A stretch of 64,000 nucleotides of DNA from an uncultured Acidobacteriaceae bacterium (GCA_903911925.1 CAIWFH010000188.1:4930-68929), one strand, 5' to 3'. Positions 1-64,000 are shown, counted from the stretch's first letter. Numbers and translations are program-made. The notes: generated by a model not told the origin, from the letters alone.

Positions 1-2
1 AT

Positions 3-1151
3 TTGGGAAGAGACCAATTTTGCCAAATGAACAGCCGATTCAAGCTCGTGGAACGGCTGCTCCGCAACTGGGCGGGGCGCGGTGTGCTTGCCATTCTTTT
101 CTGGTCGCTCATCGGGTGTATTTTTTCGTTGAGCATGTTTGCCGTCAGCGGCTGGCGCGGATCGTTGTTCCTTGCACTCGCCCAGTGGTGGTCGTGGGGT
201 CTGATCGCTCCCCTCATCTTTGCCATTGACCGCCGCCTGCCCTTTACGGACAGGCAACTTGCCCGGCGGGTGGGAGCGCATTTGTTGGTCAGCCTTCCGG
301 TAACTGCAACCTACTTCTACTTGTTCACGGCGGCTCGCGCTGCGCTGGGTCTTATTCCCTGGGGCAGTTTGCAGCCCTCAAAAGTATTGGTTCCGGGAAC
401 GCTGGGCTGGTATCTGTGGAGCCTCCTCATCTACTTTGTGATCGTCGGCGCCTTGCAGGCGTACCGGTATTACGAGCGCTTTCTGTCAAGCGAGTTGCGT
501 TTGGAACGGCTGGAAAGGCGGTTCTCAGAGGCTCGGCTGAATGCCCTTCGCATGCAGCTGGATCCGCACTTCCTTTTCAACGCACTGAACACCATTTCTT
601 CGCACGTGGAGCACGATCCAAAGCTGACCCGCACCATGATCGAGCACCTTGGCGACCTGCTGCGCATGTCGCTTGAGACCAAGGATCGGCAAGAAGTTCC
701 CCTGGCCGAGGAGATGGCGTTCCTCGATCACTACCTTGCCATCCAGAAGATTCGGTTTGGAGACAAGTTAAATGTGGAGTTCGACGTGACGGCAGAAGTG
801 AGATATGCCGCGGTGCCGTCTTTAATTATCCAGCCGCTGGTTGAGAATGCGATCCGGCATGGCATCTCGCGCCGCGCCTCTGGCGGAACGGTCACAGTGA
901 CTGCGCGGCGCGTGGAGGACCAACTCGAGATTCGCGTTGAAGACGACGGCGTGGGGCTGCCGTTCGGATGGACGCTGGAGGTTGCCGCAGGGCTGGGGTT
1001 GGCTGTTACCAGGGACCGCATTTCTGGCCTGCATCCGAACGGGGACAGCCTGTTTGAGGTGCGGAGACGCGAGGAAGGCGGGACGGAAGTGAAGATTCGC
1101 CTGCCGCTGCAAGTTGTGAAAGAGGAAAGCTATGCTCGCGCCATCGCATGA
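3..1151 (+). CDS. LytS/YehU-type sensor histidine kinase (start may be ATG at 27 or lie outside the window)
   Basis: N-terminal TM helices; H-box QLDPHFLFNALNTI; N-box QPLVENAIRHG; G-box DDGVG and GLGL. Confidence 0.92.
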   Translation: MGRDQFCQMNSRFKLVERLLRNWAGRGVLAILFWSLIGCIFSLSMFAVSGWRGSLFLALAQWWSWGLIAPLIFAIDRRLPFTDRQLARRVGAHLLVSLPVTATYFYLFTAARAALGLIPWGSLQPSKVLVPGTLGWYLWSLLIYFVIVGALQAYRYYERFLSSELRLERLERRFSEARLNALRMQLDPHFLFNALNTISSHVEHDPKLTRTMIEHLGDLLRMSLETKDRQEVPLAEEMAFLDHYLAIQKIRFGDKLNVEFDVTAEVRYAAVPSLIIQPLVENAIRHGISRRASGGTVTVTARRVEDQLEIRVEDDGVGLPFGWTLEVAAGLGLAVTRDRISGLHPNGDSLFEVRRREEGGTEVKIRLPLQVVKEESYARAIA

Positions 1152-1917
1152 GCGAATTCGCGTTCTGGTGGCGGATGACGAGTCTCCGGCCCGGCGGCGG
1201 ATTATTGACCTGTTGCGGCGGGAATCAAGAATCGACATCGTTCATGAAGCCGCGGACGGTGTGGAAGCGGTTGCGGCCATCCAGGAACACAAGCCGGAGC
1301 TGGTGTTTCTCGACGTGCAAATGCCTGAGTTGGACGGTCTTGGCGTCATCGACGCAGTGGGCTGCGAGCAAATGCCGCTGACCGTGTTTGTGACCGCCTA
1401 CGACCAGCATGCGATCAGGGCGTTTGAGGCCAATGCGCTGGACTACCTGTTGAAGCCCTTCAGCGACGAGCGTTTTGAGGCCGCCATGGCCCGCGCCATT
1501 GCCAGGCTTGACGAGCTCAGCATGCAGGAGTTTGGGCAGCGGATGATGAAAATGGTCTCGGCCGTGCCGGCAGCCGACCGCCGGTGGGACCGCCTGGTGG
1601 TCAAGTCTGGCGGCGCCACTCGGTTCGTTCGAGTGGGGGATATTGACTGGATTGAAGCAGCCGGGGTGTATGTAACCTTGCACGTTGCCGGCAAGGAACT
1701 GCTGTACCGGGCCGCCCTCAACGATCTGGCGGAGAGGCTCGACCCGCGTAAATTCGTCCGCGTGCATCGCTCCGCTATCGTCAACATCGAGAGCATTCTC
1801 CACCTGGAGCCGATCTCGCATGGCGAATTTGACGTGGTCCTGAAGAAGGGATCGCGAACGCGGGTAAGCCGGACTTACCGCGCGCAGTTGGAAGAGCGGC
1901 TCGGCCAACCGCTTTAG
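1132..1917 (+). CDS. LytTR-family response regulator
   Basis: Receiver ADDE...FLDVQMP...FVTAYD...LLKP plus LytTR FVRVHRSAIVN; overlaps the kinase stop. Confidence 0.95.
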   Translation: MLAPSHERIRVLVADDESPARRRIIDLLRRESRIDIVHEAADGVEAVAAIQEHKPELVFLDVQMPELDGLGVIDAVGCEQMPLTVFVTAYDQHAIRAFEANALDYLLKPFSDERFEAAMARAIARLDELSMQEFGQRMMKMVSAVPAADRRWDRLVVKSGGATRFVRVGDIDWIEAAGVYVTLHVAGKELLYRAALNDLAERLDPRKFVRVHRSAIVNIESILHLEPISHGEFDVVLKKGSRTRVSRTYRAQLEERLGQPL

Positions 1918-2120
1918 TTTCAATTTGGATAGGTTCCAAATGGCTCACGATACTTAAAAGCCGTGCTCGCAAGCGTTTCAAGGGTACAATGGAGTCAGGC
2001 CTGAGATATTAATTCAGCATCCAAAGATTTAGAGAAGCCTGCTCGGCTCCAGCCTTTCCCGCCGCTACAGACGAGCCCTGTACCCCACGCAACAATTACC
2101 GCGTTGACCGGAGTCTCGTT

Positions 2121-2345
2121 ATGCGTTCCAACCAGATCCACAAGGCACTCGCACAGGGCATGAACCGCTTTGAAGTCTGCCAGTTAGTCGCCAAGGGCGT
2201 CAAGGCAACACACAAGACGGGTTCGCGTTTTGAAGATTCAATCAATGATGTTCTGCAGTATCTGGGCACCCATGAAACACCCAAGGAAAGCCTTCATCCC
2301 GCCAGCCCCCAAGTCAGCGTGAAGAGCCTCAAGCCCGCCGCGTAG
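2121..2345 (+). CDS. small hypothetical protein
   Basis: 74 aa ATG ORF filling an otherwise empty gap; no recognised motif. Confidence 0.4.
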   Translation: MRSNQIHKALAQGMNRFEVCQLVAKGVKATHKTGSRFEDSINDVLQYLGTHETPKESLHPASPQVSVKSLKPAA

Positions 2346-2377
2346 AAAAACAGTGGTTCGTAGTTAGTGATTTGAGG

Positions 2378-2722
2378 TCAGAGGCGGTCGGCGCGGTGGC
2401 CGCCAAATGCGTGGATAGTTCTGGTTCCGGCAAGAACTTCTCCGCTGTGCGGCACCCCACCGGGGATCAAATATTCTTCCCCAGCCTCCACCGGAATCCG
2501 CTTTCCGTCGATGATCAAGGTAAAGCAACCCTGGACAACCAGCATGTATTCGTCGTAAGCGTGAACATGCGCTGACGATGCTGCTGTTTTGCGGCAGGTC
2601 CAGAAGGCCATCTGGCTATCGTCCTTGCCGTTAAAGACATAACCCTCAACGCCTGGGGTCGCCTGATCGCTCGGGGCAATCCGATTTGCAGGGTGTTTCA
2701 TGAATTCCGGGAAGTCGTCCAT
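2378..2722 (-). CDS. cupin-domain protein
   Basis: Cupin motifs HVHAYDEYMLVVQG and IPGGVPH; start moved to ATG at 2722. Confidence 0.85.
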   Translation of the reverse strand: MDDFPEFMKHPANRIAPSDQATPGVEGYVFNGKDDSQMAFWTCRKTAASSAHVHAYDEYMLVVQGCFTLIIDGKRIPVEAGEEYLIPGGVPHSGEVLAGTRTIHAFGGHRADRL

Positions 2723-2748
2723 GGCGCGGAATTCCCTCAAACGTACAG

Positions 2749-2774
2749 GAGGGGCGGCTGGTTAGCCGTCCCTC
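2749..2774. terminator. GC-rich hairpin downstream of csp gene
   Basis: gaggggcggct-ggtt-agccgtccctc stem-loop 40 bp after the csp stop. Confidence 0.55.
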
Positions 2775-2815
2775 TTGTTTGAATCCGAAATCGGTACTTC
2801 GGGGAATTAGAACCC

Positions 2816-3016
2816 TTAGACGACCTGGACGTTCTCAGCCTGCCAGCCCTTGGGACCCTTGGTTACGTTGAACTGGACGCGCTGGCCCTCTTGCAGTGAA
2901 CGGAAGCCGTTCGACTGGATGGCGGTGTGATGAACGAAGACGTCTTCGCCGTTTTCGCGGCTAAGAAATCCAAAACCCTTGGCGTCATTAAACCACTTGA
3001 CTGTGCCTTGCTCCAT
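2816..3016 (-). CDS. cspA: cold-shock protein (CspA family)
   Basis: RNP1 KGFGFL, RNP2 VFVH, 66 aa. Confidence 0.97.
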
Positions 3017-3302
3017 GATGTGTTACTCCTCTTTACTGATTTACCGCGAACGCAATGTGGAAGTGTTGCGAGTAGGCGGTAACCAGAACAGGCAAGGACT
3101 TCAGATCGAATTCTACGATTGAATAGAGTCTAGCACGGATTGACAAATAAACCTAGCAAGTACCCTTCTTTGACAACAGGTTGTCCGCAATCTGCCAGAT
3201 AAGGACTCAGGTCATTCTGCTCCCGAACCGTCAAATCTGCGTCCTGGCGTTCCCCGCGTCGGGCTCGGGAGGTAAACTCAATCTCGCACGGAGGGGCAGT
3301 CT

Positions 3303-4451
3303 TTGAGCCACGAAAGCGACCGCGTCCTGGTGATCAACCCCGGATCGACCTCGACCAAGTTCGGCATTTACACCAGGCACGGCGCCGAGCTGGAGCAAAC
3401 CATCCTGCATGGGGATGAGGAACTGGAGCGATTCAAAGGCCGGCCCATGGTGGCGCGCCTGGACTATCGCGCCGCTTTGATCGAGAAGGCCCTGGAAGCT
3501 GCCGGGTTCGCCGGTGGCGCTGGACAGTTTGCCGCCGTGGCCGGACGGGGCGGGATGCTGCCGTCCGTTCCCTGCGGAACCTACCTTGTAGATGACGCCA
3601 TGGTGGACGAACTGCACGTGGCGCGGAAGGGGGAGCACGCCTCAAACCTGGGCGCGCTGCTGGCGCTGAAGTTTGCGCATGCCGGCGGCGTAAATGCGTA
3701 CATCGTTGACCCGGTGACGGTGGACGAGTGGCAGCCGGTGGCTCGCGTTACCGGCTCACCGCTGGTTGGGCGCACCTCCATCGGCCACGCGCTCAACACC
3801 AAGGCGGTGGCCAAGCGGTTTGCGCAGGAGCAGGACCGGCCTTACGATGCGCTGCGGTTGATTGTGGCGCACATGGGGAGCGGCATCACCGTCTCCGCGC
3901 ATGAGGGCGGAAGAACCATCGACAGCAACACCATTGAGGAAGGCCCCTTTGGCCCCGACCGAACGGGCGGGTTGCCGGTTCGCAAACTGATCAAGCTTTG
4001 CTTCAGCGGGATGTATAACGAAAAGCAGCTTGACCGGATGGTCTTTGGCGAGGGCGGCCTGTTTGCCTACCTGGGAACGCGCGATCTGCGCGAGGTGGAG
4101 CGCCGCATGGATTTGGGAGACGCCGAGGCTGCGCTGATCTTTGAAGCCATGGTCTACCAGATAGCCAAGGAGGCCGGGGCCATGGCGGTGGTGCTCAGCG
4201 GGCAGGTGGATGCACTGCTGCTGACCGGCGGAATGGCCCACTCCGAACGCGTGGTGAGCCGGCTACGCGAGCGGCTGGAGTGGATCGCACCCCTTCGCAT
4301 CTATCCCGGCGAGAACGAATTGCAGGCGCTGGCTGAAGGTGTTTTTCGCGTGCTGGATGGCGTGGAGCGGGCCAAGCGCCTGCGCGAGGAAGAAGGCGTT
4401 CCGGCGGAGGCGATGGCCACCAGGGGACGGCTGGTGATTGGGCTGGAGTAA
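3303..4451 (+). CDS. buk: butyrate kinase
   Basis: LVINPGSTSTK, GRGG, HASNLG, HALN, VAHMGSGITV and LTGGMAH motifs of the acetate/butyrate kinase family. Confidence 0.95.
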   Translation: MSHESDRVLVINPGSTSTKFGIYTRHGAELEQTILHGDEELERFKGRPMVARLDYRAALIEKALEAAGFAGGAGQFAAVAGRGGMLPSVPCGTYLVDDAMVDELHVARKGEHASNLGALLALKFAHAGGVNAYIVDPVTVDEWQPVARVTGSPLVGRTSIGHALNTKAVAKRFAQEQDRPYDALRLIVAHMGSGITVSAHEGGRTIDSNTIEEGPFGPDRTGGLPVRKLIKLCFSGMYNEKQLDRMVFGEGGLFAYLGTRDLREVERRMDLGDAEAALIFEAMVYQIAKEAGAMAVVLSGQVDALLLTGGMAHSERVVSRLRERLEWIAPLRIYPGENELQALAEGVFRVLDGVERAKRLREEEGVPAEAMATRGRLVIGLE

Positions 4452-4472
4452 GGGGCGAACCTCCGCCGGGTT

Positions 4473-5012
4473 TCAGGCCGCGGAACTGTGGCCGGCGCAT
4501 TGCATCACGCCGAGGTACTTGGCCCACGGGCCCACGGTCTCGCGATACTGATGGGCCATGACTCTAGTTAGCTGGTGCAGGTGCGTGAGGTCGTGTGCGG
4601 CCCAGGCGCCCAGCAACTGGGAGAGCGTGACCACTCCAAGCGAAGGGTGCCGGCCGCGCCGATTGAGATCCTGCTCCTCAAGATTTATCGCCCGCAGTTC
4701 GACCAGACTGGCCGAACGCAGGAGGGCAAATTCATCCAACAGTGCGCCCAGCGGCTTGCCGTCGCTCTGATTTCCTGAGCGATCAAGCGGATCGAAGGTA
4801 CGCGCTTCGCCATGCTGGAGCACGATCTTTGCTCTTGGCATCCAGTCAACGCGCTCGCAGTGGATGAGATGAGCCACGATCTCGAAGGCGTTCCAGGTGC
4901 CCTCACCCTCGTTGCGCCGCGCCCAGAACTCAGGCAAACCGCGCAGAAGTGCATTGAAAGCCGCCGGAGTGCGTTCAAGAAGCGCGAGTGTGTTTTCTAG
5001 GTTCTGTTCCAT
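4473..5012 (-). CDS. DinB/YfiT-like putative metal-dependent protein
   Basis: WNAFEIVAHL...W and WAAHDLTHLHQL His triad; RBS ggaggg before ATG 5012. Confidence 0.85.
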   Translation of the reverse strand: MEQNLENTLALLERTPAAFNALLRGLPEFWARRNEGEGTWNAFEIVAHLIHCERVDWMPRAKIVLQHGEARTFDPLDRSGNQSDGKPLGALLDEFALLRSASLVELRAINLEEQDLNRRGRHPSLGVVTLSQLLGAWAAHDLTHLHQLTRVMAHQYRETVGPWAKYLGVMQCAGHSSAA

Positions 5013-5210
5013 TTGTCCCTCCGTTCGCCGCAAGCCGATTCAGCCAGGAAGTTGATTTTACCGGGCCGCTGCTCAATGCGTCAGGATGTAAGCAATATCC
5101 CGATTGGAAACATCCGGGGATTGCCCACGCAAACCCAGCCCTCAAGGCGATATCATGGGAGCGCTCTCTGAGACATCCGCAATTCCAGTTTGAAAATGGG
5201 GGAATCTTTT

Positions 5211-7289
5211 ATGCAGCGTCGCACCTTGCTCCGCAATTCGGCATTGACTCTGGGTGGCGCAATACTGGCCAAATCGCTTCCTGTCAGGGCGCTCGATGCG
5301 CAAAAGCCAGACCCATCCGTCAAGCGGGTTCTGGCCATGTACAAGTGCCACTTCGACGCGGGGTTTATTGATACGCAGACCGCCGTGGTGCATCGCTATA
5401 TGAACGAGTATTTTCCCCACGCGATTGAACTGACCGAGAAGTCGCGCCAGCCGGGCGCGAATCGCTACGTGTGGACCACGGGCGCGTGGCTGCTCTACGA
5501 ATACCTGGAACAGGCGTCCGCTGCCGACCGCGCGCGCATGGAGCAGGCGATTGCGAAGGGCGACATCGCGTGGCATGCGCTGCCGTTTACGTGGCAGAGC
5601 GAGATGATGGATCCCTCCATGATTTCGGCTGCCGTCTGCATTTCGAAGTCTCTTGACCGGCGTTTTGGCCGGACCACCACAGGGGCCAAGATGACCGACG
5701 TTCCCGGACATACGCGGGGGCTTATCGCGCCCATCACTTCGCAGGGCGTCAAGCTGCTGCACGTTGGCGTCAACGGCGGATCGACCACGCCGGATGTGCC
5801 GGCGCTTTTTGTCTGGAAAGACACGCGCGGCAAATCGATCATGATGATGTACCACCACGACTACGGCGGCGTTACGCGCATTCCTGGGTCCGACTTGGCA
5901 ATTTCGATTAACGTGCGCACGGACAACAGCGGCCCGCACCCGGCAGATGAAGTGGAAGACATCTACGAGGATCTGCACAAGCAATTTCCGAACGCTGAGA
6001 TTGTTGCCACCAACCTGACTGAAATCGCCAATGCTGTTGAGCCTTACCGCACGAATTTCCCGGTGATTACACAAGAAATTGGCGACACATGGATTCACGG
6101 CTGCCCCAGCGACCCTCTGAAGGTGGCGCATTACCGCGAGATCGCCCGGCGGCGGCTTGCCTGGATTGCTCAGGGCAAAATCAAGAGCGGCGACGCGACG
6201 GATATCGCGCTGCTGCGCCATGTGCTGCTGGCTCCCGAACATACCTGGGGAACCGACACCAAGACATGGCTCGATTTTGACCACTACACTCCGCACGATC
6301 TGGCCCTCTGCATCTACGCCAGGAACTACACGACCGCCGAGTTCAGTTGGCAGGAGAAGCGCCAGGACCTGATCGACGGGCTGGCCACACTACCCAAGCC
6401 GCTGCATGTTGAAGTGCATGACGCGCTGCGCGCGCTCGATCCGGTTGAGCCGAAGCTGATGGGCGCACACGCGGCGGAGGGCGAAATCGATACAACGCAC
6501 TTTGCGCTGGCGTTCGATTCGAAGACCGGAGCCATCCGCGGCCTGCGCAACAAAAAGACCGGCATAGAGTGGGCCTCACCCGATCACCCGCTGGCGCTGT
6601 TCACCTACCAGACCTATTCGCAGGCCGACTATCAGAAGCTGATTCACGACTACGGGACGATTCAGGCGGATTGGTTTCAGATGGATTTCGGGAAGCCGAA
6701 CATCGAGAGATTCGGCGCGGAGAGCAGGGAATGGCATCCGAGGCTGGCCGGGCTTGAAGTCTCGCAGGATGCCGAGGGCCATCGCATCCTGGCGCGGCTT
6801 GAAATCACGGACGCGGAAGCAAGCAAGGCGGGTCGCGTCTCGTTCCCGCAGAAGCTATATTTGCAACTCACGTTGCCCGCATCTGAACCAGTGATTCACC
6901 TTGAGCTTTCGTGGTTTGACAAGCGGGCTACGCGCCTGCCGGAGGCATTGTGGCTCAGCTTCAATCCCAAGGTGGGCGATCCAAAAGGCTGGATGATGGA
7001 CAAGTCCGGCGAGCAGGTTTCGCCGCTGGATGTTGTCACCGGCGGCAATCGATGCCTGCACGCCGTCAACACGGGGTTCAGCTACAAAGACGCGAGCAGC
7101 GCCTTCGCTGTCGAGTGCATTGATGCGCCGGTGATCCAGTTTGGGGAGAGAAACACGCTCCGGTTCACTCGCGCACAGCCGGACCTCTCCCTCGGCGTCC
7201 ACTGCAATCTCTACAACAACTGCTGGGGGACGAACTACATCATGTGGTTTGGCGAGGATATGCGGTTCCGGTATACGCTTCGCGCCTGA
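5211..7289 (+). CDS. Tat-exported glycoside hydrolase-like protein (DUF5054-type, GH38/GH57-like N-terminal barrel)
   Basis: Twin-Arg signal MQRRTLL...VRA; HFDAGF metal motif; DVPGHT; EIGDTWIHG; EHTWG. Confidence 0.75.
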   Translation: MQRRTLLRNSALTLGGAILAKSLPVRALDAQKPDPSVKRVLAMYKCHFDAGFIDTQTAVVHRYMNEYFPHAIELTEKSRQPGANRYVWTTGAWLLYEYLEQASAADRARMEQAIAKGDIAWHALPFTWQSEMMDPSMISAAVCISKSLDRRFGRTTTGAKMTDVPGHTRGLIAPITSQGVKLLHVGVNGGSTTPDVPALFVWKDTRGKSIMMMYHHDYGGVTRIPGSDLAISINVRTDNSGPHPADEVEDIYEDLHKQFPNAEIVATNLTEIANAVEPYRTNFPVITQEIGDTWIHGCPSDPLKVAHYREIARRRLAWIAQGKIKSGDATDIALLRHVLLAPEHTWGTDTKTWLDFDHYTPHDLALCIYARNYTTAEFSWQEKRQDLIDGLATLPKPLHVEVHDALRALDPVEPKLMGAHAAEGEIDTTHFALAFDSKTGAIRGLRNKKTGIEWASPDHPLALFTYQTYSQADYQKLIHDYGTIQADWFQMDFGKPNIERFGAESREWHPRLAGLEVSQDAEGHRILARLEITDAEASKAGRVSFPQKLYLQLTLPASEPVIHLELSWFDKRATRLPEALWLSFNPKVGDPKGWMMDKSGEQVSPLDVVTGGNRCLHAVNTGFSYKDASSAFAVECIDAPVIQFGERNTLRFTRAQPDLSLGVHCNLYNNCWGTNYIMWFGEDMRFRYTLRA

Positions 7290-7341
7290 GCGGCCCCAGT
7301 TGGAAGTCCAGGGGCCGATGCACCTTCGGGTGTGTCGGCCT

Positions 7342-10044
7342 TTAGATTTTTTCGAGGTTGGCGAACTTTTCCATCAGCTTTTTCATCCCGTGGCGAGAGA
7401 ACATCACGGTGAGCTTGGCGTCTTCGCCTTCGCCCTCGCGCATGAGGACGGTGCCTTCGCCGTACTTCGAGTGGCGAACGCGCGCGCCTTTTTTCAGGCC
7501 GGCTGCGCCGCTTGACTCGGGAAGATCCATTGCCGGACGAGCCAAGGCGCCGAACTTGACGGCTCCGCCCTTGCCGCCGAAGAAGCGCGCAATGTTGTCA
7601 ATCGACCCGGCCTCCGGGGCTTTGCTTCTTGGAGTTGAGTCGCGGCCCGATGCGGCAGCCCGCGGAATCTCCTGGCTTTCGTCTTCGTAGTTGTAGTGCT
7701 TGTCGGCGAATTCGCCGGAGTGCGCCGGGCGTCGGCCTGCGCCGAAGCTGGATCCATACGCCGGAGTCGCCCATGCGGGGCTGCGGCCGCCAAGATGCTC
7801 GATCAACTGGCTCGGCACCTCTTCAAGAAAACGCGAAGGAACGCTCTGCTCCGGTGCGTCGTTGCCGTAGCGGCGACGATAATGCGCGCGGGTCAGAATC
7901 AGCGAGTTCATGGCGCGGGTCATGCCGACGTAACAGAGGCGGCGCTCTTCCTCAAGTTCCTCGGGGTTGTTGAGCGTGCGCGAGTGCGGGAATAGGCCTT
8001 CTTCAAGGCCGGCAAGAAAGACCAGCGGAAACTCCAGGCCCTTGGCGGCATGCAAGGTCATCAGCGTAACGCGGGAGTCGGGGTCGAACTGGTCGGTGTC
8101 AGAGGCCAGTGCCGCGTGATCGAGAAATTCGGCCAGTGTTTCGCCGCGGGCTTCGGCGTCGTGGGCGGCGTTGGCCAATTCCTTCAGGTTTTCAATGCGG
8201 CTGAAGGCCTCCGGCGAGCCTTCCACTTCAAGAGCCTTGATGTAGCCGGTGCGGTCAATGATGAACTTGATCAGTTCGGGAAGCGTGGCGGCATCGCCCA
8301 GCGCGCGGAACGCCGGCTTCTCCTCTGCGGCCTCTTCCTGTTCGCTCTCCGATTCAGCGCCTGCTTTCGTTTTCGGCATGACGAGGAACGGCCGTCTGGG
8401 CGCTTCAGCAAAGGGCGAGAAGCTGCTGGCGTCGAGCAGTTGCATCTGGTCTTCATGCTCGCTGCCGAAGTCGAAGCTGGCAGCTGACTCGGCGCTGGCT
8501 GAGTCGGGCGATGCGGCGCCAAATCCGAAGCCGGTGTCGGCGTCGTCGGCTTCGGTCTCGGCTATGTCCGCAGAAAGCTTGCCGGCAAAGTCTGGGTCCA
8601 TCATGGCCTGTGCGTCGAGAATGAGTTGGCGAAATCCCTCGATGGCCGTCAGCGCGCGGTTGGGGATGAGGCGGTTTTGGACGGCAGCGGCAGTCGCGTC
8701 CCAGGTGGACGAGCCGGTTTCAAGCGCCAGCCGCTCCAGTGTTTCCAGGGTCGTTTTGCCGATGCCGCGCGTCGGCGTATTGATGACCCGCTGCAAGGCC
8801 ACGGAGTCGTGCGGGTTGCGGATCAAGCGCAGGTAGCAGAGCATGTCCTTGATTTCGGCGCGCTCGTAAAAACTGAAGCCGCCCACCATGGTGTAGCTGA
8901 TGTTATAGCGGCGCAGCGCCTCCTCAACCAGGCGGGACTGGGAGTTGGTGCGATAGAGCACCGCACAATGGGCCTCGGCCGAGTTGGGGCTTGATTCGGC
9001 CTCGCGCAGAAACTTCTGAATCTTGTCGGCGATAAAAAGCGCTTCATTTTCGCCGTCGGGGGCCTCGTAGTAGCCCACCAGGCTTCCGCCCTGGCGATCG
9101 GTCCACAGCTTCTTGCCCTTGCGGCGAAGATTGTTGGCAACTACCGCTCCCGCGGCTTCGAGAATCACCTGTGTCGAACGGTAGTTCTGCTCCAGCCGCA
9201 CGATTTTGGCGTTGGGAAAGTCCTTTTCAAACTCAAGGATGTTGCGGATGTCCGCGCCGCGCCAGGAGTAGATGCTCTGGTCCTCGTCGCCAACGGCGCA
9301 CACATTTTTCGCTTCCCCGGCTAGCAGTTTCATCAGTTCGTACTGGGGGCGGTTGGTGTCCTGATACTCGTCAACCAGCAAATAGCGGTAGCGGCGCTGA
9401 TAGCGCTCGCGCACTTCAGCGGAGACTTTGAGCAGGCGGACCGCCTCAAGCAGCAGATCGTCAAAATCGAGAGCGTTGTTCTTGCGCAGTTCGGCTTTAT
9501 AGCCCTGGTAGATGTGGGCGATGCGTTCGCTGTTGGGGTCCTTGGAGCTGAGGTAATACTCCTGGGGATCGACCATGTGATTCTTGGCCCAACTGATCTT
9601 GCCCAGCACGGTGCGCGGCGTAAGTTGTTTGGTGTCAAGCCCCATGCGGCGCATGATCTGCTTGACGATTGCCTGCTGGTCGTTCTCGTCGAAAATCGCA
9701 AAAGAGCGCGTAAGGCCCTCGTTGCCAACCTTCAGCGCCTCGATGTCGCGCCTGAGCATGCGCACGCACATGGAGTGGAAGGTGGCGATCAGCGGCTTGG
9801 CAATCGACGAGTGGTCCATCAGCCGGTCAACGCGCTCGCCCATCTCCTTGGCGGCCTTGTTGGTAAAGGTGACGGCGAGGATGGAGTCCGGCGCGACCCC
9901 CTTCTCGCGGATAAGCCAGGCGATGCGACTTGTGATGACGCGGGTTTTGCCTGACCCGGCTCCGGCAAGGATAAGCAGGGGGCCTTCAGTGGCCTCGACG
10001 GCGGCGCGCTGTTCGGGATTCAAATTGGAGATTTGCGGCTGCAC
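7342..10044 (-). CDS. pcrA: UvrD/PcrA-family SF1 DNA helicase
   Basis: Walker A AGAGSGKT, VDEYQD, VGDEDQSIY, LEQNYRS, MTLHAAKGLEF, EERRLCYVGMTRA, C-terminal Tudor-like RVRHSKYGEG. Confidence 0.96.
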   Translation of the reverse strand: MQPQISNLNPEQRAAVEATEGPLLILAGAGSGKTRVITSRIAWLIREKGVAPDSILAVTFTNKAAKEMGERVDRLMDHSSIAKPLIATFHSMCVRMLRRDIEALKVGNEGLTRSFAIFDENDQQAIVKQIMRRMGLDTKQLTPRTVLGKISWAKNHMVDPQEYYLSSKDPNSERIAHIYQGYKAELRKNNALDFDDLLLEAVRLLKVSAEVRERYQRRYRYLLVDEYQDTNRPQYELMKLLAGEAKNVCAVGDEDQSIYSWRGADIRNILEFEKDFPNAKIVRLEQNYRSTQVILEAAGAVVANNLRRKGKKLWTDRQGGSLVGYYEAPDGENEALFIADKIQKFLREAESSPNSAEAHCAVLYRTNSQSRLVEEALRRYNISYTMVGGFSFYERAEIKDMLCYLRLIRNPHDSVALQRVINTPTRGIGKTTLETLERLALETGSSTWDATAAAVQNRLIPNRALTAIEGFRQLILDAQAMMDPDFAGKLSADIAETEADDADTGFGFGAASPDSASAESAASFDFGSEHEDQMQLLDASSFSPFAEAPRRPFLVMPKTKAGAESESEQEEAAEEKPAFRALGDAATLPELIKFIIDRTGYIKALEVEGSPEAFSRIENLKELANAAHDAEARGETLAEFLDHAALASDTDQFDPDSRVTLMTLHAAKGLEFPLVFLAGLEEGLFPHSRTLNNPEELEEERRLCYVGMTRAMNSLILTRAHYRRRYGNDAPEQSVPSRFLEEVPSQLIEHLGGRSPAWATPAYGSSFGAGRRPAHSGEFADKHYNYEDESQEIPRAAASGRDSTPRSKAPEAGSIDNIARFFGGKGGAVKFGALARPAMDLPESSGAAGLKKGARVRHSKYGEGTVLMREGEGEDAKLTVMFSRHGMKKLMEKFANLEKI

Positions 10045-10130
10045 GGCGAGGTCCAGGCGGGAAGGGTCCTTGGACTAGTGTACCGTTCCCGGATACATCG
10101 CATCAGGCCGCGCGCTATCCTGAAGAGACA

Positions 10131-10694
10131 ATGACACTTTCCAATCAACCCAAACGCCGCGTGGCCGTTTACTGCGGGTCGGCGGACGGAAGCGATCCAG
10201 CATATTTGGCCGAGGCGCGGGCGCTGGGCTCGGCCATCGCCAAGGCCGGGATGGGACTGGTTTACGGTGGGGCCACTGTGGGATTGATGGGCGCGGTAGC
10301 CGATGCGGCGCTGGCCGGCGGAGCAGAAGTGATCGGGGTGCTGCCCGCGGTGCTGTTTGACCGGGAGATTGGGCACGACGGGATTACCTCGCTGGAACGG
10401 GTGCTCACCATGCACGAACGCAAGGCCCGCATGGCGGAACTGGCCGATGCGTTTCTGGCGCTGCCCGGCGGATACGGAACGCTGGAAGAGATGCTGGAGG
10501 CGGTGACCTGGGCGCAGTTGGGGTTGCATGCCAAACCGTGCATCCTGATCAATACGGAGGGTTATTGGGACGGGCTGTTGGCGTTTCTCGATACGGCGGT
10601 GATGGCTGGGTTTCTGAAGGCGGAGAATAGGGGACTGCTGCGGGTGGCGGCCAGCGCGGCTGACGCGGTGGAGATGGCTAGGCTCAGGCCCTAG
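10131..10694 (+). CDS. LOG family cytokinin riboside 5'-monophosphate phosphoribohydrolase (TIGR00730-like)
   Basis: VYCGS, YGGATVGLMG, MHERKARM, PGGYGTLEE motifs. Confidence 0.93.
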   Translation: MTLSNQPKRRVAVYCGSADGSDPAYLAEARALGSAIAKAGMGLVYGGATVGLMGAVADAALAGGAEVIGVLPAVLFDREIGHDGITSLERVLTMHERKARMAELADAFLALPGGYGTLEEMLEAVTWAQLGLHAKPCILINTEGYWDGLLAFLDTAVMAGFLKAENRGLLRVAASAADAVEMARLRP

Positions 10695-11146
10695 TTCGGT
10701 GTGCCGGAGGGTTCTTCGGCAATGAAGGTGCATTCGGGGCACTGACAGACGCGGCGCAGATACTCCCATGAGTAGATGCCGCCGTTGTGGCCGTCGAGCC
10801 AGTTGAACTGGATAGCGTAGCGGCCCACGGCCTGTGCGCTTTTAGGCTTGGCCAGCGGGGCATACATGGGCAGCAGCGTCGCGGACTTGGATTTAGGCTG
10901 TCCGGCTTTGCGGCCCTCGTTTTTGCGCTCTTCCACGCAGGTGGCGCAGGGGCAGGCGTCACGCAGCCAGGGGAAGCTCCAGGCGCTGCGATGGCCGTCG
11001 ACCCAGTCGATCTCCATGCCCTTGCCTTCGGTGAGCAGCACGCGCACCTTTTCAGGCGTGACGGCGATGCGCGGCAGCGGGCGGTTCTCTTCGGCCTCGC
11101 GGTCGTTCTGTTCTTTGCTGGCGATGCGGATGCCTTCGTGGCTCAT
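10691..11146 (-). CDS. DUF971 / gamma-butyrobetaine hydroxylase N-terminal-like protein
   Basis: WLRDACPCATC, VGRYAIQFNWLDGHNGGIYSWEYLR. Confidence 0.88.
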   Translation of the reverse strand: MSHEGIRIASKEQNDREAEENRPLPRIAVTPEKVRVLLTEGKGMEIDWVDGHRSAWSFPWLRDACPCATCVEERKNEGRKAGQPKSKSATLLPMYAPLAKPKSAQAVGRYAIQFNWLDGHNGGIYSWEYLRRVCQCPECTFIAEEPSGTPN

Positions 11147-11150
11147 GGAT

Positions 11151-11261
11151 ACAGTTTACAGTTCTCTGCAGTTCACAGTTCACAGTTCACAGTTCTTAGT
11201 TCACAGTCGCGCCAGCCCCGTCCGCTGGGAATTACGAACTATGAACTGTTTTATGAACTGC
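11151..11261. repeat. inverted array of heptamer tandem repeats (ACAGTTC)n / (GAACTRT)n
   Basis: About 7 ACAGTTC-like units at 11151-11208 facing 4 complementary GAACT units at 11229-11261. Confidence 0.85.
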
Positions 11262-12054
11262 CTTTCCAAAAGAACCACGCCGCCATGGTGAGGCCGATGA
11301 CCACGACCAGGCCACGAAGTACCGGCTGGGGAACGCGGCGGGCGAGGCGGGCGGAGGTGTAGCCGCCAATGGCGCAAACCACCATGGCCAGCAGACAGTA
11401 GTGCCAAACCACCTGGCCGCGTACGGTGAAGATGATAAAGGCGATGCCGTTGGCCAGAGTGGTTGCGGCCACCTTGAGAGCGTTGATTTCATTCAAGTCC
11501 TGGAAGCCGAAGAGCGAAAGCAGCGTAATGAGCAGAAAACCGGCGCCGGCGCCAAAGTAGCCGATATACCCGCAGACCACGACTGTCGAAATGAAGAGCA
11601 GCCCTCGATTGGGCGGATGGGTGGCTCCGGCGATTGCCCCCTTGCGGCGCTCGAGCCAGCGAAGAACCGGGCCGCTGAGGGCGAAGATGCCGGCGGCTAC
11701 AAGCAGCAGCCAGGGCACCAGGCGAAGAAATGTTCTTTGCGGCGTGTTGAGCAGGATCACCGCGCCTACCGCGCCACCCATCAGGCCAGCCAGGCTCAGG
11801 AGAAGCGCGAGGCGGGAATTCTTCCGGATGTCGTCGCGGTAGGCGGCAACCGAGGTGAGCTGGCCGGGCCACAGGGCAACGGTGTTGGTGGCGTTGGCCT
11901 GGACGGGCAGCATTTTCATGCTCAGCATGGCGGGAAAAAGCAGGAATGAACCGCCGCCGGCCACGGCGTTGAATATTCCTGCGAGGAAGGCGGCAACCGT
12001 GAGCCAGATCCAATGCCAGTCAAGAAACTGGAGAAAGGCGGAAGGGTGGAGCAT
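11251..12054 (-). CDS. TauE/SafE family sulfite exporter
   Basis: AGIFNAVAGGGS, ANATN, GYFGAGAG, INALK motifs; multiple TM helices. Confidence 0.9.
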   Translation of the reverse strand: MLHPSAFLQFLDWHWIWLTVAAFLAGIFNAVAGGGSFLLFPAMLSMKMLPVQANATNTVALWPGQLTSVAAYRDDIRKNSRLALLLSLAGLMGGAVGAVILLNTPQRTFLRLVPWLLLVAAGIFALSGPVLRWLERRKGAIAGATHPPNRGLLFISTVVVCGYIGYFGAGAGFLLITLLSLFGFQDLNEINALKVAATTLANGIAFIIFTVRGQVVWHYCLLAMVVCAIGGYTSARLARRVPQPVLRGLVVVIGLTMAAWFFWKGSS

Positions 12055-12100
12055 GCACTCCCATTGTAGATTGCCTGTTCAATCGGCTCAGGGGCCGGCT

Positions 12101-12364
12101 GCCCTTCAGCTTCCTCGGACCCCACGTCAAATGCGCCCGGCGCAAGCCCAGCAACAACGCTTCGATGCCGGCGCCCGTCTGGTTGGGATGACGAAATGGC
12201 GCCCGGTTCAGTTCCGCCAGTCCAGCCGCTCCCCAACTGCCGGTAACGGAGCAGCCACGCAAAACCGGGTCTCCCGGCTGATCTCATAGCGTTCGCACTG
12301 AGCCTTCATCGACTCCTCTTCGCGCTCACAATCAAACACAAAGCGCAGCTTCTTCCATGCGCAG
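12101..12364 (-). pseudogene. IS481-family transposase 5' fragment with two frameshifts
   Basis: Three frames join to LRFVFDCEREEESMKAQCERYEISRET/GFAWLLRYRQLG/AAGLAELNRAPFRHPNQT...WGPRKLK, resembling the IS481 N-terminal HTH; no DDE domain follows. Confidence 0.75.
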
Positions 12365-12369
12365 GTCAA

Positions 12370-12665
12370 GCCCCTCTCCCCCCGTCGTTGGATTATCTCG
12401 TTTATCATCATCGTCTTCCACCCGCGGCACGGTTGCGGGTCAATTCCCGCGATCCGCTAAACTGTCTTTAGGGGCTGTTTTTTTCGCGCGGAACTGCTCC
12501 CCGACGCGCCCCGGCTCGCTACCGCACATGGATCGGGATAAGTTCCGCTTTTTCAGGAACTTGGCTTCCAAGTTCTTCAAAACAACCAATTTACGCCAGA
12601 ACCATGCTTTCAGTGCGCTGAAAACAGAGAACTTACCCCAAACACAGCAGGTGGGAGGGGGGGGC
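12370..12665. repeat. C-run/G-run-bounded intergenic element with AAGT-N15-ACTT palindromes
   Basis: cccctctcccccc left end; aagttccgctttttcaggaactt 12540-12562; aagttcttcaaaacaaccaattt 12570-12592; cagtgcgctgaaaacagagaactt 12611-12634; G-run right end. Confidence 0.6.
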
Positions 12666-12731
12666 ACTCTAGCCAATGGCCACCTGCGGCGGACCGTCTG
12701 TGAGGACCTAGTCCACTGGGACGAGTTATGA

Positions 12732-13046
12732 CTATTGCTGGCGAAACTTGGCGCGCACCCATAGCGTGCCGAACAGGGGCAGCGCGATCAGCAGCACGAT
12801 GACAAAGGCTGGAAAGCCTACCCACCGATAGCTTGCCGCATAACTCACCGCAGGATGCCCTGAGAGGTTCCAAGCCATCAGCGCGAAGATGGCCACGGTG
12901 GTGGACGCGAAAAATGCAAAGAACGCCGAGGCAAACGCCAGCAGCAGGCTGGTAAAAAACCCGAAGCCCTTGAGCGGAAAGCCCAGGATCGTCCCGCCTT
13001 CGGGGAGCGGTGTTTGTGCGGAATCAGTCATTCCCATGGCCTCCAT
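12732..13046 (-). CDS. small membrane protein (2-3 TM)
   Basis: Hydrophobic helices; 104 aa ORF divergent from the next gene. Confidence 0.75.
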   Translation of the reverse strand: MEAMGMTDSAQTPLPEGGTILGFPLKGFGFFTSLLLAFASAFFAFFASTTVAIFALMAWNLSGHPAVSYAASYRWVGFPAFVIVLLIALPLFGTLWVRAKFRQQ

Positions 13047-13065
13047 CGTCTAGAATACAGACTCA

Positions 13066-13815
13066 ATGGCCAGCAGCACACAAATCGAACTTTGGCCCGC
13101 GGAGAAGGTTGTCGCGGCGGTCGCCGTGAATAACGCCTCCAACGGAATCCGCTTTGCCGCATGGGGTGAAACCCGCATCTCCGAGCCGGACCTGGAGCGG
13201 CTGGTAGGCGCAGTGCCGGCCACGCTCTCCGCAGCGCTTGCTGCCCACGCTTACTACTTTGTTCCGCTGGCTATTGCAGACACCGGCGAGACCATGATCG
13301 CCCCCAATTACACCGTTGACCTGGGCGACCGCGCCATTTGCCACCGCAACGCCAATATTGGCCCTGTTGAGGCGGTGTTCCTCTCCACGCGGCTGGTAGA
13401 AGACCGTTTCGGCCTGGCCTTCGAGTTCTTCATCAACATAGCCCACAACTTCGTTGAGGCCGCCGGGGTCCCCGAGAGCTTTTCAGCCCTGGCCTGGTCC
13501 CAGGCCGAGGCCCAGGTGCGCGGCGAAACCAGCCAGGACGCCTGGGAGACCCGCCGCCGCGCTCAGGATACCCACGCTTCGCAAAAAGGCATCGACGAGC
13601 GCTCGCGCTCGACCTACTTCGAGTCCGCATTTTCAGATTCGCTGGCAGTCTACATGCTCTCCCTGGCCGTTGATTTCGACTACCACGACCTGCGCGAGCG
13701 CGAGTACCCGCTGCTGGCCGCCCCCGCCCTTGCCGAGCGGCTGCGCCACGTCTCCAGTCTCTTCCCAGCCAATCAGGGCTACGAGTTCCAGATCCTCTAT
13801 CGTCGCAAGGGCTGA
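13066..13815 (+). CDS. conserved hypothetical protein
   Basis: 249 aa, host-like high-GC3 codon usage, globular composition. Confidence 0.85.
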   Translation: MASSTQIELWPAEKVVAAVAVNNASNGIRFAAWGETRISEPDLERLVGAVPATLSAALAAHAYYFVPLAIADTGETMIAPNYTVDLGDRAICHRNANIGPVEAVFLSTRLVEDRFGLAFEFFINIAHNFVEAAGVPESFSALAWSQAEAQVRGETSQDAWETRRRAQDTHASQKGIDERSRSTYFESAFSDSLAVYMLSLAVDFDYHDLREREYPLLAAPALAERLRHVSSLFPANQGYEFQILYRRKG

Positions 13816-14035
13816 AGCCTGCCGGCCGCGAACCGCAACTGGCCATCTCGCGGGTTATGCCTCTCAATCGGCTAAATGAGCCAGGCCCGGTTGCCCGACC
13901 GGGTGAAAAGCACTAACATGGCTCAACACAGCAATGAATTCTTCCAGACCAAAAGGGTTCCTCCTCGCAATGAGAGGTTAGAGAATGACGCGTCCGCCGG
14001 GATCGAAAGCACAATTGCCGGAGGGACCGCTCCGG

Positions 14036-14683
14036 ATGGCCCAAAATGCATTTCTTGACGCCATTCTTGCCGGCCGGCGTGAAGCCGCATTAAGCGCCGT
14101 ACAGGAGGCCCTTCAAAATGGCGCCAGCCTGGTGGATATTTATTGCGACGTCGTCGCAGAGTCACTGCGCATCGTGGGCACTCTCTGGGAGCGGGAAGAA
14201 ATATGTGTCGCGGAGGAGCACCTGGCCACTGCGACTACCAAGTATGTCGTCGACGTCATCTATCCCCGTCAGGCAATAGCGCCGCCATTCCGTGGAAACA
14301 TGGTGATCACAGGCGTCCTGGGTGAAGAACACCAGTTGGGCGCGAACCTGGTTGCAGACGCCATGGAGGCAAATGGGTGGGTGATCCGCTTTCTAGGGAC
14401 AAACCTGCCCCACGGGACGATCGTGAGCATCCTTGAATCGAATGCAATCGACGTGCTTTGCATTTCAACCACAGTTCCGACCAACCTGCCTGCCACCGGA
14501 GAGTTGATTCAGCGCATCCGGGCCAGGCCGGGAAGCCGCAGTCCCAGAATCGTGCTGGGCGGGGCTGCGCATCGGCAGGTGCCGCGTTTTGCCAAAGAGA
14601 TTGAGTCGGTAGAAGTCATCCTCGATCTCAGGCAGGCGTTGGCGAAGCTCTGCCCGCAGACCAGCGAATTCAGCAAAAATTGA
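14036..14683 (+). CDS. stand-alone cobalamin-binding protein (B12-binding_2 + B12-binding domains)
   Basis: W-x9-EH (WEREEICVAEEH), GEEHQLG base-off His motif, FLGTNLP, LCIST; RBS ggaggg before ATG 14036 (alternative start 13985). Confidence 0.85.
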   Translation: MAQNAFLDAILAGRREAALSAVQEALQNGASLVDIYCDVVAESLRIVGTLWEREEICVAEEHLATATTKYVVDVIYPRQAIAPPFRGNMVITGVLGEEHQLGANLVADAMEANGWVIRFLGTNLPHGTIVSILESNAIDVLCISTTVPTNLPATGELIQRIRARPGSRSPRIVLGGAAHRQVPRFAKEIESVEVILDLRQALAKLCPQTSEFSKN

Positions 14684-14708
14684 TGAGATAGCGAATTGCT
14701 GCGAGACT

Positions 14709-15404
14709 CTACCTGGCGACGAAGATCAGGAAGTAGTCCTGTCCGTCGCTCTTGGTAAAGTCGTATTTGCCCACGCGCTTGAATCCGGCGCGCGCCATTT
14801 CGCGCTCCACAACGCCGGGCATGATTCCGTGATTGGCGCCATCGCCGTTGCGATCAATAATGCCGATCCTGGCTCCCGGCCTCAGCGAGAGCTTCAGCTT
14901 CTCAATCAGCGGGACCGGATGTGCGAACTCGTGATAGGTCTTGAGAATCAGGACCGCATCCACAGAGTTTGGCGGCAGGCTCGTATCATCAAACTGTCCG
15001 AGGACGGGCCGCACATTTTCGAGCTTCTCTTTCTTTGCCCGCTCGGTAATGTAGTCGATGGCCTTGGGGTTGATATCTTCCGCATACACCGCACCCGCGG
15101 GACCGACCCGGGCGGCGGCCCTCACGGTAAACCACCCCGAACCGGCGCCGATGTCGGCAACTGCTTTCCCCGGTCCGATCCCAAGCAAATCCATTACCCG
15201 GTCGATTTGCAGTTTTTTATCCCGATCGGGGTATTCGAAGATGGAGAGATCTCCAGCGTAGGGTGTGCTTGTGGGTCGCTCAGACTGCGCAGGCGGGTGA
15301 GCGGCAGTGGCTGCCTGCGCAAGGGCCTTCAAGGGGGCCGCTGCCGCAGCGAGGCAAAGCAGGAGCGCGAGTGCGATGGACGATCTTTGCCGGGTCGTTG
15401 TCAT
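14709..15404 (-). CDS. class I SAM-dependent methyltransferase with signal peptide
   Basis: VADIGAGSGWFT motif I, VYAED, TYHEF, LRPGARIGIID; N-terminal Sec signal. Confidence 0.9.
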   Translation of the reverse strand: MTTTRQRSSIALALLLCLAAAAAPLKALAQAATAAHPPAQSERPTSTPYAGDLSIFEYPDRDKKLQIDRVMDLLGIGPGKAVADIGAGSGWFTVRAAARVGPAGAVYAEDINPKAIDYITERAKKEKLENVRPVLGQFDDTSLPPNSVDAVLILKTYHEFAHPVPLIEKLKLSLRPGARIGIIDRNGDGANHGIMPGVVEREMARAGFKRVGKYDFTKSDGQDYFLIFVAR

Positions 15405-15429
15405 CCGTGCTCCTGTCTATTGGACGGAG

Positions 15430-16746
15430 CTACAGGCTCTCCGCATTGTAAGCGACGCGTCCTTCGTTAATGGTCCAGCGAACCTTGCCTTGCATGGCGA
15501 AGCCGTCGAAGGGGGTGTTCCGGGACTTCGACTTGCCTTCGGTTGCGCAGTAAGTCCACTCGGCATTGGGATCGAAGACGACCACGTCGGCAAAGCTGCC
15601 CACGGCCAGGGTACCGCGGCCTTTCAGGCCCAGCAGCGCGGCGGGCTGCGCGCTCAACAGGCTCAGGACTCGGCCCAGCGGCAACTTCCACTCGCGATGC
15701 AGCCAGTGCAGGCAGAGACCGAGCGCGGTTTCGAGGCCGATGATGCCGTTGGGCGCGTACTCGAACTCGACTTCCTTTTCATGCACGGCGTGGGGCGCGT
15801 GGTCGGTGGCGATGGCATCAACGATGCCGTCAAGAATGGCTTCGATCATGGCGTCACGGTCGGCTGCTGAGCGCAGCGGCGGACACATTTTGGCGTTGCT
15901 CTTATACAGGCCAACGTGCTCGTCGGTGAGCAGGAAGTGATGCGGAGCCACTTCGCAGGTGACGCGGAGGCCGCTGCGGCGAGCCTGGCGAACGGCGGCC
16001 ATGGCCGCGGCCGTTGAGGTATGCGCCACATGCAGATGGGGACGGGCGTCGCGGAGCTCAGTCACCAGACGAATGTCGCGCTCGACAATGCCCGACTCGG
16101 CCTCTGCCGGCCAGCCGCGCAGGCCCAGCTTGAACGACGTGGAACCGAGGTTCATGCTGGCGGCGCCGCCGGCGAAGTGCGTCAGCCGCGTATCTTCAGC
16201 GTGCTGGATGACGCTGAGGCCCACCCGCGCCGCGGCGGCCAGCACTTCGCGCATGACGCTGTCTTTCAAGATGGGCAGCCCGTCGTCGGAGACGGCAACG
16301 GCGCCGGCAGACTTGAGCGCAGCGTAGTCGTTGATGGTTTCGCCCTTTGACCCGCGGGTGGCGGCGGCGATGGGAAACACGCGCACCATTGCGGCCCGCT
16401 CGGGCGCTTGCATCCAGCGGGTGATTTCCGGCGAGTCGTTGACCGGCGAAGTGTTGGGCATGGCGGCGACCGCGGTGAAGCCTCCGGCGGCGGCGGCGGC
16501 CGTGCCCGTGGCGATGGTCTCCTTGTGCGCCTGGCCGGGTTCGCGCAGGTGAACGTGCATGTCAACGAGGCCGGGGGCCACGACGAGACCGGTCGCGTCA
16601 AGAACTTCGGCGCCGTTGGCGGATTTGAGCTTGCCGGGGGCTGCGATCTCGGCCACGCGGCCGTCTTTGAGCAGAACGTCCCGCAATCCGTCGACGCCGG
16701 CTGCCGGATCGATCAATTGCCCGCCGCGAATTACCAGTGCCGTCAT
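15430..16746 (-). CDS. pyrC: dihydroorotase (type I)
   Basis: DMHVHLREPG, AMPNT, KMCPPLR, ATDHAPH, SKSRNTPF. Confidence 0.96.
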   Translation of the reverse strand: MTALVIRGGQLIDPAAGVDGLRDVLLKDGRVAEIAAPGKLKSANGAEVLDATGLVVAPGLVDMHVHLREPGQAHKETIATGTAAAAAGGFTAVAAMPNTSPVNDSPEITRWMQAPERAAMVRVFPIAAATRGSKGETINDYAALKSAGAVAVSDDGLPILKDSVMREVLAAAARVGLSVIQHAEDTRLTHFAGGAASMNLGSTSFKLGLRGWPAEAESGIVERDIRLVTELRDARPHLHVAHTSTAAAMAAVRQARRSGLRVTCEVAPHHFLLTDEHVGLYKSNAKMCPPLRSAADRDAMIEAILDGIVDAIATDHAPHAVHEKEVEFEYAPNGIIGLETALGLCLHWLHREWKLPLGRVLSLLSAQPAALLGLKGRGTLAVGSFADVVVFDPNAEWTYCATEGKSKSRNTPFDGFAMQGKVRWTINEGRVAYNAESL

Positions 16747-17768
16747 GCGCGGCCTCCTTGCAGTGCTGCCGTCAGCGCGCGCTCAACCACCGCCATGCGG
16801 ATGGCAACTCCGTTATGCACCTGCTCGAGGATTGCGGATTGCGGCCCGTCGGCGACCCCCGCAGTGAGTTCGAGGCCCCGGATGATGGGACCGGGGTGCA
16901 GCACCAACCCCCGGGGCGCGTGCGCGGCCAGGCGCTGACCCGTGAGTTGATAGTTGGCCTTGTACTCGTTCAGGTCGAGTTGCATTCCGGCCAACCGCTC
17001 AGCCTGGATGCGGAGCATCATGACAACTTGCGATTGGCGCAGGGCGGCTTCGAAGTCGCGTTCGATGGCGACGCCGGGCGCGGAAACGGCGGCCAGGTCG
17101 GGCAGCAGCTCTTTGGGGCCGCAGAGAAGCACCTTCGCACCCAGCCGGGGAAGCAGAAGCATGTTGGAGCGGGCAACACGGCTGTGCAGAATGTCGCCGA
17201 CGATCATGACTGTGACGCCAGCCAGCGTCTCCGCATCGACGCTCTCGATCCCCGGCCGCAGATGGGCCAGCATGGTGCGCAGGTCGAGCAGTGCCTGGGT
17301 GGGGTGCTCGTGCATGCCGTCGCCGGCGTTGAGCACGGGCAGACGCGTCTCCTGTTCCAGCAGCCAGGGCGCGCCGGAGGCGTTGTGGCGCAGGATAATG
17401 GCCTCGGCTCCCAGCGCCCGCAGCGTCAGCCCGGTGTCTTTCAGCGTCTCGCCCTTTTCAATGCTTGAGGAGAGGCTGGAGACCAGAGTTGTATCGGCGC
17501 CCAGGCTCTTGGCAGCCAGCTCAAAGCTGGTGCGGGTGCGGGTGGAGGACTCATAAAACAGCAATGCCACGCGGCGCTTGGCCAGCAGGCGGTCGCGGAC
17601 CAGCGGGTCCATGCTTTCGAGTTCGGTGGCGCGGCGAAGCAGGGCGCTCAGCGCATCCAGACTAAGGTCCATGACCGAGAGCAACGATCCGGGGTTATAC
17701 GGAAACAGGGATGCAGGCACGGGTGGTGTGCAGAGCGTGCGGCGGGGGGTGGGTGAGGCTGGGTTCAT
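16743..17768 (-). CDS. pyrB: aspartate carbamoyltransferase catalytic subunit
   Basis: FYESSTRTRTSF, NAGDGMHEHPTQALLD, HSRVARSN, MLRIQAER, HPGP. Confidence 0.97.
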   Translation of the reverse strand: MNPASPTPRRTLCTPPVPASLFPYNPGSLLSVMDLSLDALSALLRRATELESMDPLVRDRLLAKRRVALLFYESSTRTRTSFELAAKSLGADTTLVSSLSSSIEKGETLKDTGLTLRALGAEAIILRHNASGAPWLLEQETRLPVLNAGDGMHEHPTQALLDLRTMLAHLRPGIESVDAETLAGVTVMIVGDILHSRVARSNMLLLPRLGAKVLLCGPKELLPDLAAVSAPGVAIERDFEAALRQSQVVMMLRIQAERLAGMQLDLNEYKANYQLTGQRLAAHAPRGLVLHPGPIIRGLELTAGVADGPQSAILEQVHNGVAIRMAVVERALTAALQGGRA

Positions 17769-17772
17769 GCGA

Positions 17773-17815
17773 TTCAGCTTCCAGCTCCCAGCCTTTAGCC
17801 AACTGCTGGAAGCTG
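17773..17815. repeat. heptamer tandem repeat with short inverted partner between pyrR and pyrB
   Basis: ttcagct-tccagct-cccagcc-tttagcc followed by ctggaagctg, the complement of cagcttccag. Confidence 0.6.
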
Positions 17816-17825
17816 CCTTTCTAAC

Positions 17826-18395
17826 CTAGTCCACCCGCTCGACGAGTTGGACCTGCTCGTCGTTGTCAACCTCGCGGAACTTGACTTCGATGATTTCGCG
17901 GCTGCTGGTGGGCACACGGCGTCCGATGTAGGTGGCCTCGATGGGCAACTCGCGATGGCCGCGGTCAATGAGCACGGCAAGCTGTACGCGGCGCGGGCGG
18001 CCGTGGTCAAACAACGCATCGAGCGCGGCGCGAACGGTGCGGCCTGTGTAGAGCACGTCGTCGCAGAGCACCACGTCGCGGCCTTCGATGTCGATGCCGA
18101 TGGCTCCTGGCGTGACGACAGGGCGCACGTCCACCGTGGCCAGGTCATCGCGGTAGAACTGGATATCCAGAACCCCGGTGGCCACCGGCCTTTTCTCGAT
18201 GGTGGAGATCAGCTTGCTGAGCCGCTCTGCCAGCGGAACGCCGCGGCGCTTGATGCCTACCAGCACCAGGTCTTCGCTGCCGTTGCTTTTTTCAACAATC
18301 TCGTGGGCCAGGCGCACCAGGGTGCGCTCGACTTCCGAGGCTGACATCAGCCTGCCTTTCAAGCGCAGGGAGGGATTGCTTTTGGTTTCGCTCAT
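17826..18395 (-). CDS. pyrR: PyrR, pyrimidine operon attenuation regulator / UPRTase
   Basis: VGIKRRGVPLA, LDIQFYRDDL, LCDDVLYTGRTVRAA, DRGHRELPI; start at ATG 18395, the longer ORF-track extension is the leader. Confidence 0.96.
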   Translation of the reverse strand: MSETKSNPSLRLKGRLMSASEVERTLVRLAHEIVEKSNGSEDLVLVGIKRRGVPLAERLSKLISTIEKRPVATGVLDIQFYRDDLATVDVRPVVTPGAIGIDIEGRDVVLCDDVLYTGRTVRAALDALFDHGRPRRVQLAVLIDRGHRELPIEATYIGRRVPTSSREIIEVKFREVDNDEQVQLVERVD

Positions 18396-18413
18396 GGTTG
18401 CTCTCTTGCTGCC

Positions 18414-18502
18414 AAGTCTCTCGCAGGATGATACGAGGGCTTGCCGGTTTGGGCAAGTTGTGGAGAAGTGGTCGTGAATCTCGGGCGCAGTCTCCAGGAT
18501 TC
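18414..18502 (-). promoter_or_regulatory. two candidate PyrR-binding loops in the pyrR leader
   Basis: Minus-strand GAAUCCUGGAGACUG (18488-18502) and AUCCUGCGAGAGACUU (18414-18429) resemble the ARUCCNGNGAGGYU consensus. Confidence 0.55.
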
Positions 18503-18549
18503 GGGAGGCCAGTGTTTCAAAGCCGGGCAGTCCGTGACAAACGCGGGGG

Positions 18550-19251
18550 TTAGATTTCAGAACGGCGTGTGCGGGCCATCCAGCGAGCCCCCAGAGCCCC
18601 GCCGCCGATAGAGAACAACAGTAAAAACGCCGAGCTAAAGGCGTAAGCCATGGTGTATATGCCGGCATGGCCTTCAGGAGAAGCAATCCAGGATTGAATG
18701 CGAGCCAGCCCTGGCTGAACCTGCGCGACCTCTGCCGGACTTTTCGCCGCGACCGATTCTTGCGTTTTCAGTTGCCATGCGTCGGAGAAGGTTTTGTACA
18801 CGGCGTCAATCTGCGGAGCCTGATGGAGGACAAACCGCTCTACAAATAATGCACTGCCGCTGACGCCAAATGCCAGCCACGCAACCATGAGCCCGGTGAC
18901 CAGCCCGATGCGCGCCCCGGCGCCGATCGTGATCCACGCCGCGCGCTGTTTGCGTACATAGAGAGTGACCGCCCAGGCCGCGCCCGCTGCCGCCCAAATC
19001 ACTCCAAAAGGGCTCAATGGCGACACCCCGCTAGACAGCAGACCGGCCGGAATGGCGAGCAACAGGGCAGCGCGCAAGGCCGGCTTCCAGGCCACGGTGC
19101 CTGCGTCGTGGACTACCTCGTCGGGTTCATCGGGCGAAGATGGAGCCGCCGCGCCCTCCGCCTCGTAGACAAGCTGCGGCAGACCGCAATGCGGGCAGTA
19201 ACAGTTTTCAGCCAGGACCGGTTGGTGGCAGCGGGTGCAGGAAATCTCCAT
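18550..19251 (-). CDS. zinc-ribbon plus multi-TM membrane protein
   Basis: CTRC...CPHC N-terminus followed by 4 hydrophobic helices. Confidence 0.85.
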   Translation of the reverse strand: MEISCTRCHQPVLAENCYCPHCGLPQLVYEAEGAAAPSSPDEPDEVVHDAGTVAWKPALRAALLLAIPAGLLSSGVSPLSPFGVIWAAAGAAWAVTLYVRKQRAAWITIGAGARIGLVTGLMVAWLAFGVSGSALFVERFVLHQAPQIDAVYKTFSDAWQLKTQESVAAKSPAEVAQVQPGLARIQSWIASPEGHAGIYTMAYAFSSAFLLLFSIGGGALGARWMARTRRSEI

Positions 19252-19301
19252 ACATCTATGAGCCTATAGCATTCCGCCGGGCACTGGGCAGGCGAGGAAA
19301 T

Positions 19302-19499
19302 TCAGTGGCCTGAATGCTTGCGCCGTGTGACCTTCCGCCCGGGAAGCCGGAGTGCCTGGTGAAGAAACGCGTAGCCCCTCTGCTGGCAATTGCGGCACCG
19401 CACCGGCAACTGAAGAATCAGAATACGTGCAAGGTCCGCAATCCGGAAACGCGAGGTGCGCAGATCTTGAGACAGGCAATTGGGGCACATCATCTGCAT
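19302..19499 (-). CDS. small basic zinc-finger-like protein
   Basis: CPNC...CRNC pair in a 65 aa ORF. Confidence 0.65.
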   Translation of the reverse strand: MQMMCPNCLSQDLRTSRFRIADLARILILQLPVRCRNCQQRGYAFLHQALRLPGRKVTRRKHSGH

Positions 19500-19640
19500 T
19501 TCGACCTCTAGGGCTGGGCATCAGGCTGACAGAAACTCTGCTTGTAGAGATTACGGATGGGGCCCAGCCTAAACTAAAGCCAGCCGCGCTGGATGTTCAA
19601 AATTGCTCAAAAACCGCTGCGGAGGATCGTGGAAAACAAC

Positions 19641-20366
19641 TCAGGAGTGACGAGCGGGCTCTGCTAATCTTGCGGCGACGATAGCATCGGCCGCCTGAAC
19701 GACCTGATCGAGCGTCATTTCGGTGGAGTCCAGCACCACCGCGTCGTCGGCGGCCTTCAGCGGAGATTCGGCCCGGTTGCGGTCGCGCGCGTCGCGGGCG
19801 CGCAGGTCGCGAATGACCTCTTCAGGCTGCTGAGTGGACTTGGGGCCTAACTGGTCAAAGCGGCGCAGGCCTCGGACTTCAGGCGCTGCATCCAGGAAGA
19901 TTTTCACATCCGCATGGGGAAAGACGACCGTGCCGATGTCGCGGCCTTCCATAACCACGCCGCCCTGGGAAGCGAGTTGCTGTTGCAGGCGTACCATCCA
20001 GGCACGAACGGGGGGAAAGACGCTGACCCTGGACGCCGCCTCGGTTACGGTTTGATTGCGTAACATGCCGGTCACGTCTTCGCCGTCAAGCAGGACGCGA
20101 TTATTTTCATCGCCGGGTTCCAGGCGAATGGTGGTTTCGTCGGCCAGCAGTTTCAGGGCGTTGCCATCGTCCAATGGCAGCTCTGCGCGCAGCGCCTTCA
20201 GGGCGAAGGCGCGGTACATGGCGCCCGTTTCAAGGTTCATGAGGCCAAAGTGCTCCGCAATGTGGCGGGCAACTGTGCTTTTTCCCGCGCCGGCAGGACC
20301 GTCGATGGCGACGATAATCTTCCTGCCGGGCTGGATCAGGTGCGAGGGTTTTTCTTCCGCAATCAT
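19641..20366 (-). CDS. cmk: cytidylate kinase
   Basis: AIDGPAGAGKST, ETGAMYR, VMEGRDIGTVVFP, RDARDRNR. Confidence 0.96.
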   Translation of the reverse strand: MIAEEKPSHLIQPGRKIIVAIDGPAGAGKSTVARHIAEHFGLMNLETGAMYRAFALKALRAELPLDDGNALKLLADETTIRLEPGDENNRVLLDGEDVTGMLRNQTVTEAASRVSVFPPVRAWMVRLQQQLASQGGVVMEGRDIGTVVFPHADVKIFLDAAPEVRGLRRFDQLGPKSTQQPEEVIRDLRARDARDRNRAESPLKAADDAVVLDSTEMTLDQVVQAADAIVAARLAEPARHS

Positions 20367-21955
20367 CCGTGCTTCTTCGTTCCCTGCTTGGGCCGGGCGG
20401 TGAAGCCAACCCGGCGGCTGCTGCCGGTTTTTGCGCCGGCCGCCAGCGTGGGTTTACGGCTGCTGCGAACAGGGCGGGCATCGGGCCTGGCGTCCTTGCG
20501 CGGGGCGCTGCCGTTGCGCGAGGCTGAGCTGACCTTTCCTGCGGGCTTGGCCGAGCTGGCGTGGCCGTTGCGATTGCTCCAGGCTGCTGCGGGCTTTGCG
20601 GTCCTTGAGCCGTTCGAGGGACTGGCCGGACGAGCCGGACGAGCGCTGGAACCGGCAGCTGGACGGGGCCCATTGGCTGGCCCATGAGCGGCTGTATGCT
20701 TGCCGTTACTGCTCCCGTTTCCATTCTTGGGCGCGCCGGCACTCCAACGGGCGCCAGAAGCGGGCCGGGAATCCGAAGCGGAATGGCGAACCGGGCGGCT
20801 GCCTGAAGACGGTTGCGTCGGCTTGCGGTCGCGGGAGTGAGGCGTAGGCCGGCTGAAGTGAGGCCGGGCCGCCGCGGGCTTGCCGGCAATGGAAGGCTTG
20901 CGGGCTGGCGTGCTGCGCGGCACGTGGGACTCGGCGGGCTTGTGGGCCGCTGCCTCAAGCGGAATTTTCACTTGATCGTCAATCGATGCGGGCGCCGTGG
21001 CAACCGGCGGCTTCTGCGCCACCGGCTCATGGAATTCTTCCTCATGCTCAAAGGAGCGCATGAAGTAGGCCGAGGCGGGCATGGACGAACTGGAATAGGC
21101 GGTTGGCGGCACGGCGAACTCCGGCAACGTACCAGCAACGTAGAAATGCGGTGCGTGGCCCAGAGAAATGGTGTGAACCTGGCGCGTGGCAACCAAACCG
21201 CGAAGGACTTCGCGGACCTTGCTGCGGGCAGTGAGAGGAGCCAGGAAAAGCTCAACCTCTTCCATGCTGGCGGCGATGACCGCCTGCAGATAGATGGAGG
21301 CCAGGACGGAGATAGCGGTGACCTGCGAGGTGGATGCGCCTTCAGCGATGGCCTTCTGATAGCGCGTACGCAGCAACTGCCACTTGGCGGCCTTGCCGGG
21401 AGCCGAGACAACGGGGATGATGCGCAGTTGCTGCCAAAGCTCTGTAATGGCGCGGAGCACAGCGGCCTCGGTGACTTCCCTGCCCAGGGCGTGCTTCAAC
21501 TCGGCAATGGTAGCGTCGCCCATCTCCAACTGCTTGTAGGCCTGTACGGCCAGTTGCGAAACCTGGCGGGAGCCCGTGAGTTGGGGGCTGCGGCGCCAGT
21601 CGCGATCGCCGCGGAGAGCATAAACATAAGGCAGGACCCAGGCGGCTACCACGAAGTCGGGCTGCTCGCCCACCTGGCCGAGCAGATTCAGCCGCACGGC
21701 TACGCTGTCGGTTTCAAGGCGTACCAGCAACTCTTCTGTCAGGGCAACGTGCTTGGGGTCGGGGGTCGCGTTGCGCTGACCTGCAACAGCCTCAACGAAC
21801 GATGGCGCGATGGAAAGGGAGTATTGCCGACGGGGCACGAAGAGGCAAAAGCCGGTCTCTTCAATCCACGTCCGCGAGTCCTCAAGGGTGATTGTCCCGT
21901 GTCCGTTCTGGCGCATCCTTTCGGCGCGCGATGCTTCCAATTGCTCTGCTGTCAA
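20363..21955 (-). CDS. hypothetical protein: about 290 aa globular (winged-helix-like) domain plus long basic disordered tail
   Basis: 530 aa ORF coupled to cmk by a 4-bp overlap; Pro/Ala/Ser/Arg/Lys-rich C-terminal half. Confidence 0.8.
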   Translation of the reverse strand: MTAEQLEASRAERMRQNGHGTITLEDSRTWIEETGFCLFVPRRQYSLSIAPSFVEAVAGQRNATPDPKHVALTEELLVRLETDSVAVRLNLLGQVGEQPDFVVAAWVLPYVYALRGDRDWRRSPQLTGSRQVSQLAVQAYKQLEMGDATIAELKHALGREVTEAAVLRAITELWQQLRIIPVVSAPGKAAKWQLLRTRYQKAIAEGASTSQVTAISVLASIYLQAVIAASMEEVELFLAPLTARSKVREVLRGLVATRQVHTISLGHAPHFYVAGTLPEFAVPPTAYSSSSMPASAYFMRSFEHEEEFHEPVAQKPPVATAPASIDDQVKIPLEAAAHKPAESHVPRSTPARKPSIAGKPAAARPHFSRPTPHSRDRKPTQPSSGSRPVRHSASDSRPASGARWSAGAPKNGNGSSNGKHTAAHGPANGPRPAAGSSARPARPASPSNGSRTAKPAAAWSNRNGHASSAKPAGKVSSASRNGSAPRKDARPDARPVRSSRKPTLAAGAKTGSSRRVGFTARPKQGTKKHG

Positions 21956-22152
21956 AGAAAAACCTCACTTCCAGGCTGGCGTTACCGCTAAACCATTGAT
22001 GTTGCGTCCTGATTGGCCTGTCCTAAGGTCTCAGCGCCATCTAAAGCGCATCGACTCAAGTGTTACGGCTTTGGGATGCATTGTCCCTGGTTTGGCTAGT
22101 CTTGCCGGGTGACCCTCTCCCCTGAGAGGAGGGTTGCCACCTTCCAGACGTT

Positions 22153-24240
22153 CTAAATCCGGTGGAAGGCCCGCTGGATCTCCTTCCAAGAATACAGCAA
22201 AGCGATTGGACGTCCATGCGGGCAACTGGTTGGATGGCTTGTTTTTGCCAGTTCCAACAGTAACCATTCCATTCGTGCCGGGTCAAGAGGCGTATTGACC
22301 TTGATGGCGGAATGGCAGGCAATTGAGGCGGCTATTCGTGTCCTGAGCGCGGTAAGGTCTTCATTCTGCTTGGGTTCGTGCGAGTCCTCGGCGCTGGACT
22401 GTTCGATTACCTCGGCCAGCATACGTTCCAGGGCTGCGCCCTCAAGGCCAACCGGAGCGGCCTTGACCGCAAGTGTTTGAGGGCCAAAGGGTTCTACTTC
22501 AAAGCCGTTGCGCTCAAGCTCCTCGGCAATGCGGGCAAAGACGACCATCTGCGCAGGTTTCAGGTCAACAAGCAGGGGCATTAGTAACCTTTGGCGCTGC
22601 ACCTGCTCCACCTGGCGATCACGAAGAATTTTTTCAAAAAGTATTCGTTCGTGTGCCACATGCTGGTCGATAATCCATAATCCGTCGTCGCCGGTGGCCA
22701 AGATGAAGGATTCGCGCAACTGCCCGAGCGGGTGCAGCGACCCAAGCTCATTGAGGTTGGCGGCGGACTGCTCGGCCTCCACCAGGGCTGTGGCCATGGC
22801 GGCCTCCCGCGCCGGGTCAGCGGCGTAAGCTGTTGCAGCGCCATTGCTTGGAGAGCATCCATCTGCAGACGGCATGCCGGCAGGCTCAAAAAGGGCCGCT
22901 GCAGCATCGCCCCAGGCTTGCCGGTCCATCCATCCGCCCCGGCTCATCGAGACGGGATCAAAGGGAAGGCGGACGGGAATGGGCGCCGGAATCTGGGAAG
23001 CCAACCGGAAGCTTTCGGACTCGGAAGCCGCGTTTTGCGGTTCAAAGGGATCGGAGTCTGGCGGCAGCAATTCCGGCGAGCCGGGGATCGGTGAAATGGA
23101 GGGTGGCATCAGCGAGGGGCTCGCAGCGGGCGCCGAGTCAAGCGCCGCCAAAAAACCGGCAGAGGGGCGCGCCTTGATGAGTGCAGTGCGCAGGCTGTCG
23201 CGGACAAAGTCGTGAACAAGACTCTGCTGGCGGAAGCGGACCTCGGTCTTGGCTGGGTGGACGTTGACGTCCACTTCTTCCGGGGGCATTTCAAGAAAGA
23301 GCAGCACCACCGGAAAGCTGGTGGGCGGAATCACGTTGCGATAGGCCTCGGTGATGGCGTGCATCAGGAGGCGGTCGCGGATAAGGCGCTTGTTGACAAA
23401 GATATAGATCGAGTTGCGGTTGAGCTTTTGCAACTCGGGCTTGGAGTAGAAGCCAGTGAGGCGCAGGGCGCCCGGAGCGCGTTTGGGCTCGTCCGGATTC
23501 TGCTTCCACGGAGGTGGCTCGGGCAGGCCGCCATGTGCCAGCGGGGCTTCGGCAGCCACAGGCAGCAGCGCGGCCAGAGTGTCTTTGCCGAATATCTGGT
23601 AAATCCTCTCCGCGGTGCGTGCAACCGGCGGCGCGGAGAGAATGGTGTGGGTGGCCGAGGTCAGTTCAAAGTGCTTCTCGGGATGGGCCAGGGCGTAGTG
23701 GGTAACGAGCGCCGTGACATGGGCCAGTTCGGTCGATTCCGCGCGCAGGAATTTGCGGCGAGCGGGGGTATTGAAGAAAAGATCGGCCACGGCGAGAGTG
23801 GTGCCGCGGGGGAGGCCCGCGTCTTCGACGTGGAGGATTTTTCCGCCGGCAATTTCAAGCCGGGTCCCGGCTGCGTCGCCATCCGAAGACGATCCCGTGG
23901 CGGTTTCAAGCGTGACGCGGGCAACGGAAGCGATGGAGGGAAGAGCTTCACCTCTAAATCCGAGGGTGGCGATGGAGAGCAGGTCGTCGGCGGTGCGCAG
24001 CTTGGAGGTGGCGTGGCGCTCAAAGGCCAGCAGGGAGTCGTCGCGGTTCATGCCGTGGCCGTCGTCCGAGATGCGGATCAGCTTGCGCCCGCCCGCCTCG
24101 ACCTCGACGCGAATGCGGTTGGCGCCGGCATCCAATGCGTTCTCAAGCAGTTCCTTCACTACCGATGCCGGCCGGTCCACCACCTCGCCGGCGGCAATCT
24201 GGTTCGCTACCTGGTCAGAAAGTACTCGGATCCGCCCCAT
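22153..24240 (-). CDS. mutL: DNA mismatch repair protein MutL
   Basis: NQIAAGEVVDRP, ELLENALDAGA, GFRGEALPSI, DVNVHPAK, IDQHVAHER, CHSAIK, CPHGRP. Confidence 0.97.
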   Translation of the reverse strand: MGRIRVLSDQVANQIAAGEVVDRPASVVKELLENALDAGANRIRVEVEAGGRKLIRISDDGHGMNRDDSLLAFERHATSKLRTADDLLSIATLGFRGEALPSIASVARVTLETATGSSSDGDAAGTRLEIAGGKILHVEDAGLPRGTTLAVADLFFNTPARRKFLRAESTELAHVTALVTHYALAHPEKHFELTSATHTILSAPPVARTAERIYQIFGKDTLAALLPVAAEAPLAHGGLPEPPPWKQNPDEPKRAPGALRLTGFYSKPELQKLNRNSIYIFVNKRLIRDRLLMHAITEAYRNVIPPTSFPVVLLFLEMPPEEVDVNVHPAKTEVRFRQQSLVHDFVRDSLRTALIKARPSAGFLAALDSAPAASPSLMPPSISPIPGSPELLPPDSDPFEPQNAASESESFRLASQIPAPIPVRLPFDPVSMSRGGWMDRQAWGDAAAALFEPAGMPSADGCSPSNGAATAYAADPAREAAMATALVEAEQSAANLNELGSLHPLGQLRESFILATGDDGLWIIDQHVAHERILFEKILRDRQVEQVQRQRLLMPLLVDLKPAQMVVFARIAEELERNGFEVEPFGPQTLAVKAAPVGLEGAALERMLAEVIEQSSAEDSHEPKQNEDLTALRTRIAASIACHSAIKVNTPLDPARMEWLLLELAKTSHPTSCPHGRPIALLYSWKEIQRAFHRI

Positions 24241-24504
24241 AGGAACTTAGGGTAACGCAGAAGAGCAGGGGTGAGGGATCAGAGATCGGCGCGGGATGCG
24301 AATGTCGCCGGCTGGGACTCGCGATGAAATTGAACCGGACCATGTCCGGATTCGTACATCTGTTTGTCGAAACCGCACAACCCGCGCCTGGGCAGGCTCA
24401 CCGTTGGGGTGCATCGAGCTTTAATTCAACAATTTAAGTTCTGACTGGTTTGGCGGTCGGCTTGCTTTACCAGGTGGAAGACTCATTTTGCGCATGGAGG
24501 CTCC

Positions 24505-26970
24505 ATGGGAACCTTGTTTCAGGATCTTCGCTTTGCCTTTCGCCAGCTCAGAAAGTCGCCAAGCTTTGCCATTACCGCGGTGCTGACCCTTGCTCTTGGA
24601 ATTGGCGCCAACACGGCGATCTTCAGCGTGGTGAATTCGATCCTGATCAAGCCGCTGCCGGTCGAGAACGCTCAACAGCTCATGTCGCTGGTTCCGCGCG
24701 AGAACAACGGGCCATTGCAGGCGAATCTCTCCTGGAACGAGATGAAAGAGATCCGCCGCCAGGGTGGGCACTCGTTCAGCCAGGTGATTGCCAGCACCAT
24801 TGGTCTTGACGGCCTGGCGGTGCAAGGCCAGCAGCCGCAGCGGATCATGACCACCTATGTGACCGGCAATTACTTCAGTGCGCTGGGGCTCAGCCCCGCC
24901 GCCGGGCGGCTCTTTCTGCCCAGCGAGGGCGAAGTCATCGGCCAGGACCCGGTGATCGTGCTCAGCTACGACTACTGGAAGAAATCGTTCAATAGCGACA
25001 CATCGGTGGTGGGACGGCCGGTCACAGTGAATGGCCACCCCTTTACCATCGTCGGCGTGGCCCCCAGGGGTTTCCACGGGGTGCAGAGCTTCATCATTCC
25101 GGCGGCCTACCTGCCCTTGTCTGAGATTCCAATTGACGGAACCACTGCAGATGCCCTGAACACCTGGCAATACCGCGGCTTGGCCGTGCTCGGCCGCCTG
25201 CAACCCGGGGTGACGGCGAAGCAGGCCAACCTGGAGTTGAACCTGATTGTGCAGAGCATCATGCGCCAGCATCCGGATGTTGAGAAGAAATTGAGCATCG
25301 AGGCCCATCCGGAGACAAGCCTGCGCCTCAACGCTGGCGACCCCAACACGATGTACGTCGTCGCCGGGCTTTTTCTGTCCCTGGCCGTGATGGTGCTGCT
25401 GCTGGCCTGCGTCAACGTAGCCAACCTGGTGCTGGTGCGGGCCACGGTACGCGAACGCGAAATGGCCATCCGCACGGCGCTGGGAGCGCGGCGCGCTCGG
25501 CTTATCGGCCAAATGGTCACCGAGAGCGTGACGCTGGCGCTGATGGGCGGCGCAATGGGCGTGCTTCTGGGCATGTGGGCCAGCTACACGCTGGGCCACA
25601 TCGACCTGCACGCGGATTTGCCGCTGGCGCTCACTTTTGAGTTCGACTGGCGCATCTTTCTCTATTCCCTGACCATTGCCTTGCTGGCCGGAGTGGTTGT
25701 AGGCATTGTGCCGGCGCTGCGGATTGCCAAGGGCAACGTGAACACCGTTTTGCATGAAGGCGGTCGCGGCGTGACCGGCGGACGCCACTGGCTGCGCGAT
25801 AGCCTGGTTGCGATGCAAATCGCCGCCTCGCTGGTGCTGCTGGTGATCGCCGGCTTTTTTGTTCGCAGTCTCTCTGCCGTGCAAACCATGGATTTCGGAT
25901 TCAAGCCGGACCACGTGGTCAACTTTGTGGTTGACGCCAACGAGATTGGCATGACCGACGCGCAATCGCGCGAACTGGCCGGTAACATCACGGCCCGTCT
26001 GCACCAGATTGCCGGGGTGGACGCCGTAACCCATGCGAATTCTCTGCCGCTGGGCTACTTTGGCAACGGCGACCGGCTGACCATCGATGGAGTTCCGCCT
26101 CCGGCGAATGCCACTGACCTGGACGCCGGCTTCAATGTCGTGGCTCCTGAGTATTTCAACGTGATGGGCATCGATATACTCCGCGGCCGCGCCCTCGGCG
26201 AAGAGGACAACGAACACGGGAGAGATGTGACGGTCATCAGCGAGAGCACAGCGCGCAAGTTCTGGCCCAACCAGGACGCACTGGGCCGCACATTCCGCAT
26301 AGGCGCCGAGCCGGCCCGCAAACTGGAAGTGGTGGGCATCGCCCGCGATGCGGAGTTCCAACTCTTCGGCGGCGGAAAGACGCGGCCGTATTTCTACCTT
26401 CCGTACGCGCAGCACTTGAAGGGAAACACGTTGATGGTGTTCCAGGTGCGGTCGGAGCGCGATCCACTGGCGCTTATTCCAACTGTCGAGAAGACGATCC
26501 AGGCGCTCGCGCCGCAACTGCCCATTTTCCAGGTGCAGACCATGCGGCAGGGAATGTACACGGTGAACGGTTTGCTGCTGTTTCAAATTGGCGCTTCGCT
26601 CGCCGCCGTTATGGGTGGCCTCGGGTTAACTCTGGCAGTGATTGGGCTTTATGGCGTTGTGTCGTACACGGTGGGTTGCCGGGTGCATGAGATCGGATTG
26701 CGCATGGCGCTGGGAGCCAGCCGCGGCTCGGTTTTCAGGATGATCTACCGTCAGTCGATGGTAATCATCGGCGCGGGCCTCGGGATTGGAATGGCGCTCG
26801 CGTTTCTGGCCGCGCAGGCGGCGGGGAGCTTCGTGGTGGTCAGCGTGAAAGACCCGTCAACCTATGCACTGGTGGGGACGGTGCTGGCGCTGGCCGCACT
26901 GGCTTCGTGCTATCTGCCGGCGCGCCGCGCCATGGCGGTGGAACCCATGGCTGCGCTGCGGGAAGACTGA
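24505..26970 (+). CDS. ABC transporter permease, MacB/FtsX-duplicated (ADOP family)
   Basis: QDLRFAFRQLRKSP, LALGIGANTAIFS, ACVNVANL, REMAIRTALGA, EIGLRMALGA, PARRA. Confidence 0.95.
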   Translation: MGTLFQDLRFAFRQLRKSPSFAITAVLTLALGIGANTAIFSVVNSILIKPLPVENAQQLMSLVPRENNGPLQANLSWNEMKEIRRQGGHSFSQVIASTIGLDGLAVQGQQPQRIMTTYVTGNYFSALGLSPAAGRLFLPSEGEVIGQDPVIVLSYDYWKKSFNSDTSVVGRPVTVNGHPFTIVGVAPRGFHGVQSFIIPAAYLPLSEIPIDGTTADALNTWQYRGLAVLGRLQPGVTAKQANLELNLIVQSIMRQHPDVEKKLSIEAHPETSLRLNAGDPNTMYVVAGLFLSLAVMVLLLACVNVANLVLVRATVREREMAIRTALGARRARLIGQMVTESVTLALMGGAMGVLLGMWASYTLGHIDLHADLPLALTFEFDWRIFLYSLTIALLAGVVVGIVPALRIAKGNVNTVLHEGGRGVTGGRHWLRDSLVAMQIAASLVLLVIAGFFVRSLSAVQTMDFGFKPDHVVNFVVDANEIGMTDAQSRELAGNITARLHQIAGVDAVTHANSLPLGYFGNGDRLTIDGVPPPANATDLDAGFNVVAPEYFNVMGIDILRGRALGEEDNEHGRDVTVISESTARKFWPNQDALGRTFRIGAEPARKLEVVGIARDAEFQLFGGGKTRPYFYLPYAQHLKGNTLMVFQVRSERDPLALIPTVEKTIQALAPQLPIFQVQTMRQGMYTVNGLLLFQIGASLAAVMGGLGLTLAVIGLYGVVSYTVGCRVHEIGLRMALGASRGSVFRMIYRQSMVIIGAGLGIGMALAFLAAQAAGSFVVVSVKDPSTYALVGTVLALAALASCYLPARRAMAVEPMAALRED

Positions 26971-27106
26971 GACGATTTAGTACGGCGCAGAAATCCAGTT
27001 CTTTCGGCTCCCATAGCGAACCAGTTTAGGCGGTTTGAAGCCCATCACACTGCTCGCTCTTCCGCCTATCAAGGCGTTCTAATCAATCGCCCCTGGACTC
27101 GTGCAG

Positions 27107-27156
27107 TGTCAGATATGTCCCCGGTTCAAAATGTCAGGTATGTGACCGGTTCGTAC
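27107..27156 (+). mobile_element. probable IS481-family terminal sequence (orphan right end)
   Basis: Direct repeat tgtcagatatgtccccggtt / tgtcaggtatgtgaccggtt (25-bp period) ending in gtac; matches my recollection of IS481-type ends; no transposase ORF attached. Confidence 0.55.
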
Positions 27157-27168
27157 CCAGGCCCAATA

Positions 27169-27330
27169 CCCCCCCTCCCCGCAGGTCTTTCTGGCAAATT
27201 ACTCATTCTCAATGAGATCGAGGTGGTGATCCGGTCCAAGTTAGTTGTTTTGTTGCACTTGTGGCGCAAAACCCTGATAGGAAAGGTTTTGCGGCGCTTT
27301 GTCTTCCAGTCCTTGCTGTCCGCAAACACT
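27169..27330. repeat. second C-run element with AAGT-N15-ACTT palindromes
   Basis: C-run 27169-27180; aagttagttgttttgttgcactt 27238-27260 (reverse complement aagtgcaacaaaacaactaactt); gcaaaacc...ggttttgc hairpin. Confidence 0.55.
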
Positions 27331-27541
27331 CTTCTGGCTTGACTGCCAGCGAAGGACACCCTGAATTCAATCATGCATCAATTGTTGAATTAATCTGCAG
27401 CGAAGGCAGGGGTATTCCCTAGCCTAAAATCCACGAACGGACCGCTGGAAGGGGGCAGATTCCGGTAACTAATTATTCATCAAGGAGATACGTTGAATTT
27501 AAATTATGAGTGTAAGTCGCGCATATTTTATGAACTTGTTA

Positions 27542-27583
27542 TGCTATATTATCATCAGAAAAGATGAGCGGCAGGGACTCAGG
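27542..27583 (+). promoter_or_regulatory. extended -10 promoter and HAIR-like operator upstream of hsp20
   Basis: TGcTATATT at 27542-27550; gaTGAGc-N7-aCTCAgg at 27563-27583 versus HspR HAIR CTTGAGT-N7-ACTCAAG. Confidence 0.5.
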
Positions 27584-27626
27584 TTCCAGCCCCATCCTTA
27601 ATCAATCCGTCTGGAGGTAGAAAGTC

Positions 27627-28103
27627 ATGGCAATTACTCGTTGGGACCCGTTTCGTGAAGTTGTGGCTTTGCAGAATCGCATGAACTCGCTGTTTCGCGA
27701 TCTGAACGAAGGCGACGATCCGGTGACGACTGCGGCCTTTGCGCCGGCGGCCGATATCTATGAAGACGCAACTAAAGTGGTGATCAAGCTCGAGGTTCCG
27801 GGCATGGAAGAGAAGGACCTGGACGTGCGGGTTGAGAACCACACGTTGACCGTCAAGGGTGAACGCAAGTTCGAGGCCGAGGAGAAGGAGCAGAACTTCC
27901 ATCGCATCGAGCGACGGTATGGCAGCTTTTACCGGGCCTTCACGCTGCCCTCAACCGTGGATACAGGCAACGTGGCGGCCAGCTACAATGCTGGCGTGCT
28001 GAAGCTGGAGTTGACCAAGAAGCCCGAAGCCCAGCCCAAGCAGATCAAGATCAACGTGGGCGGCAAGAAGGCTGAAGAGCCGGAGCTGGTCGGAACGCGG
28101 TAA
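27627..28103 (+). CDS. Hsp20/alpha-crystallin small heat-shock protein
   Basis: PAADIYED, LEVPG, LTVKGER, RIERRYGSFYRAFTLP, YNAGVLKL. Confidence 0.96.
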   Translation: MAITRWDPFREVVALQNRMNSLFRDLNEGDDPVTTAAFAPAADIYEDATKVVIKLEVPGMEEKDLDVRVENHTLTVKGERKFEAEEKEQNFHRIERRYGSFYRAFTLPSTVDTGNVAASYNAGVLKLELTKKPEAQPKQIKINVGGKKAEEPELVGTR

Positions 28104-28104
28104 G

Positions 28105-28139
28105 ACAGTGGTTAGTGATTAGTGGATAGTGGTTAGTTG
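28105..28139 (+). repeat. heptamer tandem repeat (TTAGTGG-like) x5
   Basis: acagtgg-ttagtga-ttagtgg-atagtgg-ttagttg; related units at 2350-2377. Confidence 0.75.
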
Positions 28140-28142
28140 TCT

Positions 28143-28176
28143 GCGGCCGGGGGAAACATTGCTTTCCCCCGGCCGT
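28143..28176 (+). terminator. hairpin terminator after hsp20
   Basis: cggccgggggaaa...tttcccccggccg 13-bp stem. Confidence 0.7.
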
Positions 28177-28242
28177 GCTTCGAGGGATACTGATGCTGAC
28201 CAGTGCGGGTTCTAATTTCGCTGATGACGCTCGAAAGGAAAG

Positions 28243-28836
28243 ATGACGAACGATCCAAATCTACTCTCTTACGTTGGGCTGGCTGGTGCATCTTTAGTTG
28301 GTGCGGTCATCGGAGCGTATGCCAAGCGAAAGGGTGAAAATCTCGCGACGCACGAAGACCTAGACAAACTGGTCGCACAGATGGCCGCTGTCACGGAAAC
28401 GGCAGAAAACATCAAAGCTGCGATCTCGGATGATTTGTGGGACCGGCAAAAGCAGTGGGAGATGAGGCGCGATGCAGTGTTCGAGGCGGTTCGCACGTTA
28501 GGCCAACTCGATAACGCACTTCTGGAACTTCATGTTGCCTATTCCGTTTCTACATCCAGAGACGATTTTGTGGCACAAAACCGGCTTGAAAAGGGAGATA
28601 GTTTCAACACGATTGGGTCGAATCTGGACGGCGCAAGATTCCTTGCGGATGCAATTGTCGGCCGACCACTGGGCAAAGCGTTGAGTGATTGCGTTTTCGG
28701 CATGCGCATGGTGGCGAAAGACATCATGCATGGGGATGCGGGGCGATACACAGCCACTCAAAGGGAGCGTGCGATTCAGATACTGGCCGTCTATGCGGCT
28801 GTTCGCAGGGAACTAAAGCTTGAGAACGCAGGATAA
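28243..28836 (+). CDS. hypothetical protein with N-terminal TM anchor and helical body
   Basis: 197 aa; LLSYVGLAGASLVGAVIGAY TM followed by KRKGENLATHEDLDKL; less GC3-biased than its neighbours. Confidence 0.75.
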   Translation: MTNDPNLLSYVGLAGASLVGAVIGAYAKRKGENLATHEDLDKLVAQMAAVTETAENIKAAISDDLWDRQKQWEMRRDAVFEAVRTLGQLDNALLELHVAYSVSTSRDDFVAQNRLEKGDSFNTIGSNLDGARFLADAIVGRPLGKALSDCVFGMRMVAKDIMHGDAGRYTATQRERAIQILAVYAAVRRELKLENAG

Positions 28837-28884
28837 TCTGCCCTGAAAGAATGAACCAGTGACTTCTAATGAACTGGAGAAAAC

Positions 28885-31509
<2,625 letters not shown>

Positions 31510-31511
31510 AG

Positions 31512-31567
31512 GCAGCGAGCCAGCAAGTCAGCGAAAAGGCCCCCTTCGGGGCCTTTTCTGTTGGCGG
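31512..31567 (+). terminator. intrinsic terminator cassette after clpB
   Basis: gaaaaggccc-ccttc-ggggccttttc stem with T-tract. Confidence 0.85.
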
Positions 31568-31621
31568 AGTTTGCGGGGCTGGAAGTGTTTGCGAAGTGTT
31601 GTGAATCGAGATCTGTGGTTT

Positions 31622-31665
31622 CCCACCCTTGAATCAGAAATCGATTCAAGGATGGGGCACCCGGC
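31622..31665. repeat. REP-like palindrome (GGGGCACCC family)
   Basis: cccacccttgaatc-agaaatc-gattcaaggatggggcacccggc. Confidence 0.75.
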
Positions 31666-31937
31666 CTTGGTGGCGCGGCGCTGGAGTTTTCGGGGGGCCA
31701 TGGGAAATGCGTCGCGAGACTGGGCGAAGCTCGCCCAGGGTTTGTCTGGATTGAAGAGCCTGTGGGAAGGAGGTCTGGTAGTGTCGGCACAAAGCGCGGG
31801 TCCCAGATAGAGAGACAGCACAGGCCGAAGGGCCTCAGAATCATGCATCGGTGACTGGAGTCACTTCAGAACCCGCTCCCGGAAAATACCATAAGGTAAG
31901 ACCGCGAATCAGCGAGTGATTCGGTGGAGAGGGAGAT

Positions 31938-33335
31938 TTGATGAATCTGGGATTTATTGAGAGCAAGACTTACGACGAGATAGAGATTGGCGATACCGCC
32001 GGCACAGAGCACGTACTGACCACCGATGACGCGATGGCTTTCGCCTCGATCTCGGGATTCGACTCGATGCTGAATTTCGATGAGATCGTTGAGCGCGCGG
32101 GGGGTGTGCCGCCAACCGGCCCCAACATGTGGTGCGCCTCGCTCGTCTCCGGGCTCTTCAGCATGAATACGCCGGGCCCCGGATGCACCCTGACCAACAT
32201 CTCTCTTTCGTTCTATAACCGCATTCACGTCGGAGACCGCATCCTGGTGAACGTGGTGGTTACGTCAAAAGACGACGCCACGAAGACGGTCAATTTCGAT
32301 TGCGAAGCCAAGAACGGATCGGGCACGCGCATTTTCTCCGGGACCGCCCAACTGCTTGCGCCGGAAGTGAAGCTGCGCTGGTCCACACTGCCGGTTCCCA
32401 AGCTAATTGTGAACGAGCCTTATCGCCACTACCGCGGCATGATTGCGCGCGCCAACTTGAAGCCTGCCGTGAAGACGGCGATTGCGTGGCCCTGCGACGA
32501 AGTTTCTCTCGGCGGCGCCATCCAGGCGTTCAAGGACAAACTGATCGTTCCGGTGCTGGTTGGCTCTGAGACTCTGATCCGCAAAGTCGCTGCAACCCTG
32601 GAACTCGACCTGACCGGCATTCAGATTGTGGATGTCCCGCACAGCAAAACGGCGGCCGTTAAGGCAGTGGAACTGGCCCGCAATGGCGAAGTGCAGATGC
32701 TGATGAAGGGCTCGCTGCACACCGACGAACTGATGGGCGCCGTGGTTTCGCGCGAGGGCGGCATGAGGACGGGCCGGCGCATCAGCCACGTGTTTGCTCT
32801 GGACGTGCCTTCGTACCATAAAACGTTGTATGTCACCGATGCGGCCATCAACATCCAGCCGGACCTGGAGACCAAGATCAGCATTCTGCAAAACGCTATC
32901 GACATGATGAACACGTTGGAGGTTGTCAATCCCAAGGTGGCAATTCTGTCGGCGGTGGAGCAGATCAATCCTGCCATTCCTTCCACGCTGGACGCAGCGG
33001 CGCTGTGCAAGATGGTGGATCGCGGGCAGATTACCGGCGCCATTGTCGACGGTCCGCTGGCATTTGACAACGCGATTTCAAGCGACGCCGCGCGGATCAA
33101 GAAGATCAAGTCGCCGGTAGCAGGAGATCCGGACCTGCTGATGGTTCCGAATCTCGAAGCCGGCAACATCCTCTTCAAACAACTGCAATACCTGGCCGGA
33201 GCACTGGCCGCGGGTGTTGTGGTGGGAGCCAAGGTTCCGGTGGTTTTGACCAGCCGGGCCGATGGTGAACTGGCCCGCATGGCAAGCTGCGCGCTCGGCG
33301 TACTGCTGGCCAAGCCGGCGCCTGTGGTGGCATAG
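31938..33335 (+). CDS. MaoC-like hotdog domain fused to phosphate acetyl/butyryltransferase
   Basis: N-terminal hotdog (PGPGCT...SFYNRIHVGD); C-terminal PTA/PTB MLMKGSLHTDELM, TDAAINIQP, DGPLAFDNAIS, PNLEAGN, LTSRAD. Confidence 0.92.
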   Translation: MMNLGFIESKTYDEIEIGDTAGTEHVLTTDDAMAFASISGFDSMLNFDEIVERAGGVPPTGPNMWCASLVSGLFSMNTPGPGCTLTNISLSFYNRIHVGDRILVNVVVTSKDDATKTVNFDCEAKNGSGTRIFSGTAQLLAPEVKLRWSTLPVPKLIVNEPYRHYRGMIARANLKPAVKTAIAWPCDEVSLGGAIQAFKDKLIVPVLVGSETLIRKVAATLELDLTGIQIVDVPHSKTAAVKAVELARNGEVQMLMKGSLHTDELMGAVVSREGGMRTGRRISHVFALDVPSYHKTLYVTDAAINIQPDLETKISILQNAIDMMNTLEVVNPKVAILSAVEQINPAIPSTLDAAALCKMVDRGQITGAIVDGPLAFDNAISSDAARIKKIKSPVAGDPDLLMVPNLEAGNILFKQLQYLAGALAAGVVVGAKVPVVLTSRADGELARMASCALGVLLAKPAPVVA

Positions 33336-33337
33336 TA

Positions 33338-33396
33338 GCAGCGAGTTAACTAGGTAGCGAAAAGGCTCCGCGATGCGGGGCCTTTTCTGTTGGCGG
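33338..33396. terminator. bidirectional terminator cassette between the PTB fusion and mutS2
   Basis: gaaaaggctcc...ggggccttttc; near-copy of the clpB cassette. Confidence 0.85.
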
Positions 33397-33416
33397 TTCA
33401 GCTTGTTGAGCGGCGA

Positions 33417-35888
33417 CTACTGGCGTAGCTCGACGAGTGTTGCTCCCTGCCCGCCTTCGTTTTGCGGGGCTTCGGCGAGGGTGGCTACGTGGGGGTGGCC
33501 TTTGAGGAATTCGCGGACGCCGCGGCGGAGGATGCCGGCGCCGTGGCCGTGGATGATGCGGACGCGCGGCAGGCCGGCAAGGAAGGCGCGGTCCAGGTAT
33601 TTTTCCAACTCTTCGGTGGCTTCATCCACGGTGCGGCCGATGAGGTTGATCTCCATGCGCATCTCGTCGGTGTTGGCGCTGGTTACCGTGACGTGGACGT
33701 TCTTCTGCTTGCGGGCGGCGGCGAGGGGATCGTGCTTCTCATTGGCCGGTGCGGCGTCCGGGCCGGAAGCTGCAAGGCAGTCGTCGCGTTTGACGCGCAT
33801 TTTGAGCGTGCCGAGGGCGACTTCGAAAAGGTCCTTCTCTACCTCGCGCACCACGGTAGCGATCTTGTTCATGGACTTGATGCGGACCTGGTCGCCGGCG
33901 GCGATGTGGCGCAGGACGTGCGGCTGCGCGTTGACGTCGCCCTGGTCTGCGCCGGTGCGGTGGGCCACGACGGTCTGGTTGAAGCTCTCCTGAAACTCGC
34001 GGCGAAGGCGCAGGATGCGGCGTTCGGCTTCCTTCGACAACTTCTGCTGCGCGGCGCGGTCTTCGATGGCGCGCACGGTTTCGCGCATCTGGAATTCAAA
34101 ATCCTTGAGAAGCGAGGCGAGCTTGGTTTCCAGATCGCGCGTGCGGTTGCGCAATTCCACATCGCCTTCGCGGGCCAGCTTGGCGCGTTCCTGGTTGAGC
34201 GCGTACTGCTGCTCGCGCGCGGCCTTTCGTTCGGCCTCAAGCTGGGTGACTTCGCTGTGCAGCTTGTCGAGGAAGCGGGAGATGTCTACCTGTTGCGAAC
34301 CTAATCTCTGTCGTGCTGCCGCGATAATACTGGCGTTGAGGCCGAGGCGCTCGGCGGTTTGTATGCCGGCCGACGCGCCGGGGACGCCGAGACGCAGTTG
34401 GTAGTTGGGCGCGAGGGTTACCTCATCCACGCCGGCGGCGGCGTTGAGCACGCCTTCAGTATTGGCCGCGTAAACCTTGAGCGAGGTGTGGTGCGTGGAG
34501 ATGAGTGACCACGCTCCAACGGTGAGAAAGTGGCTGGCGATGGCCACGGCGAGAGCCGAGCCTTCTTCAGGATCGGTGGAGGAGCCTAGCTCGTCGAGGA
34601 GAACCAGGGAGCAATCGCCGGCCAGGTGCGCGAGGCGGTCGAGGTTGGTGATGTGGGCGGAGAAGGTGCTGAGCGCGGCCTCAATGGATTGCGCGTCGCC
34701 GATGTCGGCGAGGAAGGCAGTGAAGACTGGAAAGCTGGCTGCCGTGGCGGGGATGGGCAGGCCGGCCTGGGCCATCATCGCCAGCAGAGCCGTGGTTTTC
34801 AACGTAACCGTCTTGCCGCCGGTGTTGGGGCCGCTGATGATGAGCTGGCGCTCTTTCGCAGTGAGCTCGATGGTCAGCGGGACAATGCGGCCGCCAGTGG
34901 CGCGCAGGCGCTTTTCAAGCAGCGGATGGCGGGCAGACTCAAGGCGCAGCAAGTCGGGCGCGATGGCGGGGGCAATGCAATCGTAGTCGCGGGCAAAGCG
35001 TGCGCGGGCCTGCAGACTGTCAACCAGGGCGAGGACGCGCGCGCCTTCAACGAGCCCGAGCGCATAGCCGCCCACCTGGCGGGTGAGGGCGACAAAGATG
35101 CGGTGAATCTCGGCTTGCTCTTCTTCGATGAGGCGAACGAGTTCGTTATTCTGCTCGATGGTTTCCAGAGGCTCCACGTAGACAGTTTGGCCTGAAGAGC
35201 TGGCGCCGTGGACCACGCCGGAGATGCGGCGCTTGAGCTCTGCGCGGACGGGGATAACAAAGCGGTCGCCGCGGATCGTGATGAGGTCTTCCTGGGTTGC
35301 GCCGTCGCTTGAGAGCCTGCGCAGAGCAGCGCGGAGGCTTTCTTCGATGACCCGCTGCTGGCGCTCCTGCTCGCGACGAACGCGGCGCAATTCTGGAGAC
35401 GCATCGTCGGCCAGTGAGCCATCGGGCTGGATTGTGCGTTCGATGGATTCGGCGAGCGGCCGGAGGCTGGTGGTCAGAGCCGACGAGAGCGAGGAAAGGC
35501 CGGGGAGCCTGCCGGCGATGCGGGCCGGCGGCTCGCGGAGCAGCGATTGCCAACTGGCTACATCGTTGGCGAGACGGGCGATGGCCTGGAACTCGGCGGC
35601 TTCAAGCGCCGCGCCAGGGATTTGCGCCTTGGCGGCGAGTTGCGTGGGGTCGATGAGTCCGCCGACGGGGATGGAGATTTGCTCTTCCAAAATCAGCCGC
35701 AACTCGCCGGTGAGGTCATGCTGACGGCGGACCCACGTTTCATCTGTGGACGGGGTGAGATCGAGGATGGCGTTGCGGCCGACCGGGGATGCGGCAAAAC
35801 CGGCGACGAGGGCCAGTAGCGGCTCCCACTCGAGAGCGGCGTAGTCGGCGTGTTCAACGGGAGACGGGATGGGATCGAGCAGGGGCAT
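33417..35888 (-). CDS. mutS2: MutS2 endonuclease / ribosome collision sensor
   Basis: ISGPNTGGKT, ADIGDAQSI, STFSAH, LLDELGSSTDP, STHH; C-terminal Smr IHGHGAGILR. Confidence 0.96.
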   Translation of the reverse strand: MPLLDPIPSPVEHADYAALEWEPLLALVAGFAASPVGRNAILDLTPSTDETWVRRQHDLTGELRLILEEQISIPVGGLIDPTQLAAKAQIPGAALEAAEFQAIARLANDVASWQSLLREPPARIAGRLPGLSSLSSALTTSLRPLAESIERTIQPDGSLADDASPELRRVRREQERQQRVIEESLRAALRRLSSDGATQEDLITIRGDRFVIPVRAELKRRISGVVHGASSSGQTVYVEPLETIEQNNELVRLIEEEQAEIHRIFVALTRQVGGYALGLVEGARVLALVDSLQARARFARDYDCIAPAIAPDLLRLESARHPLLEKRLRATGGRIVPLTIELTAKERQLIISGPNTGGKTVTLKTTALLAMMAQAGLPIPATAASFPVFTAFLADIGDAQSIEAALSTFSAHITNLDRLAHLAGDCSLVLLDELGSSTDPEEGSALAVAIASHFLTVGAWSLISTHHTSLKVYAANTEGVLNAAAGVDEVTLAPNYQLRLGVPGASAGIQTAERLGLNASIIAAARQRLGSQQVDISRFLDKLHSEVTQLEAERKAAREQQYALNQERAKLAREGDVELRNRTRDLETKLASLLKDFEFQMRETVRAIEDRAAQQKLSKEAERRILRLRREFQESFNQTVVAHRTGADQGDVNAQPHVLRHIAAGDQVRIKSMNKIATVVREVEKDLFEVALGTLKMRVKRDDCLAASGPDAAPANEKHDPLAAARKQKNVHVTVTSANTDEMRMEINLIGRTVDEATEELEKYLDRAFLAGLPRVRIIHGHGAGILRRGVREFLKGHPHVATLAEAPQNEGGQGATLVELRQ

Positions 35889-35963
35889 AGGTTTTCTTCG
35901 CTGTGACTATCTTAGCGGGGTTGGTGGAGTTCTCGATTGACGGTTGGTTGATAGCGGTGCTTT

Positions 35964-35998
35964 CCTATGTCTCAAAATCGAGACATGGGGCACCCGGC
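35964..35998. repeat. REP-like palindrome (GGGGCACCC family)
   Basis: cctatgtctc-aaaatc-gagacatggggcacccggc. Confidence 0.75.
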
Positions 35999-36032
35999 AT
36001 CTTGCGAGAACGGGGCAGGCGTTCCGTGTTGT

Positions 36033-36725
36033 CTAGGCGCTGACTGCGCGCTTGAGCGCGGCGCGGGCCAGCAGCCGCGTGGAGTCGAGCGTGGGCAGCG
36101 GGGAGTATGCGTCGTTCATGATGAGCGGGATTTCGGTGCAGCCCAGCACCACCGCATCGCAGCCTTCTGCTTTCATGCGCGCGAAGACTTGCTGGAAGGC
36201 CGCGATCGCTTGGGGCTTGAAGACGCCGCAGACCAGTTCGTCGAAGATGATGCGGTTGATTTCTTCACGCTCTGCCAGGCTGGGCCGCAGATACTCGAGG
36301 CCACGCGCGGCGAGCTTCTCCGGGTAAACTTCGCTCTCGACCAGGTAGCGGGTTCCCGTGATGCCGATGCGACGAAAGCCGCGGCTGGCGGCCTCAGCGG
36401 CGACAACTTCAGCGATGTGCAGCCAGGGCAGCGGCGAGCGCGGCACGACAAGCGGAAGCGCCTGGTGGAGAGTATTGTCGGGGCAGATCAGGAAATCGGC
36501 GCCGGTCTTTGCCACCTTCTCCGCGGAGGAGAGCATCGTGTCGGCCACTGCTTGCCAGTCGTTGCGATAGATATAGTCCATGTACTTGCCCAGGGCGTAG
36601 GCGTGCATGGTGATATCGGGGTGGTTGTGGGTGCCGAGAGACTGCGCGCCTTCAAGACAGATGGTGCGGTAACAGAGCGATGCGCCCTCAGCGGAACAGG
36701 CGACGATACCGATGTGGCCGGGCAT
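36033..36725 (-). CDS. aspartate/glutamate racemase family protein
   Basis: Catalytic-type Cys motifs LICPDNTLH and VVLGCTEIPL; LDSTRLLARAA. Confidence 0.92.
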   Translation of the reverse strand: MPGHIGIVACSAEGASLCYRTICLEGAQSLGTHNHPDITMHAYALGKYMDYIYRNDWQAVADTMLSSAEKVAKTGADFLICPDNTLHQALPLVVPRSPLPWLHIAEVVAAEAASRGFRRIGITGTRYLVESEVYPEKLAARGLEYLRPSLAEREEINRIIFDELVCGVFKPQAIAAFQQVFARMKAEGCDAVVLGCTEIPLIMNDAYSPLPTLDSTRLLARAALKRAVSA

Positions 36726-36768
36726 GGGTTGATTTTACAGAAAACTCAACGGTGGGCATTTGTGCTAT

Positions 36769-36803
36769 CCCAGGTCTCAGAAGCGAGACCTGGGGCACCC
36801 AGC
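36769..36803. repeat. REP-like palindrome (GGGGCACCC family)
   Basis: cccaggtctc-agaagc-gagacctggggcacccagc. Confidence 0.8.
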
Positions 36804-36841
36804 TTTTTGCGGCAGAGGAAGATCAAACCGGGCCGCTGCGC

Positions 36842-38212
36842 TCAGGATGGCAGATCTTGGGCGAGGTTGAGTTCTCCCTCCCAGCGGGAGACGACGGCGG
36901 CGGCCATGCCGTTACCAATCACATTCATCGCTGTGCGGCCCATGTCCATGAGCGTGTCAACGCCGAGCAGCATGAGCACGGCGGTGGCGGGAATCTGGAA
37001 TGACGGAGCCACAGCCATCAGGGTGACCAGGGTGGCGCGGGGAACGCCGGCGATGCCCTTGCTGGTGAGCATGAGAGTGGCAAGAAGGTAGATTTGCTGG
37101 CCGAGAGAGAGGTGGAGGCCCGCAGCCTGGGCGGCGAAGAGCGCGGCCATGGAAAGGTAAAGGCTTGAGCCGGTGAGGTTGAAGCTGTAGCCGGTGGGAA
37201 TAACAAAGGCGACAATCCAGCGGGGAACCCCGAACTCTTCCATGCGCTCCATGGCCAAGGGCAGCGCTGCCTCAGAGGACGCAGTGGCAAAGCCGATGGC
37301 AGTGGGCTCGGCGATGGCGGCGGCAAAACGGCGCACCGGAATGCGCGCGAAAAACAGGATGGGCGCGAGCACCAGCAACGCAAAGACCACCAGCGCTGCG
37401 TAACAGGTGGCGGCCAGTTTGGCGAGCGGCAGCAGGGTGGCAACGCCCATGCTGCCCACGGTGTAAGCCAGCGCCGCGCCTGCGGCCACCGGAGCCATGA
37501 CCATGATGATCCTGGTCAGGCGGAACATGGTTTCAGTGAGGGACTGAAGCACGGTAACCAGCGGAGCGCGGCGGGGCTCAGGCAGGGTGGCCAGGGCAGT
37601 GCCGAAGAGCAACGCGAAGATGGCAACCTGGAGAATCTGGTTTTGCGCAACGGCTAGGGCGATGTTCTCAGGGAAGATGTTCATCAGAATCTGCTGCCAG
37701 TTCTGCGCATGCGCGGCAGGCGTAGCGGCGTCAATGCTGACAGGCAGGGTGACGCCAACTCCGGCATGGGTGAGATTGATGGCGACCGCGCCCAGGATGA
37801 TTCCCAGCGTAGTGGCTACTTCAAAGAAGAGGATGGACTTGAGGGCCACGCGGCCCACGCCTTTCAACTCGCTGTGGCCGGCAATGCCGGTGACGATGCC
37901 GCCAAAGATGAGCGGAGCGACGATCATGCGAATGAGGCGGAGGAAGATATCGCCCAAAAAGTGGCCTTGAACCGCCAGTTGTGGCGCGTCCACGCCGAGT
38001 TCTGCGCCGGCCAACATGGCAAAGAAAGTCCAGACAAGCAGGGAGCGGCGACGAAAGGCGAAGGGAAGAAAGAGAGCGAAGCCTGCCCAACGGAGGGCGA
38101 CGGTCCAATGAGCCAGAACGGGAAGGAGGGTCGCGATCAAGCCGGCGGCAAAGAGCAACAGCGCGGCGGCGGTGAGTACGCGAACCAATGGCCTCGCTGG
38201 TTTAGGGGTCAT
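36842..38212 (-). CDS. dicarboxylate/amino acid:cation symporter (DAACS, GltP-like); alternative start 38242
   Basis: FLRLIRMIVAPLIF, FATASSEAALP, VIPTGYSFNLTGS, LTSKGIAGVP, MGRTAMNVIGN. Confidence 0.93.
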   Translation of the reverse strand: MTPKPARPLVRVLTAAALLLFAAGLIATLLPVLAHWTVALRWAGFALFLPFAFRRRSLLVWTFFAMLAGAELGVDAPQLAVQGHFLGDIFLRLIRMIVAPLIFGGIVTGIAGHSELKGVGRVALKSILFFEVATTLGIILGAVAINLTHAGVGVTLPVSIDAATPAAHAQNWQQILMNIFPENIALAVAQNQILQVAIFALLFGTALATLPEPRRAPLVTVLQSLTETMFRLTRIIMVMAPVAAGAALAYTVGSMGVATLLPLAKLAATCYAALVVFALLVLAPILFFARIPVRRFAAAIAEPTAIGFATASSEAALPLAMERMEEFGVPRWIVAFVIPTGYSFNLTGSSLYLSMAALFAAQAAGLHLSLGQQIYLLATLMLTSKGIAGVPRATLVTLMAVAPSFQIPATAVLMLLGVDTLMDMGRTAMNVIGNGMAAAVVSRWEGELNLAQDLPS

Positions 38213-38296
38213 GGATTCGCCTTGAGGGTTCAAGGTCACCATTATCTTACGGATGCCGCCCTTTGCGCTTCTGGGCGGCGCACAGCGCCCGAAATT

Positions 38297-38590
38297 CTAA
38301 CTGCTCGCGGTGGCTGAGGCGGGGGCTGCTGCGGCGGGACACGCGGCGCAGTCGCCGGCGCAAGCGGCCTTGGTTTCAGCCGGTGCAGACTCGGCTGCGG
38401 GCGCGGAGCTTTTGGCCGCGTAGTCGTTGACATACCAGCCCTTGCCCTTGAAGCTCAGGCCGGGGGCGGTCAGCGGGCGCTCCAACACGCCCTGGCAGAG
38501 GGGACACTGGGACTCGGGTGTTGCCGAGAAGTTCTGGCGCTTTTCAAAGCGGTGGCCGCATTGCGTGCATCGATAGGCATATAGAGGCAA
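38297..38590 (-). CDS. FmdB-family zinc-ribbon protein
   Basis: MPLYAYRCTQCGHRFE...CPLCQG...FKGKGWYVNDY. Confidence 0.9.
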   Translation of the reverse strand: MPLYAYRCTQCGHRFEKRQNFSATPESQCPLCQGVLERPLTAPGLSFKGKGWYVNDYAAKSSAPAAESAPAETKAACAGDCAACPAAAAPASATASS

Positions 38591-38665
38591 AGTGTATAAC
38601 CCTCCCGGGCGAAACTACCCACTATCACCATTGTACGCGGAACCTGGAAATTATACGCAAACCGC

Positions 38666-38763
38666 GCAGGCTTCTTGTCATTGGGGCAGTGGCGCTGGCG
38701 GCGTTCGCTATTCTGTACTTGCTTATGCCTGAGACCCGCAACGCACACCTGGAAACCGCATGA
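38666..38763 (+). pseudogene. 3' stub of an MFS transporter gene
   Basis: Reads AGFLSLG/AVALAAFAILYLLMPETR with one G missing at about 38682-38686; the stop overlaps the arsB-like ATG (ATGA). Confidence 0.5.
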
Positions 38764-40040
38764 CTGGTACAGCGCGGATCATTGCCACGCTGGCCGTCTT
38801 CGCGGCAATGCTGGTGTTGATGGTGCTGCGCCCGCGCCGCTGGAGCGAGGCCTGGTGGACCATGCTGGCGGCTGCGGCCATGCTGGTTCTGGGCCTAGTG
38901 ACTCCGCACGAGGCGCTCGGGGCGGTCCTGGCGGGAAAGAACACACTTCTCTTCCTTGTCTCGCTGCTGGCTTTGTCTCTTCTGATCGGCAAAAGCGGCT
39001 TTTTCGATTGGGCTGCGATTCGATGCGCGCTGGTGGCGAAGGGAGACGCGCACTCGCTTTACCGGAACGCGTTTGTGGCAGGCGCGGCGATCACGGCCAT
39101 CCTGTCATTGGATACAACGGCCGTGATGCTGACGCCGGTGATGCTGGCCCTGGTAAAAAGGCTCAGAGTTCCTGGTGCTCCGTACGTGCTGTTGTGCGCG
39201 TTTGTGGCCAACGTGGGTTCGCTGCTGCTGCCCATCAGCAACCTGACCAACCTGCTCTTCGCGGACGCTTTCCGCCAGACCTTTGCTGCGTTCGCGGCAA
39301 GAATGCTTGTGCCTCAACTGGTGGCGCTCGTCACGACATACGCGGTTTTGCGCTGGCACTTTCGCCGCGAGTTGCCTGCCAGCTTCGACAGCAAATCGCT
39401 TCCGTTGCCGGCCAGCGTGGTTCCCAATCGTCCCTACTTTCTGATTTGCGTATCAGCTCTTGCGGCCGTGCTTGTCTGTTACTTTCTTGCGCCGCTGGTC
39501 GGCCTTGAGCCGTACGTTTTCGCTTTCGCGGCCAGTGCCGTGCTGGCGGTCGCCGGCATGGCGAGTGGACGCGTGCAGATTCGCTTTGTGCAGGAAATCG
39601 CATGGGACTTATTCCCGTTTGTGATCGGTCTCTTCATTGCCGTGCAGGGACTTGAGAACCTGGGCATCGTGGATGTTTCGGCTGGGTGGCTCGCGGAGAT
39701 GAGGCCGGGATCGGCTGGGAAGCTTCTTGCAGCAGCGGGGGCGACGGCGTTCGCCTCGAATATCACGAACAACCTTCCCGCTGCGCTGATCGCGCGGAGC
39801 GTGCTTTTGCGCTCTCATGCACACATGGGCACGGTGCTTGCGGCACTCATCGGCGCCAACGTGGGCCCGATGATCACACCCTTCGGTTCACTGGCAACGA
39901 TGCTGGTGCTCGCGTTTGCCCGGCGCGATGGGGAAGAGGTGGGCGCCGGGCAGTTGGTGATGCTTGGGCTGTGGGCCGTTCCGGTCATCCTGGTGCTGAC
40001 CACGCTTGCCCTGGCCCTGACCTTCGTCGTGGTCCGTTGA
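38760..40040 (+). CDS. ArsB/NhaD-family anion permease (arsenical pump-like)
   Basis: LSLDTTAVMLTP, ANVGSLLLPISNLTNLL, SNITNNLPA, GANVGPMITPFGSLATML. Confidence 0.88.
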   Translation: MTGTARIIATLAVFAAMLVLMVLRPRRWSEAWWTMLAAAAMLVLGLVTPHEALGAVLAGKNTLLFLVSLLALSLLIGKSGFFDWAAIRCALVAKGDAHSLYRNAFVAGAAITAILSLDTTAVMLTPVMLALVKRLRVPGAPYVLLCAFVANVGSLLLPISNLTNLLFADAFRQTFAAFAARMLVPQLVALVTTYAVLRWHFRRELPASFDSKSLPLPASVVPNRPYFLICVSALAAVLVCYFLAPLVGLEPYVFAFAASAVLAVAGMASGRVQIRFVQEIAWDLFPFVIGLFIAVQGLENLGIVDVSAGWLAEMRPGSAGKLLAAAGATAFASNITNNLPAALIARSVLLRSHAHMGTVLAALIGANVGPMITPFGSLATMLVLAFARRDGEEVGAGQLVMLGLWAVPVILVLTTLALALTFVVVR

Positions 40041-40061
40041 CGACTGCGGTGCGATTGCCGT

Positions 40062-41015
40062 TCAGTCGCGGGCCGAGGCAGCGCCGGCAAGCAGGCTCGC
40101 TTTCACGTCGCGCATGGGCGGTTGGCCAAAGAGCCGGCTGTACTCGCGATTGAACTGGCTTGCGCTTTCATAGCCGACTTCAAAGGCTGCGCTGGCGGCG
40201 TCAATGCCCTCAGTCAGCATCCGCACGCGTGCCGTATGCAGGCGCAGCCGCTTCTGGTACTGCAACGGGCTCATCGAGGTGAGCGAGCGGAATTGATGGT
40301 GGAACGTGGAAACGCCCATCTGCGCCACGCCCGCGAGTTCTTCAACGCGCAATGGCCGGGTGTAATTTGTCTTGAGCCAGGCAACGGCTTTTGCGGTCCG
40401 GTTGCTCTGCTCGCCCAGCGTGGCGATGGCGCGCAGGTGGCGGCCCAGCGGCGAGCGCAGCACGCGATAGATGATCTCCCTCTGCATCAGGCCGCCGAGA
40501 AAGGGAATGTCTGCGGGCTTGTCGAGAAGGTCGAGCAAGCGGCAGCAGGCGCCGAGCAACTCCACTGTGGTTTTGCCCACCGCCATGCCGCGGGTGCCCG
40601 AGGCGACCCCGGGAACCAGGAACTCGTCCTGCGAGAGAATTTCGCGCACCACGGGCATTTCAAGTTTGATGAAGAGCCCGAGGAACGGCTCGGTCTTGGA
40701 TGCCCCAGTGATCTGGCCCAGCACCGGCATGTCGACCGAGGTAAGAAGGAAGTTGGAGCCATTGCATATATGTGTCGTGCCGCCGGCATTGATTCGCTTT
40801 TCTCCCTGGGCAAAGACAACCAGTTCCGGCTGGTAGGCGGCGGAGTAGCACTCTGAGGGCGCGCTGTGCCGCGAAAGTCCCAAACCGGGCACTGCTGTGG
40901 CAATCGGCCCTTCAACTTGGATGTGGGATGCGATCTTGCCTGCCAGTTCGGCCCGCAACCGGGCGAGTTCCGCCGGCGTTTCTCCGCTTTTGACCTTCCG
41001 TTCCGCTGTCTGCAC
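40062..41015 (-). CDS. AraC-family transcriptional regulator (YqhC-like, AraC_N + HTH)
   Basis: HHQFRSLTSMSPLQYQKRLRL, VGYESASQFNREYSRLFG; GTG start at 41015 with aaggag RBS 9 nt upstream. Confidence 0.93.
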   Translation of the reverse strand: MQTAERKVKSGETPAELARLRAELAGKIASHIQVEGPIATAVPGLGLSRHSAPSECYSAAYQPELVVFAQGEKRINAGGTTHICNGSNFLLTSVDMPVLGQITGASKTEPFLGLFIKLEMPVVREILSQDEFLVPGVASGTRGMAVGKTTVELLGACCRLLDLLDKPADIPFLGGLMQREIIYRVLRSPLGRHLRAIATLGEQSNRTAKAVAWLKTNYTRPLRVEELAGVAQMGVSTFHHQFRSLTSMSPLQYQKRLRLHTARVRMLTEGIDAASAAFEVGYESASQFNREYSRLFGQPPMRDVKASLLAGAASARD

Positions 41016-41082
41016 TTCGCATGGCTCCTTCAAACTCAATCTACCGCCGAACTCGCTCGTCCTGCACAAAAAAGCATATTTC

Positions 41083-41118
41083 GACAGGAATAGGCAAGCA
41101 ATAGGAAGGATCGGGATA
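41083..41118 (+). promoter_or_regulatory. candidate AraC tandem half-sites in the divergent promoter
   Basis: gacaggaataggcaa and ggaaggatcgggata at 21-bp period. Confidence 0.45.
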
Positions 41119-41214
41119 CCGCCCTGAATCCCTTCCTCAATAGCATCGGAATTGCGGAAATGCTTTTCTGGCCGGCGTCGCCGGGCCCGATGACGAAGCC
41201 CGCCGGAGAAGAAA

Positions 41215-42549
41215 GTGCAAAACACGATTAGCTACGCCCGCAAGCCATTCGTTATCGTCCTATTCCTTACGCTGGTGTGCCTGTGGGCTCATGCTCAAAG
41301 CGTTGCGGAGACAGGGCTGCCGGATGCTCCGAGAGCCTCTGAGCGTTCCATCGAAGACCTGAACTATCTCGGCGGCGACGTGTCGATGCCGCCAATAGTC
41401 GATAGCATCGTGGATGTTAATTCCCGCTTTCGCCGGGCGCTATTCAGCAAGGGGGTGGCCCTCCGGGTCATCTCCATGTCGCAGTATGTGCAAAACACTC
41501 TTGCTGCACCCGTCCCCGCCGATCAGCAGGCCTACGTCGGCCAGAGCCCTTTCGGGAATGTCATGGTTCAGCCCATACTGAGCGCCGACCTGCGTCAATT
41601 GCACCTGCATCACGCCCAGTTCTACACAGGCAGCGTTTGGAACTGGGTCAGTTGGAACCCCGCCGGGCCCAAGGCGTTCCAGTTGTGGGATCTCTACCTC
41701 TACAAGGAGTTCGGGAAGGACCGCGTGGAGTTGAAAGGCGGCTACACCACAAATGGCCTCGACTTCATCGGCCTTTTTGTCGGCGGCAACACCAGCACCG
41801 GCCCGCAGGGCGTCTATGCTGTTCTGCCCTACGAGGTCGGCATGTCCTACTTTCCGATGACCACGCCCGGCGCCGATATCCGCATCAACGGTCCGAAGTT
41901 CACTTATCTGAAATCCGGCTTCCAACGCAGCATCGACCCCGACGGTGGACCCACTGAAGTGCAGCGCAATCACACCGGCTTCCGCCCTGTGCCACACGGA
42001 GACAAGCTTCTTGTAATTGAAGAGGCCGGCTACCAGCGGCCTGCGGCCACCGCGCCCATGTTGTGGTTTCGCACCGGGTATATGCACAACAGTACGCCTT
42101 ACCTAAGCTTCGCCGATGGCAAAAGGGAGGCAGGCAACCACGCAGCTTTCGCGCTTATTGACTATCAACTCCGTCAACCCTCTCCAACCCGACCGGCTCA
42201 CGGGCTCTATGTCGGCGGCACCTTCATCCAGGCGGCACCGCGCTTCAACGCATACGACCTCTACTACGAGGCCCGCATCTACCAGAAGGCTCCCTTCCGC
42301 TCGCGCCCGAATGACATGATCTCTGTGGTTTCCACCTATGGCGGCCATAGCCACTACCTCACCGATACGCTTGTGGCTCAGAGCAAGACCGTATGGCGCA
42401 ACGGCGCCTCTCTAACCGGCAGTTACTCGCTCCCCGTCCACAACGGACAATTCGCTACGTTAGGCCTCAGTTATATTCGCGGCCAGGCCATCACCCCGCG
42501 CGTAAGTGATGCGCTCACCTTCAACGCTACCTACCTGCTGTTCTTCTAG
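41215..42549 (+). CDS. carbohydrate-selective porin (OprB-like)
   Basis: Signal peptide; alternating beta-strands; ELKGGY; YEARIYQ; terminal aromatic F. Confidence 0.75.
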   Translation: MQNTISYARKPFVIVLFLTLVCLWAHAQSVAETGLPDAPRASERSIEDLNYLGGDVSMPPIVDSIVDVNSRFRRALFSKGVALRVISMSQYVQNTLAAPVPADQQAYVGQSPFGNVMVQPILSADLRQLHLHHAQFYTGSVWNWVSWNPAGPKAFQLWDLYLYKEFGKDRVELKGGYTTNGLDFIGLFVGGNTSTGPQGVYAVLPYEVGMSYFPMTTPGADIRINGPKFTYLKSGFQRSIDPDGGPTEVQRNHTGFRPVPHGDKLLVIEEAGYQRPAATAPMLWFRTGYMHNSTPYLSFADGKREAGNHAAFALIDYQLRQPSPTRPAHGLYVGGTFIQAAPRFNAYDLYYEARIYQKAPFRSRPNDMISVVSTYGGHSHYLTDTLVAQSKTVWRNGASLTGSYSLPVHNGQFATLGLSYIRGQAITPRVSDALTFNATYLLFF

Positions 42550-42675
42550 TTCCGTGCTGGAGGCATCGCACCGTTGAGTACCAATTCCAATTTCGAGAGC
42601 GCGAGGAGATTGACATTTTGCAGGCACGTCGACAGGTACGATAATCAACATCAACAGGAATCTTGAGGTCACTTT

Positions 42676-44800
<2,125 letters not shown>

Positions 44801-44827
44801 GCGGAATTCCGCGGGAGGAGCACGAAA

Positions 44828-46331
<1,504 letters not shown>

Positions 46332-46437
46332 GTGCCCGCGTGTCAAAGCGGCCTGAAGACGGAACCGGCGGGTACTGAGAAATGATCGGGGCCCGGCGGA
46401 GGAAACTGACATGAATTGCAGTTACGAAAGGAAACCG

Positions 46438-46974
46438 ATGAGCAAGCGCGTCTTGATACTCTCCTCGAGCCCCCGGAAGAAGGGCAACTCAAATGCACTT
46501 TGCGACCGCTTTATGGAGGGCGCAATCGAAGCCAGGCATGAGGTTGAGAAAGTGGTGCTCGCGGAGAAAGACATCAACTACTGCACCGGATGTTATGCCT
46601 GCAAGAAGAACGGGCGGTGCGCGCAGAAGGACGACATGGCGCCGATTCTTGAGAGCATACAAGCGGCCGATGTGATCGTGATGGCAACGCCGGTCTATTT
46701 CTACTCGATGTCCGCGCAGATGAAGACCTTAATTGACCGCACCGTGGCTCAATACACGAAGATCGCGAACAAGGATTTCTATTTCGTGGTGACCGCCGCC
46801 GACACTTACGAGCCGGCGCTGGAGCGGACCATCGAGGGCTTCCGCGGATTTACTTCGTGCCTGCCGGGGGCTAAGGAAAAGGGCATCGTTTACGGGACAG
46901 GCGCGTGGGGGATTGGCGATATTCAAGGAAGCCCGGCGATGAAGCAGGCGTATGAGATGGGCAAGGCGCTGTAG
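46438..46974 (+). CDS. flavodoxin / NADPH-dependent FMN reductase with iron-sulfur flavoprotein-like Cys cluster
   Basis: SSSPRKKGNS, CTGCYAC...C, ATPVYFYSMSAQMKTLIDR. Confidence 0.9.
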   Translation: MSKRVLILSSSPRKKGNSNALCDRFMEGAIEARHEVEKVVLAEKDINYCTGCYACKKNGRCAQKDDMAPILESIQAADVIVMATPVYFYSMSAQMKTLIDRTVAQYTKIANKDFYFVVTAADTYEPALERTIEGFRGFTSCLPGAKEKGIVYGTGAWGIGDIQGSPAMKQAYEMGKAL

Positions 46975-47054
46975 AGGGTTCGGGAACGGATTGCCAGGTC
47001 GAGAGATGAATCGAAGAGATATGATGGTTGAACCGTGGACCTTCAGGTGGCTCA

Positions 47055-47573
47055 ATGACAGCTCTCACAGAATGGCAAAACTTCTATGTAATTGTCGGCT
47101 CCTCAGCGGGCGCTCTGATCGGATTGCAGTTTGTTGTGATTGCCTTGATTGCCAGTCTGCCCCGCAAGGTCGATTTGGCCCATGCCGGAGCGGCATTTTC
47201 AACTCCAACCATTGTCTACTTTGCATCCGTACTCTTTTTGGCTGCTCTCATGTGCGCTCCCTGGCACAGTTTCATGCCGGTGATTGCTTTTTGGGGAGCG
47301 GCGGGCCTAGCCGGAATCCTTTACTGCGCAATCATCACGCGGACCATGCAGCGCCAAACTGCGTACAGGCCTGAGTTTGAAGACTGGCTCTTTCACTCCG
47401 TGTTGCCGATTGCGGCTTTCATCGCACTGGCCGCATCGGCGGCAAGCGGACTCGCGCAGCCGGGCGCATCGTTGTTTTGCGTTGCCGGATCCACGCTCTT
47501 GCTTCTTCTGGTCGGAATCCATAACGCCTGGGACAATGTCACCTATCACGTCTTCATCAAAAAGCAGCCATAG
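47055..47573 (+). CDS. membrane protein of unknown function
   Basis: WQNFYVIVGSSAGALIGLQFVVI; about 5 TM helices; GIHNAWD. Confidence 0.8.
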   Translation: MTALTEWQNFYVIVGSSAGALIGLQFVVIALIASLPRKVDLAHAGAAFSTPTIVYFASVLFLAALMCAPWHSFMPVIAFWGAAGLAGILYCAIITRTMQRQTAYRPEFEDWLFHSVLPIAAFIALAASAASGLAQPGASLFCVAGSTLLLLLVGIHNAWDNVTYHVFIKKQP

Positions 47574-47609
47574 GACGAGAAGTTTCATCCGTCGAAGGAG
47601 ATATCCAAA

Positions 47610-48005
47610 ATGGAGATCAAGCGAGTCGGTTCACAGCCTTCGGGCAAGGGGCCGGCAGATTACTTCACCGGCACGGTGCGCGTAGACATGCTGTTTGACT
47701 CGCCCGATCCGGCACGCGTTGTGGGCGCACATGTGACATTCGAACCCGGAGCCCGCACCGCATGGCATACCCACCCGCTTGGCCAGACGCTGGTTGTCAC
47801 TTCCGGTTGCGGACGGGCGCAGCGCCTGGGCGGCCCGATTGAGGAGATCCGGCCCGGCGACGTCATCTGGTTTGCACCGGGCGAGAAGCACTGGCACGGT
47901 GCGGCGCAGACGACGGCAATGACGCACATTGCGATTCAGGAAAAGCTGAACGGGAAGACAGTTGACTGGATGGAGCAGGTGAGCGACGAGCAGTATGGAA
48001 CATAG
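47610..48005 (+). CDS. cupin-domain protein
   Basis: [36 protein letters not shown]. Confidence 0.92.
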
Positions 48006-48226
48006 GTCTGTGGGCTTCCTCGGCGGACGCCGGATTGGAGGGGTACCCCGGTGACCATGCCACGTCCCATTCTCTGCTTTTTCCGGACGGTTACGGTTCC
48101 GGCCGGACAGCCGATCTGCGACGACTCCTTTTATACATCCTGAATGACCTGTCTTCTGCTTTCGTAGATAGAGGAATGGATGCGAATCCGGCGGACTCTT
48201 GCCGCGCGTATCTATCGAAACTAACG

Positions 48227-49042
48227 ATGAAAAAATCTTTGCTATCTCACCTCAAGTCTTTGTCACTCGTCGCTATTCTTGTCTGCGGCCTGCAATCCCG
48301 CGCTTCCGCGGAGCCGATACCCGTTCGCTATCCGGAGGGAACGCTCCACGGTTTTCTCGAATTGCGCTCGGAAGATGGCCGTCTGCTGGCTGTTGGAGAC
48401 CTGGTGCAAAACGTCAGTGGTGATCGGGTAACCGCGAGATTGATCTTCCATTTCAAAGATGGCTCCGTTGACGATGAGACGACGGTTTTCACGCAGCACC
48501 GCAGCTTCCGCCTGATCACCGACCACCACATTCAGAAAGGGCCGTTCTTCCCCCAGCCGCTCGATCTCGCCATCGACACGCGCAGCCGCGAAGTTACGGT
48601 GCGCACCACGGGGAAGGATGGCAAAGATGAAGTCAAGACGGAGCATCTTGACATGCCGCCGGATCTGGTAAACGGGATGGTGAGCCTGATTATCAAAAAC
48701 CTGCGGCCCGATGCTGGAGATACAAGAGTCTCCATGCTGGTGACTACGCCGAAGCCGCGGATGGTCAAGCTGGCCATCTCTCCCCGCGGCGAAGAGCCCT
48801 TCACGCTGGTCGATTCTTCGCGAAAGCCGCTGCATTTTGAGATCAAGATTGAGCTTGGCGGAGTTGCGGGCATGGTTGCGCCCATCATTGGGAAGCAGCC
48901 GCCCAACATCCAGATTTGGATCCTTGGCGGGCAGGCTCCGCTCTTCATCCGGGAGGAAGGCCAGATCTACCAGGACAGCCCCATCCTCACCATTCAGCTG
49001 TTCAGTCCGGTTTGGCCGAATTCGCCTCATGCCGGAAATTAG
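48227..49042 (+). CDS. secreted hypothetical protein
   Basis: Signal peptide MKKSLL...ASA from ATG 48227; beta-rich mature part. Confidence 0.8.
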   Translation: MKKSLLSHLKSLSLVAILVCGLQSRASAEPIPVRYPEGTLHGFLELRSEDGRLLAVGDLVQNVSGDRVTARLIFHFKDGSVDDETTVFTQHRSFRLITDHHIQKGPFFPQPLDLAIDTRSREVTVRTTGKDGKDEVKTEHLDMPPDLVNGMVSLIIKNLRPDAGDTRVSMLVTTPKPRMVKLAISPRGEEPFTLVDSSRKPLHFEIKIELGGVAGMVAPIIGKQPPNIQIWILGGQAPLFIREEGQIYQDSPILTIQLFSPVWPNSPHAGN

Positions 49043-49053
49043 GGCGGCCGCAT

Positions 49054-50535
49054 TTACCAGAAAGTACAAGTAACAAGATGCGGCGGGCCTGCGTGGTTGT
49101 CCAGAATCTGCGTACGCAGTACGGCTTCCATATTCAGCCGCTGCCAATCGCGCGGCGCGTGCGCGGTCAACTCCGCTGTGCGCGCGGGGTCAAGCAGAAA
49201 CTGCGCGGCTGCGTTGGTGCCGTTGGCGCCCAGCCCTGCCACCACCAGCACCGGCCGCCCGGTGGTCTGGTCGAAGATACGGGCCACAAGGGCGAAGTCC
49301 TCGGTGGCGTGGTCGAAAGACTGTGCCATGTTTACGTTCCATCCGCCCTGCTCCGGATGCTGCCGGTCTTCGATGGAATAAATATAGGTACCGCCGCGCC
49401 GCACAAAGTGAAAGCGCAGCGGCTCGGTCACCCGCATGGTCCACACGTTATCGAGGCCGCCCACCAGCACGCTGGCCCCGCGCTGCAAGTCCGGATAACT
49501 GGCCTGCGAAGAGAGTTCGAGCGCAAAGGGCTTGTTGTGCTGCGCAAGAAAACCCACGAGTCCGGCCTGCGCCAGCGTGTCGCGATAGTTGACCATCTCG
49601 CCCATGCGCAACAGTTGAATGAGCCCGGCGGCTTGCGCCTGGTTGCGGTCGGCCGAAGCGCTGACAGTGGAGGATAGATCCGCGATCACCAGTTGCACTT
49701 GCCCCGGCTCGCTGAGAATTGGCGCCCATAACTGGCGGTTTGCGCCGTGCGCCGACTGGTTGGCGTTCCAGGCAATCAGCGCAGAAGCAACGACAACAGC
49801 CAACACCGCCGCCGATGCCCCCCAACGGAGAGAAAGAGCAAAAGAACGACGCACTGGATAGGCGGCATCTCCGTCAGTTGAATCTGAGCTGCCATCGATC
49901 AAGTGGACGACTACGGATTCCCTGGCAGGTGATTGACTGGCGGGAAGGCCAGGAGAGCCCCCCTCAGGGGCTGAAGCCCGATTTATAGAGATAGCATTTT
50001 CGGCACGACTAAAATCATGCCCTATTACAAGACCCTGCGGATCCCCGGCGCGAAGGAGTTCGTGCCCTGCGACAGGGCCTGGGCTCTCCACAACAGCTGG
50101 CGCCTGCCGAAAGACCGGCACATAACTGCCCGGCCGCAGATCGATCTGCAACTCCCCGGCGTGTTCCGGCTGGTGATAGTACTGGGCGATCCGCTTGCGA
50201 ACTTCGCTGGCTGTGAGCCGTACCACCGTATCCTGGTTGGTGTCGTAATCCGGCGCGCGATGGAAAACGGTTACGCCAAGCGTGCGTTCCTTCAGCAGCG
50301 CCTCGTTCCCATCCAGTGCCTGCTCCACCAGGAACCGCAGCAGGGCGGGGTAGCGTTTGCTGTTTGAGAAAAGCGGACTCTCCAGCATCCGCTCCAACTG
50401 CCTGCGGACCGCCTTCTGGTCGCCTTCCGTTGCAGGAATCCAGCCATCGATGTGTGCTTCAGTTTCGATCATGCGATTCAACGCCTTGAAAACTGGTTGG
50501 CCGCTCACGCAGCCGCAATCCCCTGCTCCGTTCAA
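49054..50535 (-). CDS. membrane-spanning regulator-like protein (cytoplasmic wHTH-like N-domain, one TM, periplasmic domain); alternative start 50472
   Basis: QLERML...F...LLRFLVE...LKERTLG...F...VVR..ASEVRKRIAQYY...PGSYVPVF N-domain; TM WGASAAVLAVVVASALIAW. Confidence 0.8.
   Translation of the reverse strand: MNGAGDCGCVSGQPVFKALNRMIETEAHIDGWIPATEGDQKAVRRQLERMLESPLFSNSKRYPALLRFLVEQALDGNEALLKERTLGVTVFHRAPDYDTNQDTVVRLTASEVRKRIAQYYHQPEHAGELQIDLRPGSYVPVFRQAPAVVESPGPVAGHELLRAGDPQGLVIGHDFSRAENAISINRASAPEGGSPGLPASQSPARESVVVHLIDGSSDSTDGDAAYPVRRSFALSLRWGASAAVLAVVVASALIAWNANQSAHGANRQLWAPILSEPGQVQLVIADLSSTVSASADRNQAQAAGLIQLLRMGEMVNYRDTLAQAGLVGFLAQHNKPFALELSSQASYPDLQRGASVLVGGLDNVWTMRVTEPLRFHFVRRGGTYIYSIEDRQHPEQGGWNVNMAQSFDHATEDFALVARIFDQTTGRPVLVVAGLGANGTNAAAQFLLDPARTAELTAHAPRDWQRLNMEAVLRTQILDNHAGPPHLVTCTFW
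49957..50034. repeat. REP-like composite element inside a CDS
   Basis: ccccctcaggggctgaagccc...cggcacgactaaaatcatgccctattacaagacc; shares gggctgaagccc and tcRtgccct..t.caa with the intergenic copy at 58389-58434. Confidence 0.75.
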
Positions 50536-50782
50536 CGTAGCATACGTCCCTCACGCCACGCCAAGTTATAGGCGCAACGGCAACAATCTAAAGCTCCTCC
50601 ACGATGCCTCTGGGGTGGTTCGCACTTTCACACGGTAGCAACCTTGCGCCGCTCGGCCTCCGCTCCTAACATGATGCCCGAGTGATTCGTGTGCCTTGGC
50701 GCGTCGCGAAAGTCCTTTTGAAGAGCCCCGCCTGCGCGAGCCGCCTAACCACGATGAACCATTAGAGAGGTGGAATCCTGTG

Positions 50783-53041
50783 ATGATGTCTTCAACTTGC
50801 CGGAGCCGCGCCCTGGGCGCGATTGCCCTGGCGGCAGCTTTTGTATTAGCCCCAAGTGCGGTTGCCCAGTTCCCGGGCATGCCGCAACCCAAGCACTATG
50901 CCTGGTCCGATGCCACCCTTGCGCCCGATGTGCGCGCCGACCTGGTGCTGAAAGAGCTTACGCTCGACGAGAAAATCTCGCTGCTCCATGGGCAGGGCAT
51001 GCCCTTCTTCGTCTCAGGGCCAAGCGAGTCCAATGGCGGCGCGGGCTACTCGATTGCGATTCCGCGGTTGGGAATTCCCGCTGTTCAAATGGCCGATTCG
51101 GCCTACGGCGTAACCCGCGGCGATGCCTCCGGACGCTACTCGACGGCGCTGCCCAACGACCTGGCCGCTGCCTCTTCGTGGGATCCGCAGGCCGCTTACG
51201 AGTATGGCGCCCTGATTGGCCGCGAACTGCGCCAACAAGGCTACAGCATGTCGCTCGGCGGCGGCGTCAACCTGACCCGCGAGCCGCGCAATGGCCGCAC
51301 CTTCGAGTACCAGGGCGAAGACCCGCTGCTGGCCGGAACGCTCGACGGCAACTTCACCAAGGGCGTGCAGTCCGAACACATCATCGGCGACATCAAGCAC
51401 TACGCCATCAACGACCAGGAAAGCGGCCGCAACGCCGTCAACGCCAATATCGACAAGCGCTCCATGCGCGAGAGCGACCTGCGCGCCTTCCAGATCGCGC
51501 TCGACATCTCCGACGCCGGCGGCGTCATGTGCTCGTACAACCGCGTCAATGGTGACTTTGCCTGCGAGAACAGCTACCTGCTCACCGACGTTCTTAAGAA
51601 GGCCTTCCACTTCAAGGGCTTTGTTCTCTCCGACTGGGGCGGCACGCACTCCGCTGTCAAGGCCTCGCATGCCGGCCTCGACCAGGAACAGCCCGACAAG
51701 TACTTCTTCGGCGACGCGCTGAAGAAGGCCGTCGAGAGCGGCGAAGTTTCCCAGGCCGAGATCGACGAGCACGTCCATCGCATCATCCGCACCATCTTTG
51801 CCACCGGCCTGTTTGACAATCCGGTCGTCAAGCAGACTCCGGACGTGGAACATGGCTACGCCGTGGCCGAGAAGATTGCCGAGAAGAGCATCGTCCTGCT
51901 GAAGAACGAGCACAACGTGCTGCCTCTTGAGCCGAGCGTGCGCACCGTGGTTCTGATTGGCGGCCATGCCGACGTGGGCGTTATCTCGGGTGGCGGTTCG
52001 GCGCAGGTTGACGCGCCCGGCGGCTCGGCGGTTCCTCCGCCACCGGCCAGGAATATCATGGAGTCGTTCATGCGCCCGGAGTGGATGCCGAGTTCACCTC
52101 TGCGCGCGCTGGTGGCCAAGCTGCCCACAGTCAAGGTTACCTATGTCTCAGGCGACGATGTGGCGGCCGCTGTTGCTGCTGCCAAGGCCGCCGACGTGGC
52201 CATCGTCTTTGGCTACCAGTGGGAATCAGAAGGTCTCGACTTGCCCTCGCTGAGCCTGGCACCCGAGCAGAACAAGCTGATTGAAGCAGTGGCTGCCGCC
52301 AACGCGAAGACAGTTGTCGTCCTCGAAACCGGAAGCCCCGCCACCATGCCCTGGATCGATAAGGTCGCCGGCGTGGTTGAAATTTGGTACCCGGGCATCC
52401 GCGGAGCAGAAGCTCTGTCGAGCATCCTCACCGGCAAGGTCAACCCGACGGGCAAGCTCGCCGTGACCTTCCCGAAGAGCGACGCCGACCTGCCCCATCC
52501 CGCCATCGTCCAGCCGCCGAAGGAGTCCACCATGGACTTCAGCGACATTGGCGGTGACATCTCCGAATTCATGGCCAAGTCGGCAAAGGGCTTGCCGCCC
52601 TTCCAGACAACCTACGACGAGAAGCTCAAGGTCGGCTACAAGTGGTACGACGCGGAAAAGAGGCCCGTCCTGTTCCCCTTCGGCTTTGGCCTCTCCTACA
52701 CCACATACGCCTACTCCGGACTGACCGTGAAAAGCGGCGATGCACTGGCCGTCTCTTTCACCGTGAAGAACACAGGCAAGCGCGCGGGAACCGAAATTGC
52801 CCAAGTCTACGCTTCGCTTCCCGATTCAGCCGGCGAGCCGCCCAAGCGCCTAATCGGCTGGGCTCGCGTAGAGTTGGCTCCCGGCGAGTCGAAGCAAGTA
52901 TCCATTCCCGTAGCCCAGGACCGCCTGACCATCTTCGACGAAGGCACAGACGGCTGGAAGCTGGTCCCCGGCAGCTACAACGTGATGGCCGGCGGTTCCT
53001 CGCAGGACCTGCCGCTGCACCAGGCAGTCACGCTGCCGTAA
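50783..53041 (+). CDS. GH3 beta-glucosidase/xylosidase, secreted
   Basis: Signal peptide; REPRNGRTFEY.GED, KHY, MCSYN, FVLSDW nucleophile, WYPG, PFGFGLSYT, C-terminal Fn3-like domain. Confidence 0.95.
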   Translation: MMSSTCRSRALGAIALAAAFVLAPSAVAQFPGMPQPKHYAWSDATLAPDVRADLVLKELTLDEKISLLHGQGMPFFVSGPSESNGGAGYSIAIPRLGIPAVQMADSAYGVTRGDASGRYSTALPNDLAAASSWDPQAAYEYGALIGRELRQQGYSMSLGGGVNLTREPRNGRTFEYQGEDPLLAGTLDGNFTKGVQSEHIIGDIKHYAINDQESGRNAVNANIDKRSMRESDLRAFQIALDISDAGGVMCSYNRVNGDFACENSYLLTDVLKKAFHFKGFVLSDWGGTHSAVKASHAGLDQEQPDKYFFGDALKKAVESGEVSQAEIDEHVHRIIRTIFATGLFDNPVVKQTPDVEHGYAVAEKIAEKSIVLLKNEHNVLPLEPSVRTVVLIGGHADVGVISGGGSAQVDAPGGSAVPPPPARNIMESFMRPEWMPSSPLRALVAKLPTVKVTYVSGDDVAAAVAAAKAADVAIVFGYQWESEGLDLPSLSLAPEQNKLIEAVAAANAKTVVVLETGSPATMPWIDKVAGVVEIWYPGIRGAEALSSILTGKVNPTGKLAVTFPKSDADLPHPAIVQPPKESTMDFSDIGGDISEFMAKSAKGLPPFQTTYDEKLKVGYKWYDAEKRPVLFPFGFGLSYTTYAYSGLTVKSGDALAVSFTVKNTGKRAGTEIAQVYASLPDSAGEPPKRLIGWARVELAPGESKQVSIPVAQDRLTIFDEGTDGWKLVPGSYNVMAGGSSQDLPLHQAVTLP

Positions 53042-53056
53042 GCGCGAACCTGGTAA

Positions 53057-53099
53057 CGCAAAGCGGCCGCACCTATCCTGAGGGTGCGGCCGCTTTGCG
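53057..53099. terminator. bidirectional hairpin between convergent genes
   Basis: 17-bp perfect stem cgcaaagcggccgcacc / ggtgcggccgctttgcg. Confidence 0.8.
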
Positions 53100-53173
53100 C
53101 TCCGGTCAAATCAGTCCCCGCTCGGAGCATCTCCAAAGCGGTTCATCAACACCTCATCACAGTTCACTGATCA

Positions 53174-53695
53174 CTACTTGCTGATTGTCACAAACTTCCG
53201 CCCTGCATAGAGCCGGTACCCGCCTGCCGGGTTCGGCGCAATGGCCAGCGGCACCGGCCGCTTGAGAGCAGGATCGCTGCCTGTGGCCGCGGTCAGCACA
53301 TCGTGACCGCCAACGTCCGTCACGATAAACTTGCCACCGACGAACCCTATGCCATAAACGCCTGCCGGCAAGGGCTTGCCCACCACCTTGATGGGAACTT
53401 CCGTGATGAAATACGCCTGGTACTTCGCGGCAACGTCACTTGAGTAGCCGCTGGTATCTACCATGTAGGTCAGCAGGAAGTATCCATCGGCAAACTTCAC
53501 GCCACCCGAGTTACGGACCTGCGTGGTTGCCGTCTGCCCGCGGTAAAACACACTGGCCGGAACCAGCTTTTCCATATCCGCCGGCTTCAACACGGTGTCG
53601 GCTGCTGCCTGTGCCTTCATCATTCCCGGAGCCGCCAGTATCGTCACAGCCAGCATCCCGGCCGCCGCCATCTTGCCCATCGCTTTCAAACCCAT
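53174..53695 (-). CDS. secreted hypothetical protein
   Basis: Signal peptide ending AQA; RBS ggagg before ATG 53695; LPAGVYGIGF motif. Confidence 0.8.
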   Translation of the reverse strand: MGLKAMGKMAAAGMLAVTILAAPGMMKAQAAADTVLKPADMEKLVPASVFYRGQTATTQVRNSGGVKFADGYFLLTYMVDTSGYSSDVAAKYQAYFITEVPIKVVGKPLPAGVYGIGFVGGKFIVTDVGGHDVLTAATGSDPALKRPVPLAIAPNPAGGYRLYAGRKFVTISK

Positions 53696-53855
53696 CGTAA
53701 AACCTCCGTTTTTCTCTACTGCGTCAGGAGTATATCGCATCCTGTGCGGGAATTCCTCGGCCTGTTCCCTCAGATGGCTGCGCGGTGCGACAATCAACGC
53801 GTCGGAGCCGTTCTGTTTTTTGAGGGCGGATCCCGCCTAAAGGAGCAATCGAGCC

Positions 53856-54398
53856 ATGAAGCATCTGCTTGTTTGTACAAGCCTGCTTGTTGCCGCCACC
53901 ACCTTATTGGCGCAGCAGGGCCCGCCCAAAAGTCCGTCCACCACTGAAACGGCGAAGATCGGCAGCACGGCCATCACCGTCACGTATAGCTCGCCGCGGG
54001 TGAACGGCCGCGCCGGCCACATCTACACCAAAGGCGGCCTCATCAGCCGCGACCCCCATTACCCGGTGTGGCGCGCAGGAGCCAACGCCGCCACCAAGCT
54101 GCACACCGACGGGGGCATCACTTTGGGTTCACTCAAGGTGCCCGCCGGCGACTACACCCTGTTCGTCGATATTTCCGATCCCGACAACTGGACGCTCATT
54201 GTCAACAAGCAGACCGGCCAGTGGGGCCTGAGTTACGACGCCGCTCAGGACCTGGGCAAGGTTAAGATGACCATGACCAAGCCTTCCCCTCCGGTTGAAA
54301 ACCTGAAATACACCATTACCAGCCTCGGCACGGACCGCGGCGAACTCAAGCTGAGTTGGGAAAACCACGCAGGCGCCGTGCCCATCACCGCGCATTGA
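53856..54398 (+). CDS. DUF2911-family secreted protein (copy 1)
   Basis: YSSPRVNGR, VWRAGANAATKL, VPAGDYTLF, WTLIVNK. Confidence 0.9.
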   Translation: MKHLLVCTSLLVAATTLLAQQGPPKSPSTTETAKIGSTAITVTYSSPRVNGRAGHIYTKGGLISRDPHYPVWRAGANAATKLHTDGGITLGSLKVPAGDYTLFVDISDPDNWTLIVNKQTGQWGLSYDAAQDLGKVKMTMTKPSPPVENLKYTITSLGTDRGELKLSWENHAGAVPITAH

Positions 54399-54425
54399 AA
54401 AATCGCGGTCCTCAGCCCGAATCAA

Positions 54426-54451
54426 GAAGGCCATTTTTTGCGATGGCCTTC
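54426..54451. terminator. hairpin between the DUF2911 paralogs
   Basis: gaaggccat...atggccttc. Confidence 0.5.
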
Positions 54452-54508
54452 CTGCACGGGCACTTAACTTTTTAATGTCAAGCTGAACGACGAAAGAGAA
54501 AGAACACC

Positions 54509-55060
54509 ATGAAGCAAGTTCTGGTTTGTGCAAGTCTGATTGTTGCTGTCGCCACCCTGTTCGCCCAGCAAGCTCCGTCCACCCCGCCCAAGAGCCCGGC
54601 CGCCACTGAGTCGGCCAAGATCGTCGGCAAGGCCATCACCATCGTTTACAGTTCGCCGCGCGTCAACGGCCGCGCCGGAGCCATCTTCACCAAGGATGGC
54701 GTGATCAGCAAGAACCCAAATTATCCCGTGTGGCGTGCCGGAGCCAATGCCGCCACCAAGCTCCACACCGACGCCAACCTGACTATCGGCAAGGTCAAAG
54801 TGCCCAAGGGCGACTACAGCCTTTTCGTCGACATCGCCGATCCCGACAACTGGGTGCTGATCGTCAACAAGCAAACCGGCATGTCACCTTTTGCTTACGA
54901 CAGCAGCCAAAACCTGGGCCGCGTTCCCATGACCATGACCAAGCCGAAGGCGCCCATCGAGAACCTGAAGTACACCATCAAGAGCCTCGGCAGCGGCAAA
55001 GCCAAACTCAGCCTTGAGTGGGAGAACCACATCGCATCGGTTTCCGTCAGCGTCCGCTAG
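54509..55060 (+). CDS. DUF2911-family secreted protein (copy 2)
   Basis: YSSPRVNGR, VWRAGANAATKL, VPKGDYSLF. Confidence 0.9.
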   Translation: MKQVLVCASLIVAVATLFAQQAPSTPPKSPAATESAKIVGKAITIVYSSPRVNGRAGAIFTKDGVISKNPNYPVWRAGANAATKLHTDANLTIGKVKVPKGDYSLFVDIADPDNWVLIVNKQTGMSPFAYDSSQNLGRVPMTMTKPKAPIENLKYTIKSLGSGKAKLSLEWENHIASVSVSVR

Positions 55061-55079
55061 GTTGCAGACTGGCTGACTC

Positions 55080-55640
55080 TCAGACCGCATCGTCCGGATT
55101 CGCCCATGCATCCACGTGCCAGGATTTGGCCAGCGACTTTCTGCAAGCGCTGGCCAGATTCAACGAGAGCTGCTGCAGTCCTTGCCGTTGGTCTTCGGCT
55201 GTGACGGGCGCACTCTGCGGCGCAGCTTCGTCCCCCGGGGCCGCAGGCCTGGCCTCGAAATCCTGAAGCGCGCGGCGATAGTTCTGCATGGCAATGGCGA
55301 CTTCCTCGTTCTGCACCAGGGCCAGTTCGCCCGAGTAGAGTTGCAGAAAAGTCCCGATCGCCTGCTCGACCGATTTCTCATCGTCCGATGTGGCAATCAT
55401 CGATGCGGCTCGCGTGACCACCGTGTAGAGTTCGAGCTGCCTCTCCAGAAACGGCTTGGTGGCTTCAATAATGCGCGCGCGGTTTGAGCACTCCGCATCG
55501 GCCGCGGAGGCCGCGAGCTCGTTGCGCGATTTCTCGCGCCATGTGTAGACAGTCCACAGGAAGGTGCCGATGGCCCCCAGGGTGCCAAGCGCCTTGTAAA
55601 GGTTGTCGAACGAGGACTGGTCGACCGCGAAAGTGATCAT
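55080..55640 (-). CDS. hypothetical protein, N-terminal TM plus helical bundle, divergent from the RM genes
   Basis: ALGTLGAIGTFLWTVYTW TM; helical body; ATG at 55640. Confidence 0.7.
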   Translation of the reverse strand: MITFAVDQSSFDNLYKALGTLGAIGTFLWTVYTWREKSRNELAASAADAECSNRARIIEATKPFLERQLELYTVVTRAASMIATSDDEKSVEQAIGTFLQLYSGELALVQNEEVAIAMQNYRRALQDFEARPAAPGDEAAPQSAPVTAEDQRQGLQQLSLNLASACRKSLAKSWHVDAWANPDDAV

Positions 55641-55831
55641 GATGGCTCGATGGTACTGGCAGACGGGCGGTTCCGTCATTGGGGAAGAGCAGAAATGCGG
55701 GGGTGGGCCTGAATGCCCCAACGGTTTGGGGTCGTGGTCTCCCAACCGCCGTTAGAAAGAAGCGAAGGATCGGACCGGGCCTCTTTGAGTTTTTGGAATA
55801 GCATGTATAAAGACATTAGGACGAGGGTACA

Positions 55832-57544
55832 GTGGCGGATTTCGATACATCGATTCGAACCATTCGGGGCATACAGCAGTCGTTTCTAATCCCGGCTCTC
55901 GCTCCGGATAGAGTTCCCCTTGAGCCCAAGGGCGTGGTGTATACGAAACGCTGGGTTGTTGAGATGCTTCTTGATCTTGCGGGCTACACCTCCGGCGCCG
56001 ACCTTGTCGAAGCCTTAGCTGTTGAGCCCGCAGCGGGCGAAGGGGCATTCCTGGGCCCGATGATTGAACGGCTGATAGATTCCTGCCGGCGCCACGGCTG
56101 GTCAGTCTCGGATTGTCACAAGTCACTTATCGCCTACGAATTGAATGATGTGAGCGCTGGCCGGGCACGCGCGCTGGCGGTGGAGGTATTGACGGCCCGA
56201 GGGGTGAACCGTTCAACCGCGGATAGTCTCGCTCAAAGCTGGGTTCGCACTGGCGATTTCCTTTTGGGCTCGATGGGCATCGAGGCGGACTTTGTGATTG
56301 GTAATCCTCCCTATATTCGTCTTGAAGAGATTCCGGAGGAAATTGCCCTTCTCTATCGCAGAACGTTTTCAACCATGTGCGGGCGAGCAGACCTGTATGT
56401 GGCATTCTTTGAGGCGGCGCTACGGCTGCTTAAGAAGAACGGAACTTGTGCGTTTATTTGCGCTGACAGATGGATGCGTAACCAGTACGGCGCCGAACTG
56501 CGGGAGTTGATCACATCGGAATTCGATGTGAAGGTTGTTATTGAGATGCACAAAGCCGATGCTTTCCACGACGAAGTGGACGCATACCCTGCCGTTACCG
56601 TGATCCGGCGAAGGAAGCAAGGGCCGGCCGTCGTGGCAAGTGCGGGTCCGGAGGTAGCAGGCATTTCTCCTCGGATTCTCACGGCGACACTCTTGGATAC
56701 AACGAACGGAAAGAAGGCCGCAACTCTGCCTGGGCTGCGCGCTGCTCTTGTGGAACGCTGGTTTAAGGGCGACGACCCGTGGCCTTGCACTACGCCTGAC
56801 CAGCTTAGGCTTCTGCGGCGGCTGGAAGAGGAGTTCTTGCCGCTCGATGCGAGTGCTAAAGTGGGAATTGGTGTGGCAACAGGGAATGATCGCGTATTCA
56901 TCACGAAGGATGTTAACTTGGTTGAATCGTCGCGCCTGCTCAGGCTTGCGATGGCGAAGGACATCACGGACGGCATCATAAAATGGTCTGGGCATTATCT
57001 TGTAGACCCCTGGAATCGGGAAGGCCTAGTCAAACTTGAAGAGTATCCGCGTCTGCGTGGATATTTAGAGGGGAACGGGGCCGCCTTGAAAAGGCGTCAT
57101 ACCGCGATTAAAAGCACTCATGCCTGGTACAAGACCATTGATCGCGTGAACCACTCTCTGACTCAGCGGCCCAAACTATATATAGCGGACATCAAGAACA
57201 TCCTCGATCCAGTGCTCGACACTGGCGAGACCTATCCACACCACAATCTATATTTCATTCAATCGGATGAGTGGGATCTGGAGGTACTGGGCGGAATTCT
57301 AATATCGGCAGTCGGCCAATTCTTTATCGAATCATATGGTGTCCGCATGCGCGGGGGATATCTACGCTTTCAGGCGCAGTATTTGCGGCGAATCCGTCTC
57401 CCGGATTTCAAGAAGCTATCGAAAATACACGCAGAGCAGTTGTCGAAAGCGTTCAGAGGCCGCGACAGACAACTTGCGACACGGACAGCTCTCACGATTT
57501 ATGGGATCGACGAGCAAGAAATGGAGTTGGCCATTGGACATTGA
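55832..57544 (+). CDS. type II N6-adenine DNA methyltransferase (gamma class, M.PaeR7I/M.XhoI-like)
   Basis: VVYT, motif I VEPAAGEGAFL, motif IV VIGNPPYIR, DLYVAFFE, C-terminal TRD YPHHNLYFI. Confidence 0.92.
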   Translation: MADFDTSIRTIRGIQQSFLIPALAPDRVPLEPKGVVYTKRWVVEMLLDLAGYTSGADLVEALAVEPAAGEGAFLGPMIERLIDSCRRHGWSVSDCHKSLIAYELNDVSAGRARALAVEVLTARGVNRSTADSLAQSWVRTGDFLLGSMGIEADFVIGNPPYIRLEEIPEEIALLYRRTFSTMCGRADLYVAFFEAALRLLKKNGTCAFICADRWMRNQYGAELRELITSEFDVKVVIEMHKADAFHDEVDAYPAVTVIRRRKQGPAVVASAGPEVAGISPRILTATLLDTTNGKKAATLPGLRAALVERWFKGDDPWPCTTPDQLRLLRRLEEEFLPLDASAKVGIGVATGNDRVFITKDVNLVESSRLLRLAMAKDITDGIIKWSGHYLVDPWNREGLVKLEEYPRLRGYLEGNGAALKRRHTAIKSTHAWYKTIDRVNHSLTQRPKLYIADIKNILDPVLDTGETYPHHNLYFIQSDEWDLEVLGGILISAVGQFFIESYGVRMRGGYLRFQAQYLRRIRLPDFKKLSKIHAEQLSKAFRGRDRQLATRTALTIYGIDEQEMELAIGH

Positions 57545-58292
57545 GAAACGGCTGCACGAAGCAGTCCAGAGCTACTGGGATGCCCGGAACAAGAACAAAG
57601 AAAAGCAGATTCAGTCCGGCAAAATAGACGCAGGTACACGCGGGGAAGTGACCGGCGGAACGCAAATGGGTGCTCTCGAGGTATTGGTTGCGGACATCCT
57701 TTGCGATGCGGGTTTGAAGAGACTCGACATTCGCACCCGCACAGCACTGGAACTGCCGGGGTATTTCAGGGCCACTAAGAAGTGGGACCTTATCGTTGTA
57801 TCCGAAGAGCAGTTGGTGCTGGCGATGGAGTTCAAATCCCAGGCGGGCAAATCGATCGGCAATAACGTCAATAATAGGTCGGAGGAGGCTGTTGGAAGTG
57901 CAAAGGATATTTGGACTGCTTTCCGCGAAGGACGCTTCGGAAACTCCCCAACCCCATTCCTTGGCTATTTCTTCCTGCTTGAAGATCGCGCCAAGGTAAA
58001 GACCCCAGTTGGGAACAAGGAACCATACTTTCTCGTCGATCCGGAATTTAGAGGTGCGGCAAAGAAAACCAAAGATGGTACGGACAAGTTCCAAGGTATT
58101 TCGTATAGCAAGCGATATGAGTTGCTTTGTCGGCGCTTGGTGCTTGAACGCCTCTATACTTCCGCATGTTTCATCATGGCGACGAATGACAAGCACACTG
58201 AAATCAATCAGCCCGCCGATGACCTCAGCTTTCGAAGGTTTGCGGCGACCCTCACGGGGCACGCTGTGACATTTCTGGGCAGCAAAAAGTAA
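57534..58292 (+). CDS. type II restriction endonuclease, PaeR7I/XhoI family
   Basis: GTRGEVTGGTQM, LPGYFRATKKWDL, EFKSQ, GNNVNNRSEEAVG; TTG start at 57534 with ggag RBS, overlapping the MTase stop. Confidence 0.88.
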   Translation: MDIEKRLHEAVQSYWDARNKNKEKQIQSGKIDAGTRGEVTGGTQMGALEVLVADILCDAGLKRLDIRTRTALELPGYFRATKKWDLIVVSEEQLVLAMEFKSQAGKSIGNNVNNRSEEAVGSAKDIWTAFREGRFGNSPTPFLGYFFLLEDRAKVKTPVGNKEPYFLVDPEFRGAAKKTKDGTDKFQGISYSKRYELLCRRLVLERLYTSACFIMATNDKHTEINQPADDLSFRRFAATLTGHAVTFLGSKK

Positions 58293-58388
58293 CCGTTATC
58301 CTTCGTTGAGATGTCCCGAGAGGCCAAGAACGCGGACCTTGCGGTCTGCGTTCTTTATTGGAACAAATTGTTGTTGGTTGTTGCGGCA

Positions 58389-58482
58389 GTCAGGGCTGAA
58401 GCCCTGACCGACTAGTCGTGCCCTGTTGCAAAGCGCGGGCGGGGACGCCCGCGCTACAGCCGGTCGGGAGAGCGGCGCTACA
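58389..58482. repeat. cluster of REP-like palindromes between the REase and PFOR
   Basis: gtcagggc-tgaa-gccctgac; tagtcgtgccctgttgcaaagc; gcgggcggggacgcccgcgctac; agccggtcgggagagcggcgctac. Confidence 0.75.
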
Positions 58483-58490
58483 ACTTGCCT

Positions 58491-63191
<4,701 letters not shown>

Positions 63192-63642
63192 AAATCCCTC
63201 TCTTCAAGCCCAGTTTTTCAAATTCAAGCGGTTGCAGCGCAGGGTGATTGCTGATGCGGGGTTGCGCATCACGGGAAAACCGCGTTTTGCGTTGCGGCCT
63301 TTGTTTTGAGCGACCTGCATCGCAAGCGGCGGCGGAACAAAGGCCCTGTCAAGTGTAAAGGCCGAGGCGGAGAAGAGGGAACCCAAGGGGAGAGTTGTCC
63401 TCAAAAAACGGCCTAGTGCTAGTATGCGCCTCTGTGGAGTTGGACGCATTTGGCGGGCGCTCGTGCGTCCCACTGAGTGGGATGGGGTTTCGGCTAGATA
63501 TATCGGAAAGGTGGTGAATGCATGCTTTCGCTCTGCCGTTCTCTTCCTCCTCCATGGGGTTTGCAATCCGCGCGTTCGTCGACCCCGAAAATGTGCCGCA
63601 ACACCGGCGACAAGCAGAAGGACCGATGCATCTATAGCGGGA

Positions 63643-63762
63643 ATGATACGGAAACTCAAGTCCGGACAATATCGCCTGTATTCGAGAAAGAAAGACGCCT
63701 CAACCGGTAAGCGCCGCAACCTGGGTACGTTCACAACGATGGAGCAAGCCAAGCAGCACGAG
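63643..63762 (+). pseudogene. 5' part of a small conserved basic protein (MIRKLKSGQYRLYSRKK...), 3' end missing
   Basis: ATG 63643 encodes MIRKLKSGQYRLYSRKKDASTGKRRNLGTFTTMEQAKQHE, then the frame runs stop-free into the antisense of the ligase to the window edge. Confidence 0.7.
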
Positions 63763-64000
63763 ACCGGCGCGGCCGCCGCTTCCCTGATCACGTCTTTGGT
63801 CGGCTTGTCTTCGCGCAAGCCTTTGAATGCCGCTTGCCGCACCAGGTTATCGCGGGTCCAGTTTGAGAACGAAACCTGCGCGACCAGTTCGGGGCGGACC
63901 CAGCGCACATTAGGCAATGATCCACGGGGAGGATCGGTGAAAGGCGGCTTTTTCTGGATCAGCTTTTCGAGGCGCGGGCGCAGGAGCTTTTGCGTGGCCT
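63763..64000 (-). CDS. ligD: C-terminal OB domain of an ATP-dependent DNA ligase (LigD/LigC type); 5' part outside the window, own stop apparently lost
   Basis: WVRPELVAQVSFSNWTRDNLVRQAAFKGLREDK ligase C-terminal motif; the frame continues as non-protein-like sequence to 63204. Confidence 0.75.

What the first reader, a model, noticed from the sequence alone, without database searches (positions are those of the whole stretch)
49957..50034. REP-like palindromic element inserted in-frame in a protein-coding gene
A roughly 78-bp element (ccccctcagggg-ctgaagccc...cggcacgactaaaatcatgccct-attacaa) is of the same family as the intergenic copy at 58389-58434. It lies inside the 49054-50535 CDS without breaking the frame and encodes GLVIGHDFSRAENAISINRASAPEGG in the linker between the cytoplasmic domain and the TM helix. 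It is also more AT-rich than the surrounding codons. This parallels the Rickettsia palindromic elements that add peptide segments to proteins. I am not aware of it being described for Acidobacteria, where it could be a systematic route of protein diversification.
Basis: partly seen in the sequence, partly recalled or inferred. Interest (0 to 1): 0.7.

Follow-up and report, generated by a model that had tools for sequence, protein, structure and literature searches.

The report
Transposase-linked hairpin repeat translated inside a gene
A 78-base mobile hairpin repeat, whose relatives flank a small transposase gene in many soil and lake Acidobacteria, has landed in frame inside a membrane-protein gene and adds 26 amino acids to a floppy linker; the same repeat has done this to many housekeeping proteins, a known kind of event seen here in a new bacterial group.

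Summary
Window 49957-50034 is a full-length but decaying copy of a dispersed repeat about 75-80 nt long. Its layout is hairpin 1 (CAGGGGCTRAAGCCC), a 20-25-nt T-rich variable spacer, hairpin 2 (GGCACGACTGAAGTCGTGCC), then a short tail.

It lies antisense, stop-free and in frame in CDS 49054-50472(-). There it encodes GLVIGHDFSRAENAISINRASAPEGG, in a linker that AlphaFold2 models with low confidence, between a conserved N-domain and the TM helix. Only three orthologues (82% identical) carry it. P0004 and 24 other aligned orthologues lack it.

It is the inverted flanking repeat of an IS200-like Y1 transposase gene of RAYT type. It flanks 6 of 6 such genes in the element-seeded loci. Among 60 independently fetched loci with both flanks available, 44 have at least one copy.

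In-frame copies also sit in RNase R, RarA, UvrC (two), MetRS, FolC (two) and ScpA. A peptide profile matches 1758 protein clusters.

This is a new member of a known kind: REP/RAYT repeats and Rickettsia-RPE-like coding insertions. Mobilisation by the transposase, and any effect on the proteins, are inferred and not shown.

The parts
49957..50034 (+). Full-length repeat copy. The element's own HP1-to-HP2 orientation is on the + strand. It is read on the - strand as 26 codons, GLVIGHDFSRAENAISINRASAPEGG.
   Evidence: It matches the family consensus from 130 copies. Orthologous copies in L121 and L123 are canonical.
49963..49979 (+). Hairpin-1 module, CTCAGGGGCTGAAGCCC.
   Evidence: the left boundary is conserved from about -7. 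Compensatory variant CAGCGGCTAAAGCCG appears.
49980..50001 (+). Variable T/A-rich spacer, GATTTATAGAGATAGCATTTTC (GC 27%); encodes (E)NAISIN(R).
50002..50021 (+). Hairpin-2 module, GGCACGACTAAAATCATGCC. It has decayed: two C.A mismatches on the + strand, which are G.T wobbles on the mRNA strand. Its reverse complement encodes GHDFSRA.
50022..50034 (+). Tail, CTATTACAAGACC, of the CCCTGTTACAAAGC subfamily.
   Evidence: the tail is conserved for about 10 nt and co-varies with the RAYT locus.
50047..50077 (+). Degenerate second hairpin-2+tail module, GGCGCGAAGGAGTTCGTGCCCTGCGACAGGG; encodes ..VAGHELLRA..
   Evidence: Present in the window and in P0002. A 45-nt stretch containing it is absent from P0003.
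49054..50472 (-). Host CDS (P0001, 472 aa from the conserved Met; the open frame extends to 50535). N-domain about 50098-50472, linker, TM helix about 49768-49842, then a conserved C-domain. Function unknown.
   Evidence: No Pfam hit and no structural match.
58389..58434 (+). Intergenic short or rearranged copy. A perfect HP1-type hairpin, GTCAGGGCTGAAGCCCTGAC, is nested in an HP2-like hairpin (GGCA|CGACTAGTCGTGCC), followed by the tail CTGTTGCAAAGC. It lies between convergent ORFs.
   Evidence: (fold z-score -5.4).

Best explanation
Window 49957-50034 is a fossil copy of a non-autonomous, bipartite hairpin repeat (REP/BIME-like, about 75-80 nt). The repeat belongs to a RAYT-type Y1 (HUH, IS200-like) transposase system that is common in Acidobacteriaceae.

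Shown:
- The repeat family exists and is dispersed.
- Its hairpin-2 stem is maintained by compensatory changes.
- Inverted copies bracket the transposase gene, with hairpin 1 abutting the start codon.
- The window copy sits antisense, stop-free and in frame in the low-confidence (modelled as disordered) linker of a conserved single-pass membrane protein.
- The copy is shared by three lineages and absent from P0004 and the other aligned orthologues.
- All length differences in the linker among the three element-carrying orthologues are multiples of three.
- The same repeat is embedded in frame in many housekeeping proteins.

Inferred:
- Copies are mobilised in trans by the transposase, as single-stranded hairpin DNA and without target duplication.
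- Insertions survive in genes only when they fall in tolerant linkers or loops, in a stop-free frame, with a net length divisible by three.
- The window insertion happened once, in the common ancestor of P0001-P0003. A partial tandem duplication of the hairpin-2 module followed.
- The 26 (+14) extra residues are translated as a neutral linker extension.
- The window copy is now decaying by C>T changes and is probably immobile.
For: Family: at least 120 loci and 130 copies with a common architecture.

Transposase link:
- PF01797 Y1_Tnp, E = 3e-14.
- 6 RAYT genes in the element-seeded loci are all bracketed by inverted copies, and the tails are matched within each locus.
- Reverse test on 80 RAYT loci fetched by protein only: the full element lies within 250 nt upstream in 43 of 73, and downstream in 33 of 67. 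At least one copy is present in 44 of 60 loci with both flanks available. With a looser HP1 anchor, 119 of 160 flanks carry it.
- Protein motifs [DN]H[VMI]H, WQ and YIxxNP match class 2 TnpA_REP of PMC6006769.

Hairpin 2: 6 of 8 pairs show compensatory changes, 95.7% of cells are paired, and 0 of 500 shuffles reach this. No target-site duplication.

Coding context:
- Orthologue alignment, DNA alignment and pLDDT below 50 for residues 127-209.
- GC3 is 31% against 68.5% for the gene.

Recurrence:
- RNase R, RarA, UvrC (two), MetRS and an MBL hydrolase.
- The RarA insert replaces a 10-residue loop of E. coli RarA, PDB 3PVS.
- ScpA, FolC (two) and an AlaRS fragment carry it too, along with a 906-aa open reading frame with a DnaE-like HHH_6 hit and five tandem copies, which may be a pseudogene or a mis-called gene.
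- 1758 cluster representatives match at E <= 1e-3.
- Intergenic copies show no length-mod-3 constraint.
Against: - No transposase gene lies in the 64-kb window, and the copy number in this genome is unknown.
- Transposition by any RAYT has never been shown in vivo, and nothing here shows mobility directly.
- The classic 5' GTAG tag of REPs is absent.
- The closest orthologue without the element (P0004) differs over the whole linker, so a clean empty site cannot be shown for this gene.
- There is no RNA or protein evidence of translation.
- Between P0002 and P0003 the hairpin modules are 54/54 identical, yet the spacer is only 3/19 identical. Simple 'insert once, then drift' does not explain this.
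Confidence: 0.85

Rival explanations
1. The element acts mainly at the RNA or DNA level, for example as an mRNA hairpin that affects decay, ribosome pausing or termination, or as a protein-binding DNA site. Its translation would then be a by-product, and intragenic copies would be kept for that cis role.
For: - The hairpin-2 stem is under structural selection.
- In the window copy both arm changes keep G.U pairing on the mRNA strand.
- The modules are 54/54 identical between P0002 and P0003 although the CDS is 86% identical.
- In a crude ORF-based count, convergent gene ends were the commonest setting of intergenic copies (32, against 15-21 for each other arrangement), as for REPs that stabilise 3' ends.
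Against: - Structural selection is equally expected if the transposase must recognise the hairpin.
- There is no Rfam match.
- The window copy's fold is not better than shuffled sequence (z = -0.1 and -1.1).
- Host genes and insertion sites are unrelated to each other.
Confidence: 0.1
2. The encoded peptide (..GHDFSRA..ALAPEG..) is itself a selected protein module, such as a short linear motif. It would spread because it is useful to the proteins that receive it.
For: - The same reading frame recurs in many real proteins.
- The peptide is retained in three orthologues.
Against: - Other frames of the same DNA are also used: QGTTSVVP in MetRS and the MBL hydrolase.
- Conservation follows the DNA hairpins and not the peptide. 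The spacer-encoded residues are free to vary.
- Most matches are spurious short ORFs over intergenic copies.
- The antisense bias is about what stop-codon content predicts: 184 against 108 open frames.
- GC3 of 31% shows no codon adaptation.
Confidence: 0.04
3. It is an ordinary MITE derived from a DDE-transposase insertion sequence. The link to the Y1 transposase gene would then be coincidental.
For: It is short, non-coding in origin and dispersed, with a 6-nt terminal inverted match (TCAGGG / CCCTGA).
Against: - There is no target-site duplication at any tested boundary.
- There are no long terminal inverted repeats.
- Placement around Y1 transposase genes is tight and orientation-specific, in both the forward and the reverse test.
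- The tail subfamily co-varies with the transposase locus.
Confidence: 0.03
4. The segment is not translated. Either the real start is downstream, or the segment is removed from the mRNA or protein. Alternatively, it is ancestral linker sequence that only resembles the repeat.
For: There is no expression data for this organism. The linker is hypervariable, so a clean empty site is missing.
Against: - The conserved N-domain (pLDDT about 90, with many invariant residues across 28 orthologues) lies upstream in the same open frame.
- Length differences in the linker among the three element-carrying orthologues are multiples of three.
- 78 nt is too short for any known self-splicing element, and no ribozyme was hit.
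- The orthologous copies are base-for-base canonical family members.
- P0004 and the 24 other aligned orthologues lack the segment.
Confidence: 0.03

Closest known systems
REP / BIME / REPIN repeats with their RAYT (TnpA_REP) transposase, known as 'REPtrons', in E. coli, Pseudomonas and others
   Same: - Short hairpin repeats, dispersed and mostly intergenic.
- Two hairpin units in opposite sense form one element, as in a BIME or REPIN.
- A single small Y1/HUH transposase gene with class 2 motifs is bracketed by inverted copies.
- No target duplication.
- Occasional copies lie inside genes (PMC3733652).
   Different: - There is no 5' GTAG/GTGG tag. Both hairpins are instead preceded by TCAGGG.
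- The two hairpins differ in sequence and are separated by a 20-25-nt variable T-rich spacer.
- An 8-12-nt tail co-varies with the transposase locus.
- The host phylum is Acidobacteriota.
TIRYT / 'TIRtron' genes of Acidobacteria (Di Nocera et al. 2013, PMC3733652) and the class 3 Y1 genes with about 600 flanking-structure copies in Solibacter usitatus (Quentin et al. 2018, PMC6006769)
   Same: - Acidobacterial Y1 transposase genes flanked by inverted repeats, some of them 'double palindromic'.
- Some of these repeats form repeat families.
   Different: - I could not see the published repeat sequences. The figures are not held, and the supplements contain no match, so identity is untested.
- The proteins here carry class 2 motifs (WQ, YIxxNP), not class 3 (W[TA], Y....Q), and lack the HTH tail of subclass 2.1.
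- In the passages of those papers that I read, no coding insertions are reported for Acidobacteria.
Rickettsia palindromic elements (RPE; from my own knowledge, Ogata et al. 2000)
   Same: A palindromic repeat inserted in frame in many unrelated genes, including housekeeping ones. It adds peptide segments of about 30-50 residues in tolerant regions.
   Different: - No sequence relation was tested, and none is expected.
- RPEs have no known cognate transposase.
- The hosts differ: obligate intracellular alphaproteobacteria there, free-living Acidobacteriaceae here.
Intragenic REPs and enterobacterial RU/ERIC-type repeats (PMC3733652; PMC2759123)
   Same: In-frame repeat copies in known proteins, notably replication and repair genes. 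Here they are in UvrC, RarA and a DnaE-like ORF.
   Different: A different repeat family and a different phylum. Here a single frame matches 1758 protein clusters, though most of those are spurious short ORFs.

Membership tests
REP/REPIN-RAYT system (REPtron) | Short repeat that forms a stable hairpin whose stem is conserved as a structure | tested here: met
   HP2 is 95.7% paired, 6 of 8 pairs carry compensatory changes, and 0 of 500 shuffles reach this. An HP1 compensatory variant (GCGGC..GCCGC) appears.
REP/REPIN-RAYT system (REPtron) | Y1/HUH transposase gene of RAYT type flanked by inverted copies of the repeat | tested here: met
   (6 of 6 loci, both sides). Searches give the reverse test on 80 loci fetched by protein. 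Motifs [DN]HxH, WQ and YIxxNP are, compared with the table.
REP/REPIN-RAYT system (REPtron) | Many dispersed, mainly extragenic copies per genome | tested here: inconclusive
There are 145 full copies in 0.94 Mb of element-seeded loci and 2 copies in the 64-kb window. No whole genome could be counted.
REP/REPIN-RAYT system (REPtron) | Conserved 5' GTAG/GTGG (or CGTC) tetranucleotide next to the hairpin | tested here: not met
   the conserved foot is (C/A)TCAGGG on both hairpins, with no GTAG.
REP/REPIN-RAYT system (REPtron) | Transposase binds and cleaves the repeat as single-stranded DNA | not testable with these tools
   Needs biochemistry.
DDE-type MITE | Terminal inverted repeats of 10 nt or more, plus a target-site duplication | tested here: not met
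   only a 6-nt terminal match, and no duplication at any boundary offset.
Rickettsia palindromic elements | In-frame insertion of a palindromic repeat into many unrelated ORFs | tested here: met
   This shows the same behaviour only, not family membership.
Rickettsia palindromic elements | Sequence similarity to RPE-1..RPE-10 | not tested
   No RPE library was on hand. No Rfam family matched.
Described structured RNA families (Rfam 15) | Match to a curated covariance model | tested here: not met
   (window, gathering threshold: none). (four loci rich in copies, E <= 1: only chance hits elsewhere).

The most novel reading that the evidence does not exclude
Intragenic copies may not be dead fossils. 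They may remain active members of the repeat population. The hairpin modules would be kept canonical while the spacer between them is swapped, by gene conversion or by transposase-mediated replacement. In that case the system exchanges a cassette of about 7 residues inside many proteins, a built-in peptide-shuffling mechanism. The lead is P0002 against P0003: modules 54/54 identical and spacer 3/19 identical, in a CDS that is 86% identical overall.
Probability: 0.1. Interest if true: 0.75.

Novelty: new member of a known kind. Interest (0 to 1): 0.48.

Why it matters
- **Annotation.** The family explains hundreds of 'hypothetical proteins' of 40-80 aa in acidobacterial annotations, which are translated intergenic repeats. 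It also explains odd insertions in housekeeping proteins of a dominant soil and peat phylum.
- **A natural experiment.** The in-frame copies show which sites in RNase R, UvrC, MetRS, RarA and FolC tolerate an extra 25-30 residues.
- **RAYT biology.** The tight pairing of a compact Y1 transposase with a two-hairpin repeat, the co-varying tails, and abundant stem covariation make this a good system for asking how RAYTs recognise and move their repeats. That question is still open.

Tried and rejected
- **Rfam:** no family matched, either on the window at gathering threshold or on four copy-rich loci at E <= 1.
- **Host protein:** Pfam and Foldseek against the PDB on the AlphaFold2 model were uninformative. 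The gene's function stays unknown.
- **Word-index peptide search:** A 46-aa profile returned only proteins of 81 aa or shorter, so it could not see insertions in long proteins. It was replaced by the exhaustive profile search.
- **Expression:** no RNA runs hold this locus.
- **Population variation:** metagenome contigs of four lake or freshwater runs show no allele lacking the element. Contigs cannot prove absence.
- **Published repeat sequences:** the supplements of PMC3733652 hold no matching sequence.
- **Literature:** full-text searches for the hairpin sequence, for the peptide GHDFSRA, and for REP/MITE/RAYT together with Acidobacteria found no description of this family.
- **Target-site duplication:** none found.
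- **Orientation relative to neighbouring genes:** only a crude ORF proxy was used, giving a weak preference for convergent gene ends.
- **Solo hairpin-2 count:** discarded, because the palindrome matches both strands.

Full report
**1. The observation**

On the + strand the region reads as follows:
- CCCCTCAGGGGCTGAAGCCC at 49960-79
- a 22-nt AT-rich spacer at 49980-50001
- GGCACGACTAAAATCATGCC at 50002-21
- the tail CTATTACAAGAC

The minus-strand ORF 49054-50535 runs straight through this stretch. The 78 nt at 49957-50034 are exactly 26 codons, GLVIGHDFSRAENAISINRASAPEGG. The segment has 50% GC against 61.5% for the gene, and GC3 of 31% against 68.5%.

The intergenic sequence at 58389-58434 shares TCAGGG(G)CTGAAGCCC and GACTA..TC(A/G)TGCCCT(A/G)TT(A/G)CAA with it. 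These short matches are not significant within the window alone, so I looked outside the window.

**2. A real and widespread repeat family**

I scanned one genome per GTDB species with GGCTGAAGCCC-N(3-33)-GACT-N(1-5)-TCRTGCCCT. Nearly all are Acidobacteriaceae, Terracidiphilus, Sulfotelmatobacter or other Terriglobia MAGs.

The 130 copies share one architecture:
- a left end, cCTCAGGGGCTGAAGCCC (hairpin 1)
- a spacer of 17-28 nt, mostly 21-24 nt, T-rich (36% T), with little conservation
- CGGCACGACTGAAGTCGTGCC (hairpin 2)
- a tail of about 10 nt that falls into subfamilies (GATACAAA, GTTACAAA, GACAC.., TTCAAA, TCCCGA)

The total is about 75-80 nt, so the window copy is full length. The intergenic window copy is atypical. 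It reads as hairpin 2 with a perfect hairpin-1-type palindrome nested in its 5' arm. It lies between convergent ORFs.

No Rfam family matches. Some loci hold tandem arrays of whole units.

**3. What the repeat belongs to**

One spanning ORF in locus L013 turned out to be an IS200-like Y1 transposase (PF01797, E = 3e-14), with the repeat immediately 5' of it. A tblastn search of the element-seeded loci found six such genes. All six are bracketed on both sides by inverted copies. Hairpin 1 is proximal to the gene, and hairpin 2 with its tail is distal. The tail sequence is matched within each locus.

Those loci had been selected for the repeat, so I ran the reverse test. I fetched 80 homologues of the transposase from metagenome contigs by protein alone.
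- With strict motifs, the complete element lies within 250 nt upstream, in inverted orientation, in 43 of 73 loci. It lies downstream in 33 of 67.
- At least one copy is present in 44 of the 60 loci with both flanks available.
- With a looser hairpin-1 anchor, 119 of 160 flanks carry a two-hairpin element.
- The upstream copy typically ends 2-4 nt from the start codon.
- The misses are mostly the most distant homologues. Several of these carry a different second hairpin and a GCTTCCACC tail.

Background density in the window is about 1 copy per 30 kb. The association is therefore not chance.

The proteins carry [DN]H[VMI]H, WQ and YIxxNP. These are the class 2 (TnpA_REP/RAYT) signatures in the table of Quentin et al. 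2018 (PMC6006769). They are not the class 3 signature that the same paper reports for Solibacter.

Across RAYT-flanking copies the hairpin-2 stem is 95.7% paired. Compensatory changes occur in 6 of 8 pairs, and 0 of 500 shuffles reach this. The two outer pairs were fixed by my extraction pattern; the inner six were free. No target-site duplication exists at any plausible boundary. This fits HUH/Y1 chemistry and argues against a DDE-type MITE.

**4. The host gene and the insertion**

The protein has thousands of relatives. In an alignment of 28, the N-terminal 120 residues and the C-terminal 230 residues are highly conserved, and a hypervariable linker joins them.
- Only P0001 (the window), P0002 and P0003 carry GHDFSRA(E/D)...RA(S/L)APEG. 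These three are 82% identical.
- P0004 (75% identity in the search; 80% over the aligned columns; syntenic) and 24 more distant orthologues lack it.

At the DNA level, the P0002 and P0003 copies are canonical family members: TTGTAACAGGGCACGACTTCAGTCGTGCC, spacer, GGGCTTTAGCCCCTGAGG. The window copy differs from P0002 at four positions, all C/T, in the tail and first arm of hairpin 2 as read on the coding strand. Three of the four are synonymous.

The window and P0002 also carry a degenerate extra hairpin-2+tail module just upstream (window 50047-50077). A 45-nt stretch containing it is missing from P0003, as expected from unequal crossing-over between the two modules. The linker length differences among these three orthologues are multiples of three.

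AlphaFold2 gives pLDDT of about 90 for residues 10-125, below 50 for residues 127-209, and a helix from residue 211, which I read as the TM helix. The low-confidence stretch contains the insert at residues 147-172.

Because the whole linker of P0004 is unalignable, a clean empty site cannot be shown for this gene. The gene's function remains unknown.

**5. Is it recurrent?**

Of the 130 copies, 19 lie in open frames that extend at least 60 codons on both sides. Pfam confirms five as bona fide proteins carrying the insert:
- RNase R: between the RNB and S1 domains
- RarA/MgsA: splitting AAA_assoc_2
- UvrC: two separate inserts
- MetRS: between the anticodon-binding and tRNA_bind domains
- an MBL-fold hydrolase

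Against E. coli RarA (PDB 3PVS), the acidobacterial protein has 58 residues where the E. coli protein has about 10.

A profile of the encoded peptide was searched against 1.84 billion cluster representatives. It matches 1758 at E <= 1e-3 and 226 at E <= 1e-10.
- Most of the best hits are short spurious ORFs over intergenic copies or arrays.
- Real proteins among them include ScpA (three copies), a FolC/Mur-ligase protein (two inserts) and an AlaRS fragment.
- A 906-aa open reading frame with a DnaE-like HHH_6 hit carries five tandem copies. Much of it looks like out-of-frame translation, so it may be a pseudogene or a mis-called gene.

Two reading frames of the same DNA are used: GHDFSRA and GTTSVVP.

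Element length is not constrained to multiples of three overall: 40, 39 and 49 copies have length mod 3 of 0, 1 and 2. The antisense strand is stop-free more often, in 184 against 108 of 384 copy-frame combinations. Coding copies therefore look like the survivors of a filter, not like a designed coding module.

**6. Mechanism and what remains inferred**

The best-supported reading is a REP/BIME-like doublet that is mobilised in trans by a RAYT-type Y1 transposase. It would have been inserted once in the ancestor of three lineages, be translated as a neutral linker extension, and now be decaying in the window lineage.

Mobilisation, translation and neutrality are all inferences. No RNA runs hold the locus, and lake-metagenome contigs show no allele without the element.

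One feature is unexplained. Between P0002 and P0003 the hairpin modules are 54/54 identical and the spacer is 3/19 identical, while the CDS as a whole is 86% identical. This points to gene conversion from another copy, or to replacement at the same site. It is the basis of the more novel reading.

**7. Comparison with what is known**

REPs inside genes, often replication and repair genes, are described for Proteobacteria and others. Acidobacterial Y1 genes with inverted or 'double palindromic' flanks were noted as TIRYTs (PMC3733652). Rickettsia RPEs are the classic case of coding insertions (from my own knowledge).

This family shares the behaviour and the transposase class. It lacks the GTAG tag and has two unlike hairpins with a variable spacer.

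Full-text searches for the hairpin sequence, the peptide, and REP/MITE/RAYT together with Acidobacteria found no description of it. Subscription-only literature is not covered by these searches.

**Verdict**

This is a new member of a known kind, of moderate interest.

Noticed in passing
L121 / L123 (orthologues P0002 / P0003), aligned to window 49957-50034: The hairpin modules are 54/54 identical between the two orthologous intragenic copies. The 19-nt spacer is only 3/19 identical, at the same length, and the CDS overall is 86% identical. This suggests gene conversion or cassette replacement.
   Followed up: partly
window 58335-58365 and 58436-58462: Two GC-rich terminator-like hairpins face the convergent ORFs 57336-58292(+) and 58491-63191(-). 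They bracket the intergenic repeat copy, and the whole 58380-58475 stretch folds far better than shuffled sequence (z = -5.4).
   Followed up: partly
L028 810-1180; flanks of RAYT homologues in L198, L200, L204, L205: Other two-hairpin repeat families share hairpin 1 (GGGGCTAAAGCCC). They have different second hairpins (for example GCGGCCTGAAGGCCGC) and a GCTTCCACC-type tail. They flank the more distant transposase homologues, which hints at co-diversification of transposase and repeat.
   Followed up: no
L006 6060-6296; L052 4793-5126; L074 1944-2080; L068 1221-1343: Tandem arrays of the whole element with periods of 91, 140, 80 and 70 nt. The units are near-identical, spacers included.
   Followed up: no
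L060 (contig CAVPNS010000007.1, 557 kb): The UvrC gene with two in-frame inserts lies on a contig of a MAG labelled 'uncultured Gammaproteobacteria'. L061 is labelled Verrucomicrobiia. This is either mis-binning or mislabelling, or the repeat occurs outside Acidobacteriota.
   Followed up: no
L047 protein residues about 240-265: Upstream of the clear insert in RarA there is a further degenerate look-alike (KGHVAGHDTNRPETAPSAG). It resembles the 1.5-copy arrangement in the window gene.
   Followed up: no
window 43804-44197 and 45335-45728; 53921-54218 and 54583-54880: Two pairs of direct repeats, 69-90% and 78% identical. The first pair starts two neighbouring ORFs with [23 protein letters not shown], which looks like tandem aldo/keto-reductase-like paralogues.
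   Followed up: no
protein database hits P0121-P0240: Hundreds of annotated 'hypothetical proteins' of 28-81 aa are translations of intergenic copies of this repeat, with consensus GFVTGHDFSRADKANKINRALAPEG. Other recurring strings in them (FFRSLFSRA.., PFSAACLAPEG) suggest further repeat families.
   Followed up: partly
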